Part shown: positions 1 through 56,793 of the stretch, one piece after another
How positions within the stretch are numbered: the first letter of the stretch is position 1
Layout: each line of letters starts with the position of its first letter
Source: Bacilli bacterium
GTDB taxonomy: Bacteria; Bacillota_I; Bacilli_A; RF39; UBA660
Length of the DNA stretch: 56,793 nucleotides
Assembly: GCA_029100965.1 (NCBI GenBank)
Contig: JAQXQC010000055.1
Coordinates: forward strand, 1 to 56,793
Direction of reading: 5' to 3'
Made by a program: the position numbers and the translations under genes
The notes under the pieces: model-generated
Database searches by the model: none
What the model was told of the DNA's origin: nothing
The model's input: the letters and a program-made list of their open reading frames with translations, nothing else

Positions 1-181
1 GAAATTTTAGAAACATGAAATCTAGAATTATGATAATAACAAATATATTTAGAAAAGATAAAAGAGAGTACCACACAAAGTATAGTACTCCCAAATATGC
101 ATAACTAATTTATACTAGGTCCGCTTAATTTCGAAGAACCATTTTTTAATATCCTTTAGAAATTTTAAAATAAGATACAAT

Positions 182-219
182 AAAAATCACATCTAAAAAT
201 TCTTTAGATGTGATTTTTC
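182..219 (-). terminator. Rho-independent terminator downstream of the lectin-lysozyme gene (bidirectional shape)
   Basis: A perfect 12-bp stem (atcacatctaaa at 186-197, tttagatgtgat at 203-214) with a 5-nt loop. It has an A-run on one side and a T-run on the other. Confidence 0.6.
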
Positions 220-298
220 AGGTTTATTGACTTTTTTAGAAAATTTGATGATTCCAACATATATAAGTAATTATGTTAGTTTCTTAATTAGAAAAAAA

Positions 299-2815
299 TT
301 AATCAAATATATCCCATCCAAGATCTAAATCAACATTTGTCTTGATTCCATCGATTTTTCCATTTTCGGAAAATTGCCATAATTTATAAGATGCTTGGTT
401 ATAAGTAGGGCTAGAAGATAATGCTTGATTATGGTTTGTTAATTTTGTCTGCCATTCAGCTAGCCATATATTGTATTTATTTTTTAAGTTATTCGTATCT
501 AGATAATTGGTTAACCAGCTCTTATTTGCATAAATACCACAATTATATCCGTTTGCTTCAATATTTTCACAAAAAGTTGAAGCAATGTTCGTTAATCTTT
601 CTTTTCCAAGATAAGTAAGTTTTGGTTCTTCCATATCAATATAAACGGATGTTTTTAAATTTGGTTTATAACTTACTTCTCTTAATACTCTTAAAACATG
701 TTCTGCTTCACTTGTTGCCGATTCGGAGTCTGCATTTAACCTTGTTGAACCAGTAACATTCTTAGCATAGGAATACAAGTAAACGGCATAAGGAATATTA
801 TACTTTTCACAATTTTGGACATTGGTTACAAATTTTTTATCGTCTTGTGAAAGCCAATTATCTCCAATTCCAAGTTTTATTACAACAAAATCAATATTTG
901 TATTAGCAACTTTTTCCCAGTCAATATCTCCCTGATACGAAGAAACATCGATTCCGGTATAACTTTTTTTAGTCTGGTTAACATTAAGTTTAAACAATTG
1001 ATTTGGATTAGTGTTGTTACATGTCCCAACTTGAATGTTTGTACCATTTTCTATATTACTATTCGCTAAACAAACATTTCCTTTTTTAGAAGTAATTAAG
1101 ATACTTCCATTTCCATCATCCTTTATTCTCCATAATTGCGCATCTGTGTTATTTCTTTTATATAGTTGAACATAATTTCCAGGTGTAATATTGCCTCCTT
1201 TTAAATCAATTGTTGTATTTCTGTTTAATGAACTTGTAATACTATAATAACCATTTTCTTCATAGTTAAAATACCAAATTTGAGATTTATTGTTATTAGA
1301 TGTAAAAATTTGAATATTTGTTTCATTTTGTTTTGACCCATTAGCAACTTCAATGACTTTGTTTTTGTCAATTGAACTAGAAATCGTGTAGTAACCATTC
1401 GCGATGGTTTTTCCATTTTCATTAATCTTTGTTTGTTCTATATAAAATATTTGAGCATTTTGTTGGTTAGGGGAGGTAAGATTAACATTTGTTCCATTCG
1501 CAATGTTACCATTTGAAATATTAAAATATAGCTGATTTTGGTTGATAAGATAAAACGTATTTTCATCGATATATTGTAAACTCCATTCTGTTGGTGTTTC
1601 TTGTAATAAAACATTGTTATTATTGTCACTAGATAAATATAGATTAGAATTTAATCCAGATTTGATGTAATAATTTTTATTCGCTAGTTTTTCAAAATAC
1701 CACTTTTGCGCATTTGTGTTATTGTCATCATAAGTTTGTACGTTTGTATTAGAAAGTCCAATTCCACCAGTTACATCAATAACTTTATTTCGATTATGAT
1801 TTGATTTGATCGTATAAATTCCACTTTCTAATGTTTGTTCATCAATTTTTGTAAATTGAAATATTTGTGCATTAGTGCCATTATCATAGTAAATTTGTAC
1901 ATTGGTTCCATTAGTAGAACCCGCTCCGTTTAAATCAAGTGCGAGTCTATATTTTTTAGTCATAATTTGATAATAGCCATTGTGTAAATCTTTGATTATC
2001 CAAGTTTGTGCATCAGTATTATTACAATCATATAGTTGTACATTCGTTCCACCGGTGAAAGATGCACCATTTACATCAAGACATTTTTGCTTATTTAATT
2101 TACTATGAATAGAGTAATATCCATTTTCAAGATATTTAACTATCCATTTTTGCGCATTCGTATTATTTTTTTCGTAAAGTTGAACATTTGCGTAATTTGC
2201 CTGACTTCCTCCAGAGACGTCAATAACTTTATTGGGATTCAAGATACTACCTATCGTATAAGTACCATCTTCTATTGTTTTTTCTGGTGTTGTAATTTTT
2301 ATTAATTTAAATTTTTGTGCATTCGTATTATTACATTGATATAATTGAACATTAGTACCATTTGAAGTTCCTCCCCCTTTTAAATCTAAGCAATAATTAT
2401 TGTCTATTGATTTTATGGTATAAATTTCATTTCCTATAGGAACTAAATTCCATTTTTGTGCATTCGTATTATTGGCATCATATAGTTGAATATTTGAAGA
2501 ATTTGTAAACAATCCATAGGTAATATCAAAGACTTTGTTTTGGTTGATACTACTAGCGATTCGATAATATCCGTCATCTTGTTTTGTAAAAATCCATTTT
2601 TGTGCATTCGTATCATTATCTTGATACAATTGAATATTAGAACCATTCGAAGTATTAGCACCAGATAAGTCAATTACTTTACTATTATTGAGTGTACCTT
2701 GAATAATATAAGTACCATCAGAAAATTCTTCTGCGTATGCTATTTTGAAGTTAAAAATTAAAGTAATTGTTAAAAGTAATAAGATTTTTTTCTTTTTCAT
2801 TAAATTTCTTTTCAT
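299..2815 (-). CDS. Secreted GH25-type lysozyme (muramidase) preceded by four ricin-B (beta-trefoil) lectin domains
   Basis: There is an N-terminal signal peptide (KKKILLLLTITLIFNFKIAYA). About 12 subrepeats of roughly 45 aa end in QxW-type motifs (NAQKW, DAQTW, NAQIF, SQIW), which makes four trefoils. The C-terminus has GH25-like motifs (GIDVSSYQGDIDW, YLYSYA, LWQFSENGKIDGI..VDLDL). Confidence 0.8.
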   Translation of the reverse strand: MKRNLMKKKKILLLLTITLIFNFKIAYAEEFSDGTYIIQGTLNNSKVIDLSGANTSNGSNIQLYQDNDTNAQKWIFTKQDDGYYRIASSINQNKVFDITYGLFTNSSNIQLYDANNTNAQKWNLVPIGNEIYTIKSIDNNYCLDLKGGGTSNGTNVQLYQCNNTNAQKFKLIKITTPEKTIEDGTYTIGSILNPNKVIDVSGGSQANYANVQLYEKNNTNAQKWIVKYLENGYYSIHSKLNKQKCLDVNGASFTGGTNVQLYDCNNTDAQTWIIKDLHNGYYQIMTKKYRLALDLNGAGSTNGTNVQIYYDNGTNAQIFQFTKIDEQTLESGIYTIKSNHNRNKVIDVTGGIGLSNTNVQTYDDNNTNAQKWYFEKLANKNYYIKSGLNSNLYLSSDNNNNVLLQETPTEWSLQYIDENTFYLINQNQLYFNISNGNIANGTNVNLTSPNQQNAQIFYIEQTKINENGKTIANGYYTISSSIDKNKVIEVANGSKQNETNIQIFTSNNNKSQIWYFNYEENGYYSITSSLNRNTTIDLKGGNITPGNYVQLYKRNNTDAQLWRIKDDGNGSILITSKKGNVCLANSNIENGTNIQVGTCNNTNPNQLFKLNVNQTKKSYTGIDVSSYQGDIDWEKVANTNIDFVVIKLGIGDNWLSQDDKKFVTNVQNCEKYNIPYAVYLYSYAKNVTGSTRLNADSESATSEAEHVLRVLREVSYKPNLKTSVYIDMEEPKLTYLGKERLTNIASTFCENIEANGYNCGIYANKSWLTNYLDTNNLKNKYNIWLAEWQTKLTNHNQALSSSPTYNQASYKLWQFSENGKIDGIKTNVDLDLGWDIFD

Positions 2816-3041
2816 TAAATCATGCTCCTTTCATTTTCTATAAAATTATATCACAGTTATTTGGTGCTTGTATAGAGGAAAGAATATTTCTTTTTTTATT
2901 ATTTAGTAACTCTTGAATAGTTTACATGATTATTGGTAAAGCAACTGATATTTGCTTTACTTTCTTTTTATTTATTCGTTATAATAGAAATAAGAAGGAG
3001 AGTTATTTTTCAGTATTTTAATTTGAAAAAGCAAGTGTATT

Positions 3042-3995
3042 ATGATGGAAAAGTTATATATTGTTATTCCTTGTTATAATGAGGAAGAGGTTTTAGATAA
3101 AACAAAAACTGAATTAAAGAAGAAAATGAATACTTTAATTCAAAATAAAAAGATTGATAAACAATCTAAAGTAATATTTGTTAATGATGGATCTAAAGAT
3201 AAGACTTGGGATTTAATTCAACAATTTTATCAGGTAGATAAGCTTTTTGGAGGAATTAATTTATCGAGAAATAGAGGACATCAGAATGCTTTATTAGCAG
3301 GTCTTTTGACGGTTAAGGATGATGCTGATATTGTTATTAGTATGGATGCTGATTTACAAGATGATATTGATGCTATAGATTTAATGATTGAGAAAAGAAA
3401 AGAAGGCGCTGATGTTGTTTATGGGGTTAGAAATAGTAGGAAGAAAGATAGTTTCTTTAAAAGGACAACAGCCCAAGGTTTTTATCGGGTAATGAAGATG
3501 CTTGGCGTAGATGTTATTTATAATCATGCTGATTACCGACTTACTTCAAGAAGAGTATTGGATTCATTAAAGGATTATAGAGAAGTTAATTTATTTTTAA
3601 GAGGAATATTTCCTTTAATTGGATTTAAGAGTGATATTGTTTATTATGAGAGAAAAGAAAGATTTGCTGGGAAGAGTAAGTATCCTTTGAAGAAGATGTT
3701 AAATTTTGCGTGGGATGGGATTACTTCTTTTAGTGTTAAGCCTATTCGTTTGGTTTTAAATGTAGGAGTTGTAATTTTATTTCTTAGTTTTTTAATGATT
3801 CTTTATTCTGTTATTCAAAAAGTATTAGGAAATACAGTAGATGGATGGACTTTTATTGTTTGTTCCTTATGGCTTTTAGGAGGAATACAAATGTTATCTC
3901 TTGGAATTATTGGTGAATATATTGGAAAGATTTATAGTGAAACAAAGGCAAGACCTAGATATTTAGTTACAGACTATTTAGTTTCTAAGAATTAG
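3042..3995 (+). CDS. GT2 polyprenyl-phosphate glycosyltransferase (GtrB/CsbB-like)
   Basis: GT-A motifs are present (IVIPCYNEEE, VNDGSKDKT, MDADLQDD). Two C-terminal TM helices are typical of bactoprenol-phosphate sugar transferases. Confidence 0.8.
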   Translation: MMEKLYIVIPCYNEEEVLDKTKTELKKKMNTLIQNKKIDKQSKVIFVNDGSKDKTWDLIQQFYQVDKLFGGINLSRNRGHQNALLAGLLTVKDDADIVISMDADLQDDIDAIDLMIEKRKEGADVVYGVRNSRKKDSFFKRTTAQGFYRVMKMLGVDVIYNHADYRLTSRRVLDSLKDYREVNLFLRGIFPLIGFKSDIVYYERKERFAGKSKYPLKKMLNFAWDGITSFSVKPIRLVLNVGVVILFLSFLMILYSVIQKVLGNTVDGWTFIVCSLWLLGGIQMLSLGIIGEYIGKIYSETKARPRYLVTDYLVSKN

Positions 3996-4094
3996 ATTTA
4001 AGAGTATTTAATTAGGATTAAAATTTTATTATATATTGTAATTTGATGAAAAATATTAGATAATAATTTTATAATAAATTAGGGATGTGAAGTT

Positions 4095-5342
4095 GTGTGT
4101 AAGAGGAGAAAAAAAGTAATATTAGTTATAGGAATCGTTTTTACGATTATGGTAATAGGAATAGTTGGTGTAGTATTGCTTGATAGACAAAAGGAGGAGC
4201 CTCGGATAAAAGAATTGAGAGTAGAGTTAGGAGGCAAGTTAACAAATAATATTAAAGATTATTTAGGAAATAAAGATTTTAGATATGATGAATATGAGCT
4301 AAGTAATAGTGAATATAAGGATGAGGTGGGAAAGTATTCTTATATTGTTTCTAAGAAGAAGAGGAGTGTTTTAGATAAAGTACTGAAAAAGAAGACAATT
4401 TATTATGGGAATATTTATGTTGTAGATACCGTTTCACCTGTTTTAGAGGTTAAAGATATTGAAATTAAACAAGGAGAAGAAATTAGTTTAAATTCTTTTG
4501 TTGAAAGTTGTACAGATTTGTCAGAATGTTCAATTTCTTCTCCTGATGTAAGTAAATTAATTGAAATGCAATCTAAAGTTGGGGAATATGATTTAAATAT
4601 TGTTGGTGCTGATAAATATGGAAATACAGTTCAAAAAAAAGTTCATTTAAAAGTTAATGAGGTTCCTAAAGTTGAAGTTAAGAAAGAAGTTTCATCAGTT
4701 AGTAAAGGAAATGGGATTGCTGTTTTAAATTATCATTTTACGATAAGTGATGAAGAGAAAAGTAGTTGTTCACCATCTTCTATTTGTATGAATGAGAATT
4801 TATTTGATGAACATTTAAAATATATTAAAGAAAATGGTTTTTATACCGCAACATTAAAAGAGTTAGAAGATTATTTAGATGGATATATTGATTTACCAAA
4901 GAAGAGTGTTGTGATTACAATTGATGATGGATGGTTTGTGTCACGGGCGATTGAACGGTTGGAGAAGTATGATTTGCATGGTGTATTGTTTTTGATTGGG
5001 AGTTTAGCTCCAGTTACTGATTATGCGAGTAAAAATTTGGAAATTGCTTCTCATACTTGGAATTTACATGGAGCTTATGGATCGCTAGTGAATGCTTCTT
5101 TTGATACGATTATTGAAGATTTAAGTCAAAGCAAATCTTCTTTAAATGGAACACCTTATTTTTGTTATCCGTTTTATCAATATGATAATCATGTTATTGA
5201 GGCCTTGAAACAGACTGGATTTACGATGGCTTTTGCTGGGGGAGGCGTTAAAGCTAGAAGAGGTGTTGATAAATATAAGGTACCAAGAATTGTAGTTGGT
5301 GGAAATGATTCGGTTGCTACTCTTGCTAGTTATATTAATTGA
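4095..5342 (+). CDS. Membrane-anchored polysaccharide deacetylase (NodB/CE4 domain)
   Basis: An N-terminal TM helix is followed by a C-terminal NodB-like region (VVITIDDGW, HTWNLH). The start codon is GTG. Confidence 0.7.
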   Translation: MCKRRKKVILVIGIVFTIMVIGIVGVVLLDRQKEEPRIKELRVELGGKLTNNIKDYLGNKDFRYDEYELSNSEYKDEVGKYSYIVSKKKRSVLDKVLKKKTIYYGNIYVVDTVSPVLEVKDIEIKQGEEISLNSFVESCTDLSECSISSPDVSKLIEMQSKVGEYDLNIVGADKYGNTVQKKVHLKVNEVPKVEVKKEVSSVSKGNGIAVLNYHFTISDEEKSSCSPSSICMNENLFDEHLKYIKENGFYTATLKELEDYLDGYIDLPKKSVVITIDDGWFVSRAIERLEKYDLHGVLFLIGSLAPVTDYASKNLEIASHTWNLHGAYGSLVNASFDTIIEDLSQSKSSLNGTPYFCYPFYQYDNHVIEALKQTGFTMAFAGGGVKARRGVDKYKVPRIVVGGNDSVATLASYIN

Positions 5343-5357
5343 AAGGTGATTTAAAAA

Positions 5358-5816
5358 ATGAAAGAAAAGAAGAATTATAGTTTGAGATTTATTCAGTGGG
5401 GATTAAAAGTACTTCATTTGAATTTAAGTGAAGATAAGGTACATTTATTGGTACAAATATTTAATTTTGCGATTGTTGGGGTTATTGCTACTTTAATTGA
5501 TTTTATCTTTTTATATTTATTTAGGGAAGTATGTCATTTTAATGTTGTTGTTGCAAATAGTTTATCTTTTGCTATTTCTGTTATTTATAATTATTTTGCT
5601 AGTTTAACTTTTGTTTTTGATGTAGATAAGAGTAAAAGTCAGGGAAGAAACTTTGTTATTTTTATGGTTTGTAGTATAATAGGATTAGGGTTGAATGATT
5701 TATTCGTGTGGTTGATAACAGATATTTGTCATGTTTATTATATGATATCTAAAGTTATTGCTACGGTATTTGTGATGATTTTTAATTTTGTTACGAGAAA
5801 GAAATTTTTAGAGTAG
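5358..5816 (+). CDS. GtrA-family membrane protein (putative lipid-linked sugar flippase)
   Basis: The protein is about 150 aa with four TM segments, and its sequence pattern is GtrA-like (FAIVGVIATLIDFIFLYL ... NFVTRKKF). Confidence 0.7.
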   Translation: MKEKKNYSLRFIQWGLKVLHLNLSEDKVHLLVQIFNFAIVGVIATLIDFIFLYLFREVCHFNVVVANSLSFAISVIYNYFASLTFVFDVDKSKSQGRNFVIFMVCSIIGLGLNDLFVWLITDICHVYYMISKVIATVFVMIFNFVTRKKFLE

Positions 5817-5863
5817 GAGGATATTATGCAAGTTGTATATATTGATTGTGAGGAAGAGTTATA

Positions 5864-6307
5864 ATGGAACGTCAAGAAGATAATGATTTATTTTATACTT
5901 GTAGTCTAATTGAATATATTGCTAGAATAACGGAAAATAAAAAAAGTGTTATTGTTTCAAAGTTAGGAAGAGAAAATATTGAAAAAATTTATCGATTAGC
6001 AAGTGTTTATCATGCTGAAAATATTGATAAGGTGGCTTCTGATTTTATAGAAGAATGTGGGATAGAAAAAGGAAATTATTGTATTCAGATTGATGTAGGA
6101 AATTCTATTCCTAGTTATTATGATATTGGTAAAGTTTATAAGAGATTAATTATAATGATAGATAATCGTCCAGAATATTATGTGGATAATTTAATAAAGG
6201 TACTTTCTTCTTGGATTATTTTAGAGATTGATAATTATAATAGTAGTATGTATTATGAGAATCCTAGTTATATTTATGCATGTTATCAAGAGGGAAAGGT
6301 TTTATAG
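5864..6307 (+). CDS. Hypothetical protein
   Basis: An ORF in operon context with no motif I recognise. Confidence 0.4.
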   Translation: MERQEDNDLFYTCSLIEYIARITENKKSVIVSKLGRENIEKIYRLASVYHAENIDKVASDFIEECGIEKGNYCIQIDVGNSIPSYYDIGKVYKRLIIMIDNRPEYYVDNLIKVLSSWIILEIDNYNSSMYYENPSYIYACYQEGKVL

Positions 6308-6318
6308 GAGGAATGAAG

Positions 6319-7329
6319 ATGAAAATATTAGTAACAGGTGGATGTGGTTATATTGGTAGTCATACAGTAGTAGAATTATTAAATCATGGAATAGAAACAG
6401 TAATTATTGATAATTTGGTTAATTCTAAAAAGGAAGTAATTTCTAAGATTGAAGAAATTACGAAGAAAAAGCCTATTTTTTATGAAGGAGATGTAAGAGA
6501 TGAAGAACTCTTAAGAAGTATTTTTAAGTCTCATAAAATTGATGCTGTAATTCATTTTGCTGGGTTAAAAGCAGTAGGGGAATCGGTTGAAAAGCCTTTG
6601 GAATATTATCGGAATAATTTAGATAGTACTTTAATATTGCTTAGTGTGATGAGAGAGTTTAAAGTGAAGAGAATGATTTTTAGTAGTAGTGCGACGGTTT
6701 ATGGGGAGTGTAAGATAGTACCAATTAAGGAAGAATATCCAGTTGGTGGTACAACTAATCCTTATGGTACAACAAAGCTTATGATTGAACATATTTTAAA
6801 GGATTTAGCTATTTCAGATAAAGATATGTCGATTGTAATTTTAAGATATTTTAATCCAATTGGGGCTCATAGTAGTGGATTGATTGGGGATGATCCTAAT
6901 GGTATTCCTAATAATTTGATGCCTTATATTGTAAAAGTTGCTAGTGGAGATTTGCCTTATTTAAATGTTTTTGGTTCTGATTATGATACATCTGATGGAA
7001 CGGGAGTAAGAGATTATATTCATGTGGTTGATCTTGCTATTGGGCATGTTAAGGCTCTTTCTAAGGTAATGAAGGATACAGGAGTATTTATTTATAATTT
7101 AGGAACGGGAAGAGGATATAGTGTACTTGAGATTGTTAAGAGTTTTGAAGAGGTAAATAAGGTAAGTATTCCTTATGAAATAAAAGAAAGAAGAGCAGGA
7201 GATATTGCTTCTTGTTATGCTGATGTAAAAAAGGCTGAAGAAGAATTAGGATTTAAAGCTAAATATGGAATAGAAGAAATGGTTAGAGATAGTTGGGGTT
7301 TTTATTTAAGGAATAATGAAGAAAAATAG
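6319..7329 (+). CDS. galE: UDP-glucose 4-epimerase
   Basis: MKILVTGGCGYIGSH Rossmann motif, a YGTTK catalytic motif, and full-length GalE-like sequence. I prefer the ATG at 6319, which sits 7 nt after AGGAGG, over the ORF-track start at 6280. Confidence 0.9.
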   Translation: MKILVTGGCGYIGSHTVVELLNHGIETVIIDNLVNSKKEVISKIEEITKKKPIFYEGDVRDEELLRSIFKSHKIDAVIHFAGLKAVGESVEKPLEYYRNNLDSTLILLSVMREFKVKRMIFSSSATVYGECKIVPIKEEYPVGGTTNPYGTTKLMIEHILKDLAISDKDMSIVILRYFNPIGAHSSGLIGDDPNGIPNNLMPYIVKVASGDLPYLNVFGSDYDTSDGTGVRDYIHVVDLAIGHVKALSKVMKDTGVFIYNLGTGRGYSVLEIVKSFEEVNKVSIPYEIKERRAGDIASCYADVKKAEEELGFKAKYGIEEMVRDSWGFYLRNNEEK

Positions 7330-8632
7330 AAAAAAATTTTTAAGTCCTTATTTTCTTCTTTTTGTCTTTTTTTCTTTTCTTTTTTTTATTCATTGCTTTA
7401 CTAAATTTGGGGGAGATGATACTTCTTATTTTTCTTTGATGTTAGATACTTATTCTTTGTTTTCATTTTTAAAAATGAGGTATTTATCTTGGTCTAGTCG
7501 TATTATTATTGAGGGATTTTTAGTTGTTTTAAGTAGGTATCTATATTTATGGAGGTTTCTAGATAGTTTTATTTATACTTTATTGATTTATGCTAGTAAT
7601 CGTTTATTTTTTAAGAAAATATCTTTTAAGAATTTGCTTTTGACAGGTCTTGTTTTGTTATTATATCCTTTTTTGTTTGTAGGAGAAACGGGTTATTGTG
7701 CAACTTCTTTAAATTATTTATGGCCTCTTGCTTTGATGATGGTAGGATTTTTACCATATAGATTTTATTTATATCATGAAAGAATTCCTAGATATTTGTA
7801 TCCTATTAGTGTTTTAAGTATTCTTTATGCAGTTAATCATGAGCAAGCTGTTTGTATAGTATTTGCTGTATCAGTATTTTTTCTTATTTATGCTTTTATT
7901 CAAAGGAGTTCTAAAAGGTATCCAATTCTTTTAGTTTTACTTAGTACAATAAGTTTAGTTTTTATTTTGACTTGTCCGGGTAATTCTAATAGAATGGGAA
8001 TAGAACTTGCTCATTATTATCCAGATTATATCAATGCTAATATTATGGATAAAATTTATTTAGGAATGGTTTCTAGTACATCTATTTTATTAGATTGTAC
8101 ATGGATAATTTATTTTTTTGGTTTTATTTTATTTCTAAGTATTATTAGAAATGTAAAAAGAAGAGTTCCTAAAATTATTGCAATGATTTATTTTGGTATG
8201 TTAACTTTTATCTTTTTATTAAAAGTATATTGTGAAATTAAGAATTATCAGTATGGATTATTTAATTACTTTACTCAAGTAGGACATGTTTTTGTGTTTA
8301 GTAGGACAAATATTTGTTGGTTATTACTTATTGGTTTCTTATTTTGTACGATGATTTATTTACTTTATCAATTAGATAAAAAGAAATGTATTATTCCTAT
8401 TTTTATTCTTTTGTTAGGTTGTGGTAGTAGACTTATGATGGGATTTTCTCCTACTGTTTTTGCGTCTGGGAAAAGAACGGTAATTTTTCTATTTTTTTCT
8501 TTTTTGTTTTTAAGTATTCTTTTGATAAAGAAGTATTTTTCTTCATTTAAGAAAATTGATAAGAGATGTTTAATGTTTTTGCTTTTTGCTTTTTTTCTTT
8601 TAAATTTAGGAATATTCTTTTTTAGAATATGA
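7316..8632 (+). CDS. Polytopic membrane protein, possible GT-C-type glycosyltransferase or polymerase
   Basis: At least 10 predicted TM helices, and it sits inside the glycosylation cluster. The function is inferred from context only. Confidence 0.45.
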   Translation: MKKNRKKFLSPYFLLFVFFSFLFFIHCFTKFGGDDTSYFSLMLDTYSLFSFLKMRYLSWSSRIIIEGFLVVLSRYLYLWRFLDSFIYTLLIYASNRLFFKKISFKNLLLTGLVLLLYPFLFVGETGYCATSLNYLWPLALMMVGFLPYRFYLYHERIPRYLYPISVLSILYAVNHEQAVCIVFAVSVFFLIYAFIQRSSKRYPILLVLLSTISLVFILTCPGNSNRMGIELAHYYPDYINANIMDKIYLGMVSSTSILLDCTWIIYFFGFILFLSIIRNVKRRVPKIIAMIYFGMLTFIFLLKVYCEIKNYQYGLFNYFTQVGHVFVFSRTNICWLLLIGFLFCTMIYLLYQLDKKKCIIPIFILLLGCGSRLMMGFSPTVFASGKRTVIFLFFSFLFLSILLIKKYFSSFKKIDKRCLMFLLFAFFLLNLGIFFFRI

Positions 8633-8639
8633 TATTTAG

Positions 8640-10415
8640 TTGGGTGGTAATATGGAAAAAATATTTTATATAATATCTGTTATTTTTCTTATTTTCTCTT
8701 ACTTATTGTTTTTTAAATCAAAGAAGAAGTTAAGTGTTATAAGAGAATTTATTTATTCTATTTGTTTATTTTATTGTTATAATGTTTTAGTTGTTCATGT
8801 TGTTTATTTATTCAAACAAACAGGAACTTTCTTTTTATATGGTAGTATTAATATTATTATTTCTATTATTTTAGGTATAATAACTTTAATAACAAAGAGA
8901 AAACAACAATATTATTTTAAAAAAAGAGAATTTCTTTTCTTTGGTTTATTTTTTGTATTATTTATGTTACTTGGTTATTTAAGGTTTCATGGGGGGAGAT
9001 TAATTCATTATGAATCTGTAGATGCTTCTATTCATTATAGATATGCTCTTCATTTTTCAGAAACACTTTCTACTTTGACAAAAGAAAATAGTAAAGATTT
9101 GGTATATGGTAATTTTGAAAGAGGAATGTCTATTTCTTATGTAAATGGAGGCTTTTTAATTAGAATTCTTTCTTTTATTAAATCTTATCGTGTATTTTTA
9201 CTTCATGATACGATTAGTTTTGCTATTACGGGATTAATCTTTTTAAGTACTTTATTTCAACTGTTTAAGAAAAGAAATTACTTTTATTATGCTTCTCTTA
9301 TGTTTCTTTATAGTTTTTCTTTTTTATTGAATAGTTATAGCTTTGGTTTTAGTTATTTAACTTTAGGAATGATGGTGGTCAATTTATTATTTCTAACTGT
9401 ACTTTCTTATGAAAAAGAATGGGAAGAAAATGTTTGGTTTAAAATACTGATTTTGTTTATTCTTTCGTTTTCAGTCTTCTTTTCTTATTATTTATTTGTT
9501 CCTTGTATTTATCTTGCTTTAGGTATTTATTATATAAAACTTTATCAGGATAAAGAGATAAGTTTTAAACAAATGAGTTTCTATGGGATTTTTACTTTAA
9601 TTCTTCCTTTCTTTATTGGTTTTTTCTATTTTGTTTTTCCAACATTCTTTAAAGTAAAAGGGGGAGTTGCAACGGCTATTGCATTAGATGGATATATTTA
9701 TAATAATAAGACGCCTTCTTACTTTTTTGCTTTCTTTTTCTTTTATTTAGTGTATTTTGAAAGAAAGTTTCAAAAGGAAAATACTTATTTGGTTCTTAAC
9801 TTTTATTTTATTTCTTTTTATATTGTTCTCTTTTTTATTTTATTTGTTTTTCATTTATCAGGAGAATATTATTTTCATAAATTATTTTATTTATATTCTA
9901 TTTTTGTTATTTTATATTTTGGAATAAAGTTAGAAAATAAGAAGAAATATGTCTATCTTTTCACTTTTCTTACTTTAGGTAGTATGCTTTTGATTAGGGT
10001 GATGGATGATAATAAATTGACTAATTTATTATCTAAATTAAATGTATATAATTGGAATAGTTACAGTTTTAATCAAAATAGAACTTTAATTGATGAAGAT
10101 GAACTTCTTTTGATTGAAGAGAGTACTAAATATAAAGATGTTTGTAGTTATCATCATGAGTTTATTAATGCTGGAAAGAAACTTAGAAATTATTTGTTTT
10201 ATGCGATTACTAATGAAATTCCTTTAGCTGGCTATCGTAAAGATAATAAGGATGGATTAAATCAAGAAAATATTTCTTTTCATTGGTGGAGAAATTTAGA
10301 AGATTATCCTTGTATTGTTTATTTTTATGATGATAAAGTGATAGATAGTAGTATTTATCAATATCAAATTTTGTATCAAAATGAGGGCGGCGCTATTTTA
10401 AAGAAGGTTAATTAA
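8640..10415 (+). CDS. Polytopic membrane protein with a C-terminal soluble domain, possible GT-C-type glycosyltransferase
   Basis: Many TM helices followed by a soluble tail of about 150 aa. The function is inferred from context only. An alternative start is the ATG at 8652. Confidence 0.4.
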   Translation: MGGNMEKIFYIISVIFLIFSYLLFFKSKKKLSVIREFIYSICLFYCYNVLVVHVVYLFKQTGTFFLYGSINIIISIILGIITLITKRKQQYYFKKREFLFFGLFFVLFMLLGYLRFHGGRLIHYESVDASIHYRYALHFSETLSTLTKENSKDLVYGNFERGMSISYVNGGFLIRILSFIKSYRVFLLHDTISFAITGLIFLSTLFQLFKKRNYFYYASLMFLYSFSFLLNSYSFGFSYLTLGMMVVNLLFLTVLSYEKEWEENVWFKILILFILSFSVFFSYYLFVPCIYLALGIYYIKLYQDKEISFKQMSFYGIFTLILPFFIGFFYFVFPTFFKVKGGVATAIALDGYIYNNKTPSYFFAFFFFYLVYFERKFQKENTYLVLNFYFISFYIVLFFILFVFHLSGEYYFHKLFYLYSIFVILYFGIKLENKKKYVYLFTFLTLGSMLLIRVMDDNKLTNLLSKLNVYNWNSYSFNQNRTLIDEDELLLIEESTKYKDVCSYHHEFINAGKKLRNYLFYAITNEIPLAGYRKDNKDGLNQENISFHWWRNLEDYPCIVYFYDDKVIDSSIYQYQILYQNEGGAILKKVN

Positions 10416-10514
10416 TAATTAAATTAAAATAAAAATATTGAATTTTATTTCTTCTTTTGGTAAAATTTTAGAGGAAGATAGATAATATCTTTGAGAAGAA
10501 AGGGGAGATAATTT

Positions 10515-11273
10515 ATGTTTAATTTAACAGGAAGAGTTGCTGTAATTACTGGAGCATCTAGTGGACTTGGGAGACAGATGTCTATTGCTTTTGCTAAACA
10601 AGGAGCAGATGTTGTTGTAATGGCTAGAAGAGTTCAAAAGTTAGAAGAAGTAAGAAAGCAAATCGAAGAGATGGGTAGAAAGTGTTTAGCCATTGAGTGT
10701 GATGTTACTAATGTAGAAGATATAGATCATGCTGCTAGGCAAGTAGAGGATGTTTTTGGTAAGTGTGATATTTTGGTAAATTGTGCTGGTTCTGCTAAAA
10801 ATAATGGTGTATTAGATATGACTGATGAAGAATGGCAATTTACTATGGATACTGATTTAAGTAGTGTATTTTATGTTACTAGAGCATTTGGTAATTTAAT
10901 GAAGAAAAAGAATTATGGTCGTATTATTAATATTGCTTCAATGTATGGTATGGTTGGTAATATGGCTATGGGAACAATTGCTTATCATTCTTCTAAGGGA
11001 GGAGTAATTAACTTTACAAGAGCTGCTAGTGCTGAACTTGCTAAGTATAATATTACTTGTAATGCTATTTGTCCTGGATATTTTGATACAGAACTTACTC
11101 ATGATACTTTGATTACAGAAGAATTTACTAATTATATGAAAGCAACTGTACCAATTGGAAGATATGGACATGAAGGAGAACTTAATGCTGGAGCTATTTT
11201 CTTAGCTAGTGATGAAGCAAGTTATGTCACAGGAGCTATTTTACCAATTGATGGAGGATATACTGCTGTTTAA
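10515..11273 (+). CDS. Short-chain dehydrogenase/reductase (SDR) family oxidoreductase
   Basis: TGASSGLG cofactor motif, a YHSSK catalytic YxxxK motif, and about 250 aa. Confidence 0.85.
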   Translation: MFNLTGRVAVITGASSGLGRQMSIAFAKQGADVVVMARRVQKLEEVRKQIEEMGRKCLAIECDVTNVEDIDHAARQVEDVFGKCDILVNCAGSAKNNGVLDMTDEEWQFTMDTDLSSVFYVTRAFGNLMKKKNYGRIINIASMYGMVGNMAMGTIAYHSSKGGVINFTRAASAELAKYNITCNAICPGYFDTELTHDTLITEEFTNYMKATVPIGRYGHEGELNAGAIFLASDEASYVTGAILPIDGGYTAV

Positions 11274-11274
11274 A

Positions 11275-11321
11275 AATTAAAAAAAAACATAGTCTAGTAT
11301 AGAAGATTATGTTTTTTTTTG
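11275..11321 (+). terminator. Rho-independent terminator after the SDR gene
   Basis: An 8-bp stem (catagtct 11288-11295, agattatg 11304-11311, one G-U pair) is followed by a T9 run. An A-run lies upstream. Confidence 0.55.
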
Positions 11322-11362
11322 TTATAATTAACTTAGTTATTGTCTAGAAAGAGGGAAGTAGC

Positions 11363-12505
11363 ATGAAAAATATTTTTATTTTAGGCTCACGTGGTTATCA
11401 AGCAAAGTATGGTGGTTGGGAGACTTTTGTTACCAATTTAGTGGATCATTATCATGATAAAAATACAACTATTTATGTGGGAGAATTAACTGATAAAAAG
11501 GAAGAAGATAAAACATTAAGAAAGATAAATGATCATTTATTTATTTATTCTTTTTATGTTAATACGAGTGGTAGTGCTAAGATGTTTTTTTATACAATAA
11601 AGTCTTATTTAAGTACTTTAAATTATATTAAAAAAAATCAATTGTTTGATTCCTATGTTTATATTCTTGGATTGAAGTTAGGTCCTTTATTAGCGTTCCA
11701 TCAACATTTTAGAAAGAAATATCGAATTAAGATTTATGTTAATCCAGATGGTTTAGAGCATCTAAGAAGTAAATGGAATAGACTTATTCAGTGGTGTTTT
11801 TTATTATCAGAATGGTCGATGATTAGGCATGCTGACTTAGTAGTTTGTGATGGACTTGGAATTGAAAGATATATTCAAAAGAAATATAAAAAGGCAAAAA
11901 CTACTTATATTGCTTATGGGACTAATCTTTATGATTTTTCTAAGATTGATGAGGAGAAGATATTAAAAGAGTATCATTTGAAGAAGGATGATTATCTTTT
12001 GATGGTAGGTAGATGTGTTCCTGAAAATAATTATGAATTAGTTATTAAAGATTTTATGAAGAGTAAGATAAAGAAAAAATTAGTCATTATTACAAATTTG
12101 AGTAGTAGTCATTATTATTTGGAATTAGTAGAGAAAACTTCTTTAGAGAAAGATAAGAGAATTATTTTTATTGATGGGGTATATGATCAAGTAAAGCTGG
12201 CTACGATTCGAAAGAATGCTTATTTATCTATTCATGGACATTCTGTTGGGGGAACTAATCCTAGTTTAATAGAAGCTTTGTCTTTAACTGATTTAAATTT
12301 ATTATATGATGTTTGTTTTAATCATGATATTGGGTTAGATACTGCTTTATATTTTAAAGAAGAAGGAAGTTTAAAAAAGTTATTAGATAATACTAAATTA
12401 TTAGATCAAAAAAGAGAAGAGCTTGGACCTAAAGCTAAGAAAAGAATACAAGAAAACTTTACTTGGGATAAGATTGTAGAAGAATATAAGGATATTATGA
12501 AATAG
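11363..12505 (+). CDS. GT4-family glycosyltransferase with a DUF1972-type N-terminus (rhamnosyltransferase-like, WchF/Cps2T type)
   Basis: The N-terminus ILGSRGYQAKYGGWETFV is characteristic of DUF1972. The C-terminus is GT1/GT4-like (GHSVGGTNPSLIEAL). Confidence 0.7.
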   Translation: MKNIFILGSRGYQAKYGGWETFVTNLVDHYHDKNTTIYVGELTDKKEEDKTLRKINDHLFIYSFYVNTSGSAKMFFYTIKSYLSTLNYIKKNQLFDSYVYILGLKLGPLLAFHQHFRKKYRIKIYVNPDGLEHLRSKWNRLIQWCFLLSEWSMIRHADLVVCDGLGIERYIQKKYKKAKTTYIAYGTNLYDFSKIDEEKILKEYHLKKDDYLLMVGRCVPENNYELVIKDFMKSKIKKKLVIITNLSSSHYYLELVEKTSLEKDKRIIFIDGVYDQVKLATIRKNAYLSIHGHSVGGTNPSLIEALSLTDLNLLYDVCFNHDIGLDTALYFKEEGSLKKLLDNTKLLDQKREELGPKAKKRIQENFTWDKIVEEYKDIMK

Positions 12506-12517
12506 AAGGGAATATTT

Positions 12518-14347
12518 ATGGAAGAAAAGAAGAAACAGAGTTTTTTACAAAGAAAAGTATTTTCTAGAATAGAAAAGTTTTTCTATTTGAGTAAGAAAGC
12601 CATTTATTTTGCTTGGTATCGTCATCATTTTATTATTCCTCCAAGAGTAATGAAACAGTATATTAAGTCTTTTATGATAGCTTTAAAAAGAGGGGGAGGA
12701 GTATCGAATTTATTTACTAATCAAAGTGCTTATTTAAAATATTTGGAAGAACAGAGAAAAGAAGAGGTGGTAGATGATTTTTCTTATCGTCCTTTAATTA
12801 GTTTTATTGTTCCTACTTATAATGTTTCTAGAGTTTTATTAACGGAGTGTTTAGATAGTTTATTAAATCAGAGTTATGATCATTTTGAGATTTGTATTAG
12901 TGATGATCATTCTACTCTAGAAGAGACTTTGGAAGTATTAAAAGAATATGAAGAGAAATATGATAAAGTTCATGTTGTTTATCGTAAAGAAAATGGAATG
13001 ATTAGTGAGGCTTCTAATACGGCTATTTCTATTGCTAGGGGAGAGTTTATTGCTTTAATTGATAATGATGATACGATAGAGAAGAGTAGTTTATCTTATG
13101 TGGTAGAGGCGTTAAATCAGAATAAAAAACTAGATATGATTTATAGTGATGAAGATAAGATTGATTTTAAGGGGAATTATATGGAACCTCATTTTAAGCC
13201 AGATTATTCTCCTGATACTTTAATGGGCGTTAATTATATTTGTCATTTATGTGTATTGAGAAAGAGTTTGGTTGATAAATTAGGAGGATTTCGCAGGGAA
13301 TATGATGGAAGTCAAGATTATGATTTGTTTCTTCGGGTAGTAGAATCTACTAAGGAGATTTATCATATTGAGAAAGTTTTGTATCATTGGCGTCAGACAG
13401 CTACTTCTACTGCTGGATATTTAGGGAATAAGAGTTATGCTTATCTTGCTGGTAAGAGGGCTTTAGAGGATAGTTTGAAGAGAAGAAAAATTAAGGGTGA
13501 AGTAATTGACAATCCTAGAGTAAGTACTTATTTGGTAAAGTATGAAACAAGGAGGCCTCTTATTAGTATTATTATTCCAATGAGGGATCAAGCTAAGGTA
13601 AGTAGAAGATGCTTTGAATCTTTATATGAAAAAAATACTTATTCAAATTTTGAAGTGATTGTTATTGATAATAGTAGTGAAGAGGAAGAAACAAAAAATT
13701 TATTTAAAGAATATAAGAAACATAAAAATTTTAAAGTAATTCGTGATAGTAAAGAATTTAATTATTCTGCTTTAAATAATGAAGGGGTAAAGATAGCTAA
13801 AGGAGAATATTTATTATTTTTAAATAATGATACAGAAATTATTCAAGAAGATACTTTAGAATGGTTAGTTGGCTATGCTAGTCAGGAACATATTGGTTGT
13901 GTTGGGGCAAAGTTATTATATCCTGATAAATTGGTACAACATGCTGGTGTTGTCTTAGGTTTTGGAGGAGTAGCTGGTCATATTTATGTTGCAAATAGTT
14001 ATCATGATAATGGCTTATTTGGAAGATTAGTTATGCCTTATAACTATACTGCTGTAACGGCAGCTTGTCTATGTATTAAGAAATCTAAGTTTAATGAAGT
14101 AAATGGTTTTGATGAAAAATTAAAAGTAGCTTTAAATGATGTTGATTTAAACTTAAAAGTATTAGAAAAAGGATATTACAATGTTTGTTTATCGAATGTT
14201 GAAGTTATGCATTATGAAAGTAAAAGTCGTGGTTATGAAGCTAGCTATGAGAAACAAGAGAGGTTTAAAAAAGAACAAGAATATATGAAGAAAAAATGGG
14301 GACATACTTTAGATAGAGATAAATATTTTAGTAAGCATAATTTTTAA
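12518..14347 (+). CDS. Two-domain GT2 glycosyltransferase
   Basis: Two GT-A modules are present (SFIVPTYN...DNDD and SIIIPMRD...NNDT). Confidence 0.8.
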   Translation: MEEKKKQSFLQRKVFSRIEKFFYLSKKAIYFAWYRHHFIIPPRVMKQYIKSFMIALKRGGGVSNLFTNQSAYLKYLEEQRKEEVVDDFSYRPLISFIVPTYNVSRVLLTECLDSLLNQSYDHFEICISDDHSTLEETLEVLKEYEEKYDKVHVVYRKENGMISEASNTAISIARGEFIALIDNDDTIEKSSLSYVVEALNQNKKLDMIYSDEDKIDFKGNYMEPHFKPDYSPDTLMGVNYICHLCVLRKSLVDKLGGFRREYDGSQDYDLFLRVVESTKEIYHIEKVLYHWRQTATSTAGYLGNKSYAYLAGKRALEDSLKRRKIKGEVIDNPRVSTYLVKYETRRPLISIIIPMRDQAKVSRRCFESLYEKNTYSNFEVIVIDNSSEEEETKNLFKEYKKHKNFKVIRDSKEFNYSALNNEGVKIAKGEYLLFLNNDTEIIQEDTLEWLVGYASQEHIGCVGAKLLYPDKLVQHAGVVLGFGGVAGHIYVANSYHDNGLFGRLVMPYNYTAVTAACLCIKKSKFNEVNGFDEKLKVALNDVDLNLKVLEKGYYNVCLSNVEVMHYESKSRGYEASYEKQERFKKEQEYMKKKWGHTLDRDKYFSKHNF

Positions 14348-14361
14348 AGAGGGAGAAAAAA

Positions 14362-14850
14362 ATGAAGATGCAGATTAGTGAGGATATTAGTGCGAAAAAT
14401 TTTTTGATGATAGCTTTTTTTTCTTTGTTTATGTTTTTTCTTGTCTTTGGTTGGTCAATTAATAATTTTGTTCAAACAAAAAATTATGTTAAGGTTAAAT
14501 CAATAATAATAGATGTAGATTGTACATGTGGTGAGTATTCAGAATGTACACACTATGCAAAATTAGAATATCAATATGATGGAAAGTCTTATTATACAGA
14601 ACAAACCTTATTTTTGGGTCCGGCTATTTTGGGGAGTAAAATTAGTATTTATGTTAATCCTGAAAATCCAGAAGAAGTTAGGGACAATTATAATACTAGA
14701 ATTATGATGGTTTTGAGTTTGTTTTATCTATTTATTTGTTGTGTGATATTTAAATGTTATTGGATAAAAAAACGTCAGGAAAATGATAGTAATTTTGATA
14801 ATAAAAGTGATTTAGGAGAAAAGATGTTAATTCGTTCTCCATTAAAATAG
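14362..14850 (+). CDS. Small membrane protein (DUF3592-like)
   Basis: The layout is TM, beta-rich segment, TM, with Y.YDGKSY and V.PENPEEV patterns. Confidence 0.45.
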   Translation: MKMQISEDISAKNFLMIAFFSLFMFFLVFGWSINNFVQTKNYVKVKSIIIDVDCTCGEYSECTHYAKLEYQYDGKSYYTEQTLFLGPAILGSKISIYVNPENPEEVRDNYNTRIMMVLSLFYLFICCVIFKCYWIKKRQENDSNFDNKSDLGEKMLIRSPLK

Positions 14851-14856
14851 GATTAG

Positions 14857-14886
14857 AAAAGGGACACTTTTTAGGTGTCTCTTTTA
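14857..14886. terminator. Bidirectional terminator between convergent genes
   Basis: An 8-bp stem (agggacac 14860-14867, gtgtctct 14875-14882) with flanking A and T runs. Confidence 0.5.
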
Positions 14887-15045
14887 GTGGCAGCAATTTG
14901 GTCCTGGGTTTCTATTGCAACCATTTCCCCAGAATAAAATAAAGAAAATGATTAAAACGATGATGATAATCCAAAACCAGTTGTTGCCACCGTATCCGTC
15001 GTAGCCATATCCTGCTGCCGGATAACCATAACCATATCCATACAT
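14884..15045 (-). CDS. Unannotated 53-aa Gly/Tyr-rich small membrane protein (YjcZ / tiny-TM sporulation-protein-like)
   Basis: My reverse-complement translation is MYGYGYGYPAAGYGYDGYGGNNWFWIIIIVLIIFFILFWGNGCNRNPGPNCCH*. An AGGTGA RBS lies 7 nt upstream of the ATG. The ORF is below the length cut-off of the ORF track. Confidence 0.55.
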   Translation of the reverse strand: MYGYGYGYPAAGYGYDGYGGNNWFWIIIIVLIIFFILFWGNGCNRNPGPNCCH

Positions 15046-15201
15046 ATGTATATCACCTACCTAGTAATAGTATATTAGAAATAGAAAAAAAGTAATATGG
15101 TGGATACCTAAATAATATAGAATAAATTTTTATCCTAAAGAAATTCAATAGATAATGGTTATTTCTTTATCAGTATTTTTTGTTAAAAAAGATGTTGAAG
15201 T

Positions 15202-15230
15202 TTGACATTAGATAGGGAAAATGCTATGAT
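15202..15230 (+). promoter_or_regulatory. Sigma-A-type promoter upstream of the ABC1/UbiB kinase gene
   Basis: TTGACA (15202-15207), a 17-nt spacer, and TATGAT (15225-15230). Confidence 0.5.
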
Positions 15231-15265
15231 TATGGTAAGTTTAATAGAGGATAAGAGGGAATGAT

Positions 15266-16810
15266 ATGAAGGAAAATAATGAGTTAAAGCGTTTAAATGA
15301 AATGAAGAATATTTTATTAAAATATGATTTAACTAGAGGAATTACGCCTGATAAAGTAGTTAATATTTTAGAAGAATTAGGGCCTACTTTTATTAAATTA
15401 GGACAAATATTATCGACGAGAATTGATTTAATTCCTAAAGAATATTGTGAGGCATTATCTAAACTTCGGGGGAATACAAAAAAATTAGAAAAAGAAGAAG
15501 TTATCGATATTTTAAAAGATAATTATGAGGATATGAATGAGGTTTTTTCTTCTATTGATGAATGTATTGGTTCGGCTTCTATTGCCCAGGTACATTTGGC
15601 TACGCTAACGAATGGGAAAAAAGTTGTGGTAAAGGTATGTCGTCCAAATGTTTATGAACAGATGGAATTAGATGTTCAGTTATCTAAGAAGGTTGTTCGT
15701 CTTTTACATTTGAATCATTTAATTAAGGCTGTTGATTTATCTTCTATGTTAGATGAAATGTTAGCCGTATCTAAAGAAGAGAGTAATCTTTTAATTGAAC
15801 TAGATCATTTGGTAAAATTTAGAGAGTTAAATTCTCAGGAAGAGGGGATTGATGTTCCTTTTGTTTATCAAGAGTTTTGTACGAAACAAGTACTTGTAAT
15901 GGAATATATTAAAGGAATTAAAATTAATGATGTTTCTAGGTTAAAAGAGAAGGGATATTCTTTAGAAGAGATTTCTTATCTTCTTAGTAATCATTATATG
16001 AAGCAAGCGTTAGTGGATGGTTTTTTTCATGCTGATCCTCATCCTGATAATTTAATTGTTAGGAAAGATAAAATTACTTATCTTGATCTTGGTATGGTTG
16101 GTGTTTTATCTAGTAATGATAGGGAATTGTTAAAAAGATGTATTCGTAGTATTGTAGATGAAGATTATTATGAGGTTTCTAAAATATTAGTCATGATGTC
16201 TAATGTGCGAAATACTTTAGATATGGAAAAGTTAGAAAGTGATGTTTCTTCTATCTTGATGGAATATTCTAATCAAGATTTAAGTCATATTGATACGGCT
16301 AAATTTGTATCGAGTATGTTTATGATGCTTCAGAAGAATCATCTTCAGCTTCATTCTTCTATTACTATGCTTATTCGAGGAATTTGTGTGATTGAGGCTA
16401 CGTTAGAAATATTAAATCCTAATCTTAATTTAGTAGAAGTTATTATGAATTATGTATTAAAAGAAGAGATGGTATTTGATTCTTCTAGAATAGCAGATGG
16501 GGCGAAAAAGATTGTTAAGAGTACAAAGAGTATGATTCAACTTCCTAGTGAGATTCATCAATTTTTGCAATCGTTTAATCGAGGAGAGGGAAAAGTTAAA
16601 CTAGAGATGTCAGCTTCTTCTCGTCAGGTGGATAAGTTAGAAAATTTGCTTCATGAATTTATTATTGGATTGTTGGATGCTAGTTTGATTTTAGCTTATA
16701 GTTTAGAGCGGGATTTATTGGTTCGTCGGGTATTATTTTATTTTATTGTGATTCTTTCTATTTGGTTATTTATTAAGATGTTGATTGATCATATTCATAA
16801 AGGGTATTAG
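15266..16810 (+). CDS. ABC1/UbiB-family atypical kinase
   Basis: ABC1 motifs are present (LGPTFIKLGQILSTRIDLIP, GSASIAQVH, FHADPHPDNL), with a C-terminal TM helix. Confidence 0.85.
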   Translation: MKENNELKRLNEMKNILLKYDLTRGITPDKVVNILEELGPTFIKLGQILSTRIDLIPKEYCEALSKLRGNTKKLEKEEVIDILKDNYEDMNEVFSSIDECIGSASIAQVHLATLTNGKKVVVKVCRPNVYEQMELDVQLSKKVVRLLHLNHLIKAVDLSSMLDEMLAVSKEESNLLIELDHLVKFRELNSQEEGIDVPFVYQEFCTKQVLVMEYIKGIKINDVSRLKEKGYSLEEISYLLSNHYMKQALVDGFFHADPHPDNLIVRKDKITYLDLGMVGVLSSNDRELLKRCIRSIVDEDYYEVSKILVMMSNVRNTLDMEKLESDVSSILMEYSNQDLSHIDTAKFVSSMFMMLQKNHLQLHSSITMLIRGICVIEATLEILNPNLNLVEVIMNYVLKEEMVFDSSRIADGAKKIVKSTKSMIQLPSEIHQFLQSFNRGEGKVKLEMSASSRQVDKLENLLHEFIIGLLDASLILAYSLERDLLVRRVLFYFIVILSIWLFIKMLIDHIHKGY

Positions 16811-17475
16811 GAATTGAAGTATTTTTCAATTCCTAAGGTGATATTTTTAATTAAGATATCTTGATAAGTGGTTTGTCTAATTTTATAATTATCGTTAGGA
16901 TTACTAACGAAACCAGCTTCTACTAAAACTCCAGGAACTTTTAATTTGGAGTACATGTAGTAGCTGTTTTCTTTTTTATATTCACGGATATTTTTCATGT
17001 TTTCTTGCATGGTAGTGGTGATGATTTCGGCTATCTTTTTATTTTCTTTTAAGATGTTGCTATAAAATATTTGGATTCCATTCCATTTTGTACTTGGGCT
17101 TGCGTTAAGGTGCATGGAAATATATAAATTGGCATTGGAATTATTTATGAGTTTAACTCTTGCATATAAATCATTTCTTTTTCTGTTATTGTTTGTTTTG
17201 GCTAGATCGTAGTCGCCGTTTCTGGTGTAGTATACTACTGCTCCTTTTTGAGAAAGGGCATTTCCCAGTTTTTGAGAGAGAAGGAGATTCATATCTTTTT
17301 CGTAAAAATTTTTGGAGATTGCTCCGGAGTCTGGTCCTCCATGTCCTGGATCGATATAGATTGTTTTTCCTAAAAGTGTATAGTCTTTTATGGTAGCATT
17401 TACTTTAGAGAAACAAAAAATACTGATAAAGAATAAGGCTATGATTAAAGTTTTATACTGTCTCATTGATTTCAC
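16807..17475 (-). CDS. cwlD: N-acetylmuramoyl-L-alanine amidase (Amidase_3), CwlD-like
   Basis: An N-terminal TM helix with IDPGHGGPDSGA, SMHLNA and LVEAGFVSNPND motifs. The size of about 220 aa is typical of CwlD. Confidence 0.6.
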   Translation of the reverse strand: MKSMRQYKTLIIALFFISIFCFSKVNATIKDYTLLGKTIYIDPGHGGPDSGAISKNFYEKDMNLLLSQKLGNALSQKGAVVYYTRNGDYDLAKTNNNRKRNDLYARVKLINNSNANLYISMHLNASPSTKWNGIQIFYSNILKENKKIAEIITTTMQENMKNIREYKKENSYYMYSKLKVPGVLVEAGFVSNPNDNYKIRQTTYQDILIKNITLGIEKYFNS

Positions 17476-17497
17476 CTATTTAAGTATATGATAGAAT

Positions 17498-17554
17498 TAA
17501 AAATAACTTTACTTTTATATAACATACGTTATTTTGTTATCTAAAAGTAAAGTT
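17498..17554 (-). terminator. Terminator for the minus-strand gene 17601-18218
   Basis: A perfect 13-bp stem (aactttactttta 17505-17517, taaaagtaaagtt 17542-17554), followed by a T-run on the minus strand. Confidence 0.6.
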
Positions 17555-17600
17555 TAATTCTAATTTTAGGAAACAAAATACTGAAATAAATTTTTAGTCA

Positions 17601-18218
17601 TTATTTTTTTATTCCTTTTTGTTTTTGATTATAAAATATTTTTTCACATAATTGTACCTCTTGAAGTTTTTGCTCCTTTGTTTTAAAAACATCTGTTATT
17701 GGATCATCGATAGGAGTAGCATCTTTATTTTTATAGTGTTCGTTGTAATTTTTGTTTAAAAATATTTTTCCATCATAAAACGCACCTACTATATATTCTG
17801 GTGGAAATCCCCATTTACCATCTTTTAGTGGTTCTAGTATTCCAATATTTCCAGTTATTACGTCATTAGGTAAAGATAAAATTATTGTAACATAACTTGG
17901 ATGATGATATGCAATAGCAGGACCAAAAAGAGTTTCTGGAGCTATTGTATTAGTGAGACTTTGTGATTCTTTAAAGTTAAAATCACAATTATTATATAAA
18001 CCAATTTCAAAAAAATTCTCAATTTTATTGTAATTAGTATTATGTAATCCAATTGTTTGATTATCTTTTAAATATAGATTTTTTAAAAATTCAAATTGTT
18101 CAGTTGTTAATTCAGTGCTATTGATTACTTCTTTTAAAAAATCTATATATTCATCTGGTAATTTTGTTTCTTTTTTTAATTGCTTTTTTAATTGTATTAA
18201 GTATTCTTTTAATTTCAT
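17601..18218 (-). CDS. Hypothetical protein
   Basis: A long ORF with its own terminator and no motif I recognise. Confidence 0.4.
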   Translation of the reverse strand: MKLKEYLIQLKKQLKKETKLPDEYIDFLKEVINSTELTTEQFEFLKNLYLKDNQTIGLHNTNYNKIENFFEIGLYNNCDFNFKESQSLTNTIAPETLFGPAIAYHHPSYVTIILSLPNDVITGNIGILEPLKDGKWGFPPEYIVGAFYDGKIFLNKNYNEHYKNKDATPIDDPITDVFKTKEQKLQEVQLCEKIFYNQKQKGIKK

Positions 18219-18393
18219 TATTTTTATCTCTCTTTCAAATATTTATATTTTTTATTATAACATAATTTTTTTTAAAGAGAATGATGTAATAATTTATTAT
18301 AGAAATTTTCTCTCATTAATTTACAATTAAAAGTATGCATGTTATAATTTATATTATATAGAAAATAGAATAGGGGATAAATAGAGGTGTTTT

Positions 18394-18756
18394 ATGGAAA
18401 AAGTTTATTTAAAATATGATGATATTCGTCCTTGTGTAGAGTGTGATTATGGATTTGCAAAAGAAATATTATATTTGGGATTTATGTATCCTTTTCGTAA
18501 AGGAGATATGAGATTTTTTGGTATTATGTTTTCTTTACAGCTGGCTGTTTGTATTTTAATTATTATTTTAGCACCAATTCCATTTTTCTTATTGTTGCCA
18601 TTATGTGCTTTGATGATATTTATTATTAATTTATTATTTGCTTGTAATTATAATTTACTTGTTATTGAGAGATTACTAAAGGAAGGGTATTATCCTATGG
18701 ATTATAATTCTTCTGATAAGTTAATTAAAAAAGGAATTTACTTTAAATTGCAGTAA
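18394..18756 (+). CDS. Hypothetical small membrane protein
   Basis: Two central TM helices and no recognised motif. Confidence 0.4.
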   Translation: MEKVYLKYDDIRPCVECDYGFAKEILYLGFMYPFRKGDMRFFGIMFSLQLAVCILIIILAPIPFFLLLPLCALMIFIINLLFACNYNLLVIERLLKEGYYPMDYNSSDKLIKKGIYFKLQ

Positions 18757-18764
18757 GTTCCTTT

Positions 18765-19166
18765 TTAAATATTTTTATTAAAAAAAGTAGTATCTATTAT
18801 ATTAAAATTATTTTTTAGGTATAGTTTATGGGCATATTTTCTATTTTTGTTGGAAGTTAGATTGATTTTGGTTGCTTTATTATTTTTGCAATATTTAATA
18901 ATTTCTTTTAGAAAATAGTCTCCATATCCTTGATGTTGTTCTTGGGGGGAAATACCAAAACTATTGATATAAGCAATTCTTTCATTTTCAAATATGTTAT
19001 TGATAAAATTGATTTGGCAGATGCCAATTAAGTTTTCGTTTTGATATAATCCTAGTAGGGGAGTTGTTATTTTTTTTGTATGTTCTTTTCTTTTTACTTG
19101 AAAGCAATCTTGATAAATTTGAAATGCTTTTTCTAAATCTTTTGCTTTTATTTCTTGAATATTCAT
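18765..19166 (-). CDS. GNAT-family N-acetyltransferase
   Basis: A Q/RxxGxG-type acetyl-CoA motif (QHQGYGDYFLKEII) in a protein of about 130 aa. Confidence 0.7.
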   Translation of the reverse strand: MNIQEIKAKDLEKAFQIYQDCFQVKRKEHTKKITTPLLGLYQNENLIGICQINFINNIFENERIAYINSFGISPQEQHQGYGDYFLKEIIKYCKNNKATKINLTSNKNRKYAHKLYLKNNFNIIDTTFFNKNI

Positions 19167-19170
19167 TTTT

Positions 19171-20160
19171 TTACTTCTTTCTTGTTCTTTTTTTAAAATA
19201 CTGATAAGTAACTTTCTCTTTGCATGGAAGTCCTGTTACATAAGATAAATCTTTAAATATTTTATTGAACTTATTTTTACTTATTTCTTTTTCTTCTAAT
19301 AAACCTGTTACTTCATTTATTGTGCTAGTTGCTTTATTTGCTGCTTCTTCAAATAAATCGAGGAAGGAAGTGGTAAAGTATTTGCTGTTATCCCAAGGGT
19401 AGCACCATTTTTGGTGTTCTAAATTTAAGTATTCTAATCCTATATCATTTGTGTGATATGATAATTCTTCTAATCTGGTTGTCCATTTGGGGGATAATTT
19501 ATCAATTGTTTTGTAAATTTTTTGTTTATATCCTAATGGGTCGTAATTGATTATTCTAAAAAATTGTTGCATGTACCAGATGGATTTTTCATATAGTTTG
19601 CTACTATTTTTGATGTGGTAAGTTTTTTCAATAGAAAAATTAATGGTATCTTTTAGTTCTTTGGATAATGATTTTGCTTTAAAAATATACTTGTGTGGTT
19701 TAAATGTTAAGGGATTTTGTTTTAATTTTTCTTGGATAAAGTAAGAATCAATTCGATATTCTATTTTTTGATGGAGAGTATTAGAGGGATAAGTACTTTT
19801 ATCTTTTTTGTCAAATAATCCTGCTTGATAGTTAATATAGGGATGAGTGGTTAGATCAAGGTAATAGTGACAAATATAGCCGTATAGATAAGATAAGACT
19901 TCTGGGTTATTTTCTAGATGATTTTTTTTGATGCAATCTATGATGTGATAAAAGAATTCTCTTGTATTTTGAGTATGCATTTGGTATTGGAGTTTTTTTC
20001 CTTTTTTTCCGATTAAGAAATGGTAAAACATAAAAGGGTCTGCTCCTTGAGAAAATAATTTGAAGTATTCTAAGTTATTTTTGATTTTTTGCTTGCTTTT
20101 ATTGTTTAAGTTTTGATATACACAGCAGGCAAAGTAGGTATGTGTTACTGAACTTGGCAT
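19171..20160 (-). CDS. Putative zinc-dependent phospholipase C-like family protein
   Basis: The N-terminal MPSSVTHTYFA pattern and several His-containing motifs (HYYLDLTTHPY) suggest this family. The call is by recollection only. Confidence 0.4.
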   Translation of the reverse strand: MPSSVTHTYFACCVYQNLNNKSKQKIKNNLEYFKLFSQGADPFMFYHFLIGKKGKKLQYQMHTQNTREFFYHIIDCIKKNHLENNPEVLSYLYGYICHYYLDLTTHPYINYQAGLFDKKDKSTYPSNTLHQKIEYRIDSYFIQEKLKQNPLTFKPHKYIFKAKSLSKELKDTINFSIEKTYHIKNSSKLYEKSIWYMQQFFRIINYDPLGYKQKIYKTIDKLSPKWTTRLEELSYHTNDIGLEYLNLEHQKWCYPWDNSKYFTTSFLDLFEEAANKATSTINEVTGLLEEKEISKNKFNKIFKDLSYVTGLPCKEKVTYQYFKKRTRKK

Positions 20161-20174
20161 GGTATCACTGCTTT

Positions 20175-21626
20175 CTATGGTTTCTTTTTGATTTTTCTTT
20201 TTTGGTTAATGAGAATGCTATCTAGGGCATTGGTATTTTCTTCATATACTCTTTCAATATTGGATTTATCTCCATATGGTCCAAGGGGATTTCCTCCCAT
20301 TTTGGATAGTTCGATTAGTAATACTCCTTGGTATGTTTTTCTTAAGTAATCGCCATATCCAGTTATACTGCTTTCTTCTAATAAGTTGTATTGTGTTTTT
20401 TGATTGTAATAGAATGCTAATTCTTGATTATATTGTAGGAGATATTGGTAAGTTTTATCTGATAGATAATCTTGATTAGGTTTGTAATAAATCATTCCTC
20501 CAGTTCCGTGATAGAGTAGGGTCATTAAGTATCTATTTTGGTTGATTGAATTTTTGATTAAGTTTTCTAATACTAAGTTCTCTCTTTCATAGGAAAAGGT
20601 ATCTATTTTTAAAGAAGCTGTTCCAATTGGACCAGGGACATATTTTCTTATATTATTTTTGGGATTTGGTCCATAGATGATTTTGTTTTGTTGTCTTAAT
20701 TTAAATCCTGGATTGAATTTTGAATTGGCGTTTAAGTTGATTCCTGTTCCTGTTGCATCGAAGGTAATTTGACTTCCTTTTGGATGATTCCAACTGATTA
20801 GCATATTTTTTATTTCTTTTTCTAAAGTGGTGCTATATAGAGAAGTAGGAGAAGTATCTTTAAACATTTCTTGATATAATTTTTTTGTGATAATCGTTTC
20901 TTTTCTTTCAATTAGTAATTTGAAGAATATTTCTTTTAATTCATTAAGAAAAAATAAATACATTTGATCTTGTAGGGTGCTAGGATTTATTTTTTCTTCT
21001 ATTTTTTGGATAGCAATAATTAATTCTTGATATAGTTCTACTTTTGAACTAACTTTATTTATTTTTCTGATTTGTTGATTAAACTCTTCTATTTTTGGAA
21101 AAGTTCTAGTTTGATTTAAAAGTGACCATTTTGGGTTGGTACGAGTGAATGTTTGGATTTTTTCTAGTAAGTTTTCTTCTTTCTTAAGAAAAAATATTTT
21201 GCTTAATTCTTCTATAGCGTCACTTACAATCATATCTGTTCGATATTTTAAATAATATTCATAAGATTTTTTGGTGAATTCTTCTTCTTTTACTTCTTTA
21301 AAAGTATTTGTTGAAATATCATATCCTTCAGGATTTTGAAGGGGAAGTATTTTTAGGGTAAAAACATTAGGATCAAATCCTTTTAGGTTGGGGATATTTT
21401 TGATGAAGTGAAGAAGAAAGTCAGTGGTAATGACTTCACTTCCATGTGTTCCAGCGACTAAAAAAATATCTTTTTTTCCAAATCCTATAGTTAGATAATC
21501 AATATCATAGTTGTAGGTTGTTTTTGTAAGAGTATATTTCTTGATTCCTAAAGAAATGAGTTTAGGCTCTTTTAATATTTTGTTTAATTCATTTTTGTAT
21601 TCTTGGTAGTTTATTTTATTTGTCAA
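20175..21626 (-). CDS. M14-family zinc carboxypeptidase-like protein
   Basis: HxxE zinc motif (VAGTHGSEVITTDF) and a LPLQNPEGY motif. Confidence 0.65.
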   Translation of the reverse strand: MTNKINYQEYKNELNKILKEPKLISLGIKKYTLTKTTYNYDIDYLTIGFGKKDIFLVAGTHGSEVITTDFLLHFIKNIPNLKGFDPNVFTLKILPLQNPEGYDISTNTFKEVKEEEFTKKSYEYYLKYRTDMIVSDAIEELSKIFFLKKEENLLEKIQTFTRTNPKWSLLNQTRTFPKIEEFNQQIRKINKVSSKVELYQELIIAIQKIEEKINPSTLQDQMYLFFLNELKEIFFKLLIERKETIITKKLYQEMFKDTSPTSLYSTTLEKEIKNMLISWNHPKGSQITFDATGTGINLNANSKFNPGFKLRQQNKIIYGPNPKNNIRKYVPGPIGTASLKIDTFSYERENLVLENLIKNSINQNRYLMTLLYHGTGGMIYYKPNQDYLSDKTYQYLLQYNQELAFYYNQKTQYNLLEESSITGYGDYLRKTYQGVLLIELSKMGGNPLGPYGDKSNIERVYEENTNALDSILINQKRKIKKKP

Positions 21627-23085
21627 TTTTGTTCTCCTTTATGTAAGTATTAATGATTTCTTTTTCGTTGAAGTAAGTTTTTTCTCCTTTTATTTCTTGA
21701 TAGGTTTCATGTCCTTTTCCTAGTAAGAGGATGATATCGTTTTCTGTAGAGTTTTTTAGAGCGTAGAGGATAGCTTCTTTTCTATCTTTGATGACGATGT
21801 AGTTTCCGTTTACTTCTTCTATTCCTTCGACGATACTTTGGTTGATTTCATCAATTTCATCATTTCTTGGGTTATCTGTTGTGATAATAGAAAGATCAGA
21901 TAATTTTCCTGAAGTAGTTCCTAGTTCTTTTCTTCTTTCTATGCTTCTTCCTCCTCCACAACCAAATACAGTGATTATTCTATTGGGGTGATATGCTTTC
22001 ATGGTTTTTATTATACTTTCCATACTGATTTTATTGTGGGCAAAATCTATGATTACTTTTCGGTGATTACCGATATTGATAATTTCACATCTTCCTGGTA
22101 CTTGAAATTTTTCTAATCCCTTTTTGATATCTGTTATTTCTGTGTTTAATAAAAGGGATAGAAAGATGGCTGCTGTTGCATTGTAAGCTGAGAAATTTCC
22201 TGGAGAAGGAATTTTAAAAGTATCATTTATTTTTCCTGTTAATTGAAATGTTGTTCCTAAAAAGTTAGCTTCGTTGGTTGGGGTAATTTTTTCTATTTTT
22301 AAGTCACAATTGTTGGTTCCATAGGTATATATTTTACAAGTACTATCTTGAATCATTTCTTTAAAGAAGGGATCATCTTTATTTAAAATTCCTATTTTTG
22401 ATTGGGTAAATAATTTTCTTTTGGACTTTCTATAGTCTTCATAAGTAGGATGTTCTCTTGGTCCAATATGATCAATGGAAAGATTGGTAAATATTGCATA
22501 GTCGAATAAAATATTGTTGACTCTTCCTACTTTTAGGGCTTGGCTAGATACTTCCATTACTAAATATTTGGTTCCTGTATCAACCATTTGTCGCATATAT
22601 TTTTGTATTTTGTAAGACTCTGGGGTGGTATTTTTATGAGGAATTAGTTTACCATTGATGATGGTTCCTATGGTTCCAATAATTCCTACTTTTTCTCCTT
22701 TTTGTTCTAAAATATTTTTGATTATCCATGAGGTTGATGTTTTTCCTTTGGTTCCAGTTATAGCAATTTTTATTAAAGATTTATCGGGATGACGAAAAAG
22801 ATTGGCACTTAAGTAAGAGAGTGTGGTTCTAGTATCTTTTACTTTAATAATGGTAACTTCTTCTTTGATTTCTTCTATTTCTTGACAAATAATAATGCAT
22901 TTGCATCCTTTTTGGATGGCATTTTTTATATAATTATGTCCGTTGGTGTCTATTCCTACTAGACAAATAAAAGCATCGTTTTCTTTGGTTTCTCTAGAGT
23001 CATAGGAGATGTCTTTTATTTCTGTATTAATGTTTCCTTTTATTAATTTATAGTCTATTCCGTTTAATATTTCTTTTAGTTTCAT
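21616..23085 (-). CDS. murE: UDP-MurNAc-L-Ala-D-Glu:meso-diaminopimelate ligase
   Basis: Mur ligase P-loop ITGTKGKTST. The C-terminal DNPR motif (TTDNPRNDE) is associated with meso-DAP-adding MurE enzymes. Confidence 0.85.
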   Translation of the reverse strand: MKLKEILNGIDYKLIKGNINTEIKDISYDSRETKENDAFICLVGIDTNGHNYIKNAIQKGCKCIIICQEIEEIKEEVTIIKVKDTRTTLSYLSANLFRHPDKSLIKIAITGTKGKTSTSWIIKNILEQKGEKVGIIGTIGTIINGKLIPHKNTTPESYKIQKYMRQMVDTGTKYLVMEVSSQALKVGRVNNILFDYAIFTNLSIDHIGPREHPTYEDYRKSKRKLFTQSKIGILNKDDPFFKEMIQDSTCKIYTYGTNNCDLKIEKITPTNEANFLGTTFQLTGKINDTFKIPSPGNFSAYNATAAIFLSLLLNTEITDIKKGLEKFQVPGRCEIINIGNHRKVIIDFAHNKISMESIIKTMKAYHPNRIITVFGCGGGRSIERRKELGTTSGKLSDLSIITTDNPRNDEIDEINQSIVEGIEEVNGNYIVIKDRKEAILYALKNSTENDIILLLGKGHETYQEIKGEKTYFNEKEIINTYIKENKIDK

Positions 23086-23158
23086 TTTTGTTCCTCTTTT
23101 CTTAAAGTACTTATATTTATTTTTCTAGTATAGCAGGAAAAAGAGTAGGTAAGTACTC

Positions 23159-23728
23159 TTATAGTTTAAAATCATCAAAGTCATTATCTGACATATCTTT
23201 TCTATCAAAGAATAATTTTTCTTCGTATTTACATAACTTTGCTACAATATTTGTAGGAAACAGTTTTACTAGCTTATTGTATTCAGCAATATGCTTGTTA
23301 TAGTATTCTTTACTGACAATTAAATTTTCATCTAAGTCTTCTAATTTCTTGGTAATTTCTATCATTTCTTTATTTTCTTTTAAGAAGTCATATTTTTCTT
23401 TTAAGGTAATAAAGTTATTTTCTGCTTCTATTAGTTTTCGATCAAGATCGAAATTGGATATTTTTTTGGTTCGAAGTCTTACGATTTCTTCAAACATTTT
23501 TTTATCTTTTTCTTCCTCTATTTTTTCATTTCCTTTAATCAGTGATACACATTTATTAATGGTATCATATTTATTTCTTAGATGATTATCAATATTTGCT
23601 TCTACTTCATTTATTCTAATGATATAGTCTTGTAATTTATTATATAGTGTTGTATAAATTCCAATAATAATGCAGACGACTAAAATCATTCCTAATAAAA
23701 CTAACATTAATGAATCCAATACTATCAC
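23159..23728 (-). CDS. LemA-family membrane protein
   Basis: An N-terminal TM helix, the YNKL...R pattern, and a C-terminal YNKLVKLFPTNIVA motif. Confidence 0.7.
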   Translation of the reverse strand: MIVLDSLMLVLLGMILVVCIIIGIYTTLYNKLQDYIIRINEVEANIDNHLRNKYDTINKCVSLIKGNEKIEEEKDKKMFEEIVRLRTKKISNFDLDRKLIEAENNFITLKEKYDFLKENKEMIEITKKLEDLDENLIVSKEYYNKHIAEYNKLVKLFPTNIVAKLCKYEEKLFFDRKDMSDNDFDDFKL

Positions 23729-23793
23729 TTCCTAGTAATATTATAGCAAAAAATGTTTTGTTTTGTAAATGTCTATTTTTTTTATTTTACAGT

Positions 23794-24171
23794 TTAGTTG
23801 GTGGGAAGATAAAATTCTTTTTTATAGTTAATTGGTTCTTCAAAAGTAACAAAATCTAGATAAATCATTAAAATTAAATACCATTCTCCTGTATTAGGAT
23901 TAGAAACAATTAAATGATCTTTTCCTGATTGTTCAATAATTCCTTCAAATACACGATCTTGCCATTCAATTGATCCAGGGACGGTGACATGAAATTTGGC
24001 TTTTTTTCCTCTATTTAATCTTAAGATATTTTCAATATAGGATTGTTCATCTGGGATTGTACTTGTATTATACATAGCGTTTGGTAATTGAGTTTGGTCA
24101 TAGGTTGGGACATTCGTTTGAGTAGATGGTTGTTGTGGGTAGTTTGGGTTTGGATAGTAAGCATTATTCAT
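23794..24171 (-). CDS. gerQ: Spore coat protein GerQ-like
   Basis: A Q/P/N-rich N-terminus followed by SYIENILRLNRGKKA ... GKDHLIVSNPNTGEWYLILMIYLDFVTFEE, which closely resembles the conserved core of GerQ/YwdL. Confidence 0.6.
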   Translation of the reverse strand: MNNAYYPNPNYPQQPSTQTNVPTYDQTQLPNAMYNTSTIPDEQSYIENILRLNRGKKAKFHVTVPGSIEWQDRVFEGIIEQSGKDHLIVSNPNTGEWYLILMIYLDFVTFEEPINYKKEFYLPTN

Positions 24172-24243
24172 AAAAAACTCCTTTCTTTGACAATATCAGT
24201 ATATGAAATTAAAAGCTGAGTATTCCATAAAAAATCTATATCA

Positions 24244-25062
24244 TTAATTAAAACGATATAGATTGATAGATGGTGTGTTGAATAATCTAAAATTTATATT
24301 ATTTACACCAATTCCATTAGAAATATAAACACTCTTATTTTTTAATTCTGAACTTTTTATTTTTTTTGCTCCATTTGGGAGAAGTAGATTTTTTATTCCT
24401 GGTATATTGATTGAACCATTTATGGAGTGACCTGCTAAGATTAGATTTGAAGTTTTTTCATTCTCTAGAATTTCTTTAATGGCATCTGGTTCATGTACCA
24501 TTGTAATGTGGTAAGTATTTTCATCTAGAGAAGTATATGATTTATTAATATCCATATTTTTTAGGTAACTTTCTAATCCTGTTAGAGCAATTTTATCGTT
24601 ATTTTCATTATAGATATAAGTTGTTTCGTTTTTTAGTAGGGTAATATTACTTTGAAGATAAATATTTTTTAATGCTTCTTCATTGCTATAATCTTGATCT
24701 CCCATAATTGCATAAGTTCCATATTTAGGATTTAACTTTTTTAAATATTTAATTAAAAAATTAATATCTTTATTGGTAAGTTGATAATCTTTATCTAATA
24801 AATCTCCTGTAAAGAGAATGATATCTGGTTTATTACGATTGATTTCTTTGATTAAATCTTTTACTCTTTTTTCCGTAATGACTTTTTTATAATGAAGATC
24901 TGAAAAATGAATAATCTTTAGTCCTTTATTACTTTCTGGAATTTGTTCTTTTAGGGCTATTTCATGAGTAATTAATCCTGTTGTTCCAATAAATCTACTG
25001 TAAAGGAGAAGAACAAAGAAGATAGTCATTAGACTTAATATTGTCATTAATAATTTTTTCAT
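24244..25062 (-). CDS. Membrane-anchored metallophosphoesterase (YkuE-like)
   Basis: Calcineurin-like motifs are present (IIHFSDLHY, FTGDLLD, GHSING). Confidence 0.75.
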   Translation of the reverse strand: MKKLLMTILSLMTIFFVLLLYSRFIGTTGLITHEIALKEQIPESNKGLKIIHFSDLHYKKVITEKRVKDLIKEINRNKPDIILFTGDLLDKDYQLTNKDINFLIKYLKKLNPKYGTYAIMGDQDYSNEEALKNIYLQSNITLLKNETTYIYNENNDKIALTGLESYLKNMDINKSYTSLDENTYHITMVHEPDAIKEILENEKTSNLILAGHSINGSINIPGIKNLLLPNGAKKIKSSELKNKSVYISNGIGVNNINFRLFNTPSINLYRFN

Positions 25063-25784
25063 GATATCACCGTTATTAGATAAGTTATTAGGGCTAAAGT
25101 GTTATGAAAAGCATGGACTGTTATGGTAGAAAAGATATTATCTGTTTTGTGATAAAGATAAGCAAAGGTAAATCCTAGACTACAATATGGAATTAAGTAT
25201 AATAGATCTATAAAAGAATTAAGAGATGATATAACATGCATTCCACCAAAGATAAATCCTGATAAAAAGATATAAATATATTGATTAGAAGTAATATTTT
25301 TTATACTTTTTCTAAAGACTAATTCTTCTGTTATTGGGGCATATATCATTAATTGAAAAGCCATATAAATAGGGTAAGTATCAATTAATTCACGAACGGC
25401 TTTTTCATTTGCAGCTAGTTGATTTCCTAATATAATAGAAATTATACAATTACTAACAATCATTATCGTAAGACCTACTATCCAGTATTTAAAAGAATAT
25501 AAAATATGTTTTCCTAAATCTTGATTAAAGAAATTTTTAAAATCTTTAAAGAAGGTTTTTCGATAAATTAAAATTAAAATTCCTATTAATAATAAATCAT
25601 TTAAAAATGCTAAAAATACCTTTATTATATTAGATAACTCTTTATAATCTATTCCTATAATTTTGGTCAATATAACAGGGACAATTGACCAAATTAAGAT
25701 TAAACAAATTAAACTTAAACTAATTATACTTTTTGTTATTATTTTTTCTATTTTATCGAAATTATTGGTTTTTTCTTTTTTCAT
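25059..25784 (-). CDS. CPBP-family intramembrane glutamic endopeptidase (CAAX protease-like)
   Basis: PITEELVFRK, FGGMH and HAFHN motifs on a polytopic membrane protein. Confidence 0.8.
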   Translation of the reverse strand: MKKEKTNNFDKIEKIITKSIISLSLICLILIWSIVPVILTKIIGIDYKELSNIIKVFLAFLNDLLLIGILILIYRKTFFKDFKNFFNQDLGKHILYSFKYWIVGLTIMIVSNCIISIILGNQLAANEKAVRELIDTYPIYMAFQLMIYAPITEELVFRKSIKNITSNQYIYIFLSGFIFGGMHVISSLNSFIDLLYLIPYCSLGFTFAYLYHKTDNIFSTITVHAFHNTLALITYLITVIS

Positions 25785-25836
25785 TACTTCACCACCATAT
25801 GATAATCATTATAAACTATTTTAATATAATCTACAA

Positions 25837-25866
25837 GTAAAAAAAATCTCTATTTTGGAGATTTTG
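25837..25866 (-). terminator. Terminator overlapping the 3' end of the 25850-26209 gene
   Basis: A 7-bp stem (aaatctc 25844-25850, gagattt 25858-25864), followed by a T-run on the minus strand. Confidence 0.45.
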
Positions 25867-26209
25867 TACTTAAAATTTTTCTCTTACTTTTTTCTTCTTT
25901 CTTTGCAGGAATTGTTTTGTAAAGGGAAGTATTTAATAATTCTTGAGCAATAATTGGCATTATTTTTTGCCTTTCTTCTGTATAAAATTGATTTAATAAT
26001 CTTCTTTCTTTTTTCCATAAAGCAAAGATTTCTTCTTTAGTATATTGATAGATATTTGTTGAAATATCCATCAATAATTGATTAGTAATAGAAGATTCGA
26101 AATCCTTTTCTGCTTGATCAAAAGGAAAATTATTTTCTTTTATGATTAAAGAGATTACTTCTAGTTTTAATGTTTCTATTCTAGTATTTGTACTATGATT
26201 ACTTTCCAT
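25850..26209 (-). CDS. Hypothetical protein
   Basis: An ORF with no recognised motif. Confidence 0.4.
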   Translation of the reverse strand: MESNHSTNTRIETLKLEVISLIIKENNFPFDQAEKDFESSITNQLLMDISTNIYQYTKEEIFALWKKERRLLNQFYTEERQKIMPIIAQELLNTSLYKTIPAKKEEKSKRKILSTKSPK

Positions 26210-26440
26210 AATTTTTTTCTCCTTTCTTTTTTGGTATTATAAATAAATTTATTTAAAATATCAAGTTTTTTTAATGGTTTACATATATATTAATATGGAT
26301 AAAGAGCTTATTAATAAGCTAAAAAAGTTAGAAGTAGAAGAATTTATTTGGTTAATTTTAATTGAAATTATTTTATATTACTTTAATTGATGGAGAAATA
26401 GAGATAGGGAATTTGCGTTACTTTAAAGTTATCTAGTGGT

Positions 26441-26469
26441 GAAGAAAATTGATTTTTTCTTCTTTTTTT
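26441..26469 (+). terminator. Terminator-like hairpin in the leader upstream of DGR target 1
   Basis: A perfect 8-bp stem (gaagaaaa 26441-26448, ttttcttc 26455-26462) followed by a T7 run. It lies 48 nt before the target-1 ATG. Confidence 0.4.
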
Positions 26470-26516
26470 GTTATCCTTAAAGTAATAATAGAATGATAGA
26501 TAGAGGGTGATACTGT

Positions 26517-27503
26517 ATGGTAAAAAAAATTTATAATTTATTATTTAAAAGAAAAAATTATAAATTTATTATTGGAATATTTCTAGGAATATTTTTTTCT
26601 ATAGTAGGAGTATATGCTGCTAGTAAATATACTTCTAAGAGTGTATATTATAATAATGAAAATAGTAGTTTATCTAGTGATGATGTACAGGGAGCTATTG
26701 ATGAGTTATCAGAGAAAGCAAAGAATCTTTCTAGTAGTGGATGTCCATCTGGTTATGCTTGTTTAGAGAAAAAAACTACTTTAGCGTTAGGAGATTATGT
26801 TAAGATGACACCAACTAAATCTTCTTATACAACAGATAAATCTAAAACAGGATATACAAGTACACAAACCATTAAACCTCAAGAATTAAATTTATGGCGA
26901 GTGATTAAAATTAATAGTGATGGAACAGTAGAGATGATTAGTGAACATGTATCTAGTACAGCAATATACTTTGGAGGAAAAACAGGGTACTTAAATTTAG
27001 TAGGCTATTTAAATGTACTTGCTAGTCAGTATGAAAATAGTACTTACACAAAAGGTTCTAGACATTTTGGTTATAATGGACAAACAGAATATATTACTGA
27101 TACAACAAAATTTGTTAATCCTGCACCATGGACTAGTTCAACTGGAAGTAGTACAGTAGAAAGGCAAGGAGGAGGAGATACTTTATATACTACAGACTAT
27201 AATTTAGTTTATACAGTGTTAGGAACTAGAGTGGCGACCAAACCAGGAAGCGCCGCTGGTTCATATTATTGGATGGCCTCACGTTACTATGGCTATTCGT
27301 CATCTACTAGCTATTACTGGCGCGGTCGTAGCGTGAGCACCTCGGGGTCGAATAGCAACTACAGCTTGTATCGCTATTACAGTTCAAGTTTCAACGCGGA
27401 CTACAATAGTAATTCCTTTCGCCCAATAGTGGTTCTGAAGTCAGGCCTCAAATACTATGGAGTCGGGACAGAGGATTATCCAATGGAAATATCAGTAAGT
27501 TAG
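26517..27503 (+). CDS. DGR variable protein 1: N-terminally anchored or secreted protein with a C-terminal variable region (probable C-type-lectin-like fold)
   Basis: An N-terminal hydrophobic anchor (FIIGIFLGIFFSIVGVYAA). The C-terminal 47 codons (VR1) align with the TR and differ from it at adenines. It is a paralogue of the 29571 and 36649 genes. Confidence 0.85.
   Translation: MVKKIYNLLFKRKNYKFIIGIFLGIFFSIVGVYAASKYTSKSVYYNNENSSLSSDDVQGAIDELSEKAKNLSSSGCPSGYACLEKKTTLALGDYVKMTPTKSSYTTDKSKTGYTSTQTIKPQELNLWRVIKINSDGTVEMISEHVSSTAIYFGGKTGYLNLVGYLNVLASQYENSTYTKGSRHFGYNGQTEYITDTTKFVNPAPWTSSTGSSTVERQGGGDTLYTTDYNLVYTVLGTRVATKPGSAAGSYYWMASRYYGYSSSTSYYWRGRSVSTSGSNSNYSLYRYYSSSFNADYNSNSFRPIVVLKSGLKYYGVGTEDYPMEISVS
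27285..27425 (+). repeat. DGR variable repeat VR1
   Basis: A 141-nt ungapped match to TR 28352-28492. I count 20 mismatches, 17 of them at TR adenines, and all 15 mismatches from codon 6 onward are at adenines. Confidence 0.9.
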
Positions 27504-27514
27504 GAAGTGTAGAA

Positions 27515-27547
27515 CCTCGGAGGACAGCCTAAGGGTGTTCACCGAGG
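27515..27547 (+). other. Conserved GC-rich hairpin just after the target-1 stop codon (copy 1 of 2)
   Basis: The fold is cctcgg-a-ggaca-g-cc-taa-gg-g-tgttc-a-ccgagg. A near-identical copy follows target 2. Confidence 0.6.
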
Positions 27548-27575
27548 CAGGTTTAAAAAGAAAGAAGGTTAAAAT

Positions 27576-27998
27576 GTGGCAGTCATTCATATGGTGAATA
27601 ATTTGAAAGAATTATTTCCTGATTATGTTTTATTATTAAAAATTGGTACTTTTTATGAGTGTTATTGTGATGATGCTAATATTGTTTCTTATTTATTTTC
27701 TTACAAAAGAAAAACTCTATCTAGTGGGGATAAGGTATGTGGATTTCCTCTTGTTTCTTATCATAAGGTAATCTCTAATTTAGAGAATAGAAATATTAAT
27801 TATATTTCTATTGATAAAACACATAATTATGAAGAAATAGATAAGGTTAATTATAAGAAAAAGAATCAATATCATGTGATTTTGGATAAAGCAAATTATT
27901 ATATCAATAATTTAGAGAGAATTGATAAGATTAAAAATTTTCTTTTAAAAGATAATTCTAAAATAGATGAGATAGAGAGATTGTTATATGAAAGATAA
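27576..27998 (+). CDS. Standalone MutS-domain-I-like protein (DGR accessory ORF, MSL-type)
   Basis: LKELFPDYVLLLKIGTFYECYCDDANIVS...CGFPLVSYHKVISNLENRNINYISID parallels the E. coli MutS N-terminus ([21 protein letters not shown]...[16 protein letters not shown]). This includes the F-x-E mismatch-contact motif (FYE, nt 27651-27659). The start is GTG with an AAGAAGG RBS. Confidence 0.7.
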   Translation: MAVIHMVNNLKELFPDYVLLLKIGTFYECYCDDANIVSYLFSYKRKTLSSGDKVCGFPLVSYHKVISNLENRNINYISIDKTHNYEEIDKVNYKKKNQYHVILDKANYYINNLERIDKIKNFLLKDNSKIDEIERLLYER

Positions 27999-28332
27999 AT
28001 TTTATGTTACTCGTTTAATTAAAGAATTAATTCATAGTTTTCATCAATATTTAACCAATTTTCCTCATAAGGAAATTGAGATAAAAAGAGAGATTATGTC
28101 TACTTCTTATCAAATGTTAAAAATTGCTTATGAAGCAAATACAACTTTTGATTTGAAAAAAAGAGTAGATATTCAAGATAAGATAATTTCTTATATTAAA
28201 TATTTGGATTATTTGGTTAATGTTTGCTATGATAAGCAAATTATTAATTCAAAGAGATATTTGAAATTTGGTGAGAATTTAGATTATTTATTAAAATATG
28301 TAATTGGATGGCGAAAGTCATCTAGGGCTTAG
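27988..28332 (+). CDS. avd: DGR accessory variability determinant (Avd, four-helix-bundle protein)
   Basis: A 114-aa, helical, basic protein located immediately upstream of the TR. The FP-HKE..IKREI...YEAN...KR....I...I..L..L pattern is typical of the Avd / 23S-IVS four-helix-bundle family. Confidence 0.75.
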   Translation: MKDKFYVTRLIKELIHSFHQYLTNFPHKEIEIKREIMSTSYQMLKIAYEANTTFDLKKRVDIQDKIISYIKYLDYLVNVCYDKQIINSKRYLKFGENLDYLLKYVIGWRKSSRA

Positions 28333-28351
28333 TTGTTTGGATAAGGAGGGG

Positions 28352-28492
28352 AATTATGACCATTCTTCATCTACTAACTATAACTGGAACGGTCGTAACG
28401 TGAACACCTCGGGGACGAATAGCAACAACAACTTGTATAACTATAACAGTTCAAGTTTCAACACGAACAACAATAGTAATTCCTTTCGCCCA
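28352..28492 (+). repeat. DGR template repeat (TR)
   Basis: A non-coding segment between avd and the RT. Read in the VR frame it gives NYDHSSSTNYNWNGRNVNTSGTNSNNNLYNYNSSSFNTNNNSNSFRP, with 17 AAY codons out of 47. It matches VR1, VR2 and VR3. Confidence 0.9.
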
Positions 28493-28627
28493 GTAACTTC
28501 TTCAAACTGTGGTAATATAAGTATTCTTATATTAGAGATAATGAAGAAATAGACTAAGTCCAATAGATTTATTCTATAAACAATAATTTAAAATATATCT
28601 GTTAGTAATTTAGGTGAAAGGGGATAT

Positions 28628-29574
28628 ATGAAAAGGAAAAATAATTTATATTCAAATGTATATAAATTTGATCATATAGAGAAGTGTTTTGATGAGATTT
28701 GTAGAAATACAAAGAATAAAAATAAAGTAAGTCAATTTAAAGAATTTAAGGCAATATATATTAGCCGAGTTTATCATGAATTAAAAAATAAAACTTATCA
28801 AGTAGGAAGTTTTCATGTATTTTATCTTTATGATCTAAAAAGAGAAGGATAGTTAGTCAAAATATGTATGATAAGTTAGTGAATCATTTGGTTAGTAGGT
28901 ATATTTTATATGATGCTTTAATTCCTTGTTTGATTGATTCTAATTGTGCATCAAGACCAAATAAGGGAGTAAGTTATGCTTTAAAGTTATATTATCAATA
29001 TCGAAGAGTATTGGATAAAAAATATTCTTATTATTATATTTTAAAATGTGATATTAAGTCTTATTTTGCTAGTATTGATATTGAAATATTAAAGAATAAA
29101 TTAAGAAAAAAGATTAAAGATAAAGATGCTTTAACTATTATTTATCAGATATTAGATAGTGATACTACTCTTAGTATAGGATTTATGACTAGTCAAATAT
29201 TAGGAATATTTTATTTAAATGATTTAGATCATTATATAAAAGAAGAATTAAAAATAAAATATTATGTTAGATATCAAGATGATTTTTTATTATTACATTG
29301 GGATAAACAATATTTAAAATATTGTTTAGATAAGATAAAAGAGTTTTTAAAAAGAGGGAAATTAGAATTGAATGAGAAGACTAGAATTTATAAAAATACA
29401 AATAATATTATTTTTCTTGGGAGAAATAAATATAATAGAAGTTCTAAATATAGAAAACAATTTAGAAAATTAAAACATAAGAAGTATTTATATGATGTAG
29501 GAAAAATTCAATTAAACAGTTATTTAGCTAGTTATATTAATTATAGAAATATTAATGGAGGTTTGAGAAAATGA
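28628..29574 (+). CDS. DGR-type reverse transcriptase, interrupted by a -1 frameshift at an A5 run (28837-28841)
   Basis: RT motifs are present: KCDIKSYFASID, the IGFMTSQ DGR-specific (I/L/V)GxxxSQ signature, YVRYQDDFLLL (YxDD), and FLG. ORFs 28628-28852 and 28864-29574 join as ...FYLYDLK/KRRIVSQNMYDK if one A is added. Confidence 0.85.
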
Positions 29575-30521
29575 AAAAAAGTAAGGGTTATAATTATAAA
29601 TTATTAATGGGAGTGATTTTAGGAATACTTTTATCTGTGGTTGGTGTAAGGGCTGTTAGTTATCTTGGAAGTGGTTCAGAATTAGTTTACGATAATAGTA
29701 GTAGTGGACTTTCCTCTGTTAATGTTCAAAATGCTTTAGATGAAGTTTATAGTAAAATTTGTCCTGATAACTATGTATGTTTCAAGAAGAAAAGTACTTT
29801 AGCATTAGGAGATTATGTTCAGATGACACCAACTAAATCTTCTTATACAACAGATACTTCTAAAACAGGATATACAAGTACGCAAACTATTAATCCTCAA
29901 GAATTAAATCTATGGAGGGTGATTAAAATTAATGATGATGGAACGGTAGAGATGATTAGTGAGCATGTCTCTAGTACAGCGGTATATTTTCAAGGACAAA
30001 CAGGATATCAAAATTTAGTAGGCTATTTAAATGTTCTTGCTAGTCAGTATGAGAATAGTACTTATACGAAAGGTTCTAGATATTTTGGTTATAATGGACA
30101 AACAGAATATATTACGGATACATCAAAATTTGTTAATCCTGCACCATGGACTAGTTCAACCGGAAGTAGTACAGTAGAAAGTCAAGGAGGAGGAGATACT
30201 TTATATGCAACAGATTATAATTTAGTTAATACAGTGTTAGCGACTAAAGTGGCAACTAAACCTAACAGTGCATCTGGTTCAGATTATTGGATGGCTTCTC
30301 GTGACTATTATTATTCTTCATCTACTAGCTATGGCTGGTACGGTCGTAGTGTGGACGCCTCGGGGGCGAATAACATCATCTATTTGTATCGCTATAGCAG
30401 TTCAAGTTTCAGCACGGACAACGATAGTAATTCCCTTCGCCCAATAGTGGTTCTGAAGTCAGGACTCAAATACTATGGAGTTGGGACAGAAGACTATCCA
30501 ATGGAAATATCAGTAAGTTAG
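29571..30521 (+). CDS. DGR variable protein 2 (paralogue of target 1)
   Basis: Its ATG overlaps the RT stop codon (ATGA). It has an N-terminal anchor, a scaffold that by eye is about 90% nt-identical to target 1, and a C-terminal VR2. Confidence 0.85.
   Translation: MKKSKGYNYKLLMGVILGILLSVVGVRAVSYLGSGSELVYDNSSSGLSSVNVQNALDEVYSKICPDNYVCFKKKSTLALGDYVQMTPTKSSYTTDTSKTGYTSTQTINPQELNLWRVIKINDDGTVEMISEHVSSTAVYFQGQTGYQNLVGYLNVLASQYENSTYTKGSRYFGYNGQTEYITDTSKFVNPAPWTSSTGSSTVESQGGGDTLYATDYNLVNTVLATKVATKPNSASGSDYWMASRDYYYSSSTSYGWYGRSVDASGANNIIYLYRYSSSSFSTDNDSNSLRPIVVLKSGLKYYGVGTEDYPMEISVS
30303..30443 (+). repeat. DGR variable repeat VR2
   Basis: A 141-nt ungapped match to the TR. I count 26 mismatches, 18 of them at TR adenines. 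Confidence 0.85.
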
Positions 30522-30531
30522 GAAGTGGAGA

Positions 30532-30580
30532 ACCTCGGAGGACAGCCTAAGGGTGATCACCCGAGGTGGCTATCTTTTTT
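30532..30580 (+). terminator. Conserved GC-rich hairpin (copy 2) plus T-run: probable terminator of the DGR operon
   Basis: acctcgg...ccgaggt stem followed by ggctatctttttt. Confidence 0.6.
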
Positions 30581-30603
30581 AGTAGAAGGAGGAATAAGAA
30601 AAC

Positions 30604-31080
30604 TTGGAAGAAATAATAAAAATATTAACTTTAAGAAAAGAAAGTATATCGACAATGGAATCAGCAACTGGTGGATATATTGCTAATGCTATTACTAATG
30701 TAGAAGGAGCTAGTGAAGTATTTTCTTTTGGTGCAGTAACTTATTCTAATTTTTATAAGATAAAATTAGGGGTTGATAAAAATTTAATTGAAAAGTATAG
30801 TGTTTATAGTATGGAAGTTGCTCATGATATGAGTAGAGCAATTACTGAGTACACTAATAGTAGATATGGAATTGGTGTTACAGGAAAATTAAATCGAGTA
30901 GATAGATTTAATTTAAGTGGTAAAGATAACATTGTTTATATTAGTGTATTTGACCAAAGAAAGAATAATTATTTGGATTGTGTCTTAGAAATGGAAGATA
31001 CCACTAGAGAAAGAAATAAGAAAAAAATACTTATAGAGATTGTTATTTTATTGAAAAAGATGTTAAGTGAGGAAAGATGA
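30604..31080 (+). CDS. CinA C-terminal domain protein / nicotinamide-nucleotide amidohydrolase (PncC-like)
   Basis: ESATGGYIANAITNVEGASEVF..GAVTYSN motif. The start codon is TTG. Confidence 0.75.
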   Translation: MEEIIKILTLRKESISTMESATGGYIANAITNVEGASEVFSFGAVTYSNFYKIKLGVDKNLIEKYSVYSMEVAHDMSRAITEYTNSRYGIGVTGKLNRVDRFNLSGKDNIVYISVFDQRKNNYLDCVLEMEDTTRERNKKKILIEIVILLKKMLSEER

Positions 31081-31901
31081 TGAAAATAAAAAGGGTACGA
31101 TTATATGATAATTCCTTGGAAAGTAGTTTGAGGGTTAAGAAAATACTTCTAGAGAAATTTACTAAGTTAGGGATAAAGGTATGTGATAAGAATTATCAAT
31201 TAGCGATTGCAATTGGGGGAGATGGTACTTTTTTAAGGATGCTTTCTAGTAATGGGTTTAATTCATCTATTTATTATACAGGAATTAATTTAGGAAGATT
31301 AGGAGTACTACAAGATATAGAGGAAGATGAAGTAGATTTATTTTTATCTTCTCTTTTTCATGATGAGTTTTTAATTCAAAAGAATTCTTTATTAGAGATG
31401 AATATTGTTACTTCTGATAAAAAGACTTATCAGTATTATTCTTTTAATGAATTTGTTATTCGAGAAGTTGGTCTTCGTACAACTACTTTGGATTTTTTTG
31501 TTGGTCATGATCATTTGGAACGCTTAGTAGGGGATGGAGTAATTATTTCTAGTACAATTGGTTCTAGTGCTTATAATGCTAGTTTAGGGGGAAGTATTAT
31601 TTTGGGAAATTTGGAAGTAATGCAGTTGACACCTATTGCTTTGGTTCGTTCAGGAATTCATCATCAATTTTTTAATTCTTTAGTTTTTTCTAAGGAGCAA
31701 AAATTGATGATTTATCCTAAGGGAAGGACAAACTCTTTAATTCTTTCTTTAGATGGCCAAAATGTAGAGATAGATAAGGTAGAAAAGATAAAGATAGGTA
31801 TTAGTAATCGAAAAATTAAAAGGATTGTTCTTCCTCATTCTAGGGTAGAAAATCTTTCCCAAAAAATTCTTGCTCCTTCAATTGACACTACTTTTAGATA
31901 A
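31077..31901 (+). CDS. nadK: NAD kinase
   Basis: GGDGTFLR motif, an NEFVIRE motif, and DGVIISSTIGSSAYNASLGG. Confidence 0.85.
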   Translation: MMKIKRVRLYDNSLESSLRVKKILLEKFTKLGIKVCDKNYQLAIAIGGDGTFLRMLSSNGFNSSIYYTGINLGRLGVLQDIEEDEVDLFLSSLFHDEFLIQKNSLLEMNIVTSDKKTYQYYSFNEFVIREVGLRTTTLDFFVGHDHLERLVGDGVIISSTIGSSAYNASLGGSIILGNLEVMQLTPIALVRSGIHHQFFNSLVFSKEQKLMIYPKGRTNSLILSLDGQNVEIDKVEKIKIGISNRKIKRIVLPHSRVENLSQKILAPSIDTTFR

Positions 31902-31925
31902 AGTTATAATGAAAAAGAAAGGAAA

Positions 31926-32168
31926 GTGAATGAAATGTTTTTTCATCATAAAAAATTAATTGTTCAAGTAACGGGAATGCATTGCTCTAATTGTTTAGAT
32001 AGAATAAAAAAAGCATTAGAAGAAGTTTCTGATGTTGTTAAAGTAAAAGGAAATTTATCTAAACAAGAGGTAATTGTATTTTATGATCAATCTCTTGATC
32101 AAGAACATATTCGAGAGATTATTGATCGTTTGGGCTATTCTGTTACGGGAATGAAAAATATAGATTAG
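31926..32168 (+). CDS. Heavy-metal-associated (HMA) domain protein, CopZ-like
   Basis: GMHCSNC (MxCxxC) metal-binding motif in an 80-aa protein. Confidence 0.7.
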   Translation: MNEMFFHHKKLIVQVTGMHCSNCLDRIKKALEEVSDVVKVKGNLSKQEVIVFYDQSLDQEHIREIIDRLGYSVTGMKNID

Positions 32169-32873
32169 TTGGTGGTTAGTATGGAACAAGAGAATATTCA
32201 AAAATTTATTAAGAAATTGCGAAAGGAAAAGAATTTAACACAAAAGCAATTAGCAGATATGTTAGGAGTAACTTATCAAGCTGTTAGCAAATGGGAAAGA
32301 GGTTTAAATATTCCTGATATTAGTATTTTAAAAGAAATTAGTCATATTTTTGATGTTGATATGGATACTATGATTACAGGAGTAGAAAAAAAACATAAAA
32401 AATATATTCCTAAATTTTATTTCTTTCTTATTTTTCTTCTTATTTTTCTTCTTTTGTTCTTTATTTTTTTATATTTTAGTAATCATAATTTTTATTTAAA
32501 GAAAGTTTCTAGTGGTTGTGATGATTTTATTGTAAATGGTAGTTTTGCTTATAATAAAGAAAAGTCTTCTCTTTATATTTCTAATATTGATTATTGTGGG
32601 GAAGAAAATAAAACAATTTATCAAGAAATTTCTTGGGAATTGTATGAGGAATATCAAAATAATAAAAGAAAGATTAGAGATGGTTCTTTATCAAAAAATA
32701 TTTCTTTAAATGATTATTTAAAGAAGTTAGAAATTCATATTGATGATTATTCTAGTAGTTGTAAAAAGATTTCTTCTTCTCAAGTGTATTTAGAAATTAA
32801 AGTTAAAGATAAAGAAGGAAAAGTAGAACTCTATCAGGTTCCTATTCAGTTGGAAAGTGATTGTGAACAATGA
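32169..32873 (+). CDS. XRE-family HTH protein with a transmembrane segment
   Basis: An HTH (LTQKQLADMLGVTYQAVSKWERG) is followed by a TM helix and an extracytoplasmic domain. An alternative start is the ATG at 32181. Confidence 0.75.
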   Translation: MVVSMEQENIQKFIKKLRKEKNLTQKQLADMLGVTYQAVSKWERGLNIPDISILKEISHIFDVDMDTMITGVEKKHKKYIPKFYFFLIFLLIFLLLFFIFLYFSNHNFYLKKVSSGCDDFIVNGSFAYNKEKSSLYISNIDYCGEENKTIYQEISWELYEEYQNNKRKIRDGSLSKNISLNDYLKKLEIHIDDYSSSCKKISSSQVYLEIKVKDKEGKVELYQVPIQLESDCEQ

Positions 32874-32971
32874 GTTCTTTTTTTTATTCAACTTGAAGTT
32901 TAGTATATTCAACTTTTTATTTATTGATTCTTTGCTTATTCTTTTTTATACTTTTGTTATGGAGGTAGAAA

Positions 32972-33395
32972 ATGAATTTGAAGAAATGGATAATGCTATT
33001 TATTTTTGTTGGGGGAATATTAATGATTAGTGGTTGTCGTAAGGTAGAGGAAAGTGATATATCGAAATTTAAAAAAGAATATGAGAGTATTAATGGGAGT
33101 AAAATAGAAGGAAAAAAATCACGTGAAGTTAAAATTAATTCTAAATCTTCTATTGCTTATACTTCTGTTCATGAGATTAACTCAAAGATGGAGAAAAAAG
33201 AGAATTTATGTACCTAGTATTGTTGCTATTGTTGATGGAAAGGCTGTTAATTTGACGGATGGTATTAGCGATAAGCAAACGGATGCTTATATGGAACTTA
33301 GTGATGAAATAAAGAAAGATAGTTATCAAAAGATTAAATGTACAATAGAGTGTGTTGCTAATACACAAAAGATATGTAAACCTAAAAAGTGTTAA
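32972..33395 (+). pseudogene. Degenerate thioredoxin-like lipoprotein remnant, split across two frames
   Basis: A lipobox (LMISGC) and an FKKEYESINGSK leader sit in frame 1. The C-terminal RIYVPSIVAIVDGKAV...DKQTD segment is in frame +1. The junction is at an A6 run near 33193-33198. The expected CxxC core appears to be missing. Confidence 0.4.
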
Positions 33396-33495
33396 TATTT
33401 AATTGATGATTGCAAAAAATGTTGATATTTTTAAAAAATTTGCATTCTATTGCAAAAATAAAACAAATGTGATATACTCTAATTGGTGATGAATT

Positions 33496-34683
33496 GTGAT
33501 AGAGAGAAATGACTATTTAGATGAGTTAAAAAAATGGAAAGACAAGGATTTAATTAAAGTAATAACCGGAATAAGAAGGTGTGGTAAATCAACTTTATTT
33601 GAATTATATATAAATTATTTAAGGAAAATAGGAATTCCAGATGATCATATTATTTCATTAAATCTTGAGTCTCCTGATTATCAATTTAAAGATTACAAAG
33701 ACCTTTATGATTATGTTAATGAAAAGATAAAAGATAATGATATGTATTATGTTTTTTTAGATGAGGTTCAAGTGGTTGAACAATTTGAAAAAGCAGTGGA
33801 TGGATTATATATTAAAAAGAATGTTGATGAATATATTACAGGGTCAAATGCTTATTTATTATCTGGGGAACTTGCTACATTTTTGGCTGGTAGATACATT
33901 GAATTAAAAGTTTTTCCTTTATCGTTTAAGGAATATGCAAATTATTTTCAACAAGATGGAGATGAAAGATTACATTTAAAATATGTGAATAATAGCTCTA
34001 TGCCTTATGCTTTAAAACTTGATGATCAAGATGAGATTGATAAGTATTTAGATGCTATTTATAATACAATAATTGTAAAAGATATTGTAACTAGGAGAAA
34101 AATTTCGGATACTAGTGTATTAAAAAGTTTATCTGAATTTATGTTTTCTAGTATAGGAAATGTGTTGTCGGTTAAAAAAATAGCAGATACTTTAACTTCT
34201 AATGGGAGAAATATTTCTGTTCATACAGTAGAAACTTATTTAGATTCTTTAGTTGAAAGTTTTATTTTTAATAAAGTTTCTAGATATGATATTAAAGGAA
34301 AACAGTATTTACAAACAGGAGAAAAATATTATGCTACTGATGTTACAATGCGGTATGCTTTGCTTGGAAGAAAGTATATTGATTTAGGGCATATTCTTGA
34401 AAATGTTGTTTACTTGGAACTTTTGAGAAGAGGATATAAGGTTTATATTGGGAAAGTTGGAGATAAGGAAATTGATTTTATTGCAGAAAATAGTGTTGGA
34501 ATAACTTATTATCAAGTTGCTTATACTGTAAGGGATAAAGATACATTGGAAAGAGAATTATCTGTACTTGATAATATTAATGATCATTATCCTAAGTTTA
34601 TTTTGACAATGGATGTTGATCCAGAGATTGATTTTAATGGGATAAGAAAAATTAATGTTTTAGATTGGTTATTAGAAAAGTAA
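33496..34683 (+). CDS. AAA-type ATPase with a DUF4143-like C-terminal domain
   Basis: Walker A (GIRRCGKST) and Walker B (YVFLDEVQ) motifs, about 395 aa. The start codon is GTG. Confidence 0.7.
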   Translation: MIERNDYLDELKKWKDKDLIKVITGIRRCGKSTLFELYINYLRKIGIPDDHIISLNLESPDYQFKDYKDLYDYVNEKIKDNDMYYVFLDEVQVVEQFEKAVDGLYIKKNVDEYITGSNAYLLSGELATFLAGRYIELKVFPLSFKEYANYFQQDGDERLHLKYVNNSSMPYALKLDDQDEIDKYLDAIYNTIIVKDIVTRRKISDTSVLKSLSEFMFSSIGNVLSVKKIADTLTSNGRNISVHTVETYLDSLVESFIFNKVSRYDIKGKQYLQTGEKYYATDVTMRYALLGRKYIDLGHILENVVYLELLRRGYKVYIGKVGDKEIDFIAENSVGITYYQVAYTVRDKDTLERELSVLDNINDHYPKFILTMDVDPEIDFNGIRKINVLDWLLEK

Positions 34684-34739
34684 AAATACTTATTTAGATT
34701 AAGCTATAAAGATATAGTTATCTAAATAAGTATTTTTTA
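34682..34739. terminator. Bidirectional terminator between convergent genes
   Basis: A perfect 13-bp stem (atacttatttaga 34686-34698, tctaaataagtat 34721-34733) with flanking A and T runs. Confidence 0.7.
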
Positions 34740-35318
34740 TTCTTCAATAATTTTTATGTTTTTCTTGAATTCTTTTACTAAATCGTTTGTATTTTTCTTA
34801 AATAAAATCATATCTACTATTCCTGTGATGGAGTAAACAATTAGGGTTATTCCTGTAAATAAAGCAATTGCAATAGAAGAATCTATTGGATTTACAATTA
34901 GGATAATTCCACATATTATGGATAATATTGTTAATAGTAGAGTAAATATCCAAGAAGTATTATCTATTCTTCGAAGAAGAGTTGCCATTTTTAATTTAAA
35001 GATACTATCAATAATGAAGTAGATTCCTAACATAATAGGGATAATAATTTGAAAGAGATTAGGATAAATTAAGATGATTGTTCCTAATATGATAGAGATT
35101 ATTCCATTAAATATTGTATCCATAGGAAAGAATATAATTCTATTAGTAAATTCTAGTCCTATTAGATAGATTCCACTTCCTATTAAAATAAAAGCAATTA
35201 AGTAAGCAACTACTGTTATGGAGATATTAGGATAGATTAAAAAGATAATTCCTAATAATAAGAAAATAATAGAAATTCCTATTGCTTCATTGATGATTTG
35301 ATTAAATTTTTTTAACAT
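34737..35318 (-). CDS. DUF308/HdeD-like membrane protein
   Basis: Six TM helices with repeated G-rich helix patterns (LLLGIIFLIYP, ILGTIILIYP). Confidence 0.5.
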   Translation of the reverse strand: MLKKFNQIINEAIGISIIFLLLGIIFLIYPNISITVVAYLIAFILIGSGIYLIGLEFTNRIIFFPMDTIFNGIISIILGTIILIYPNLFQIIIPIMLGIYFIIDSIFKLKMATLLRRIDNTSWIFTLLLTILSIICGIILIVNPIDSSIAIALFTGITLIVYSITGIVDMILFKKNTNDLVKEFKKNIKIIEE

Positions 35319-35505
35319 ATTTATACCTTCCTTTCTTATTATAATTTAACATTTTTAGTTCTCTTTTGTCAATTTTATGATTAAAATAATCAACAAAAAT
35401 TTATATTTGTTTATAGAATATCCAAAATGATAAATTTTATGAATTGGTCTTTATTTTTTTCTTAATTTATGTTAATCTTATATTAAGATAATAGGAGTTG
35501 GTCAT

Positions 35506-36639
35506 ATGGAAAATATTTTAGAAGATCAAAGAATGATTTTATATCGTGGCTTTTTTAGTGGAGTGGATTATGAAGTTAGGGTAGATAAGAAGAGTGGAGT
35601 TGGGACAATTATTGTTCCTAGTGGTATTTTAAGTCATCCTAATTATAAAAGTCTTTATTTAAATTGTTATCGTAGGACACTTACTAATTTAACAACTTTA
35701 AAGAATATTGCTGTTTCTTTAGAACCAACAAATGAGTTAGAAAAAGAAAGATGTAAGGAATTAATGAAAACGTTACCATTAGATAGTGAGGTAGAGATTG
35801 TTTCAAAGAATAAGAAAGAAGTTAATATTGAGAACTATTTGAAAGCTAATATGATTACTAAGAATGATAATGGAAAAATGGTTACTTATTTTAAAAGAAA
35901 TGCTTCTCAAAATCAGAATGAATATGTTTTAGAGAATGTAAGTTATTTTGCTTTAGAAGAGGAATTGGAAAAATTATTTAGTGATGGAAGGATGAATTTT
36001 GAGGATAAATCTGTAGAAGAAATTGCAAATATGGTATTAGATCGTGTTAGTAATAATAAAAAACAATATTATTTTGAAAGTAAGCAACAACATGTTGCTA
36101 AAGATGATTATGAGAAGGCTAGTATGAATGCTACAAATCAAGATGATAAAGTAAATACAGAAATAGGAATTATTCAAAAAGATCCTAGTGAGAGAGTAAA
36201 TAATACTTATCAGGCTGTAGAAAGAGATAAAGGGCATTATACACTTGCTCATTCTAGTGTTAGTGAGGTAGAGTCTCAAAAAATAGAGGGACAGTCAGAA
36301 AGTGAACAATCTATTACAGAAGTAGAGAGTAGAGAAGAAGAAAAAGTATATTATATTGACTTAGTTACACAAGATATTTATGATGAAGAATACCAAAAAA
36401 TTGGTAATATGAAAGAAGGGTATCAAATTAATTTTGATAATAACCATTTAATGAAAAATGGAAAAGAAATTGGTAGTATAGGAGATTTTTCTTCTTTAGA
36501 AAATCAAATATCTAATCATAAAAATAATGTTAGGACATTAAAGAAGGATAATGAAGGAATTGTTGACTTTCAAACTTTCTTCTTGTTAATATTTATTATG
36601 AGTGTATTGATGGGAAGTTTATATTTCTTTTGCAGATAG
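35506..36639 (+). CDS. Hypothetical protein with a C-terminal TM anchor, immediately upstream of DGR target 3
   Basis: An ORF with no recognised motif. A 9-nt gap separates it from the next gene. Confidence 0.45.
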   Translation: MENILEDQRMILYRGFFSGVDYEVRVDKKSGVGTIIVPSGILSHPNYKSLYLNCYRRTLTNLTTLKNIAVSLEPTNELEKERCKELMKTLPLDSEVEIVSKNKKEVNIENYLKANMITKNDNGKMVTYFKRNASQNQNEYVLENVSYFALEEELEKLFSDGRMNFEDKSVEEIANMVLDRVSNNKKQYYFESKQQHVAKDDYEKASMNATNQDDKVNTEIGIIQKDPSERVNNTYQAVERDKGHYTLAHSSVSEVESQKIEGQSESEQSITEVESREEEKVYYIDLVTQDIYDEEYQKIGNMKEGYQINFDNNHLMKNGKEIGSIGDFSSLENQISNHKNNVRTLKKDNEGIVDFQTFFLLIFIMSVLMGSLYFFCR

Positions 36640-36648
36640 GAGGAAGAG

Positions 36649-38037
36649 ATGGACTCTAAAAAAAGATTAATTATTACTAGTGTTATATCTATTATTCTTG
36701 TATCTATTTTATTTATTGGGAGTACTTATTCCATTTTTACTTCTACTGATGTTGATCAAGAATCTAATGTATATCAAACGGGAAATTTGTCAATTCAGTT
36801 TGAAAATACAAATAATGTTGCTTTAGAAATTACTAAGCCAATGTCGGATCAAAAAGCAGTTTCTTTGACTCCATATCATCTTACGGTTACCAATAATGGT
36901 ACAGTTGCGTATAAATTTAATATTGTACTTAATCCAACAACAGCAACAGATGAAATTAATCATCAATATATTATGACTAAAGTAGGACAATTGGATAGTA
37001 AAAAATTTAGTGATTGTACAAATAATATTATTAAAGAAGGAGTTATTTTGTTGCCTAAAACAAGTGTTGATATTGATGTTCGTGTTTGGTTATCTGATAC
37101 TGTTCAAAATACAGAGGTTAATAAGAGTTTTAGTGCAAAATTATCTATAGATGGAGTTGGGGCTTATAGTAAGCATACAGAGGTGGATAATAGTGCGTTA
37201 GCATCTAATGATAAATTAGCTAGTCGATTTAGTTATGATAATTCTAAGTCTAATTTTGATTGTTCTGATGTACAGTGTGCGATTGATACTTTAGATAAAG
37301 CATTAGGAGGTAGTGATTTATTTTTAGGGGCATATGTTTCCATGACACCTAAAAAATCTTCTTATACAACAGATACTTCTAAAACAGGATATACGAGTAG
37401 TCAAACAATTAATCCTCAAGAATTAAATCTATGGAGGGTAATTAAAATTAATAGTGATGGAACGGTAGAGATGATTAGTGAGCATGTATCTAGTACAGAT
37501 GTATACTTTCGAGGAAAAACAGGGTACTTAAATTTAGTAGGATATTTAAATGTACTTGCTAGTCAATACGAGAATAGTACTTATACAAAAGGGTCTAGAC
37601 ATTTTGGGTATAATGGACAAACAGAATATATTACCGATACTTCCAAATTTACTTCTAGTGCTCCATGGACTTGTGGTACTGGAGGAAGTTGTAATCCAGT
37701 AGAAAGTCAAGGAGGAGGAGATTGGTTATATACAACAGATTATAATTTAGTTAAAGCGACTGAAGTGGTAACTAAACCTAACAGTGCATCTGGTTCATCT
37801 TATTGGATGGCTTCTCGTGACTATAGCTATTCTTCATCTACTAGCTATGGCTGGTACGGTCATAGTGTGGACGCCTCGGGGGCGAATAACCTCAACCATT
37901 TGTATGACTATGTCGGTTCAAGTTTCAGCACGAGCAGCAATAGTAAGTCCCTTCGCCCAATAGTGACTTTGAAGTCTGGACTTAAATATACAGGATCTGG
38001 AACTGCTGATGATCCATTTAAACCATCTACAAAGTAG
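36649..38037 (+). CDS. DGR variable protein 3: SipW-type signal peptide plus a TasA/camelysin-like N-terminal module, fused to the shared scaffold and VR3
   Basis: The N-terminus ...LFIGSTYSIFTSTDVDQESNVYQTGNLSIQF resembles TasA/CalY-class signal peptides and their mature N-termini. The C-terminal half is paralogous to targets 1 and 2 and ends in VR3. Confidence 0.8.
   Translation: MDSKKRLIITSVISIILVSILFIGSTYSIFTSTDVDQESNVYQTGNLSIQFENTNNVALEITKPMSDQKAVSLTPYHLTVTNNGTVAYKFNIVLNPTTATDEINHQYIMTKVGQLDSKKFSDCTNNIIKEGVILLPKTSVDIDVRVWLSDTVQNTEVNKSFSAKLSIDGVGAYSKHTEVDNSALASNDKLASRFSYDNSKSNFDCSDVQCAIDTLDKALGGSDLFLGAYVSMTPKKSSYTTDTSKTGYTSSQTINPQELNLWRVIKINSDGTVEMISEHVSSTDVYFRGKTGYLNLVGYLNVLASQYENSTYTKGSRHFGYNGQTEYITDTSKFTSSAPWTCGTGGSCNPVESQGGGDWLYTTDYNLVKATEVVTKPNSASGSSYWMASRDYSYSSSTSYGWYGHSVDASGANNLNHLYDYVGSSFSTSSNSKSLRPIVTLKSGLKYTGSGTADDPFKPSTK
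37819..37959 (+). repeat. DGR variable repeat VR3 (remote from the cassette)
   Basis: A 141-nt ungapped match to the TR. I count about 29 mismatches, about 20 of them at TR adenines. Confidence 0.85.
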
Positions 38038-38051
38038 TAGAATATAGAAAG

Positions 38052-38090
38052 AATGTTAGAGAATTTTATTCTCTTATTCTTTCTTTTTTT
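38052..38090 (+). terminator. Rho-independent terminator after target 3
   Basis: Stem agagaat (38058-38064) and attctct (38068-38074), with an extendable outer stem and a following T-rich run. Confidence 0.6.
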
Positions 38091-38123
38091 TATTATTTAT
38101 GATATCCTTAAATTGAATAGTTA

Positions 38124-39263
38124 ATGAAAAGAGGAAAGATGATAATGAAGTATTTTAAAGAAGCAAGAGAGAATTTTTTACATATTGATTATTTTTTATC
38201 AAAGTATGCTACGCATAGTATGGCATCTATTCGAATGAAGGAGGAAGAATTTGATATCCGGACACCTTTTTTTCGGGATATTGATCGAATTATTCATGCG
38301 ATGAGTTATACGAGGTATGCGGATAAAACACAAGTGTATTCTTTTTCTGTAAATGATCATATTTCTAAGAGAATTATTCATGTTCAGTTAGTGAGTAAGA
38401 TTGCTAGGACGATTGGTAGGTCATTGAATTTAAATACAGATTTGATTGAGGCGATTGCTCTTGGACATGATATTGGGCATACACCTTTGGGACATGTTGG
38501 TGAATCTATATTAAATGAGATTTCTTTAAGAGAATTAGGAGAGCATTTTGCTCATAATATTCAAGGGGTACGGAATTATATGTATTTAGAGAATCATGGA
38601 TATGGATTAAATCTATCTATTCAAGTGTTAGATGGAATTATGTGTCATAACGGGGAAATTTTATCTCATCGATATCTTCCTCAAGAGAAGACTAAGGAGG
38701 AATTTTTAAGGGAGTATTCTTCTGCTTATAAAGAGTTAAAGGAAACAGCAAAATGTCGTCCAATGACATTAGAGGGGTGTGTTGTTAGAATTAGTGATAT
38801 TATTGGTTATATTGGGCGAGATATTGAGGATGCGATTCGCCTTGGAAATATTAAAAGAGAAGAGATTCCTACTCATATTACGAAAGTTTTAGGAAGTACA
38901 AATAAAGAGATTATTAATACTATTGTTATGGATATTATCGATAATAGTTATGATAAGCCTTATTTAGAGATGAGTAAGGAAGTGTATCATGCTTTACTAG
39001 ACTTAAAGAAATTTAATTATCAATATATTTATCAAAAGAGTTTAACAGATGAGCAAAAGAATTTTTATCGAGAAGGAATGAATAAGATTTATTTTCGTTA
39101 TCTTCATGATTTAGAAACTAAGAATAAAGAAAGTATTATTTATCGTTATTTTTTAGATACAAAAGAAAGTATTTATTTAGAGAATACTAGTTTTAAAAGA
39201 ATGGTTATTGATTTTATTGCTGGTATGACTGATGATTTATTTTTACATGAGATAGAGAAATAG
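38124..39263 (+). CDS. HD-domain dNTP triphosphohydrolase (dGTPase-like)
   Basis: RTPFFRDIDRIIH, HVQLVSKIAR and ALGHDIGHTPLGHVGE motifs. The true start may be an internal ATG at 38139 or 38145. Confidence 0.8.
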   Translation: MKRGKMIMKYFKEARENFLHIDYFLSKYATHSMASIRMKEEEFDIRTPFFRDIDRIIHAMSYTRYADKTQVYSFSVNDHISKRIIHVQLVSKIARTIGRSLNLNTDLIEAIALGHDIGHTPLGHVGESILNEISLRELGEHFAHNIQGVRNYMYLENHGYGLNLSIQVLDGIMCHNGEILSHRYLPQEKTKEEFLREYSSAYKELKETAKCRPMTLEGCVVRISDIIGYIGRDIEDAIRLGNIKREEIPTHITKVLGSTNKEIINTIVMDIIDNSYDKPYLEMSKEVYHALLDLKKFNYQYIYQKSLTDEQKNFYREGMNKIYFRYLHDLETKNKESIIYRYFLDTKESIYLENTSFKRMVIDFIAGMTDDLFLHEIEK

Positions 39264-39274
39264 GGGAAATTAAG

Positions 39275-40078
39275 ATGAAAAAAGATTTATTCATTTTTTT
39301 CTTTTCTTTAGGAATTCTTTTCATCAGTATTTTTTGTTTCTCTTTTTCTTCTTTTCATGAGAAAACAAATGATTTTTCTTTCTCTTCGATTGATCATCAG
39401 GCTGTCTTTTTAAGAGCAGGAGGAGGTAGTTCTTCTGGTGGAGGTCATAGCTCTGGTGGTTCAGGTAGTCATGGAGGAGGTTATCATTCTGGGGGAAGAG
39501 GTAGCTTTCTTAGTAATATTTTATTTTATATAGTATTCTTTTTTAGTTTTTTCTTTGCTTCTATTTATTTCTATTTTCGAGTTGTTAGGGCATCTATGAA
39601 TAGTAGAAAATTTTTAAAGATGCTTTCTTTAGAAGAAAAAACTTGGAATTATAAAAAACAAGAAAAACAAGTTATTGAAGCTTTTTATTCAATTCAAAAA
39701 TCTTGGACTAATGGGGATATGAGTAATTCTAAGGATTATATGGATTATTCTTTGTATGAAGAGTTTCAGACAAAGTTAACTTGGATGGAGATGAGGAAGG
39801 AGAGGAATGTTTTAAAAAGAATTCGTCTTTTAGATATTAAGCCAGTTTTTGTTCATGATGAAGAAGATGATACAAAAGATTTTATTTGGTTTTATCTTAA
39901 GGGAAAAATGGTTGATTATGTGATTAATACGGATACTTTAGAAAAAATAGACGGAAGTACTGTACCAACTTCTTTTGTAGAATTTTGGAAGTTTGTTAGA
40001 AAAGATGATGATCATTTTGTTTTAGCAAAAATACTTCAACAGAATGAAGGAGATAGTATTTTGATTCAAGATAGGTAA
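39275..40078 (+). CDS. Membrane protein with a Gly/Ser/His-rich tract and a Tim44-like C-terminal domain
   Basis: A signal/TM segment, a GGGSSSGGGHSSGGSGSHGGGYHSGGRGS tract, a second TM, then a soluble domain that resembles the Tim44-like family. The family call is by recollection. Confidence 0.45.
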   Translation: MKKDLFIFFFSLGILFISIFCFSFSSFHEKTNDFSFSSIDHQAVFLRAGGGSSSGGGHSSGGSGSHGGGYHSGGRGSFLSNILFYIVFFFSFFFASIYFYFRVVRASMNSRKFLKMLSLEEKTWNYKKQEKQVIEAFYSIQKSWTNGDMSNSKDYMDYSLYEEFQTKLTWMEMRKERNVLKRIRLLDIKPVFVHDEEDDTKDFIWFYLKGKMVDYVINTDTLEKIDGSTVPTSFVEFWKFVRKDDDHFVLAKILQQNEGDSILIQDR

Positions 40079-40109
40079 TAGAATGAAAAAACAGTAAAGG
40101 TGGGAAAAG

Positions 40110-40859
40110 ATGGAAACTTATACTTATGAACAAATTATTCAAGAAAGAAAAAGGGAATATTTGACTTTGATGAAAGAGATTCAAGGGTTAAAAAAGTATA
40201 TTCAAAAAACAAAGTATGCAGATGATTATTACTTAAAATATACTGGTTATTGTGGTTCGTTTGAACCAGAGATAATTCTTTATGTGGATGAGCATTATCA
40301 TTTATTAGCAAAGGGTATTAAAAATTTAATGGATAAATTGGGATTATCTATTTTGGAAAGAGATATGTTTTCTCTTAATCAAAAACTTGTTTCTGAATAT
40401 TTTATGGGAAGAAAAAAAGTAATTCAAATTACTGATGTAGAGAACTTTAGAAAAGATATGGAAAAGATTTTAAGTAGTGATGTTGCTTTAGAATTAAAAA
40501 AATATGATATTTCTGGAATTATTGATCAATATAGTTTAAATGATTACTTAATGGTTCATACTTCCAATCAAACAAATGTTACTAATGGAAATATAGAATT
40601 ATGTCATGATTATTCTCCAGAAGTATTATTGTTTAGTGCTAAAAATGGAATTGTTCATGAAGAAAATGTACTTCATTTATTTAAAGAGGAATATCTTAGT
40701 TCTTTGTTTTCAGATTATTTTCGCTATCATGTTGAGAAACAAAATTCTTTAGAATATCAATTTGATGATGATTTAAAGGGGAAAAATTTAAATTGTGAAT
40801 TTTTGGATGGAACAGTTTCTAAGGGGAAAATTTTAATTCATAAAAAGAATAAAAGGTGA
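40110..40859 (+). CDS. Hypothetical protein
   Basis: An ORF with an RBS and no recognised motif. Confidence 0.4.
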   Translation: METYTYEQIIQERKREYLTLMKEIQGLKKYIQKTKYADDYYLKYTGYCGSFEPEIILYVDEHYHLLAKGIKNLMDKLGLSILERDMFSLNQKLVSEYFMGRKKVIQITDVENFRKDMEKILSSDVALELKKYDISGIIDQYSLNDYLMVHTSNQTNVTNGNIELCHDYSPEVLLFSAKNGIVHEENVLHLFKEEYLSSLFSDYFRYHVEKQNSLEYQFDDDLKGKNLNCEFLDGTVSKGKILIHKKNKR

Positions 40860-40863
40860 TAAG

Positions 40864-42420
40864 ATGATGAATAGAAAAGAAGTAAAAAGATGTGCAAAAA
40901 ATACAATGAAACATCATTATTTTAGAAATGTTTTATTGGTATTTATTTGTTCTCTTCTTTTAGCAGGTGGTTTTAATTATACTACTAAAAATATTCAACA
41001 AATTGATATTCAAGATAAAAAGATTAATCAAATATTAAATAATAAAAGTCTTACTTCTAGTGAAATTTTAGGAGAACTATTCGAAAAAACTAAGCAAGAG
41101 AAAAAATTTGAGAGAATGATTGAAAATAGGTATACGAATGGAGTTTTATCTTATCTAGTTAATTCTATAATTAGTAGTAAGTCTATTATTTTTACTGTTT
41201 TAAATGGTATTAATAAAATATTTTTTCATAATAAGATAGGTCTTGGAGTAGTTATTTTTATTAGTAGTATTTTTATTAGTTTAGTTGCTATTTTATTTAT
41301 TAATGCTATTGAAGTGGGAAAATGTCGCTATTTCTTGGAGCAGAGGAGATATTATGGAACAAAGATTGATAGAGTTTTATTTCCTTATTTGGTTAGAAAG
41401 ACTTTTCATATTTCATATATTTTATTTATAAGGTCTATTTATCAATTTTTATTTAATTTGACTATTATTGGTGGCTTTATTAAACATTATGAATATTTTT
41501 TTGTTCCTTATCTTTTAGCAGAGAATCCTAATATGACGAAAAAAGAAGTTTTTCTTTTATCTAAAGAATTATCTAATGGGTATAAATGGAAATTATTTTG
41601 TTTAGATTTATCTTTGTTAGGTTGGGAATTTTTAAGAGTATTTACTTTGAATTTAAGTGCAGTATTTTATTCTAATGTTTATAAGGAAGCTTTATATGCT
41701 GAAGTTTATATGAGAGTTAGAAAAGAGAAGATAAGTAATTTATCTTATTCAACTCTTTTAAATGATACAAATTTAGCGATTGATATTCCTTGTGATGATA
41801 GTTATCCAGAAGAAAAATTTAGTATTCCTGTTAGTAAGATGAATAAAATACTTCATCTTAACTATGATAGAAGTTATAGTTTAAAATCATATATTTTATT
41901 TTTCTTTACTTTTTCGATTATTGGTTTTTTATGGGAAGTGTTATTACATTTAATTAGTGATGGTTGTTTCGTTAATCGGGGAACTATGCATGGACCATGG
42001 CTTCCTATCTATGGATGTGGTGGTGTACTTATTTTAATTCTTTTAAAACGCTATCGAGATAAGCCTTTCACTTTATTTTTAGCCACATTTCTCTTATGTG
42101 GAGTTGTTGAATATGGAACGGCTTGGTTTTTGGAAACGTTTAGACATTTAAAGTATTGGGATTATACGGGATATTTTTTAAATATTCATGGACGTGTCTG
42201 TTTAGAGGGTCTTCTTGTCTTTGGACTTGGTGGCTGTGGCTTTACTTATATAATTGCTCCTATTTTAGATAATCTTTATCAACAAATTAATTCTAAATTA
42301 ACTACATTTTTGTGTATTTTTCTTCTTTTTACTTTTAGTATTGATTTTTTATATTCTAGTTTTTTTCCTAATACAGGAGAAGGGATAACTAAGGAAATTT
42401 ATATAAAGAAAAGTTCATAA
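40864..42420 (+). CDS. Polytopic membrane protein (DUF975-like N-terminal half, 'ABC-transporter type IV'-like C-terminal half)
   Basis: The MMNRKEVKRCAKNTMK start is typical of DUF975. The C-terminal FSIIGFLWEVLLH...GPWLPIYGCGG pattern is also recognisable. Confidence 0.45.
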   Translation: MMNRKEVKRCAKNTMKHHYFRNVLLVFICSLLLAGGFNYTTKNIQQIDIQDKKINQILNNKSLTSSEILGELFEKTKQEKKFERMIENRYTNGVLSYLVNSIISSKSIIFTVLNGINKIFFHNKIGLGVVIFISSIFISLVAILFINAIEVGKCRYFLEQRRYYGTKIDRVLFPYLVRKTFHISYILFIRSIYQFLFNLTIIGGFIKHYEYFFVPYLLAENPNMTKKEVFLLSKELSNGYKWKLFCLDLSLLGWEFLRVFTLNLSAVFYSNVYKEALYAEVYMRVRKEKISNLSYSTLLNDTNLAIDIPCDDSYPEEKFSIPVSKMNKILHLNYDRSYSLKSYILFFFTFSIIGFLWEVLLHLISDGCFVNRGTMHGPWLPIYGCGGVLILILLKRYRDKPFTLFLATFLLCGVVEYGTAWFLETFRHLKYWDYTGYFLNIHGRVCLEGLLVFGLGGCGFTYIIAPILDNLYQQINSKLTTFLCIFLLFTFSIDFLYSSFFPNTGEGITKEIYIKKSS

Positions 42421-42512
42421 TAAGTTAGTAGGAAGATGTTTGCTTTGAAATTTATATAATAAGAAATAATAAGTATTTTTGTTAAAATTGTTTAAGAATA
42501 GGTGGTGATGAA

Positions 42513-42632
42513 ATGAAAAATAATGGATGTTTTTTTAAAAAGATATCCCCTTATTTAATTTTAGTTTTATGTATTACTTTTTTGTTTTTGGGAACTTATT
42601 TATTATTATTGATTGCTAAGTATCCTGTTTAA
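42513..42632 (+). CDS. Possible 39-aa single-TM mini-protein
   Basis: MKNNGCFFKKISPYLILVLCITFLFLGTYLLLLIAKYPV* with an AGGTGGTGA RBS upstream. Confidence 0.3.
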   Translation: MKNNGCFFKKISPYLILVLCITFLFLGTYLLLLIAKYPV

Positions 42633-42697
42633 AATATTACTAGTTTACACTAGTTTTTTTCTTTTTTGACATTTTGTCAAATTTCTCTATTTTTTTC

Positions 42698-42726
42698 TTG
42701 ACAAAAAGAACTAATGTGTCTATACT
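42698..42726 (+). promoter_or_regulatory. Sigma-A-type promoter of the TetR-YhgE/Pip operon
   Basis: TTGACA (42698-42703), a 17-nt spacer, and TATACT (42721-42726). Confidence 0.6.
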
Positions 42727-42761
42727 ATACTGGTATACCGAAACGGTATAGTAGTATAGTA
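42723..42761 (+). promoter_or_regulatory. Palindromic operator, probable TetR binding site
   Basis: 18-nt inverted arms (tactatactggtataccg / cggtatagtagtatagta) match at 16 of 18 positions around an AAA centre. The palindrome overlaps the -10 box and the RBS. Confidence 0.55.
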
Positions 42762-42771
42762 GGTGAAGGAT

Positions 42772-43350
42772 ATGGAAAAAAGGGAAAATATTATTGCTTC
42801 TGCTAGAGAGTTATTTAATAAGTATAGTTTCGATAAGGTATCGATGGATGAGATTGCTAAAAAAGCGGGGGTTACGAAAAAAACAATCTATCATCACTTT
42901 CGGGACAAACAAGAACTTTTTCAGTATTTTATTTCTGAAGAATTAGAGAAAATGCGTAAGAAGATTGAAGCAACAGAGAAGAAAAAAGAATCATTCTTGG
43001 AAAAAATTAGTGAAGATTTAAATAATGTTTTAACTGTTAGCGATGATAATCAATTGCTTATTAATTTAATTCGAGAAAAAGAAAGTGAGAATTTTCATAA
43101 TCAAGATTTTTTTAAAGTTTATGAAATGAGAATTTTTTCTTATTTAGAGAAGAAGATTGATGAAGAGATTTCTCGTGGTAATATTAGGAAATGTGATTCT
43201 CATTTAACTGCATTTATTATTTATAAAACAATTTATTCTTTGACATTTGAATATGATAAGAAAGTTGATAAGTCTAAAATTTGTAAAGAAGTAACCAATA
43301 TTCTTTCTAATGGTTTATTGGTAAAAGGGGGAGATAAATATGAAAAATAA
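42772..43350 (+). CDS. TetR/AcrR-family transcriptional regulator
   Basis: HTH ARELFNKYSFDKVSMDEIAKKAGVTKKTIYHHFRDK. I prefer the ATG at 42772, downstream of AGGTGA, over the GTG at 42763. Confidence 0.85.
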   Translation: MEKRENIIASARELFNKYSFDKVSMDEIAKKAGVTKKTIYHHFRDKQELFQYFISEELEKMRKKIEATEKKKESFLEKISEDLNNVLTVSDDNQLLINLIREKESENFHNQDFFKVYEMRIFSYLEKKIDEEISRGNIRKCDSHLTAFIIYKTIYSLTFEYDKKVDKSKICKEVTNILSNGLLVKGGDKYEK

Positions 43351-45250
43351 AAAGAATCAATTATTTTCTTACATTGTTATTATTGCTGTTTTATGTATTC
43401 CATTTATGTATAGTTTTTTCTATTTAAAAGCTTATTGGGATCCATATGGAGAAGGAAATATTGATAATTTGCCTGTTGCAATTGTCAATGAAGATAAAGG
43501 GGACAAAGGTAAAGATTTGGTAAATAGTATTAAGGAAAGTAAAAAATTAAAGTTATCTGTTGTTGATTTAGATGAGGCTAATGATGGATTAGATGATAAG
43601 ACTTATTATGCAGTAATTCGTATTCCTGAAGATTTTTCTAGTAGTATGGAGAGTGCTTCTACTACTTCCAAAAAACACGCTACTATTACTTATTCACCTA
43701 ATCAAAAATCTAATTATTTAGCTAGTCAAATTATTAATAATGTGGTTCTTAATGTAGAGAAGAGTTTAGATAATAGTGTAAACTCTGCTATTGTTGATAA
43801 GTTATCTGATAATTTAAATCAAGTTCCTGAACAGTTAAATACTATTTATGATGGATTTACAAAATTAAATGATGGAACAGAGCAATTAAAGAATGGAAGT
43901 AATACTTTGACTAATGGTATTTCTTCATTGCAATCTAATTATTCTTTATTTCATCAAGGACTTGGTACTTTGAATGAAGGGGCTAATACTTTAAATCAAA
44001 GTGTTGGGGCTCTTGATTCTTTAGGAGATGGAGTAAATCAATTAGTTAGTGGTGTTTCTGATTTAAAGAATGGTAGTAATTCTCTTTCTAATGGTTTAAA
44101 TTCTTATGTAGATGGTGTTAATAATACTTTAGGTTATACAGAAAATTTAGTTGCTTTAATTAATGCTACAATTTGTCCAAAAGTTGTTTCTGGTACTGCT
44201 ACTGTATCTGAACAACAAATGTGTGGAATTGCTCAAGGATTATCTCAAACTTCTGAGAAGACAGGAAATACGACGGTTACTAATTATTTAAAAGTAAGTG
44301 GTAATTCTATTAAAGAGGGAAACGCTAGTATTCATCAAGGAATTAATTTATTAAATACAAATGTTTCTCAATTTAAAGATGGGATGAGTAAAATTCAAGA
44401 ACTTAAGAGTGCTGTTAATCAAATTGCTAGTGGTACAAATACATTAGCGCAAAGTTCTAATCAAATTGTATCAGGAATTAATGCTTTAGCTGATGGTTCT
44501 AATACCTTAAATAATGGAATTTCTACTTTGAATGATAGTGTAGTAGATGCTAAAAATACTTTAGGTACAAAGATAGAGGATACGAAAAAAGACTTGGAGT
44601 CAACGAAAGGACTTTCTGAATATAGTAAAAATCCTGTTACTGTTGATACTAAACCAGTTAATGAAGTTAGTAGTTATGGTACAGCATTCTCACCATTATT
44701 TATTTCTATTGCTTTATGGGTTGGTGCTTTGATGATGTATGTTGTTTTATATTATGATAAAGAAAATAGATTCCCTAAGTTATCTATTGATAATCAAAAT
44801 TATTTACAGAGAACTATTTTATATCATCTTTTAGCAACATTATCAGGAATTCTACTTGGTATTTTATTAAATATTTTGTTAGATTTTCATATTACTAATT
44901 ATTTCTTATATTATGCTTTAATTGTTTTAGTTGCTAATACATTTATTGCTATCATTGAATTTTTAATCGTTAACTTTAAAGATGTTGGTAAATTTATTGC
45001 TTTAATTATCTTGGTATTACAATTAGCAGCAGCAGGAGGAACATTCCCTATTGAAACAGTAAGTAAGTGCTTTAGATTCTTGAATCCAATATTACCAATG
45101 ACTTATACTATTAATTTAATGAAGGAAGCTTTAATTACTATTGAGAGTAGTTTATTAATGAAGAATTTGTTTATTGTTTTAGGAATTTTAGTGGTATTGG
45201 TTATTTTTAATGTTGGTCATGATATTTATCATGATAAGAAAAATAATTAA
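43340..45250 (+). CDS. YhgE/Pip-domain membrane protein
   Basis: An N-terminal TM helix, a central region of repeated L.NG...L..G heptad-like segments, and a C-terminal multi-TM domain. Confidence 0.75.
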   Translation: MKNKKNQLFSYIVIIAVLCIPFMYSFFYLKAYWDPYGEGNIDNLPVAIVNEDKGDKGKDLVNSIKESKKLKLSVVDLDEANDGLDDKTYYAVIRIPEDFSSSMESASTTSKKHATITYSPNQKSNYLASQIINNVVLNVEKSLDNSVNSAIVDKLSDNLNQVPEQLNTIYDGFTKLNDGTEQLKNGSNTLTNGISSLQSNYSLFHQGLGTLNEGANTLNQSVGALDSLGDGVNQLVSGVSDLKNGSNSLSNGLNSYVDGVNNTLGYTENLVALINATICPKVVSGTATVSEQQMCGIAQGLSQTSEKTGNTTVTNYLKVSGNSIKEGNASIHQGINLLNTNVSQFKDGMSKIQELKSAVNQIASGTNTLAQSSNQIVSGINALADGSNTLNNGISTLNDSVVDAKNTLGTKIEDTKKDLESTKGLSEYSKNPVTVDTKPVNEVSSYGTAFSPLFISIALWVGALMMYVVLYYDKENRFPKLSIDNQNYLQRTILYHLLATLSGILLGILLNILLDFHITNYFLYYALIVLVANTFIAIIEFLIVNFKDVGKFIALIILVLQLAAAGGTFPIETVSKCFRFLNPILPMTYTINLMKEALITIESSLLMKNLFIVLGILVVLVIFNVGHDIYHDKKNN

Positions 45251-45590
45251 AAAAAGTTCTAGGAAACTAGTTCTTTTTTTGCTTTAAAATACTTTTAGTT
45301 CTGATTCTTTTTGGTAAGGAATGAGGTAAGTATTTTTTTGTTTGCTATTGACTTCTAGATTTATTTTTTATAAATTATGGTTGGAAAAGTGAGGGAGGTT
45401 TTGTAGAAAAATTTTGTTTGACTGATTTAGAAAGAAATGAAGTGAAAAGGCTTCGAAAGATAAAAAAATAAGAAAAAAACTATCTGTAGGTGTAGGAGAA
45501 AGAGGTTTACAAATAGTTTTTTTCTTTTGGAAAATTTATTTAAAAAAAGAAGATTATGTGATATAATACTTGGTCAAAAAGAGGGATAAC

Positions 45591-46556
45591 ATGGAAAATA
45601 AATTTATTGTTAATATGGAGGATAATGATTCTTTTTCTAAATTTTCTAAAAGAGATTTGGAAGAATTAAAAAGTCAAATTTGTCATAGTAAGTTGGAATA
45701 TCGTCATAATGTTTGGTTTAATGGAGATGTCACAATTGGTTTAGAGATAGAGTATGAGAATGTTGATAAAGATTTGGTTGATGATTATACAATAATGAAT
45801 TTTCCTCTTTGGAATTCTAGTTATGATACTACTCTTACTAATGGTGGAGAGATTAAGTCTCCTATTTTAACTGGTTCTCCTTCTAACTGGGATGAGTTAC
45901 AAAAGATTTGTCTTTTCCTTGAAGAACATGATGCGCTGATGAATGAGAATGCTGGTGGGCATATTCATGTTGGTAGTCAGATTTTGAGGGGAAATATTCA
46001 TTATTGGCGACAATTTTTAAAAATGTATATGATTTATGAGAAGGATTTATTATATTTTCTTTTTGGAGAGATGAAGGAAGGAAGAAAGGGACTTTATTAT
46101 TATGCTCCACCGATTGCTAAGGCAATTTATCAAGAATTAGATACTTTAAATCATTGTACTTCTTTTGAAGATATTTTCTATCAAGTTTTACCTAAGGATC
46201 GAAATGAGGCAATTAATTTTTCTAATGTATCTGTTGCTGATTTTATTAAGAGATTAGGAAATACGATTGAATTTCGTAGCCCAAATGGAACTAGTAAGGC
46301 AATTATTTGGCAGAATAATGTAAATACTTTGGTTAAGTTTTTGCTTTCTTTTGTTCGAGAAGAAATTGATGAGGAGTATTTAGATTATCGTCTTTTAAAA
46401 GAACCTAGTATTGTTCCTTGTCTTGAGGATGCATTACAATTTGTGGATATGATATTTGAGAATAATCAAGATAAGATTTATTTTTTGAAGCAATATATGA
46501 AGGAATTTCAATGGGATAAGAGAATGAGTAGAGGTCTTGTTAAAACAATGTTCTAG
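45591..46556 (+). CDS. Putative amidoligase-family enzyme (Amidoligase_2-like)
   Basis: GLEIEYE, GGEIKSP, GGHIHVG and TIEFRSPNGT motifs. The ATG at 45591 has an AGAGGGA RBS, and an extended -10 (TGaTATAAT, 45559-45567) lies upstream. Confidence 0.5.
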   Translation: MENKFIVNMEDNDSFSKFSKRDLEELKSQICHSKLEYRHNVWFNGDVTIGLEIEYENVDKDLVDDYTIMNFPLWNSSYDTTLTNGGEIKSPILTGSPSNWDELQKICLFLEEHDALMNENAGGHIHVGSQILRGNIHYWRQFLKMYMIYEKDLLYFLFGEMKEGRKGLYYYAPPIAKAIYQELDTLNHCTSFEDIFYQVLPKDRNEAINFSNVSVADFIKRLGNTIEFRSPNGTSKAIIWQNNVNTLVKFLLSFVREEIDEEYLDYRLLKEPSIVPCLEDALQFVDMIFENNQDKIYFLKQYMKEFQWDKRMSRGLVKTMF

Positions 46557-46603
46557 AATGAGAAAAATCGTGTTATAATAAAAATAAATAAGAAGGTGAA
46601 GGG

Positions 46604-47491
46604 ATGAATAAGAAGAAGAGGATTTATTTTGGAGTGGGAATGATATTTTTTATATTCGTTCTATTTTTGGTGATTTATTTTCATCAGAAAGCTAATCAGA
46701 TTTATATTATTCAGGCTACGGTATCTTATGTTGGAAAAGATTATTTATTAGTACAAGATAATCAGGGAAAAGAATATTCTCTTTCTTTGAAGTCTAACTA
46801 TTTTGTTGGAGATAAAATTATTTTTGAAGTAAAGAATATGAAGAAAACTAATCCTATAGAGGGGAATGTTCTTTCTGTTGAAAAGGTTAATCAAGATATT
46901 GGTTTTACTATTCATGATGAGGAAAATACTTCTAAAGATAACCGTAATGTTGTAGATGAGAATGGTAATGAATCTGCTTTATCTTTGGAACAGGCAAGTG
47001 ATAATTCAGGAAGTGAAGAAGAGGTTGTTGCTTCTTTAGAAGAATTAAAGAGTGAAGTAGATAATAGTAGTCATATTACTTCTTCTATTAAGCATGGTTT
47101 TATTGAATTAGTTGATTTTTTGCTTTATGATGGGACAATTCGGGGAAAGACTTTTTCTAGTTTAAGTAATAGTGCAAAGATTAAGGTATTAAAGATTGCT
47201 TTTTTAATTGATACCAAAATTGAAGAAAAGTTTCCTGATTATAAGGAAAGTATTAAGAGTGCTTCTTCTTTTGCTTACGATAAATTTCGTGAGAAGGTTA
47301 TTGTTTCTTATTTTGATTTAGCGGCAAAGGTATGTCAAGAGAATGAAGAAAGTTGTACAACGGCTAAAGAAGGAATTTCTGAATTAAAGAAAAGTGGTTC
47401 TTTAACTTGGCAGTTTATTAAAAATCTTACTTCTTCTAGTATTAGTAAATTAAAATCTTGGTATGAAGTTTGGAGAGAGACAGATGATTGA
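46604..47491 (+). CDS. Hypothetical membrane-anchored protein
   Basis: An N-terminal TM helix and no recognised motif. Confidence 0.4.
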   Translation: MNKKKRIYFGVGMIFFIFVLFLVIYFHQKANQIYIIQATVSYVGKDYLLVQDNQGKEYSLSLKSNYFVGDKIIFEVKNMKKTNPIEGNVLSVEKVNQDIGFTIHDEENTSKDNRNVVDENGNESALSLEQASDNSGSEEEVVASLEELKSEVDNSSHITSSIKHGFIELVDFLLYDGTIRGKTFSSLSNSAKIKVLKIAFLIDTKIEEKFPDYKESIKSASSFAYDKFREKVIVSYFDLAAKVCQENEESCTTAKEGISELKKSGSLTWQFIKNLTSSSISKLKSWYEVWRETDD

Positions 47492-49253
47492 TGAAAAATT
47501 AAAACTTGTTCCCCATTCACCAGGGTGCTATTTAATGCATGATAAAAATGATGTTATTATTTATGTTGGGAAATCGAAAAATTTAAAGAATCGTCTTAGT
47601 TCTTATTTTAAATCTAGTCATACAGGAAAGACAGCAATGTTAGTTAGAGATATTGTTGATTTTGAATATATTTTAACTTCTTCTGAGTTAGAGGCTTTAC
47701 TGTTAGAGATTAATTTAATTAAGAAATATGATCCTAAGTATAATATTCTTTTAAGAGATGATAAGACTTATCCTTATATTGAGGTTACTAATGAGAAGGT
47801 ATTTCGTTTATTAGTTGTTCGAAATCCTAATATTAAGAAAAGAAGGGATAGGAAGTTATTTGGACCTTATCCTAATGTTACTGCTGCTAGAAAAGTGGTA
47901 GATATGTTGAATCGAGTTTATCCTCTTAGGAAGTGTCAAAATTATCCTAAGAAAGTATGTTTGTATTATCATATTCATGAGTGTTTAGGATATTGTGAGA
48001 AAGATGTTGATCCAGAAGTTTTGGAGAAGATGAAGAGTGAGATTGTTTCTTTTTTAAATGGTAATTATAAAATACTTCATCAGAAGTTAATGGATAAGAT
48101 GAATTTTTATGCAGAAAAGTTGCAGTTTGAAAAGGCTAAGGAATATAAAGAATTATTAGATTATATTTCGATTACTTTAGAGAAACAGAAGGTAGAGTTG
48201 GATGATCATTATGATCGAGATGTTATTGGTTATTATTTTAAAAATGGTTATTTATCTGTTTGTATGCTGTTTATTCGGGGAGGAAAGTTATTAGATAGGA
48301 AGAATGATTTATTTCCTATGATTGATACTTTGGAAGAGGAATTAATGACTTATCTTTCAAGATTTTACGATAAGCATACAATTCATCCTCATGAAGTGAT
48401 TGTTCCTGATGTAGTGAATAGTGAAGTATTATCTCATGCCTTTTCTTTAAAATTTTTAACTCCTATTCGAGGAAAGAAGAAAAAAATGTTGGAGTTATCT
48501 TGTGAAAATGCTAAAAATTATTTAAATGAACAAATTACTTTGGTAGAGAGAAATGAAGAAAAAACATTGGGGGCTATTCGTGAACTTGCTAGTCTTTTAG
48601 AAATAGATTCTGCTAGTAGGATAGAGATTTTTGATAACTCTAATTTGTTTGGTAATTTTAATGTTTCTGGTATGGTGGTATTTATTGATGGTAAGCCTGC
48701 TAAGAGTGAGTATCGTAAATTTAAAATTACTAAGGATGTAAATGATGATTATGGAACAATGAGAGAAGTTATTTATCGAAGATATTTTCGAGTTTTGAAA
48801 GATCATTTATCTAGACCAGATTTGATTATTGTTGATGGTGGTTTGGGACAATTAAATGTAGCAAGAGAAGTTATTGATTCTCTTGGCCTTAATATTCCGG
48901 TTGTTGGTTTAAAGAAAGATGATAAGCATAATACTTCTGAATTGATTGGAGGAGATCCTATTTCGATTATTTCTGTTGATAAAAAAAGTAGTTTGTTTCT
49001 TTTATTAACTAAGATGCAAGATGAGGTACATAATTTTACGATTCATTATCATCGTCAAATTCGTAGTAAGGGTTCTTTAACGAGTATTTTAGATAGTGTT
49101 TCTGGTATTGGAGAAGTTCGTAAGAATAAGTTATTGAAAAAATATCGTACAATTTCTAATATAGAATCTGCTAGTGTAGAAGAGTTAGCTCTTTTGATTC
49201 CTAAGGAAGTAGCGATTCAATTAAAGAATATTTGTTCTTCTATTAAAGATTAA
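47484..49253 (+). CDS. uvrC: Excinuclease ABC subunit C
   Basis: GIY-YIG motif (GCYLMHDKNDVIIYVGKSKNLKNRLSSYF), a UVR domain (FEKAKEYKELLDYI), and a C-terminal HhH. I prefer the ATG at 47484. Confidence 0.9.
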   Translation: MIDEKLKLVPHSPGCYLMHDKNDVIIYVGKSKNLKNRLSSYFKSSHTGKTAMLVRDIVDFEYILTSSELEALLLEINLIKKYDPKYNILLRDDKTYPYIEVTNEKVFRLLVVRNPNIKKRRDRKLFGPYPNVTAARKVVDMLNRVYPLRKCQNYPKKVCLYYHIHECLGYCEKDVDPEVLEKMKSEIVSFLNGNYKILHQKLMDKMNFYAEKLQFEKAKEYKELLDYISITLEKQKVELDDHYDRDVIGYYFKNGYLSVCMLFIRGGKLLDRKNDLFPMIDTLEEELMTYLSRFYDKHTIHPHEVIVPDVVNSEVLSHAFSLKFLTPIRGKKKKMLELSCENAKNYLNEQITLVERNEEKTLGAIRELASLLEIDSASRIEIFDNSNLFGNFNVSGMVVFIDGKPAKSEYRKFKITKDVNDDYGTMREVIYRRYFRVLKDHLSRPDLIIVDGGLGQLNVAREVIDSLGLNIPVVGLKKDDKHNTSELIGGDPISIISVDKKSSLFLLLTKMQDEVHNFTIHYHRQIRSKGSLTSILDSVSGIGEVRKNKLLKKYRTISNIESASVEELALLIPKEVAIQLKNICSSIKD

Positions 49254-49267
49254 AATTTTATTATAGA

Positions 49268-49315
49268 AATAATATTGGTTAAAAGATAAAGTCTTAATCA
49301 GTATTATTTTTTTAT
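49268..49315 (+). terminator. Rho-independent terminator after uvrC
   Basis: A 15-bp stem (49268-49282 and 49294-49308, two G-U pairs) followed by a T-run. Confidence 0.6.
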
Positions 49316-49414
49316 TATCTTTTATAGAATTAAGTTAATTTACTTATAGATAACTAACTTGTAAAGAGCATAAAAATACGATATACTAAAACAAGATGTA
49401 AGAGAGTGATAGAG

Positions 49415-52372
49415 ATGTATTTAAAGTGTATGAAAGCTTATGGTTTTAAGTCTTTTGCCGATAAAATAGAAATTCATTTTGAAAAGAATATTAATGGGAT
49501 TGTTGGGCCTAATGGAAGTGGTAAATCGAATGTTGTTGATGCGGTAAGATGGGTTTTAGGAGAACAGTCGATTAAGTCTTTAAGAGGTGATACTTCTACT
49601 GATGTTATTTTTTCAGGAAGTAAAAGTAGAAAGCCTTTAAATAGTGCTATGGTTACTTTAATTTTTGATAATAGTGATTTTTATTTACCTATTCAGTATA
49701 CTGAAGTTTCTGTTAAAAGAGTAATGTATCGAAGTGGAGAAAATGAATATTATTTAAATAATGAGAAATGTCGATTGAAAGATATTACCAATCTTTTAGT
49801 AGATACTGGGGCTGATAAGGAGAGTTTTAATATTATTTCTCAAGGTAAGATTGATGAGATTTTATCGACTAAACCTGGAGATAGGAGAGCTGTTTTTGAA
49901 AGTGCTGCTGGGGTGATGAAGTATAAAAAAAGAAAAGAAGAAGCAGTCAAAAAGTTAGAACGAACCAATTTAAATATGAATCGTGTTGAAGATATTTTAA
50001 GGGAACTTGAAAATAATTTAACCCCTCTAGAAAAACAAAGTAAAGATGCAACAAAATACTTAGAAGTAAAAGATGTTCTTTCTGATTTGAGTATTGCTTT
50101 AATGGCATCTGACATTACGAAGTTTAATCACGAAATCAAAACATTAGAAGAAAAAATTAATGTTTTAAATGATGAAGTAGTAAGCCTATCTAATACTCAT
50201 TCTAGCTATGATATTGACTTGTTAACTAAAAAAGATGAAGTTAAAAATATTGAAATCAAGATAAATCAAGAACAAAATACTTTATTAGAAATTACGAAAA
50301 GTATTGAGAAGATTAATGCTGATATTCGGCTTTTAAAGATGAGAAAACAATATAGTGAGGAACAAGGAAATCAAGAAGAAGAACGCTTACTTTTATTAAA
50401 AGAAAATTTACTAAAAATAAATACAAAGTATCAAGAAGAAGAACAAGATATTCAAAAATTAGCAAGTGATCATAAAATACAACAAGAAACGATTAGAAAA
50501 ATAGAAAAGCAATACAATAAAGCAAGTGAAGATAAAAATAAATTAAAAGAAATATTAGAAAAAAATGATCGGGAGTGCTATCAACTAAAATTAAAGATTG
50601 AACATTTAGAAAATAGTATTGAAAGAAATGGTCAAGTTCCTAAAGCAATTAAAAGTATTTTAGATAACCCTAGACTTTTAGGCGCTCATCACATTGTTGG
50701 AAAACTTCTTTCTATTCAAGATGAATATGTTACGGCAATTACAACAGCCCTAGCTGGAAGTGTCAATCATTTAGTAGTAGATTCTACTGAGAATGCAAAA
50801 AGAATGGTTTCTTACTTAAAAGATAATCAATTAGGTCGGGCTACTTTTTTACCAATGGATAATATTAAACCAAGAAATATTGATAGTGTTACTTTCGATA
50901 AAGTTAAAAATCAAGAAGGATTTGTTGATGTTGCTTCTTCTTTGGTAAAGTATGATTCTATTTATCAAAGTATTGTTTCTCATTTACTAGGAAATATTTT
51001 AATTGTTGATGATTTAAATCATGCAACAAATATCAGTCGAAGTATTTTTAATCGTTATAAAATTGTTACTTTAGATGGTCAAGTCATTAATATAGGTGGT
51101 TCTATTACTGGAGGAAGTAATTCTGTTGGAAATAATGTCATCAAAGAAAAATATGAACTAGAAACTAGTAAACTAGAACTTGAACACTTAAAAGAAAAAG
51201 CAAAAGATATCCAAGAAAAGTTAGAAGAAAAAAATACTTTATTAGAAAGTACTAATGTTACTTTATTAGAAGAAAAGAATCAGCTTCTTTCTTTAGAAGA
51301 AGAGAGGAGAAGAAAAGAAAATTTATCTAATGAATTAAAAGAAGAAAAAGAAGAAATTGAAAGAGAAATAAAAAATATTGATGTTATTTCTAAAAATAGT
51401 AGTGATACGGAACTTGAGAGAATGTTAGAAATGTATTATAGTGCTATTTCATCTAAAGATAATATCGTTAGAAGTGTTAATTCTTTAACAGAAGAAAAGA
51501 AAAAATTAGCGTCTGATATTTTAGAAATAGAAGGATTATCTAGAAAAGATAGTTCTAATATTTCTCAAAAAGAAAAGTCTTTGAAAGAATTAGAGATTAG
51601 AAGAAATACGCTAAATATTAAACTAGATAATTTATTAGTTTCTTTAGGAGAAGAATATAATTTAACTTATGAAGCTGCGGTTAATCATTATCAGTTGGAT
51701 ATTCCAGAAGATATTGCTAGAGAGAAAGTTAAAAATTTAAAAAATGAAATTAAATCAATTGGTTATGTTAATGTTGATGCTATAGAAGAATTTAAGAAAG
51801 TAAAAGAAAGGTATGAATTTTTAGATCATCAAAGACAAGATTTAAAACAAGCAGAAGCTACTCTTTTAGAAATTATGAAAGAAATGGATACTGTAATGAA
51901 AGAAAAATTCAAAACCACTTTTGAAAGTGTAAGAATCGAATTTAAAAAAGTGTTTAGACAAATGTTTCGTGGAGGAGAAGCTGAGTTAGTTTTAACTGAT
52001 CCTGATAATTTATTAGAAACAGGAATCGAAATTGAAGCTATTCCATCCGGAAAAAATTTGAAAAGTATTACTCTTCTTAGTGGGGGAGAAAAGACTTTTA
52101 CGGCTATTTCTTTATTATTTGCTATATTAAATGTAAGACCAGTTCCTTTCTGTTTATTAGATGAAGTAGAAGCTGCTTTAGATGATGCTAATGTCGAAAG
52201 TTTTGGTCATTATCTTGATGAGTATCGTGATAAAACACAGTTTATTTTAATTACCCATAAGAAGAAAACGATGGAGTTTGCTAATACTTTATATGGAATT
52301 ACTATGCAAGAGTCTGGGGTTAGTAAGTTAGTTAGTGTTAGGCTTGAAGATATTGAGAATGACAAACATTAG
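49415..52372 (+). CDS. smc: Chromosome segregation protein SMC
   Basis: An N-terminal Walker A (GPNGSGKSN), long coiled coils, a hinge, and a C-terminal LSGGEK signature with a Walker B (LLDEVEAALD). I prefer the ATG at 49415 (MYLKCMKAYGFKSF). Confidence 0.9.
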   Translation: MYLKCMKAYGFKSFADKIEIHFEKNINGIVGPNGSGKSNVVDAVRWVLGEQSIKSLRGDTSTDVIFSGSKSRKPLNSAMVTLIFDNSDFYLPIQYTEVSVKRVMYRSGENEYYLNNEKCRLKDITNLLVDTGADKESFNIISQGKIDEILSTKPGDRRAVFESAAGVMKYKKRKEEAVKKLERTNLNMNRVEDILRELENNLTPLEKQSKDATKYLEVKDVLSDLSIALMASDITKFNHEIKTLEEKINVLNDEVVSLSNTHSSYDIDLLTKKDEVKNIEIKINQEQNTLLEITKSIEKINADIRLLKMRKQYSEEQGNQEEERLLLLKENLLKINTKYQEEEQDIQKLASDHKIQQETIRKIEKQYNKASEDKNKLKEILEKNDRECYQLKLKIEHLENSIERNGQVPKAIKSILDNPRLLGAHHIVGKLLSIQDEYVTAITTALAGSVNHLVVDSTENAKRMVSYLKDNQLGRATFLPMDNIKPRNIDSVTFDKVKNQEGFVDVASSLVKYDSIYQSIVSHLLGNILIVDDLNHATNISRSIFNRYKIVTLDGQVINIGGSITGGSNSVGNNVIKEKYELETSKLELEHLKEKAKDIQEKLEEKNTLLESTNVTLLEEKNQLLSLEEERRRKENLSNELKEEKEEIEREIKNIDVISKNSSDTELERMLEMYYSAISSKDNIVRSVNSLTEEKKKLASDILEIEGLSRKDSSNISQKEKSLKELEIRRNTLNIKLDNLLVSLGEEYNLTYEAAVNHYQLDIPEDIAREKVKNLKNEIKSIGYVNVDAIEEFKKVKERYEFLDHQRQDLKQAEATLLEIMKEMDTVMKEKFKTTFESVRIEFKKVFRQMFRGGEAELVLTDPDNLLETGIEIEAIPSGKNLKSITLLSGGEKTFTAISLLFAILNVRPVPFCLLDEVEAALDDANVESFGHYLDEYRDKTQFILITHKKKTMEFANTLYGITMQESGVSKLVSVRLEDIENDKH

Positions 52373-52471
52373 GAAAAATTAAAATGAAGTATTATTTTTA
52401 TAAAATACTTCATTAGAATAAACAATATTTAAAGAAAAGAATAATAATTAGATTTCAATTATATTAAGGGT

Positions 52472-52507
52472 AAAAAAATCACATCTAAAGTTTAGGTGTG
52501 GTTTTAT
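52472..52507 (+). terminator. Rho-independent terminator after smc
   Basis: Stem atcacatct (52478-52486) pairs with aggtgtggt (52494-52502), including G-U pairs. The flanking runs are A-rich and T-rich. Confidence 0.5.
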
Positions 52508-52618
52508 CTTGTTAAGATTTTTTAACTTAAAAAGTTAAAAATCATGATGAGTTTTCATACACTTTTCTTCTTTCTTATGTTATAATACTATGGTATTTAA
52601 AAAAGGGAAGTGAAGAGA

Positions 52619-53644
52619 ATGAGGACAGATGATTTTGACTATAACTTGCCAGTTGAGTTAATTGCTCAACATCCAAGTGAAAAAAGGGATAAATGCAAAA
52701 TGATGGTGTTAGATAGGAAAACAGGTGAGTTAGAACATAAAGTATTTTCAGATATTATTGATGAGTTAAAAGAAGGTGATACTTTAGTATTAAATGATAC
52801 CAAGGTTTTACCTGCTAGGTTATTTGGAATGAAAGAAGAAACAAAAGCTCATGTGGAAGTCTTACTTTTAAAAAATTTAGAGAAAGATAATTGGGAATGT
52901 TTAGTAAAGCCTGCTAAAAGAGTAAAAGTTGATACAGTGATTGATTTTGGAGATGGTTTATTAAAAGCTAAATGTATTTTTGTAGGAGAAGAAGGGATAC
53001 GGCATTTTGAATTTTTATATGAAGGTGTTTTTTATGAAATATTAGATAAGTTAGGGACTATGCCTCTTCCTCCTTATATTCGTGAACAATTAGAAGATAA
53101 AGATCGCTATCAAACCGTTTATGCTAAAAATATAGGTAGTGCTGCAGCGCCTACTGCTGGGTTACACTTTACTAAAGAATTATTAAAGAAAATAGAAGAA
53201 AAAGGGGTACATATTTGTTATATTACTTTACATGTTGGTCTTGGTACTTTTCGACCTGTTAGTGTAGAGGATGTGACTAAACATACTATGCATAGTGAAT
53301 TTTATAGTATGTCCAAAAAAGTTGCTATAAAATTAAATCAGGCTAAAGAAGAAGAAAGAAGAATTATTGCCGTTGGAACAACTACAACGAGAACATTAGA
53401 GACTATTATGAAAAAGTATCATGAATTTAGAGAATGTTCTGGATGGACTAATATCTTTATTTATCCAGGATTTCAGTATGAAGCAATTGATGGATTGATC
53501 ACCAATTTTCATCTACCGAAATCAACGCTGATTATGTTGGTTTCTGCTTTTAGCTCAAAAGAAATTATTTTAAATGCTTATAAAGAAGCTGTTTTGAAAA
53601 AGTATCAATTCTTTTCTTTTGGAGATTGCATGTTTATTCATTAA
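52619..53644 (+). CDS. queA: S-adenosylmethionine:tRNA ribosyltransferase-isomerase
   Basis: [15 protein letters not shown] at the N-terminus, [13 protein letters not shown], and [11 protein letters not shown] prefer the ATG at 52619. Confidence 0.9.
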
Positions 53645-53765
53645 AGTACTGATCAGTATTTTATGTGTCAAAAAAGTGTCAAATGGTGAAAAAAAGAGAA
53701 AAAAATTGTGATAAAAAAAGGAATTTTAGAATTTATGTAGAATATTAATATTAGAGGGTGGTATC

Positions 53766-55490
53766 ATGGCTTATATTGATGAAGAAACTATAAAAGCGAT
53801 TAGAAGAAAACATCCTATTAAAGAAATTGTAGAGAGATACATTCCCTTAACAAAAAAAGGAGAGGATTATTGGGGTCTTTGTCCTTTTCATGCAGATAAT
53901 CATCCATCTATGTCGGTATCTACTAGATTAGATATGTTTCAGTGTTTTGTTTGTAAAAAGGCGGGGAATGTTTTTAATTTTATTGCGGGAATAGAAAATA
54001 TTACTTATGGAGAAGCTATTAATAAGTTGGCACAAGAAGATGGATATGAGGTACGTAGTGTAGAGATGATAGATCCAAATCTAAAGAATTATGAGGTTAT
54101 GTCACTTGCAGTTAAGTATTATCAAAATAATATTAATAGTGTTTTGGGAGAAAATGCTATTTCTTATTTACAGGAGAGAAAAATTGATCGGGAGACGATA
54201 AAGAAATTTGAATTAGGAGTATCTATTTCTAAACAACCTTTAACGCCTTTTCTATTAAATCAATATGATTTAAATACTTTAATTGATTTGGGATTAACTA
54301 GTACTTCAGAAAAAGATATTTTTAATGATCGAATTATGATTCCTATTCATGATTTATATGGAAATCCTATTGGTTTTGGGGCAAGAATTTATCAAACTAA
54401 GGATAGTAGTAAATACATTAATACTAAGGCAACAAAAATATTTGATAAAGGAAATATTTTATATAATTATCATCGCGCTCATCAAAATTTGAGTAAAGAA
54501 GATAGTATCATTATCATGGAAGGTTATTTTGATGTTATTCGGGCTTCTACTATTGGGGTTAATCATTGCGTTGCTCCGATGGGAACATCTCTTACTAAAA
54601 ATCATATTCAGATTTTAAAGAAAATTACTAAACATGTTATTCTTTGTTTTGATGGAGATGAAGCTGGGAAGGTGGCGACTGTTCATGCTATTCCTTTATT
54701 GGAAGAGGCAGGACTTGATACAAAGATTATTCGTCTAGAAGAAAAAGATCCAGATGATTTTATTTTAAAAAGAGGAAAAGAAGCTTTTTTAGAAAAAATT
54801 AGAAATCCTCTAAATGTTATTGATTTTAAAATGAGTATTTTAGGGGAGAAAAAGAATTTAAACGATATTCAAGAAACTAGTACTTATTTAGATCAAATTA
54901 TTCATGAGTTATTGAAAGAGAAAGATGATATTTTAGTTGAACTTACTTTAAAAAAATTATCAACAAGGTTTAATATTGAATATCAAACTTTAAATTACCG
55001 CTATTTAGAATGTAAGAAGAATAACATTAGAACTGATGCTGTCAAATTACCTAAAATAGTTAATAAATGTTCTAATCAGTATGGACAAGCGGTAGATAAT
55101 TTGTTATACTACATGATTGAATCCCCTGATGTAGCCGAAAAGGCTTTAGCGAATGTTTCAATGATATTAGATGATAAAAAGAGAAGGCTTTTTAATGAGA
55201 TTATTTATTATTATCATGAGTATGGTCAGATTATTATTGCTGATTTTAGTACTTATTTATCAACAAAGACTAATGTTTTTGATACTTTTGAAGGAATATT
55301 TTCTTTAAATTTAAAACGAGAGTATACAGAAGAGGAAATTGATGATTATATAAAGTGTATTAATTATTATTATAAAAAAAATATTATTGATAAGTTAAAG
55401 GCAGATTTACAAAAAGAAACAGACCCTATGAAGCAAGCTTTGATTATCAGTGAAATGATGAAAATAAGAGGAGTGAAAGAGAATGATTGA
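53766..55490 (+). CDS. dnaG: DNA primase
   Basis: A CHC2 zinc finger ([13 protein letters not shown]...CFVC), a TOPRIM domain ([17 protein letters not shown]), and its position upstream of sigA. Confidence 0.9.
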
Positions 55491-56583
55491 GGAAATAAAG
55501 ACATTTGAACAGAGAAAAGAAGATTTAATTAAGAAAGGTAAAGAGAAAGGTTTTATTACTTATGAAGAACTTGCTAATGGTTTAAAGGGATTAGATTTAG
55601 ATAGTGATTCTTTAGATGATTTATATAATTCTTTGATTGAATCTGGAATAGAGATTGTTAATGATGAATCTGAAGTTGGGGCTGTTGAAGAGGGAGATTC
55701 TGGTGGAGATATTGAAGATATCTTAAAAGACGATAATATTGCTAAGGATTTATCTATTAATGATCCAGTTCGAATGTATTTAAAAGAAATTGGTAGAATT
55801 AGTTTGCTATCTTTAGAAGAAGAAACTAAATTATCTGAAAGAATTGCTGCTGGTGATGAGGAAGCTAAAAATATTTTAGCAGAGTCTAATTTACGTTTGG
55901 TTGTTAGTATTGCTAAAAGATATGTTGGAAGAGGAATGCTATTTTTGGATTTAATTCAAGAAGGAAATATTGGTTTGATGAAAGCAGTTGAAAAATTTGA
56001 TGCCAATAAGGGATATAAATTTTCTACTTATGCAACATGGTGGATTAGACAAGCAATTACTAGAGCAATTGCTGATCAAGCAAGAACAATTCGTGTTCCT
56101 GTACATATGGTAGAAACAATTAATAAGTTATCACGTTATCAAAGACAGTTAACTCTAGAATTAAATCGTGAACCCACAGATGAGGAACTTGCTAAAAAAA
56201 TGGGAATGCCCGTAGATAAAATTAGAGAAGTAATTAAAATTGCCCAAGATCCTGTTTCGTTAGAAACACCAATTGGGGAAGAAGATGATTCTCATTTAGG
56301 AGATTTTGTTAAAGATGAAAGAAGTATGTCTCCTGAAGAATATACAATTCATGAATTATTGAAGGATGAAATTAGCGATGTTTTACTAACACTAACAGAA
56401 AGAGAAGAGCAAGTATTGAGACTTCGTTTTGGACTTGATGACGGATCTTGTAAGACATTAGAGGAAGTAGGACAGATGTTTGGGGTAACTAGAGAAAGAA
56501 TTCGTCAAATTGAAGCAAAAGCATTAAGAAAATTAAGACATCCATCTAGAAGTCGTAAATTAAAGGATTTTTTAAATGATTAA
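55483..56583 (+). CDS. sigA: Primary RNA polymerase sigma factor (sigma-70/SigA)
   Basis: Regions 1.2 to 4.2 are all present ([73 protein letters not shown]). Confidence 0.95.
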
Positions 56584-56793
56584 ATTGTCTCCTAGGTTAT
56601 CTGGAATAGCAGAGTTTATAAAAGATGATTGTAGTATGGTAGATATTGGGTGTGATCATGGTCTTCTTGATATCTATCTTGTTCAAAATAAAAAGAATAT
56701 TCAGGTCATTGCTAGTGATGTAAATGAAAATGCTTTAAATAATGCAAAAAAGAATATTAAAAAGTATCAGGTGGAAGATAAGATGTCAGTAGT
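56576..56793 (+). CDS. trmK: tRNA (adenine22-N1)-methyltransferase, 5' partial (runs off the window)
   Basis: [54 protein letters not shown] resembles the TrmK/YqfN N-terminus. The sigA-trmK gene order is conserved. Confidence 0.65.

Follow-up and report, generated by a model that had tools for sequence, protein, structure and literature searches.

The variable repeat VR1 reads as a trace left when a chromosomal diversity-generating retroelement (DGR) carried out mutagenic retrohoming; this DGR was most likely inactivated recently, and its VRs are now frozen (probability about 0.8). DGRs are a known kind of system in which error-prone reverse transcription rewrites the tip of surface proteins. 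The locus lies on the chromosome, in a MAG of uncultured low-GC gut Bacilli, and the 56.8-kb window, the whole stretch of DNA that was analysed, contains one template repeat (TR) and three VRs. The DGR reading of the original prediction is borne out: the TR is non-coding and sits between the Avd-like and reverse transcriptase (RT) genes, and three paralogous genes for surface proteins each end in a VR-containing 3' part. The interruption of the RT ORF by a 1-nt deletion had been missed, as had the spacer RNA and the post-stop hairpins. Because of this interruption, the TR/VR pattern records past retrohoming without showing present activity.

Template and variable repeats

The repeats are as follows.
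27285..27425, + strand: VR1, variable repeat of 141 nt, with an adenine-only core at 27300-27425
28352..28492, + strand: TR, template repeat of 141 nt, in non-coding DNA between the avd-like gene and the RT gene
30303..30443, + strand: VR2, with 26 mismatches to the TR, 18 of them at A
37819..37959, + strand: VR3, with 29 mismatches to the TR, 20 of them at A

All four repeat copies are on the + strand, and in each of the three target ORFs the VR ends 26 codons upstream of the stop. A script-based ungapped comparison reproduced the alignment of TR and VR1 first made codon by codon, with 141 nt each, no indel and 20 mismatches, 17 of which are at TR adenines (nine A>G, six A>T and two A>C). The three non-A mismatches, T3C in codon 1, C10T in codon 4 and T15G in codon 5, fall inside the first five codons, as had been claimed; the first 15 nt of VR1 are flanking homology, and the non-A differences there are common to all VRs. 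From nt 16 to nt 141, 15 of 15 mismatches are at adenines and 80 of 80 non-A bases are unchanged. Abundant non-A mismatches in the central and 3' part of VR1, named beforehand as the contrary pattern, were looked for, and none is present in nt 16-141. In a hypergeometric test, the adenine bias between TR and VR1 gives p = 1.9e-6 when all 141 nt are counted and 5e-8 when the count is limited to nt 16-141, and p for adenine enrichment across VR1-VR3 ranges from 5e-8 to 1.6e-4.

The predicted design of the TR is likewise confirmed, with 51 adenines distributed 25/23/3 over codon positions 1/2/3 and 17 AAY codons among 47 (13 AAC and four AAT). At the protein level, 16 of the 17 codon changes in VR1 are non-synonymous. 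Taking the three VRs together, 30 of 51 TR adenines are altered in at least one VR, compared with six of 80 non-A positions. As a control, the 557 nt of target 1/target 2 paralogy directly upstream of the VRs contain 71 mismatches, 26 of them at A (206 A; p = 0.58), so ordinary paralogue divergence at this locus carries no adenine bias. The pattern is cleaner still in relatives from the same RT clade in other genomes, where TR/VR differences are adenine-only in 23/23, 23/23, 16/16 and 15/15 cases. Target 1 orthologues from other metagenomes vary at 23 of the 31 VR codons whose first or second base is an adenine in the TR, compared with three of the other 16 VR codons and 58 of the 281 columns that lie beyond the VR. 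No VR variation was seen between L006, L007 and L008, which represent one related element in three samples with identical VRs, so diversification in progress is not visible for that element.

Homology between TR and VRs stops exactly after TCCTTTCGCCCA, as originally described, and the sequence then continues with GTAACTTC in the TR and with ATAGTG in all three VRs. TR and VR1 finish with the same GC-rich stretch free of A, TCCTTTCGCCC, and the flanks diverge from the next base. This end had been equated with the IMH/IMH* marker of the Bordetella phage DGR; the difference in the flank beyond the repeat end holds, whereas the match to the Bordetella marker amounts to an analogy, and the BPP-1-like 14-bp GC block with 21-bp IMH is absent at this locus. 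In some DGRs, IMH and IMH* are identical, and recognition there must reach downstream (Wu et al., 2018, PMC5758913). By analogy, the TR and VR1 ends would correspond to this case of identical IMH/IMH*.

Cassette, structured RNAs and target proteins

The accessory genes, structured elements and target genes are as follows.
26517..27503, + strand: target gene 1 (PUD25_04580, MDD5827025.1), 328 aa, with a hydrophobic anchor at the N-terminus and VR1 inside the 248-aa C-terminal domain
27515..27547, + strand: hairpin right after the target 1 stop codon, CCTCGG-AGGAC-AGCC-UAA-GGGU-GUUCA-CCGAGG, fold -20.1 kcal/mol, z = -3.5
27576..27998, + strand: MutS-like (MSL) accessory gene, 140 aa (Pfam MutS_I, E = 3e-9, 37.4 bits, cut-off 20.6; NCBIfam MutS N-terminus)
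27988..28332, + strand: avd-like accessory gene, 114 aa (Pfam bAvd, E = 2e-6; NCBIfam DivGenRetAVD, E = 9e-7)
28493..28630, + strand: structured RNA of four to five helices in the TR-RT spacer, resembling Rfam RT-14 (RF02921)
29571..30521, + strand: target gene 2 (PUD25_04605), 316 aa, paralogue of target 1 with 76% amino-acid identity
30532..30567, + strand: second copy of the hairpin, after target 2, followed by a T-run
36649..38037, + strand: target gene 3, 462 aa, non-adjacent, its C-terminal domain of the same type and 64% identical to that of target 1

The cassette is ordered as target 1 with VR1, the MSL gene, avd, TR, the structured spacer RNA, RT, and target 2 with VR2, while target 3 with VR3 lies 9 kb (9.3 kb) downstream. 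This layout is the MSL-containing "Architecture D", a known DGR type. Its MutS-domain-I accessory protein is conserved, and the MSL gene is kept in L003, L094 and other loci. The avd-like gene is canonical in size and position, and its profile matches are full-length yet under the curated cut-offs (bAvd 28.5 bits, cut-off 40; DivGenRetAVD 29.2 bits, cut-off 80).

No Rfam family matches the window at the gathering threshold. Against RF02921 (RT-14; Weinberg et al., 2017), the spacer scores 32.4 bits (E = 0.009) and that of L006 scores 33.9 bits, both under the gathering score of 48.1, and the match spans the full model (1-144) with the same helices. In an alignment of spacers from 24 loci, 93.4% of cells are paired and compensatory changes are found in 21 of 31 pairs, a level equalled by 0 of 500 shuffles. 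The RF02921 motif class was defined by proximity to RT genes, and the spacer here adjoins RT, with its RT-14-like RNA in the expected place of the DGR cDNA-priming spacer. This comparative evidence suggests that RT-14 may be the spacer (priming) RNA of DGRs; we know of no function assigned to RT-14 before.

The post-stop hairpin is found at the same position in 13 targets from 11 loci and is absent after VR3. Its stems covary among 11 sequences, with compensatory changes in 13 of 15 pairs and 0 of 500 shuffles equal. GC-rich inverted repeats lie downstream of the VR in about a third of DGRs, and this element is a candidate target-site hairpin or cruciform of new shape, which may be useful for retargeting.

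The target proteins, with 787 homologues of target 1, have no Pfam, NCBIfam or PDB-sequence match, even at E < 10, and none to DUF1566 or FGE-sulfatase. The N-terminus of target 3 is SipW-type-like (TIGR04088, 15.6 bits, under the cut-off). An ORF at 35506-36639 was considered as a further target and set aside as not paralogous to the targets. An AlphaFold2 model of the 248-aa domain (domain-only, 102 sequences) reached a pLDDT of 96.5; a full-length model of target 1 from a 41-sequence alignment (pLDDT 47) was discarded. Foldseek searches with the domain model gave no significant match, the lowest E values being 3.2 in the PDB and 0.029 in BFVD, and neither structure nor sequence searches placed the VR on a C-type lectin or Ig-like fold. 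A C-type lectin fold is not shown, because the confident domain model lacks a PDB match, although the domain may be a divergent C-type lectin variant. The family comprises more than 3000 clusters at 50% identity, and some members have prepilin-type N-termini. It is conceivable, though doubtful, that the modelled scaffold lies outside both the C-type lectin and the Ig folds and represents a large unannotated Firmicutes surface-domain family. VR domains are reportedly, from the work of Roux et al. in 2021, systematically C-type lectin variants. A non-lectin, non-Ig scaffold, if true, would run against that account and add another structural basis on which DGRs create hypervariation.

Reverse transcriptase frameshift and history of the element

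The RT gene is divided as follows.
28628..28852, + strand: N-terminal fragment of the RT gene, a 74-aa ORF (MDD5827028.1) ended by the frameshift at TAG 28850-28852
28832..28842, + strand: frameshift site, GATCTAAAAAG versus GATCCTAAAAAG in intact relatives, with the C missing at 28835 and an A5 run at 28837-28841
28840..29574, + strand: remainder of the RT gene in the -1 frame (Pfam RVT_1, E = 2e-13), carrying IGFMTSQ and YQDD

The loss of a single C, called against the intact relative L002 (97% identical), turns GATCCT into GATCT at 28835, and the element is most likely inactive because translation now stops at codon 75, leaving this RT gene without an intact, translatable frame. The IGFMTSQ motif agrees with the DGR signature [I/V/L]GxxxSQ defined in PMC7826257 and is invariant in the RT alignment (A1). 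In tblastn, identity to phage DGR RTs is about 30% at best, with Bordetella phages among the organisms matched. The 2259 RT homologues are all about 310-322 aa, intact and in a single frame, which rules out programmed frameshifting as a family trait; an origin by poly-A slippage is ruled out as well, as the lost base is a C of CC. The remainder is annotated as a 236-aa ORF from ATG 28864 (MDD5827029.1), and a split RT re-initiating there was judged probably non-functional, as KKRRIVSQ (motif 1) would be missing. The ΔC allele is identical in L001, L091 and L092; it recurs when SRR21376897 is assembled independently, and a second strain, from SRR22328033/34, carries it.

In sister strains, the element has decayed in other ways. 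Within the same species, the cassette is intact (L094), has an avd cut by a 113-nt deletion (L093), or is missing its core entirely (L089 and L090). In the latter two, the whole core is replaced by a filler with no match among the other sequences compared. The target genes stay open across all core states (intact, RT-frameshifted, avd-truncated and deleted) in this one gut species.

From nt 16 to nt 141, VR1 equals the TR allele of its own genome at all non-A bases, whereas VR2 and VR3 retain A71 and C133, both of which occur in other strains' TR alleles, so the latest rewriting was that of VR1. T133 is seen only in the TR and VR1 of this genome, and the other frameshift strain has C133, so on the simplest tree the last homing would postdate the frameshift, which would speak for residual activity. 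However, TR site 45 groups L091 with L093, against the frameshift tree, and MSL differences between strains cluster at 27827-27929. Both observations point to recombination and undermine the ordering argument, and dating of the last homing relative to the frameshift from TR alleles was dropped as unsafe.

This ordering bears on an alternative in which the DGR is still active, either through a leaky -1 slip on CUA-AAA-AG (28835-28842) or through an RT supplied in trans by a second DGR elsewhere in the genome. In the former case, a few ribosomes would yield full-length RT with P70L as the sole change, and the frameshift would be a throttle rather than a kill. A -1 shift at the A5 run would indeed give YDLKKRRIVSQ, compared with YDPKKRRIVSQ in relatives; the RT frame stays open throughout its downstream part, with 0 substitutions between both frameshift strains over about 430 nt, and the ΔC allele persists in two diverged strains. 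The parsimonious order of frameshift, TR mutation and homing drawn from T133 would also favour continued activity, but it is weakened by the signs of recombination. Furthermore, a family whose members are uniformly single-frame has no programmed frameshift to draw on, CUAAAAAG is on general grounds a poor slippery site where the P-site Leu tRNA cannot re-pair, and transcriptional slippage generally needs more than five A. In addition, the loss of avd or of the whole core in other strains of the species suggests relaxed selection, and a search for a second RT in the window and in the strains lacking the core found none. Continued activity is thus judged unlikely. Far less probable still, and effectively refuted by the statistics, is the proposal that the repeats arose by ordinary divergence of paralogous segments or by gene conversion at the DNA level, with an A pattern due to selection or composition rather than to reverse transcription: it could draw on the eight to nine non-A differences in each of VR2 and VR3 and on the many in some relatives (14 of 31 differences in L006 VR1), but the VR1 core mismatches are exclusively at A, neighbouring paralogous sequence is without A bias, the non-coding TR between avd and a DGR-type RT is A-rich just at the variable codons, the same architecture recurs with pure adenine mismatches across the RT clade, and several of the VR2/VR3 non-A differences equal TR alleles of other strains.

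For the DGR that is taken here as most likely inactivated, the steps of past retrohoming can be proposed from what is established for other DGRs (Handa, 2018, PMC6182149; Guo, 2011, PMC3240598). The RT-Avd complex would bind an RNA that takes in the 3' end of avd together with the TR and the structured spacer. The spacer would then prime cDNA synthesis, and the TR would be copied with random nucleotides placed opposite adenines. The cDNA would replace the homologous VR at the target-gene 3' end, from the A-free, GC-rich repeat end to about 126 nt upstream. In this way, about 30 codons of a predicted surface-exposed beta-hairpin region would be recoded, and no stop codons would be made because TR adenines sit in AAY codons. 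The recoded targets would be three paralogous membrane-anchored or secreted proteins.

Comparison with known systems

To our knowledge, prokaryotes have no natural system other than DGRs for the targeted hypermutation of proteins, and work is now under way to re-engineer DGRs for directed evolution. The series of core states within one gut species provides material on when hypervariation is kept or frozen, and the large unannotated target-domain family combines a confident predicted structure with no known structural relative. The DGR paradigm is not overturned by any of these additions.

Compared with the prototype, the BPP-1 DGR (mtd-avd-TR-brt), the locus shares the order avd-TR-spacer-RT, the placement of TR adenines in AAY codons, a VR at the target 3' end, an A-free, GC-rich repeat end and the [I/V/L]GxxxSQ signature of the RT. 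Both also have a hairpin downstream of the VR with variable stem and conserved apex, and a structured RNA between TR and RT, which in BPP-1 is Rfam RT-10 (PMC5737381). Unlike BPP-1, the locus is chromosomal and cellular rather than phage-borne, has three targets instead of one and an additional MutS-like gene, and TR and VR do not differ in their IMH-like end. The distance between hairpin and homology end is 85-104 nt, compared with 4-34 bp in phage DGRs, and where those have a GRNA tetraloop, the hairpin here has a UNA triloop closed by GCC/GG. In addition, the target domain is not recognisably Mtd-like, and the RT is frameshifted.

Architecture D DGRs, including that of Legionella pneumophila, similarly combine a small MutS-domain-I protein with avd and no HRDC, and are chromosomal with surface-protein targets (Wu et al., 2018, PMC5758913). 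The 140-aa MSL protein falls within the 112-283 aa of that set (PMC5758913), from which the present locus differs in its uncultured low-GC gut Bacilli host and in having targets on both sides of the core and another 9 kb away. Finally, the DGR of Treponema denticola and other multi-target DGRs also pair a single TR with several paralogous targets, one of them non-adjacent, and show numbers of non-A differences that vary between targets. In contrast to the T. denticola DGR, the locus described here carries MSL and Avd rather than HRDC, and its remote target is merely 9.3 kb away.

Adenine-directed differences between the repeats

A scan of the window finds exactly four copies of the repeat, all on the + strand: the template repeat (TR) and the variable repeats VR1, VR2 and VR3, which lie at the 3' ends of three target genes. 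Together with the accessory and reverse transcriptase (RT) genes they form the following locus.

Features of the diversity-generating retroelement (DGR) locus
26517-27503, +, target1, an ORF that carries VR1
27285-27425, +, VR1
27515-27547, +, hairpin directly after the target1 stop (-20.1 kcal/mol, z = -3.5)
27576-27998, +, 140-aa MutS-like (MSL) protein with MutS domain I (Pfam, 37.4 bits, above cut-off)
27988-28332, +, Avd-like protein of 114 aa (bAvd and DivGenRetAVD full-length, E ~1e-6, below curated cut-offs)
28352-28492, +, TR, between the Avd-like gene and the spacer
after the TR and before the RT gene, +, TR-RT spacer of 135 nt, from gene order
28628-29574, +, RT gene, split by a frameshift
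29571-30521, +, target2, an ORF that carries VR2
30303-30443, +, VR2, from the repeat scan
30532-30567, +, hairpin directly after the target2 stop, second copy
36649-38037, +, target3, which carries VR3, 9 kb further on
37819-37959, +, VR3, from the repeat scan

The original prediction held that VR1 departs from the TR essentially only at TR adenines, and an ungapped recomputation over the 141 nt of both repeats reproduced all of its figures. There are 20 mismatches, 17 of them at TR adenines (A>G 9, A>T 6, A>C 2), and the other three (T3C, C10T and T15G) all fall within codons 1-5. Across nt 16-141, all 15 differences are at adenines and 80 of 80 non-A bases are identical. This enrichment is far above chance expectation (hypergeometric p = 1.9e-6 for the whole repeat and 5e-8 for its core). 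As a control, in the 557 nt just before the VRs over which target1 and target2 are paralogous, 26 of 71 mismatches fall on the 206 adenines (p = 0.58); therefore, ordinary divergence in this genome is without adenine bias. The TR holds 51 adenines, distributed 25/23/3 over codon positions 1/2/3, with 13 AAC and 4 AAT among its 47 codons, and 16 of the 17 VR1 codons that changed did so non-synonymously. The VR reading frame also stays open across the TR, as part of an 82-aa ORF at 28304-28552 that starts with TTG; rather than being a gene, this ORF probably results from the AAY design of the TR, which avoids stop codons.

Similar patterns recur among relatives. In 18 related loci, the TR was placed upstream of the conserved spacer and VRs were then sought; in many of these loci the differences are almost confined to adenines (23/23, 23/23, 18/19, 16/16, 15/15, 13/13 and 9/9). 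Target1 orthologues found in other metagenomes share 83-90% overall identity, and their variation is concentrated in the VR, where 26 of 47 columns vary, versus 58 of 281 outside it. Within the VR, 23 of the 31 codons whose first or second TR base is adenine vary, versus 3 of the other 16. The RT clade therefore carries out adenine mutagenesis in nature, with this target family being diversified. In L003, a syntenic locus related at 82%, VR1 (8655-8795) equals VR2 (11679-11819) at all 28 differences from the TR, which may stem from a collapsed assembly, gene conversion or the use of one cDNA at both sites. Three loci from different samples (L006, L007 and L008) have the same RT and TR and identical VR1 and VR2; non-A differences make up 14 of the 31 between their VR1 and TR, and this element looks static or old.

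Frameshift, homing and loss of the core

The RT is split into two ORFs of 74 aa and 236 aa, annotated by NCBI as two CDS. Where a 97%-identical relative with an intact RT (L002) reads GAT CCT AAA AAG, the window reads GAT CTA AAA AGA, so that one C of the CC pair at 28835 is deleted (GATCCT to GATCT) and a TAG stop follows at 28850-28852. The same frameshift sequence is found in an independent Logan assembly of SRR21376897, and the same C deletion in a second strain (L091/L092, SRR22328033/34) that is 99.1-99.6% identical to the window and has D69N and two TR differences besides. These findings show a real deletion rather than an assembly error, and the element in this genome has most likely been inactivated recently.

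The VRs retain a record of earlier homing, the replacement of a VR by a cDNA copy of the TR. At four non-A positions, VR2 and VR3 both depart from the TR (C48T, G71A, C81T and T133C). A71 and C133 are present in TR alleles of other strains, and C133 is in every other VR examined within the species; T133 is confined to the TR and VR1 of the window. VR1 was therefore rewritten from its own derived TR allele, after VR2 and VR3. T3C and C10T, in the first 15 nt of the repeat, are common to all VRs, and thus the transferred segment spans about 126 nt (27300-27425), in keeping with the loose 5' boundary that DGRs are known to have.

Continued activity here, whether by leaky frameshifting or with an RT supplied in trans, seems to us unlikely. 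Slippage into the -1 frame at the A5 run would give back the RT protein with P70L as its sole change, but programmed frameshifting is absent from the RT family and the site appears to be a poor slippery sequence. The strain L091/L092 shares the frameshift and has C133 in its TR, yet the window-specific T133 was copied into VR1, and on the simplest tree the last homing came later than the frameshift. However, TR site 45 joins L091 with L093, a strain with an intact RT, against the window and L094, and the MSL differences cluster within about 100 nt, an indication of recombination at just this place. Of the 12 positions at which the window and L091 differ, seven lie at 27827-27929 in the MSL gene, with an eighth MSL difference at 27983; this patch, about 5% divergent versus about 0.3% over the following 1.2 kb, suggests a recombination tract. 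Therefore, the order of homing and frameshift is not drawn from the simplest tree.

The frameshifted core stands beside three further core states among strains of the same species (~94-96% nucleotide identity). The MSL-avd-TR-RT core is fully intact in L094-L097. In L093, the RT is intact and avd is damaged by a 113-nt deletion between short GAGAGATT direct repeats (9460-9475; window equivalent 27974-28086), which takes out the MSL stop together with avd codons 1-33; the TR of this strain is also short of one codon (nt 70-72). In L089 and L090, the core has been exchanged for AT-rich filler of about 110-140 nt, leaving stubs of 60 nt from the start of MSL and 28 nt from the end of the RT, with both flanking target genes intact.

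Filler in place of the core (window equivalent 27636-29546)
L089, 11103-11241
L090, 11113-11234

Repeated, independent core losses with the target genes still open argue for relaxed selection on the core. Elsewhere, at 32873-33496, the window holds only short overlapping ORFs where related strains encode a 232-aa PedC-like gene, and about 260 nt of L089 (14902-15161) are missing there; this is probably a second decayed gene.

The target domain

The target proteins have no match in Pfam, NCBIfam or PDB-sequence searches, permissive thresholds included. Their C-terminal domain of about 240 aa belongs to a family of 3320 clusters at 50% identity (E <= 1e-3) with many architectures. A prepilin-type N-terminal methylation motif occurs in 14 of 75 diverse members, target3 has a weak SipW-type signal, and the members are evidently exported or surface proteins. 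AlphaFold2 modelled the domain (window 26757-27500, target1 residues 81-328) from 102 sequences with a pLDDT of 96.5 and a pTM of 0.92, placing the VR on a set of beta-hairpins (domain residues 177-223). Foldseek searches with this model gave nothing significant in the PDB (best E = 3.2) or in BFVD (best E = 0.029, TM 0.38, a gut siphovirus protein), so that the C-type lectin fold usually assigned is not demonstrated here. The pattern YW.AS ... W.GR.V..G ... (F/L)RP(I/V) is reminiscent of DUF1566-type lectin variants; the HMM test was negative.

Spacer RNA, post-stop hairpin and relation to known DGRs

Searched locally, the TR-RT spacer (28493-28630), compared at 28497-28629, covers the whole Rfam RT-14 model at 32.4 bits (E = 0.009), below the gathering score of 48.1, and the L006 spacer scores similarly. 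When 24 spacers of the RT clade are aligned, four to five helices are supported: 93.4% of cells are paired, versus 39-61% when the pairing partner is slid by 1-3 columns, and 21 of 31 pairs have compensatory changes, values attained by 0 of 500 shuffles. This suggests that RT-14 is a DGR spacer RNA, in support of the idea of Weinberg et al. (2017), who located RT-10 between the TR and RT of BPP-1 and raised the possibility that further RT motifs have a role in DGRs. By analogy with BPP-1, the spacer is probably where the DGR RNA binds Avd and primes cDNA synthesis (PMC6182149).

In 13 targets from 11 loci, the post-stop hairpin recurs at the same position, 83-104 nt past the point where TR/VR homology ends; target3 has an AT-rich terminator in its place. 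Its apex, GCC-UNA-GG, is conserved (GCC-UAA-GGG in the window copies), and the lower stems differ wholly in sequence among loci with pairing kept. Among 11 hand-centred sequences, 84% of cells pair, a figure inflated by picking the best-folding segments, and compensatory changes are seen in 13 of 15 pairs, a result matched by 0 of 500 shuffles. Since most copies have no T-run, the hairpin is not of the classical terminator type. These results are of moderate specialist interest and directly testable, namely the series of core states, RT-14 as a candidate DGR spacer RNA, the variant hairpin and a target fold without assignment.

With its variable stem and conserved apex, the hairpin resembles the hairpin/cruciform of BPP-1, which differs in having a GRNA tetraloop and lying 4-34 bp from the VR (PMC3240598); it is a candidate for a variant form of the DGR target-site element. 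The RT carries IGFMTSQ and YQDD, the former conforming to the DGR signature [I/V/L]GxxxSQ (PMC7826257). It has 2259 homologues of about 310-322 aa from gut and rumen metagenomes and is about 30% identical to phage DGR RTs, with Bordetella phage records among 103 matches. The contig (NCBI MAG "Bacilli bacterium", locus tags PUD25_045xx, 27% G+C) flanks the element with housekeeping genes (Mur ligase, CinA, NAD kinase and HD phosphohydrolase) and no phage genes, and the element is therefore cellular and chromosomal. In having a MutS-like gene beside avd, it matches the "Architecture D" DGRs described by Wu et al. (2018; PMC5758913), and the locus bears the genuine signature of an MSL/Avd-type cellular DGR, an already known kind.

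Follow-up and report, generated by a model that had tools for sequence, protein, structure and literature searches.

The closest described relatives of the gene considered here belong to MSL ('MutS-like'), one of the four classes of DGR accessory protein recognized by Wu et al. (2017/18, NAR 46:11; PMC5758913), which was reported from 16 of 372 DGRs, its members being 112–283 aa long and accompanied always by avd and never by HRDC. The cassette type that carries it is designated 'Architecture D', and an MSL occurs in the Legionella DGR (PMC5758913). In the same work three DGR RTs bear a C-terminal MutS_I-like extension, which suggests that MSL and RT are physically coupled (PMC5758913). The class is also listed in a 2021 review, and Macadangdang et al. 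(2024, bioRxiv 10.1101/2024.11.15.621889) noted Msl in three Bacteroides DGRs; the Bfr, Bth and Bun elements of Bacteroides are of the MSL type. An initial annotation of the locus, made from its sequence, had referred to such an 'MSL' class of DGR surveys and taken it to have no experimentally defined function; the class it meant is the one defined by Wu et al. (PMC5758913), and we found no experimental test of any MSL's function in the literature searched.

Mismatch repair has been connected to DGRs along several lines. Deletion of mutS in the host of an Msl-less Bacteroides DGR raised VR mutagenesis/retrohoming 5–10-fold with the spectrum unchanged, which Macadangdang et al. read as all-or-nothing repair of the heteroduplex (bioRxiv 10.1101/2024.11.15.621889). 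Reconstitutions of DGRs in E. coli recover mutations by way of mutS deletion or dominant-negative MutL, one such paper giving MutS-like homologues as its rationale, and MutS was reported to be dispensable for BPP-1 retrohoming (PMC5758913). Both the MSL class, named in 2017, and its link to mismatch repair have already been proposed, and the gene at 27576–27998 represents no new class. MSL may bear on how the mutagenised DGR cDNA replaces VR and on how the mismatched intermediate survives host repair, as no other protein encoded by DGRs has an evident connection with this step of heteroduplex survival.

The gene lies near the middle of the window, by which we mean the whole stretch of 56,793 nucleotides that was analysed. 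The contig is chromosomal (uncultured gut Bacilli MAG, 27.5% GC), with housekeeping neighbours in the window that include MurE, GerQ, CinA, NAD kinase, UvrC, SMC and DnaG, and neither mutS nor mutL is encoded within these 57 kb (mutS was sought among the large ORFs). Searches of annotated phage and plasmid collections with the MSL (tblastn) gave no match and no MSL family was found in PHROGs, so that this MSL clade shows no phage- or plasmid-borne signal. The cassette is ordered target1/VR1–MSL–avd–TR–RT–target2/VR2, the two targets being paralogues on either side of it with C-terminal VRs, and comprises, with a remote third target, the following features:

26517–27503, + strand: target gene 1 (328 aa, N-terminal membrane anchor), with VR1 at 27288–27428
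27515–27547, + strand: GC-rich hairpin directly 3′ of the target 1 stop (fold z-score −2.6)
27576–27998, + strand: MSL gene, for the MutS-like DGR accessory protein (140 aa, GTG start; from the ORF list, Pfam and AF2/Foldseek)
27988–28332, + strand: avd (114 aa, pI 9.5; PHROG 'Avd protein of DGR', E 5.6e-13)
28355–28495, + strand: template repeat (TR), 141 nt with 50 adenines (35%)
28628–29574, + strand: DGR reverse transcriptase (RVT_1, E 2.4e-13), split into ORFs of 74 and 236 aa
29571–30521, + strand: target gene 2 (316 aa), with VR2 at 30306–30446
36649–38037, + strand: remote third target paralogue (462 aa; tblastn and blastn), 8 kb off, with VR3 at 37822–37962

Differences from TR fall at TR adenines in 16 of 19 cases for VR1, 17 of 25 for VR2 and 19 of 28 for VR3. 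The avd product also matches the bAvd (Pfam) and DivGenRetAVD models, in both cases under their cut-offs, and no HRDC match (Pfam) was found among the cassette proteins. The split in the RT is a 1-nt deletion near 28836 (GAACCT>GATCT, in the YEPKKRRI motif) when referred to the intact 315-aa RT of L005, which is the same locus from another metagenome, and this copy of the DGR, to judge from its split RT, may not be active. As an explanation of the split, programmed −1 frameshifting at 'CTA AAA AG' was rejected, because the 1-nt indel that distinguishes the L005 copy (GAACCT/GATCT) sits 5′ of the A-run. Split RTs occur in relatives as well: those of L001, L003 and L004 are interrupted at an identical point to give ORFs of 224 and 101 aa, which in L001 reflects a 5-nt deletion immediately 3′ of the YQDD codons. 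A homopolymer sequencing error was rejected as the source of these three frameshifts, the same split being present in three separate assemblies. Other relatives, among them L002, L006 and L009, have an intact DGR.

The product of the MSL gene is an exact match to NCBI protein MDD5827026.1, annotated 'hypothetical protein'. A Shine–Dalgarno-like AGAAGG is sited 7–8 nt 5′ of the GTG codon, and this start is supported by the homologues, which also open with 'MAV..M'. Three parts of the gene are referred to below:

27588–27815, + strand: stretch matched by Pfam MutS_I (aa 5–80), the modelled domain I fold reaching about aa 91
27651–27659, + strand: codons ttt-tat-gag for F26-Y27-E28, the equivalent of Phe-x-Glu (from the sequence and the alignment with Taq and E. 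coli MutS)
27870–27989, + strand: C-terminal two-helix extension (aa 99–138, by the modelled secondary structure), which MutS domain I does not have

Sequence and structure comparisons agree on the homology of this protein. Pfam MutS_I (PF01624) matches it with a score of 37.4 bits, above the gathering cut-off of 20.6 (E 3.2e-9), with aa 5–80 aligned to profile positions 5–84 of 113, and in a phmmer search of PDB sequences its 'KIGTFYECY' aligns with 'QVGDFYECF' of Taq MutS (E 4e-4) and with 'RMGDFYELF' of E. coli MutS, G24 lying upstream of F26-Y27-E28 to give G-x-F-Y-E. AlphaFold2 modelling from 25 relatives gave a confident structure (pLDDT 91.4, pTM 0.82), and in a Foldseek search of the PDB all 47 of its matches with E<=1e-3 are MutS, MSH6 or MSH3 chains, matched through their domain I; the top match is 1nne_B (E 5e-6, rmsd 2.2 Å over 98 columns, query-normalised TM 0.59). 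The model shows the helix-and-strand fold of domain I from aa 1 to about 91, followed by long helices at aa 99–125 and 127–138, both of which fall outside the Pfam MutS_I match. The NCBIfam MutS equivalogs match at model positions 10–74 only, scoring 27 and 22 bits where the cut-offs are 480 and 642, and no other Pfam domain (connector, core, clamp or ABC ATPase) was found in these 140 aa, which compare with about 800 aa for MutS. The ORF thus encodes MutS domain I with a helical tail attached and no further domain, and not a MutS proper; that it encodes the MSL accessory protein of this DGR we regard as very nearly certain. The initial annotation had described, between target 1 and avd, a stand-alone homologue of MutS domain I that lacks the connector, clamp and ATPase and retains FYE at nt 27651–27659, and had suggested a Pfam MutS_I search and a structure comparison as checks: both give significant similarity to domain I, the placement of the ORF and the missing domains are as described, and the codons and alignments agree on the motif.

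The family to which this protein belongs far exceeds in number the 16 genes of the original description. A word-indexed search recovered 39 close relatives of 59–99% identity, and a profile search run exhaustively over 1.84 billion cluster representatives yielded 938 clusters (50% identity) at E<=1e-3 and 230 such clusters at E<=1e-10. The best 150 of the 938 clusters are all 58–187 aa long, mostly 140–155 aa, and most of the full-length members among these 150 match the profile over roughly positions 1–139, so that the helical tail belongs to the family; each of 61 diverse members (61/61) individually matches Pfam MutS_I. The close loci, which come from gut and rumen metagenomes and from MAGs labelled Bacilli, Firmicutes or 'Tenericutes', keep the order target–MSL–avd–TR–RT(–target) in 14 cases and in at least three chromosomal contexts, and a fifteenth (L015), which stops at its MSL match, is consistent with this order. 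Distant members (27–40% identity) adjoin bAvd and/or RVT_1 in six of the seven that were traced to contigs: as MSL–avd–RT in L016, L027 and L029, as RT–MSL in L026, as avd–RT–x–MSL in L019, and in L021 as MSL–avd with the RT and a second MutS_I gene on the opposite strand. The seventh, L024, is a 2.9-kb contig with no DGR genes and carries the sole distant sequence without Gly-x-Phe. The conservation of the ORF beside related DGRs, on which the initial annotation had let its proposal depend, is borne out by the close and the distant loci alike.

Pairwise dN/dS between loci is 0.13–0.55 for MSL, 0.05–0.27 for Avd and 0.17–0.37 for RT, in each case with dS near saturation, and by these ratios MSL is under purifying selection that is looser than that on Avd and RT. 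Decay does occur in the family, as the MSL copies of L010 and L014 are frameshifted or internally deleted, and together with the orphan copy in L024 these might suggest that the ORF studied here is itself without function, having arisen by chance or being the remnant of a decaying gene. Given the dN/dS range, the confident fold model, the hundreds of clusters that keep full length and a synteny conserved down to 27% identity, such an origin is extremely improbable, and the conservation data contradict it.

The stop of MSL and the start of avd overlap in most of the loci checked: by 11 nt here, where the avd ATG precedes the MSL end, as well as in L001 and L006, and by 8–31 nt in farther relatives, with the two genes abutting without overlap in L012 and MSL placed after the RT in L019 and L026. 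This overlap suggests that MSL and Avd are made together. Their co-expression through overlapping genes would also suit a role for MSL in cDNA synthesis, in which it would bind the TR-RNA:cDNA hybrid or the RT–Avd RNP and tune adenine misincorporation, priming or processivity. MutS domain I, however, is a duplex-DNA minor-groove wedge for which we know of no binding to RNA:DNA hybrids, and in BPP-1 the RT–Avd complex and RNA suffice for adenine-mutagenic cDNA synthesis. Even with the MutS_I-like extensions of three DGR RTs (PMC5758913) to speak for it, a part in cDNA synthesis seems to us quite unlikely.

Residue conservation across the family bears most directly on what MSL may do. Among the 135 representatives at 50% identity that have residues at the Gly24, Phe26, Asp33 and Glu28 columns, Gly24 and Phe26 are each kept in 130 (96%) and Asp33 in 128, and Phe57 of the 'GFP' loop is kept in 140 of 144 representatives. 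Glu28, on the other hand, is present in only 28 of the 135 (21%), the substitutes at this position including His (30), Asn (20), Lys (15), Tyr (13) and Arg (12). In the tail region, N97 and Y99 are conserved at >=90% among 61 diverse full-length members and at 83% (99/119) in a wider representative set. The Phe-x-Glu stressed by the initial annotation is therefore truly retained at this locus and in its subclade, where Glu28 is conserved at >=90% and the motif reads G-[TN]-F-Y-E, and the weight placed on it does not extend to the family, in which the Phe is general and the Glu is not. As judged from these alignments, the full F-x-E is a trait of the subclade of the ORF at 27576–27998 and not a conserved property of MSL.

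The two residues have separable roles in MutS. In the E. coli protein Phe36 stacks on the mismatched base, and specific binding is lost in F36A, while Glu38 hydrogen-bonds the base, is needed to tell mismatch from homoduplex and forms part of the ATPase signalling; in MSH3 and MSH2, domain I works without Phe-x-Glu (reviewed in PMC3848065). A MutS-like mismatch sensor would be expected to conserve both Phe and Glu family-wide, which is not the pattern found (130/135 against 28/135), and the low frequency of Glu disfavours MutS-like mismatch discrimination as the conserved activity of MSL. Whatever its function, MSL is, on this pattern of residues, a protein that requires the Phe wedge and not the mismatch-discriminating Glu. 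As the wedge is kept, the Glu varies and there is no ATPase to signal to, MSL looks like a DNA-inserting binder rather than a discriminator of the MutS kind.

Retention of Phe and Gly without Glu fits the binding of kinked or destabilised DNA better than it fits mismatch discrimination, and it is possible, if on the unlikely side, that MSL is a targeting or integration factor and not an anti-repair protein, its wedge binding distorted target DNA and stabilising the pairing of cDNA irrespective of mismatch repair. Candidate substrates for such a factor would be a D-loop or annealing junction, the cDNA:VR heteroduplex, or the hairpin 3′ of the target. The GC-rich hairpin is conserved 3′ of both adjacent targets, an identical 26-nt core recurring 3′ of target 2 (hairpin at 30533–30565; two exact copies against none expected by chance), and the fixed positions of MSL in the cassette, its overlap with avd and the still poor understanding of how DGR cDNA is integrated are all compatible with a factor of this kind. 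The third target (36649–38037) argues against it, as the 26-nt hairpin core is absent there although VR3 is diversified, and so do the many DGRs, the majority, that integrate their cDNA without an MSL (PMC5758913).

A further way in which MSL might favour retrohoming is as a decoy at the protein level, which would bind host MutS or MutL themselves, not DNA, and inhibit them. This would explain a MutS-derived fold with no need for the Glu, and dominant-negative MutL does raise DGR output in E. coli. Domain I, however, is the site neither of MutS dimerisation, which involves the ATPase and C-terminal domains, nor of MutL docking, which involves the connector and ATPase; a decoy role would not account for the near-invariant Gly-x-Phe hairpin of DNA insertion; and a global repair inhibitor would turn the host into a mutator. 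We consider a decoy very unlikely.

We instead prefer, as a possibility that falls somewhat short of probable, an anti-mismatch-repair mechanism in which a Phe wedge associated with Avd–RT occupies the cDNA:VR heteroduplex. MSL, probably made together with Avd from the overlapping stop and start, would dock on the Avd–RT complex, perhaps by its helical tail (the contact between MSL and Avd is one that we infer), and would so reach the place at which VR and the adenine-mutagenised cDNA anneal. Into this weakened heteroduplex, with its multiple mismatches, MSL would insert its conserved Phe as a wedge, and it would occupy the heteroduplex. Having no ATPase, MSL would occupy the lesion without licensing MutL, and it could not encircle DNA; host MutS would then miss the heteroduplex, the parental VR would not be restored, and more retrohoming events would survive. 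Most of the DNA affinity of MutS comes from the clamp domains of the dimer, and domain I by itself, if not tethered by a partner, may be a weak DNA binder. Tentatively, and with slightly less confidence than we attach to the mechanism as such, we suggest that MSL is a retroelement-encoded anti-repair device, a MutS domain I that has shed its ATPase and, in most lineages, the discriminating Glu, in which a Phe wedge delivered by Avd–RT blocks MutS locally, diversification escapes the all-or-nothing reversal described for Bacteroides and the host does not become a global mutator; the kept Phe, the variable Glu and the added helical tail would then be the mark of a 'binder without licence to repair'. 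Evasion of mismatch repair through MSL, which the initial annotation had put forward as a possible role, is plausible, and the 5–10-fold rise in retrohoming on deletion of mutS in the Bacteroides DGR lends it indirect support.

The majority of DGRs, among them BPP-1 and the Bacteroides element Bov, which is highly active, function without an MSL (PMC5758913; bioRxiv 10.1101/2024.11.15.621889). In weighing the anti-repair model we counted against it the variable Glu, the probably low DNA affinity of an isolated domain I, these MSL-less DGRs, the retrohoming of BPP-1 without MutS and the frameshifted RT of the present copy.

The survey of the enlarged family singles out the Phe wedge, and not Phe-x-Glu, as the conserved feature of MSL, and the C-terminal helical module and the overlap with avd point to MSL acting within the Avd–RT complex. 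DGR-based directed-evolution systems now depend on mutS deletion or dominant-negative MutL, and if it is true that MSL masks heteroduplexes locally, it might serve as an add-on to such systems.

Among known proteins, MSL shares with domain I of MutS1 (E. coli residues 2–115; Taq) its fold, with Foldseek rmsd of 1.2–2.6 Å over about 70–100 columns for the better-fitting chains, as well as the Gly-x-Phe-Tyr-Glu hairpin and the 'G-F/I-P' loop. Unlike MutS1 it has no connector, core/lever, clamp, ATPase or HTH domain, which rules out an ATP-driven sliding clamp and the recruitment of MutL, and it has an added two-helix C-terminal extension and, across the family, a Glu that is mostly replaced. The best sequence match of the MSL family profile is domain I of MSH6 (E 6e-4), including 'GKFYE' and 'SGFP', although in MSH6 and MSH3 this domain sits within heterodimeric ATPases of about 1000 aa or more. 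Short proteins that consist of the MutS_I domain alone are also found in phages (for example, 106 aa on IMG/VR contig L023; BFVD A0A8S5PPT8, 153 aa; BFVD A0A8S5PL02, 74 aa). The L023 protein shares FYE with MSL; it differs in being nearer to true MutS ('MAGFP', 'VAICE') and in having no MSL C-terminal helices, and no DGR genes were found within the 5.2 kb read around its gene. The closest counterparts are the published MSLs, those of Wu et al. and the Bacteroides Msl, which like the protein encoded at 27576–27998 are small, carry the MutS recognition domain only, and lie inside a cassette with avd and no HRDC; compared by their published description, they show no difference in kind from it. 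What is particular to the present locus is its setting: a low-GC gut Bacilli MAG, with two targets adjoining the cassette and a third that is remote.

Among the diversity-generating retroelement (DGR) cassettes, many that are otherwise intact carry a reverse transcriptase (RT) whose reading frame is broken, and the site of the break differs among them:

window 28628-29574: RT with 1 nt missing from the YEPKKRRI motif, near 28836
L001 (related locus) 6677-7634: RT with a 5-nt deletion directly after the YQDD codons
L014 (related locus) 6963-7903: RT with a frame break at a site unlike those of the other loci
L027 (contig of a distant family member) 1744-2674: RT likewise broken at a site of its own
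L021 (contig of a distant family member) 3377-4268: RT likewise broken at a site of its own

The RT genes of L001 and two further related loci, L003 and L004, share a split point in three separate assemblies, and most of the RT-broken loci retain intact genes for avd and for MSL, the MutS-like accessory protein. This repeated inactivation of the RT appears genuine and not a product of assembly. In L005, the same chromosomal locus recovered from another metagenome (cassette ~93-94% identical in nucleotides to that of the window), the RT is unbroken, in contrast to the frameshifted window copy; here the reading frame changes where MSL meets avd (5001-5644), which gives MSL (143 aa) a different C-terminus and cuts avd to 78 aa.

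The targets of the window cassette are accompanied by further elements:

window 27515-27547 and 30533-30565: GC-rich hairpin, CCTCGG...CCGAGG, 3' of the stop codon of both flanking targets
window 36649-38037: third target paralogue, 462 aa, with VR3 at 37822-37962, 8 kb from the cassette

The two hairpin copies share an identical 26-nt core in a genome of 27.5% GC and may act as a terminator or as an element by which the DGR recognises its targets. VR3 is 81% identical to TR, with 19 of the 28 differences at TR adenines, and the third target lacks the hairpin core found 3' of both cassette-adjacent targets. Elsewhere in the window, a DGR-unrelated gene (299-2815, minus strand) encodes an 838-aa protein in which eight ricin-B lectin repeats are combined with a GH25 lysozyme domain at the C-terminus.

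Three distant MSL loci are unusual in their layout, gene content or coding:

L021 2141-2590 (+) and 4284-4697 (-): two MutS_I genes, encoding 149 and 137 aa, that share a 5.3-kb contig
L024 1046-1438: orphan MSL homologue, 130 aa, with 'RKVYR' at the Gly-x-Phe site

On L021, avd and the split RT lie between the two opposite-strand MutS_I genes, a layout that could represent two head-to-head cassettes or one rearranged cassette. L024 alone among the sampled family members is missing Gly-x-Phe, and it is also the sole one with no DGR genes on its contig (2.9 kb); because both are missing, its MSL is probably a decaying copy. In L027, the source gene calls at 372-824 and 1744-2496 run through in-frame TGA codons, and therefore translation of the locus with table 11 fails to reproduce the query protein. 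This suggests that the annotation of this MSL-type DGR host used a genetic code in which TGA is reassigned (table 4 or 25).

Stand-alone MutS domain I proteins are also encoded by phages (L023 and BFVD entries A0A8S5PPT8, A0A8S5PL02 and A0A8S5L9N2):

L023 50-370: MutS domain I gene on IMG/VR UViG_3300021431_000238, 106 aa, with 'GSFYETY', 'MAGFP' and 'VAICE'

No DGR genes were found near this gene in the 5.2 kb read, and its product matches PHROG 8439, a family annotated as of unknown function. Unlike MSL, the L023 protein is without the MSL-type helical tail, and the phage copies may represent a separate capture of MutS domain I.

Follow-up and report, generated by a model that had tools for sequence, protein, structure and literature searches.

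Template allele turnover and paralogue gene conversion as the probable origin of the VR2/VR3 pattern in a decaying multi-target DGR of a gut Bacilli bacterium

Results

Organization of the DGR locus

The window, by which is meant the whole 56,793-nt stretch of DNA analysed here, is a chromosomal segment from an uncultured low-GC gut Bacilli bacterium and has a GC content of 27.5%. Its DGR region extends from 26.5 to 38 kb and holds a cassette of the order MSL-avd-TR-RT, flanked by two paralogous genes for surface proteins, T1 and T2; T3, a further paralogue, follows 7.5 kb downstream. All of these genes and repeats lie on the plus strand. T1 (26517..27503) is an ORF of 328 aa with an N-terminal membrane anchor, T2 (29571..30521) encodes 316 aa, and T3 (36649..38037) encodes 462 aa. 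Each target gene contains one copy of a 141-nt repeat, namely VR1 (27285-27425) in T1, VR2 (30303-30443) in T2 and VR3 (37819-37959) in T3, and together with TR (28352..28492) this amounts to four copies in the window, where none would be expected by chance. The three targets can be aligned over ~700 nt at roughly 85-90% identity, and in all of them the stop codon lies 26 codons past the end of the VR. Housekeeping genes surround the locus (CinA, NAD kinase, a Mur ligase and a dGTPase-type HD protein), and the same synteny is also seen in contigs from human-gut metagenomes and in MAGs that bear the label uncultured Bacilli.

The two accessory genes were assigned by profile matches. The MSL (MutS-like) gene at 27576..27998 matches Pfam MutS_I with E = 3.2e-9 and 37.4 bits, above the Pfam cut-off of 20.6. 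The avd gene at 27988..28332 (114 aa) matches both Pfam bAvd (E = 2.3e-6) and NCBIfam DivGenRetAVD (E = 8.8e-7), with each of these two matches falling under its curated cut-off, and the placement of avd immediately 5' of TR is kept in all relatives. TR contains 51 adenines, mostly within AAC or AAT codons, AAC being frequent. The RT gene (28628..29574) is frameshifted and split into ORFs at 28628-28852 and 28864-29574; the 3' ORF gives an RVT_1 match (E = 2.4e-13), and the motifs IGFMTSQ and YQDD are present. With the TR/VR adenine pattern, an adjacent RT and the accessory genes all in place, the locus is a DGR. It belongs to a known kind, the MSL/Avd systems with multiple paralogous targets, and the combination of MSL and Avd accessory genes defines a described DGR class (PMC5758913; bioRxiv 10.1101/2024.11.15.621889).

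At the 3' end of the repeat, the identity between TR and the VRs runs through ...CGCCCA and then breaks (GTAACTTC vs ATAGTGGT), with ~7/17 of the following bases matching, and a long GC-only element is absent from this end. The 54 nt after each VR fold no better than shuffled sequences (z = +0.96, -0.51 and +0.56), and none of them gives a significant hairpin like that of BPP-1. A significant stem-loop does lie ~90 nt downstream of VR1 and of VR2, though not of VR3. The first is found past the T1 stop codon on the plus strand (27515..27547; DNA fold -10.9 kcal/mol, z = -3.5) and its homologue past T2 (~30532-30567; -9.9 kcal/mol, z = -2.2); T3 has no counterpart. A scan of the window against Rfam returned zero matches. 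The target proteins likewise gave zero matches to Pfam or NCBIfam families, PDB sequence and profile searches with the target protein came back empty, and the AlphaFold model of T2, at a mean pLDDT of 46.5, is too poor for a fold assignment.

Loss of the RT frame and decay of the cassette

The RT frame breaks at codon 71 or 72, ahead of all of the catalytic motifs, through the loss of one C from a CC pair between 28835 and 28836 (GATCCTAAAAAG > GATCTAAAAAG). A slip in the A5 run was considered as the cause of the frameshift and rejected, since the relatives show that it is a C of the CC pair that is missing. These relatives possess an intact RT orthologue of 315 aa in the same avd-TR-RT layout. 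The same 1-nt deletion is found in L028, which is identical in sequence, and in L078 and L080, which derive from two further sequencing runs. Both residues of the CC pair are retained in 15 of the remaining contigs examined, and the RT is unbroken at the CC site in the three other loci from related species.

In other strains (L035, L038, L042 and L046), the MSL-avd-TR-RT block has been deleted altogether, with remnants of MSL (~50 nt) and RT (~26 nt) left between T1 and T2. Neither this cassette loss nor the RT frameshift was part of the earlier note on this DNA. The species therefore shows three states of its DGR: a cassette that is intact, one whose RT is frameshifted, and outright loss of the cassette. 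In the cassette-less strains, the T2 orthologue P0002 is 94% identical to T2 and does not vary among 12 contigs that represent ten or more samples, which implies that the VR of that lineage is frozen. L014, a locus from a related species, has a broken RT as well, and its VRs carry many non-A differences.

Differences between orthologous VRs of different strains fall mostly at adenine sites, which indicates that the DGR has been active in the past. For the strain studied here, the frameshifted reading frame argues against present activity, and VR1, VR2 and VR3 would on this basis most likely be frozen.

Site comparison of VR2 and VR3

When codons 5-46 are compared with the resident TR, VR1 shows 15 differences at adenine sites and one at a non-A site, VR2 shows 17 and four, and VR3 shows 18 and six. 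The earlier note had described VR2 and VR3 as identical over codons 4-14 and 16-24, and as differing at 12 positions in codons 25-41, all of them at TR adenines. Its codon registration and every site that it listed proved correct on recheck. VR2 and VR3 match at 8/8 mutated TR-A sites of codons 5-24, compared with 2/10 for VR1 and VR2 and likewise for VR1 and VR3. The proposed common ancestry of the 5' halves of VR2 and VR3 is therefore borne out. In codons 25-44, VR2 and VR3 agree at 2/14 mutated TR-A sites. The probability that all 12 differences should fall on adenines is 1.7e-5 if sites are drawn at random and 2.5e-3 if only codon positions 1 and 2 are considered, and the 3' halves do bear the adenine signature of a DGR, as had been claimed.

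VR2 and VR3 also have four non-A mismatches to the resident TR in common. With c16p3 denoting the third position of repeat codon 16, these are c16p3 C>T, c24p2 G>A, c27p3 C>T and c45p1 T>C, and VR1 equals the resident TR at all four. All three VRs carry C at c1p3 and T at c4p1 against the TR. To these sites, all reported in the earlier note, several others can be added: VR3 has private non-A changes at c15p2 (G>A) and c43p3 (T>G), both VR2 and VR3 differ from the TR at c3p1, VR2 differs at c3p3, and the identity between VR2 and VR3 goes on upstream of the VR.

In its strict form, the model of the earlier note holds that a VR was duplicated, that one or both copies were then rewritten at the 3' side only, and that the shared non-A bases stem from one older TR with AAT at codon 16, AAC at codon 24, AAT at codon 27 and CTT at codon 45. 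The restriction of the 3'-half differences to adenine sites is what such a history would leave behind. It would also leave an unchanged 5' block confined to the part of the gene that is homologous to TR, and this expectation can be compared with the sequence around VR3.

A gene-conversion tract from T2 to T3

The window's T3 was compared in sliding blocks against its own orthologues, in L036 and L035, and against T2. Before ~37755 and again after VR3, T3 tracks its orthologues: wherever T2 and T3 are distinct outside these limits, each block of it shows 0-5 differences from one or more of the T3 orthologues, compared with 11-28 from T2. Between ~37755 and codon 24 of VR3 (37890), the relationship is reversed, with 2-4 differences from T2 per 24-50 aligned columns and 8-17 per block from the T3 orthologues. 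The T2-like block thus starts at least 62 nt before codon 1 of VR3 (37819), beyond any homology to TR, and it replaces T3-orthologous sequence there. Since the tract starts where TR has no homology, DGR retrohoming cannot be its source, and the interpretation of the shared 5' block as the leftover of partial homing fails. The alignments identify the shared 5' half as a gene-conversion tract from T2 to T3 of roughly 135 nt (37755..37890, plus strand), ending near codon 24.

Paralogue recombination of this kind appears elsewhere in the species. In L032, a second clean conversion, from T1 to T2, covers about 120 nt and ends at VR codon 7/8. In addition, the window's VR1 and the VR3 of L035 have a common 3' block that includes three mutated A sites, and their 5' parts differ. 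Together, the L032 tract and this mosaic imply that breakpoints inside VRs arise by recombination between paralogues, without 3'-anchored homing, and the VR2/VR3 junction at codon 24/25 is for this reason no proof of partial homing by itself. Nearly all of the comparison data are short-read metagenome contigs, in which paralogue mosaics may have been created by assembly, and the window itself appears to be a single assembled contig. The tract of T2 type in T3, however, has about 8 differences from the window's own T2 and is in places nearer to the T2 of L035, and this lack of identity argues against a simple mis-threading within one genome.

As a mechanism, 3'-anchored partial homing nevertheless remains plausible, although it is not required for the VR2/VR3 pattern. 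It has a precedent in BPP-1, in which integration at the 3' side is fixed in the IMH and the 5' side is variable, needing at least 8 bp of homology and being able to use internal sites (PMC3240598). Mild support also comes from one pair of orthologues: the VR2 of the window and that of L035 are identical over codons 6-36 apart from codons 15 and 26, and differ at six adenine sites in codons 37-43, which is to say mainly at the 3' end, as 3'-only rewriting would have it.

TR alleles and the source of the non-A mismatches

Through homologues of T2, RT and Avd, 23 conspecific contigs were retrieved whose TR is at least 92% identical to that of the window, and these represent about 10 TR alleles. 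At c45p1, the resident TR has T (28484), while C is found in 21/21 other contigs, in the outgroups L014, L049, L052 and the L063 group, and in VR2 and VR3. By this comparison, the resident T is a private and derived state, carried among the window VRs by VR1 only. At c24p2, the resident TR has G and the species is polymorphic for G and A; the A of VR2 and VR3 occurs in at least 6 sampled TR alleles, among them the one designated TR-B and several others (L083-L088). At c4p1, the C of the resident TR belongs to one allele clade, and the T of VR2 and VR3 is present in about half of the TR alleles and in every outgroup. The TR alleles of the species also segregate at c3p1 (G/T; resident G, VR2 and VR3 T or A) and at c19p1 (A/G; resident A, VR2 and VR3 G).

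The allele that best fits VR1, among all those sampled, is the resident one, and for VR2 and VR3 it is TR-B. Counted over codons 2-46, the non-A mismatches to the resident TR and to TR-B number 2 and 3 for VR1, 7 and 4 for VR2, and 8 and 5 for VR3. TR-B is identical in five samples (L045, L055, L056, L057 and L058); four of these contigs encode the accompanying RT as a full-length ORF of 315 aa, and in L058 the RT is unbroken up to the contig limit.

One of the explanations offered in the earlier note was that VR2 and VR3 had been written from a template different from, or older than, the present TR. For c24p2 and c45p1 this stands, as extant TR alleles and outgroups carry the VR2/VR3 bases, and alleles with AAC at codon 24 and CTT at codon 45, as the strict single-template model assumes, do exist. 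It does not hold in the same way for c16p3 and c27p3, which are treated below. On the evidence of the sampled alleles, the change of template accounts for the c4p1 mismatch also. The effective 5' boundary of information transfer that had been placed at codon 5-6 is consequently unsupported, as it rests on c4p1, a derived change in one TR clade. Taken together, the allele comparison shows for c4p1, c24p2 and c45p1 that the resident TR allele was not the last writer of VR2 and VR3, and this is the main source of the non-A mismatches.

An additional TR-like sequence had been suggested as an alternative template. Within the window, searches with the core motif and with degenerate patterns, allowing up to 3 mismatches, found only the four known copies. 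An exact-pattern scan of metagenomes returned one true relative (L032) and five chance matches, and a viral scan with the exact pattern returned a single match, also by chance. L011, an additional DGR from the MAG that also contains L014, was rejected as an alternative template; its RT is 54% identical, and BLAST of the window TR and VRs against the loci gave no match in L011. Among GTDB species representatives, a set from which the species of the window is absent, the nearest RT is 78% identical.

The distribution of the private c45p1 T raises a question of timing. This base is also present in VR1, and c45p1 is just 8 nt from where TR/VR homology ends, which makes retrohoming a more natural route into VR1 than homologous recombination. 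Yet L078 and L080 share the RT frameshift and have C at this site in their TR, so that the distributions of c45p1 and of the frameshift give conflicting orders of events; c15p3 likewise misfits a simple tree. The conflict is most simply resolved by recombination between c45p1 and the frameshift, two sites separated by 352 nt, with parallel mutation, conversion independent of the RT and some remaining RT expression as possible alternatives.

The wobble positions of codons 16 and 27

T at c16p3 or c27p3 occurs in none of the about 10 conspecific TR alleles, and T at c27p3 in no outgroup TR examined. Within the tract that has been rewritten, the non-A markers thus point in different directions, with the C at c45p1 matching every TR allele but the resident one and the T at c27p3 matching none. 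AAT codons as such are not foreign to these templates: the TR of L049, from a related species, has AAT at codon 16, some conspecific alleles show AAC>AAT at codons 3, 18 and 37, and TRs of related species have AAT at codons 11 and 13 as well. Among 12 distinct VR alleles, wobble C>T is found at codon 16 in five and at codon 27 in six, and at none of the 12 other NNC codons. This confinement to 2 of 14 NNC wobble sites is unlike what uniform drift with an AT bias, or random error of the RT, would give.

At codon 27, the T occurs with four combinations of first and second base (TAT, CAT, AAT and AGT), across all three paralogues. A template bearing AAT would yield just such a variety of codons, and in this respect an older TR of the kind assumed in the strict single-template model is favoured. 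However, all four combinations of C and T at codons 16 and 27 are seen among the VR alleles, and they fit poorly with a single succession from an old to a new TR by purely 3'-anchored replacement; the alleles with C at codon 16 and T at codon 27 (L055_VR2, L036_VR3 and L035_VR1) could not be produced by a new allele replacing an older one from the 3' end. With the T absent from the sampled templates and the shared block reaching past TR homology, a history of one duplicated VR, one older TR and 3'-only rewriting is considered unlikely.

A different indication comes from L035 and L040, two strains that lack both cassette and RT. Their VR1 sequences have a sole difference, C or T at c16p3, a spontaneous substitution within a CpG (AAC|GTG). 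Both c16p3 and c27p3 lie in the context AAC|KTG. From the sequences compared, the T at these two sites would stem either from spontaneous transitions specific to these sites or from an AAT-bearing TR allele that is extinct or lies outside the sample. For codon 16 the balance leans towards a mutational hot spot; for codon 27 neither reading is preferred.

The spontaneous change at c16p3 could also be taken to favour plain drift, in which the non-A differences would be point mutations that arose in the VRs after the DGR had stopped and that were spread by the conversion tract. The frameshifted RT would agree with this, as would the AT-rich genome, given that the changes at c16p3, c27p3 and c15p2 are all GC>AT transitions. 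Against it, the VR2/VR3 bases at c24p2, c45p1 and c4p1 are those of other TR alleles and outgroups, with the resident TR being the derived one; the c45p1 change of T>C opposes the AT bias; the wobble transitions spare 12 of 14 equivalent sites; and c27p3 lies outside the conversion tract. Drift as the general explanation is therefore very unlikely.

The sequence context shared by the two affected wobble sites, and the presence in the cassette of a MutS domain I-like protein, could instead suggest a non-canonical DGR step. At specific cytosines, the RT might misincorporate or the TR RNA might undergo C>U change; or a patchy repair of the cDNA/VR heteroduplex, perhaps involving MSL, might leave VR markers in place within a rewritten tract. 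Non-A-to-N substitutions have been reported for 23% of DGRs, with RT error or integration as possible causes (PMC5758913). Heteroduplex repair by MutS in Bacteroides DGRs behaves, however, in an all-or-nothing manner (bioRxiv 10.1101/2024.11.15.621889), and the c16p3 change occurs in RT-less strains too. As an account of the VR2/VR3 pattern, such a step is extremely unlikely. For c16p3 and c27p3 themselves, a site-specific non-adenine error of the DGR, through RT misincorporation, C>U in the TR RNA or an MSL-assisted discontinuous resolution of the heteroduplex, may be entertained jointly with residual RT expression or RT-independent TR-to-VR transfer in VR1, and this joint reading has a very slim chance of being correct.

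Discussion

A probable history of VR2 and VR3

The pattern seen in VR2 and VR3 probably results from turnover of TR alleles combined with gene conversion between paralogues and decay of the DGR. The shared 5' half goes back to a T2-type tract copied into T3 by conversion between the paralogues. The 3' halves of both VRs, with the exception of the private VR3 change at c43p3, would be products of DGR adenine mutagenesis, the adenine pattern being observed directly and the mechanism behind it presumed. By this route, either T3 kept its older 3' half when the tract was copied in, or one of the two copies was afterwards partly rewritten by 3'-anchored retrohoming. The resident TR was not the last writer of VR2 and VR3, and the allele that was would have been one like TR-B.

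Relation to known DGRs

The locus resembles the DGR of BPP-1 (avd-TR-brt, with target mtd) in that the differences between TR and VR are adenine-specific, an Avd-like gene lies directly 5' of TR and the RT 3' of it, the VR occupies the C-terminal end of the target, and the identity of TR and VR breaks right after a short GC-rich stretch, CGCCCA. A further likeness may be that cDNA integration fixed at the 3' side and variable at the 5' side, as in BPP-1, would give 3'-biased rewriting (PMC3240598). Unlike the phage-borne BPP-1 system, the DGR of the window is chromosomal, serves three targets that are paralogues, of which one lies 8 kb from the RT, and possesses an extra MSL gene. It also has neither an IMH of the (GC)14 type nor a significant hairpin right 3' of the VRs, and its RT is a pseudogene in this strain.

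The small MutS domain I-like gene beside avd is a feature in common with the MSL-containing DGRs of Legionella and Bacteroides (Bfr, Bth and Bun), and in some relatives of the window system, at about 60% RT identity (P0194 and P0201), the MutS_I domain is fused to the RT. It differs from those of Legionella and Bacteroides in its host, which belongs to a low-GC gut Bacilli lineage, and in having target proteins that fall outside Pfam and NCBIfam families. As in the multi-target chromosomal DGR of Treponema denticola, one TR serves several targets. The variation in the number of non-A mismatches by target (VR1 1, VR2 4, VR3 6) recalls the 'non-A-to-N' class of Wu et al. 2018, but several of the mismatches are here assigned to TR turnover and gene conversion rather than to RT infidelity.

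Implications

In the very unlikely case that VR1 took up the T at c45p1 from the TR after the RT frameshift, which appears to be the older of the two, residual RT expression or RT-independent TR-to-VR transfer would be implied. In surveys of DGRs, non-A mismatches between TR and VR are usually treated as RT infidelity or as noise. The population comparison made here assigns several of them to template turnover, such that the VRs would form a fossil record of earlier TR alleles, and paralogue gene conversion is seen to shift VR blocks among the targets. The understanding of the DGR mechanism is unchanged by this locus, which represents ordinary DGR micro-evolution. The three stages of DGR decay present in a single gut species provide context for calls of DGR activity from metagenomes.

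RT frameshift and loss of the DGR cassette

The reverse transcriptase (RT) gene of the DGR carries a one-nucleotide deletion, CC to C, at positions 28832-28852 of the window, so that the reading frame is lost upstream of every catalytic motif. The same allele is present in L078 and L080, conspecific contigs that derive from other sequencing runs, and this recurrence shows that the deletion is a heritable mutation, not a sequencing error. The frameshift also appears to be common to strains that, unlike the window, still have C at position 1 of codon 45 of the template repeat (TR). The private C-to-T change at this TR position (28484) is found, among the variable repeats (VRs), in VR1 only (27417).

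In other conspecific strains, the entire cassette, comprising the MutS-like gene (MSL), avd, TR and RT, is missing between the target genes T1 and T2 (L035, 2715-3010; L046, 9700-10010), and short stubs of MSL and RT are all that remain of it. The T2 protein of these cassette-less strains, P0002, is identical across 12 contigs from many samples.

Substitutions and apparent exchange among the variable repeats

Wobble C-to-T substitutions in the VR alleles are confined to two cytosines, those of codons 16 and 27 (window positions 30350, 30383, 37866 and 37899), both of which lie in the context AAC KTG, where K is G or T (AAC GTG and AAC TTG). None of the 12 other NNC codons of the VR alleles shows such a change.

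In contig L032 (reverse strand, around 7968-8400), T2 contains a clean tract of T1 type of about 120 nt. In L037 (3904-6514) T2 is joined directly to a T3-type gene with a T1-type VR, an arrangement explained either by the junction of a tandem duplication or by a chimeric assembly. In a related species (L049), the orthologues of T1 and T2 carry VRs (8655-8795 and 11679-11819) that are 100% identical to each other over 141 nt, which points to recent conversion between paralogues or to collapse of the repeats during assembly.

Elements flanking the repeats and the T3 N-terminus

Conserved GC-rich stem-loops lie just past the stop codons of T1 (27515-27547; z = -3.5) and T2 (30532-30567; z = -2.2) and are kept in the cassette-less strains; no stem-loop of this type follows T3. 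These elements may be terminators or distal DGR target elements. In addition, a stable AT-rich hairpin in the TR-RT spacer, directly 3' of TR (28513-28534; z = -3.6), may form part of the TR RNA structure.

The N-terminus of T3 (36649-36800) weakly resembles a SipW-dependent-type signal peptide and the N-terminal region of camelysin (E about 0.01-0.03). T3 may be secreted by a different route from T1 and T2.

DGRs of related bacteria

Two RT homologues of 447-448 residues and approximately 60% identity, P0194 and P0201, possess a fused MutS_I domain, so that the RT polypeptide of some relatives includes the MSL function. The syntenic DGR of a related species (L014, 9700-11000) has an RT broken into two open reading frames, a TR that has lost some of its adenines, and VRs with numerous non-adenine differences, features that together mark it as a decayed element.

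Follow-up and report, generated by a model that had tools for sequence, protein, structure and literature searches.

The 56.8-kb window, by which we mean the whole stretch of DNA analysed here, carries a DGR cassette with two target genes beside it and a third, target 3 (T3), at a distance; the features given below with coordinates lie on the forward strand. The cassette comprises a small MutS_I-only protein (27576–27998; PF01624, E 3.2e-9) of the MSL class of DGR accessory genes (described in PMC5758913), an intact accessory protein Avd with a four-helix bundle (27988–28332; PF22296 bAvd, E 2.3e-6, and NF033474), a template repeat (TR; 28353–28492, from repeat family D3 and an alignment) and the reverse transcriptase (RT; 28628–29574; RVT_1, E 2.4e-13), which is split into open reading frames (ORFs) of 74 and 236 amino acids (aa). 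Target 1 (26517–27503) contains the variable repeat VR1 (27286–27425), which differs from TR at 16 of 50 adenine and 3 of 90 other sites. The corresponding repeat of target 2 (29571–30521) is VR2 (30304–30443), with differences at 17/50 adenine and 8/90 other sites.

The start of T3 (36649–38037) is 7.1 kb downstream of position 29574, where the RT ORF ends. The ORF list thus confirms an earlier note on this DNA, made from the letters alone, which had placed a target about 7 kb from the RT with unrelated genes in between: these are cinA, nadK, an HMA protein, an XRE-type regulator, an ATPase, a DUF308 membrane protein and a 377-aa ORF. The last of these (up377; 35506–36639) ends 9 nt upstream of T3 and has a C-terminal transmembrane (TM) helix; a Pfam search with it returned no family match. 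It is syntenic in the related loci L006–L010, L024 and L025, and the order up377–T3–HD is kept across orthologous loci. A scan for promoters, terminators and hairpins around T3 gave nothing above shuffled expectation. The 462-aa T3 product is an exact match, in a search of the protein collection, to NCBI entry MDD5827040.1, annotated as a hypothetical protein.

Organization of the target 3 protein

T3 begins with a 28-residue leader (36649–36732) consisting of MDSKKR, an 18-residue hydrophobic core and GSTYS, with a putative cleavage site after S28. The body of the N-terminal module (N-module; residues 29–190, 36733–37218) is predicted by AlphaFold2 to form a putative N-terminal strand and, after it, an Ig-like beta-sandwich of seven strands. 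The N-terminus is unlike those of targets 1 and 2, as the earlier note had stated, and the motif quoted there, LFIGSTYSIFTSTD, is present. A neck motif, FSYDNSKSNFDCSDVQCAIDTLDKAL (YDNSxS...VQxAID; 37228–37305), identified in the protein sequences and common to all three targets, precedes the C-terminal DGR variable-protein domain (residues 224–462, 37318–38034), delimited by alignment to targets 1 and 2. The proposed paralogy to these two targets holds at 75–81% aa identity over residues 224–462 and is also seen at the DNA level as repeat families D1–D3. The variable domain has no Pfam match (FGE-sulfatase and DUF1566 were not detected) and no match among PDB sequences.

The repeat of T3, VR3 (37820–37959, from alignment to TR), covers residues 391–437 of 462, or about 47 codons near the 3′ end of the ORF. 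It differs from TR at 19 of 50 adenine sites and 9 of 90 non-adenine sites (Fisher p=1.3e-4), in agreement with the claim that T3 carries a third adenine-variant copy of TR, and 47 of the 50 TR adenines occupy the first or second position of a codon (AAY-type codons). VR3 and TR have the 3′ end TTCGCCCA in common, yet VR3 has two mismatches within the final 15 nt, and no inverted repeat was found downstream of VR3. Non-adenine mismatches to TR number nine in VR3 versus three in VR1; target 1 is the target most recently rewritten. With its adenine bias, its placement at the ORF 3′ end, the codon positions of the TR adenines and the strain variability of its VR described below, T3 is, on sequence grounds, a DGR target.

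The stand-alone homologues of 215–222 aa stop just past the neck motif. The closest matches to T3, at 215–223 aa, likewise break off after it, which had raised the idea of a recent fusion of a short N-module form to a variable domain. We reject this idea, as syntenic orthologues are full-length in four other genomes; at the T3 locus itself, the short forms come from a nonsense allele in L005 (TTA to TGA) and from a deletion in L008.

The N-module compared with TasA

The N-module is a member, as judged by sequence searches, of a large family from gut Bacilli that has no annotation and counts 2,503 representatives at E<=1e-3 (clusters at 50% identity). It always stands at the N-terminus, where it precedes LRR/BspA, Flg_new, Laminin_G_3, DUF285 and H_lectin domains, as one would expect of a module for display at the surface; many members carry 300–900 aa of such cargo, and stand-alone proteins of 184–222 aa also exist. 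The fusion to a DGR variable domain is found in several species. The architecture, which the earlier note had thought unusual, is thus not a one-off.

Comparison by hhalign with a reference set of 45 TasA-family sequences gave a collinear match over residues 1–92 (94.9% probability, P 4e-8). Residues 1–30 match in register with the TasA cleavage site A27|A28 (P 2e-5), and residues 31–92 match TasA from the donor strand through the 'FxxxNxGsL' strand (P 2.6e-5). Three segments each map alone to the collinear TasA position (P 1e-3 to 2e-5), compared with P 0.3–0.75 for shuffled controls. In detail, GSTYS|IFTS aligns with TasA GGTWA|AFND, and residues F30, Y42, G45 and L47 with TasA F29, F39, G42 and L44; the TasA chain in the 8AUR fibre structure begins at A28. 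The leader of T3 therefore shares with TasA, CalY and camelysin the pattern G-x-T-aromatic-small|x-F, aligned with the site of TasA cleavage, and the segment that follows shares an N.[YF]..G.L strand and an L.N..P......F.[IL].N.G.[LV] strand. Within the N-module family, conservation of G24, T26, Y27 and S28 reaches 90% or more. We infer that the T3 leader is TasA-type, with putative cleavage after S28.

Curated models score lower. The leader reaches 17.1 bits against TIGR04088 (SipW-dependent-type signal), under the curated cut-off of 19, and this model weakly matches 3 of 21 relatives (best E 7.9e-4). PF12389 (Peptidase_M73) gives 16.8 bits, with a cut-off of 22.5, over profile positions 4–76 of 196 only; weak matches occur in 8/21 and 6/95 relatives (best E 9.4e-5), and the best-scoring of these relatives was not among the ten candidates scanned. 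Past residue 92 no similarity to TasA is detectable, residues 93–190 giving no profile signal by hhalign, and the body is shorter, at about 150 aa versus about 210 aa in TasA. A profile of the N-module against PDB sequences yielded nothing useful.

Structure prediction gave a generic Ig-like sandwich (pLDDT 82.4, pTM 0.77) in which residues 24–42 are the only low-confidence part. Foldseek was run with two models against PDB and with one against BFVD, and a single match, of the first model, reached E<=1e-3. For the N-module model no PDB match did so, and TasA (5OF1 and 8AUR) was absent from the top 50. The best matches were weak (E 3e-3 to 3e-2, TM 0.3–0.45) and included PapA, FimF/G and the PapG pilin domain; the TasA-like archaeal bundling pilin 7ueg was matched at E 0.04. 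The first model, which contained the TM helix, had one match to the PapG pilin domain (E 7.7e-4, TM 0.26–0.39).

The genomic neighbourhood was also searched for the partners of TasA. An S26 catalytic-serine motif is absent from all ORFs of the window and of 18 loci, Pfam neighbour lists of two further contexts contain no SPase, and the only Peptidase_S24 match in the search was LexA. A sipW-like signal peptidase was thus not found in the window or 20 related loci; nor is there a tapA neighbour in either set. Each locus has a single N-module gene, with no shaft-plus-tip operon.

Taken claim by claim, the proposed SipW-class-like signal stands as a resemblance, with GSTYS|IF in register with TasA, and does not stand as a TIGR04088 assignment. 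The proposed TasA/camelysin module has support for residues 1–92 only, and the predicted fold does not bear it out. For residues 1–190 as a whole, the profile comparison gives an hhalign match over the first 92, weaker once the signal region is removed, and is sub-threshold in both Pfam and TIGRFAM.

Two other readings of this module bear on how T3 is displayed. The N-terminus might be an uncleaved signal-anchor, or a general-SPase signal, with a generic Ig-like stalk behind it. Its resemblance to TasA would then be convergent or compositional, and the T3 protein would be a membrane-tethered adhesin as targets 1 and 2 are; we consider this somewhat unlikely. It would account for the sub-threshold value of every curated TasA and SipW score, for the long hydrophobic core and for the drop of the hhalign match to 43% probability (P 2.5e-4) once the signal region is removed. 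The NxGxV strand hit by PF12389 is matched equally often by the Ig models DUF7507, DUF11 and CARDB-like, the fold matches include generic sandwiches (MSP and CEP192, for example), and targets 1 and 2 have a plain TM anchor before the same neck and variable domain. However, the G-S-T-Y-S-[IL]-F motif is nearly invariant in a family that is otherwise 25–60% identical, which is not expected of a plain anchor, and the collinear positions of the three separately mapped segments also speak against convergence.

That the N-module is instead a genuine fibre or pilin subunit of the TasA kind appears improbable to us. Residues ~29–47 would then act, after cleavage at S28|I29, as a donor strand inserted into the sandwich of a neighbouring subunit, and DGR-diversified lectin domains would be displayed on a polymer or at its tip. 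TasA has its donor strand at 28–38, a linker at 39–47 and a self-complementing strand at 48–61 (PMC9674648), and the TasA-aligned part of T3 spans the signal peptide, these three elements and the next strand (FQFENNGSLAIK, to about residue 81). The low-confidence stretch of the monomer model at residues 24–42 fits such a donor strand, the best fold matches, weak as they are, are donor-strand pilins, and the stand-alone N-module proteins could be shaft subunits. Against this reading are the fold search, which did not retrieve TasA, the region past residue 92, the single N-module gene per locus without sipW or tapA beside it, and the large C-terminal cargo, which many members would carry on every subunit, unlike known TasA fibres. 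We are equally doubtful that the N-module represents a minimal lineage, overlooked until now, of donor-strand-exchange fibre proteins of the TasA type that is widespread among uncultured gut Bacilli.

Variation of VR3 and the state of the element

Comparison of related genomes shows that VR3 follows the TR of its own locus. The adenine bias of VR3 also holds in L009, where VR3 differs from the local TR at 20/48 adenine versus 13/92 other sites, and in L025, a sister strain about 95% identical to the window strain and with an intact RT. Where the TRs of different species disagree, each VR3 agrees with its own TR, by 12:3 and 11:5. In all, VR3 tracks the local TR in three genomes. Between the window and L025, VR3 differs at 39 of 140 bases, compared with 11 of 570 in the N-module and 2 of 78 in the tail, and the flanks of VR3 differ by 2–3%; retrohoming into T3 in trans is therefore recent. 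The L025 VR3 has the L025 TR (TR25) state at 6 of 6 substitutions that separate TR25 from the window TR. It does not have the 3-nt deletion present in TR25 and in the L025 VR2, and was not copied from VR1 or VR2 of that strain. These comparisons support diversification of the remote T3 in trans, as far as genome sequences can tell, and so uphold the main claim of the earlier note.

The alternative that VR3 is not a retrohoming target, and owes its similarity to TR to a duplication of target 2 and to later gene conversion between the paralogues of all three targets, is very unlikely: it would explain the four non-adenine TR differences common to VR2 and VR3, and the mosaic framework upstream of VR3 (8.7–13.4% divergence between strains versus 1.4–1.9% in the N-module) with its T2-like tracts, but not the adenine-biased differences in each of the three genomes, the TR25-specific bases of a L025 VR3 that lacks the deletion, or the T3-lineage markers such as C..G..C kept in all orthologues.

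The element of the window strain itself is most likely switched off, to judge from its genes, since the RT is frameshifted and VR3 is fixed relative to near-identical strains, differing at only 3–4 bases from the 97.4%-identical L023 and L024. The frameshift is a 1-nt deletion at about 28838 (GATCCTAAAAAG to GATCTAAAAAG), located by comparing reading frames with the intact RTs of L009 and L025. Intact 315-aa RT alleles fall in the same 90% cluster as the window RT. An assembly error is an unlikely origin of the frameshift because the same 74-aa truncated product is found in other assemblies. The window strain thus has an intact Avd and a split RT, and not an intact cognate pair of the two.

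Target 3 in relation to known DGRs and adhesins

On balance, T3 is probably a three-part exported surface protein whose VR3 has been rewritten in trans by the DGR 7 kb upstream, the element now being off in the window strain. Its parts would be the N-module, with its TasA-type leader (G-S-T-Y-S|I-F), a short strand segment and a compact Ig-like beta-sandwich; the short neck motif common to both cassette-adjacent targets; and a C-terminal ligand-binding domain, presumably of lectin-like fold and exposed at the cell surface, of which the last ~47 codons would be rewritten by the MSL–Avd–TR–RT cassette. By analogy with other DGRs, the TR RNA would be reverse-transcribed with adenine-specific errors and the cDNA would take the place of VR3 in trans, with the conserved 3′ end of the repeat as its guide. 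VR3 and VR2 may last have been written from an older version of TR.

The joining of an Ig-like pilin-type domain to a ligand-binding domain is reminiscent of the chaperone–usher adhesins FimH and PapG; T3 differs from them in its reversed domain order, its Gram-positive host, the lack of an usher or chaperone, and the weakness of the fold matches. In Bacteroides type V pili, adhesive components are reported to be DGR-diversified (bioRxiv 10.1101/2024.11.15.621889), and there too a gut-bacterial DGR diversifies a surface adhesin joined to a pilin-like structural module. Phylum, pilus system and domain order are different, and polymerisation is only putative for T3. If the fibre reading were true, a sortase-independent Gram-positive fibre would carry DGR-hypervariable lectin domains, either on the fibre or at its tip, as a Firmicute counterpart of the Bacteroides adhesins. 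More broadly, the N-module defines a family of about 2,500 clusters at 50% identity that has been without annotation, and it has in common with TasA, besides one further strand, the parts concerned with SipW cleavage and donor-strand exchange. Should it be a device for export, anchoring or polymerisation, it would explain the display of many surface proteins in poorly known gut bacteria.

Non-adjacent DGR targets are already well documented, so that a remote VR is not in itself new. DGRs with remote targets and an MSL accessory gene were described as architecture D in Treponema denticola and Legionella (Wu et al. 2018, PMC5758913). Our locus resembles them in its MSL–avd–TR–RT core, in having several targets, one of them beyond unrelated genes, and in the adenine-biased TR-to-VR differences at the ORF 3′ end. 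It departs from them in the frameshifted RT of the window strain, in the N-module of T3, which lies outside the described target architectures, and in a variable domain that matches no Pfam model. What the strain comparisons contribute is evidence for rewriting of a non-adjacent target in trans, and for its freezing where the RT cassette is broken, as in the window strain, or was not found near T3, giving a natural on/off series for target choice and DGR decay. The second case is that of the L006-type species: with no Avd or RT found within 10 kb on either side of T3, VR3 is almost invariant in 11 strains, as expected if the RT drives variation.

A third target outside the DGR cassette

The gene at 36649–38037 (forward strand) encodes a 462-aa protein annotated as ‘hypothetical protein’ (NCBI MDD5827040.1, in the MAG ‘Bacilli bacterium’). 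It is a third DGR target, confirming what the earlier note had observed here. The cassette lies approximately 7 kb upstream and comprises target 1 (26517–27503), a MutS_I-only protein (27576–27998), Avd (27988–28332), the template repeat TR (28353–28492), RT (28628–29574) and target 2 (29571–30521); its pairing of a MutS_I accessory gene with avd is shared with ‘MSL’ architecture D of Wu et al. (PMC5758913). Target 3 is separated from the cassette, as had been noticed, by housekeeping or unrelated genes: cinA, nadK and genes for an HMA protein, an XRE regulator, an ATPase and a DUF308 protein. Non-adjacent targets have been described for 45 of 372 DGRs (PMC5758913).

The variable repeat of target 3 (VR3, 37820–37959) is changed relative to the 140-nt TR core at 19 of 50 TR adenines and, among the other bases, at 9 of 90 (p=1.3e-4); 47 of the 50 adenines occupy the first or second position of a codon. 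The corresponding counts are 16/50 and 3/90 for VR1, and 17/50 and 8/90 for VR2. Four non-adenine differences from TR (at TR positions 28399, 28422, 28432 and 28484) are common to VR2 and VR3 but absent in VR1, so the latest rewriting of VR2 and VR3 used an earlier form of TR, and that of VR1 came later. Just past the target 1 stop codon lies a 16-nt GC-rich inverted repeat, CCTCGGAGGACAGCCT / AGGGTGTTCACCGAGG (27515–27547), in a genome of 27% GC; nothing equivalent accompanies target 2 or 3. This repeat may serve as a terminator or as a target-recognition hairpin for the DGR, and might be why VR1 was rewritten last.

A neck motif, Y-[DN]-N-S-x-S..[LF]....[DN]-V-Q-x-A-[IL]-D, directly precedes the variable domain in all three targets (37228–37305, 26650–26720 and 29690–29760 in targets 3, 1 and 2) and also occurs in stand-alone proteins with the N-terminal module of target 3 (residues 1–190; hereafter, N-module). 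No Pfam model matched the motif, which may have a role in, for example, oligomerisation. The only conserved neighbour of target 3 is a 377-aa gene (35506–36639) that ends 9 nt before it and occupies the same position directly upstream in seven related loci. Its product, which is acidic and of low complexity in its central part and has a TM helix at the C-terminus, has no family match and may be a functional partner of target 3.

Rewriting in trans and possible decay of the DGR

A one-genome-per-species scan yielded 13 loci, all from MAGs of uncultured gut Bacilli or Erysipelotrichaceae. The gene order (DGR)–cinA–nadK–...–377-aa gene–target 3–HD protein is kept in four of these (L006–L009) and in L025, obtained later by RT look-up. 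The TR of L009 is 86% identical to that of the window, and the orthologous VR3 follows its own TR, with 20 of 48 adenine sites and 13 of 92 others changed. At the 16 non-adenine sites that differ between the two TRs, VR3 sides with its own TR by 12:3 in the window and 11:5 in L009.

L025 represents a strain that shares approximately 95–96% identity with the window and has an intact RT of 315 aa. Between the two target 3 genes, 11 of 570 bases differ in the N-module, 82 of 610 in the neck and framework, 39 of 140 in VR3 and 2 of 78 in the tail. The L025 TR carries six non-adenine substitutions relative to the window TR; L025 VR3 has the base of its own TR at all six, and at four of the six both VR3s carry the base of their own TR. 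A 3-nt (AAC) deletion in the L025 TR and VR2 (L025 9707–9883 and 11686–11823) is absent from L025 VR1 and VR3, a pattern that rules out VR3 as a copy of VR2 and gives a relative order for the latest homing into each target. Together, the L009 and L025 comparisons make a strong case, from natural variation, that the DGR rewrites the non-adjacent target 3 in trans, supporting and extending the DGR part of the earlier interpretation.

In the window, RT has lost a single C shortly before RT motif 1 (YDPKKRRIV; GATCCTAAAAAG to GATCTAAAAAG), which breaks it into ORFs of 74 aa and 236 aa. This frameshift allele is probably real, because the identical 74-aa product occurs in other assemblies, as does a second 74-aa variant; intact 315-aa RTs fall in the same 90% cluster. 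In L023 and L024, 97.4% identical to the window, VR3 differs from that of the window only at 3 bases and one just 5′ of the core, all TR-adenine sites. Since fresh homing would have re-randomised the approximately 19 substituted adenine sites, VR3 has stayed unchanged by homing in this sub-lineage. Elsewhere, RT is frameshifted near YxDD in L001 (2797–3754), RT and MSL are both frameshifted in L008 (1548–3450) and Avd is shortened to 78 aa in L025 (9473–9709). DGR components seem to have been inactivated repeatedly, and the differing lesions, with RT frameshifts at two different sites and intact alleles alongside in the same 90% clusters, suggest that the element repeatedly decays or is switched on and off.

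In two related species (L006 4128–5350, L007 3703–4938), a target-1-like gene and a target 2 remnant of 73 codons have no MSL–Avd–TR–RT core between them; the remote target 3 is still full-length, with an almost invariant VR. For the L006-type species this near-invariance extends across eleven 460-aa variants from different samples, and no Avd or RT was found in the 10 kb on each side of this target.

History of the fusion

The closest database matches to target 3 are 215–223 aa long and end just past the neck motif (DVQCAID), which first suggested a recent fusion of N-module and variable domain. Full-length orthologues of 460–465 aa in L006, L007, L009, L023/L024 and L025, which keep target 3-specific markers such as a C..G..C pair, led us to reject this reading. 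In L005 (97.7% DNA identity; 1400–1568, aligning to window 37215–37385), a TTA-to-TGA change exactly at the junction of N-module plus neck with the variable domain leaves a 223-aa product; a 3-nt deletion follows just downstream, where the variable domain is still readable but untranslated. L008 has lost the C-terminal domain. These two short forms at the target 3 locus are derived. P0004, encoded at another locus, is a stand-alone paralogue.

The target 3 framework from neck to VR3 (37220–37820, gene positions 571–1171) is 8.7–13.4% divergent between strains, versus 1.4–1.9% for the N-module. This unusual divergence, with target-2-like tracts in the framework (for example, NTVLATKV in the homologous protein P0339 at a 3-codon gap of the window), suggests that the three targets exchange sequence by gene conversion.

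The N-module and its relation to TasA

The N-terminus had been read as TasA/camelysin-like, with a SipW-class-like signal peptide, and both claims hold in part. Residues 1–190 give only sub-threshold matches, including PF12389 (Peptidase_M73) at E 0.0064 and 16.8 bits (cut-off 22.5; residues 6–86, profile positions 4–76 of 196) and TIGR04088 at 17.1 bits (cut-off 19). Among relatives, PF12389 matches 8/21 and 6/95 members (best E 9.4e-5), TIGR04088 3/21 and the TasA model NF046066 2/21; the Ig-type models DUF7507 and DUF11 match as frequently.

For profile comparison, the Bacillus subtilis TasA sequence was used, with residues 28–261 verified against PDB 8AUR and 5OF1. A 45-sequence TasA alignment (a family all annotated PF12389) and an 86-sequence N-module alignment matched in hhalign at 94.9% probability (P 4e-8, 81 columns; N-module residues 2–89 to TasA 1–81), and at 43% (P 2.5e-4) minus both signal regions; reversed and five shuffled controls gave P 0.29–0.75. 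Segments 1–30 (P 2e-5), 31–92 (P 2.6e-5), 31–60 (P 1.4e-3) and 61–92 (P 1.1e-3) each fell at their collinear place in TasA, whereas residues 93–190 had no match (P 0.05, not collinear). The register lays GSTYS↓IF on GGTWA↓AF, the SipW cleavage site of TasA, and pairs F30, Y42, G45 and L47 with TasA F29, F39, G42 and L44. TasA residues 28–38 are the donor strand, 39–47 a linker and 48–61 the self-complementing strand, with hydrophobic contacts by F29, I32 and F39 (PMC9674648). Given these roles, the shared part spans the elements of TasA for cleavage and strand exchange and continues through the following strand, to about residue 81; the remainder of the domain has no relation to TasA detectable by these profiles. 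The TasA relationship is thus supported only as a distant, partial one, limited to the leader and first strands.

A first structure model (residues 1–225, 26 sequences) had pLDDT 73. A second (residues 24–190, 59 sequences down to 24% identity; pLDDT 82.4, pTM 0.77) is a compact sandwich of about seven strands, with pLDDT 86–95 for residues 64–173 and below 50 only for residues 24–42. Foldseek found no PDB match to the second model at E≤1e-3, TasA was absent from the best 50 PDB matches of both models, and a BFVD search had no match; the predicted fold is a generic Ig-like sandwich, and these results do not support placing the N-module in the TasA fold. The top matches of the second model (TM-scores 0.3–0.5) were CEP192 SPD-2 and MSP domains and chaperone-usher pilins (PapA, FimF/G, PapG pilin domain), with the archaeal bundling pilin 7ueg also among them (E 0.04). 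These pilins, although weak matches, favour a TasA-like fibre or pilin subunit; we consider such a role unlikely, and of all the readings the fibre hypothesis most deserves a test. The sipW-like signal peptidase that the earlier note proposed to look for was not found: the S26 catalytic-serine motif is absent from all ORFs of the window and 18 related loci, and the precomputed Pfam lists of two further contexts hold no signal peptidase. Each locus has one N-module gene.

An exhaustive profile search places 2,503 cluster representatives in the N-module family at E≤1e-3, of which 549 reach E≤1e-10. A second search returned no name or Pfam domain for the region in 76 of 76 matches, and our literature search found no paper linking DGRs with TasA; DGR-diversified pilus adhesins are known in Bacteroides, according to a preprint (bioRxiv 10.1101/2024.11.15.621889). 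The module is N-terminal in all proteins among the matches listed (99 to 1,129 aa); the domains that follow it in various members include Flg_new, DUF285, BspA-type LRR, Laminin_G_3, DUF6273, ALK_LTK_GRD and H_lectin, a repertoire typical of surface or adhesin proteins. A separate secreted protein of 838 aa in the window (299–2815, minus strand) is, by eye, a string of many ricin-type (QxW) lectin repeats with a lysozyme-like domain at its C-terminus.
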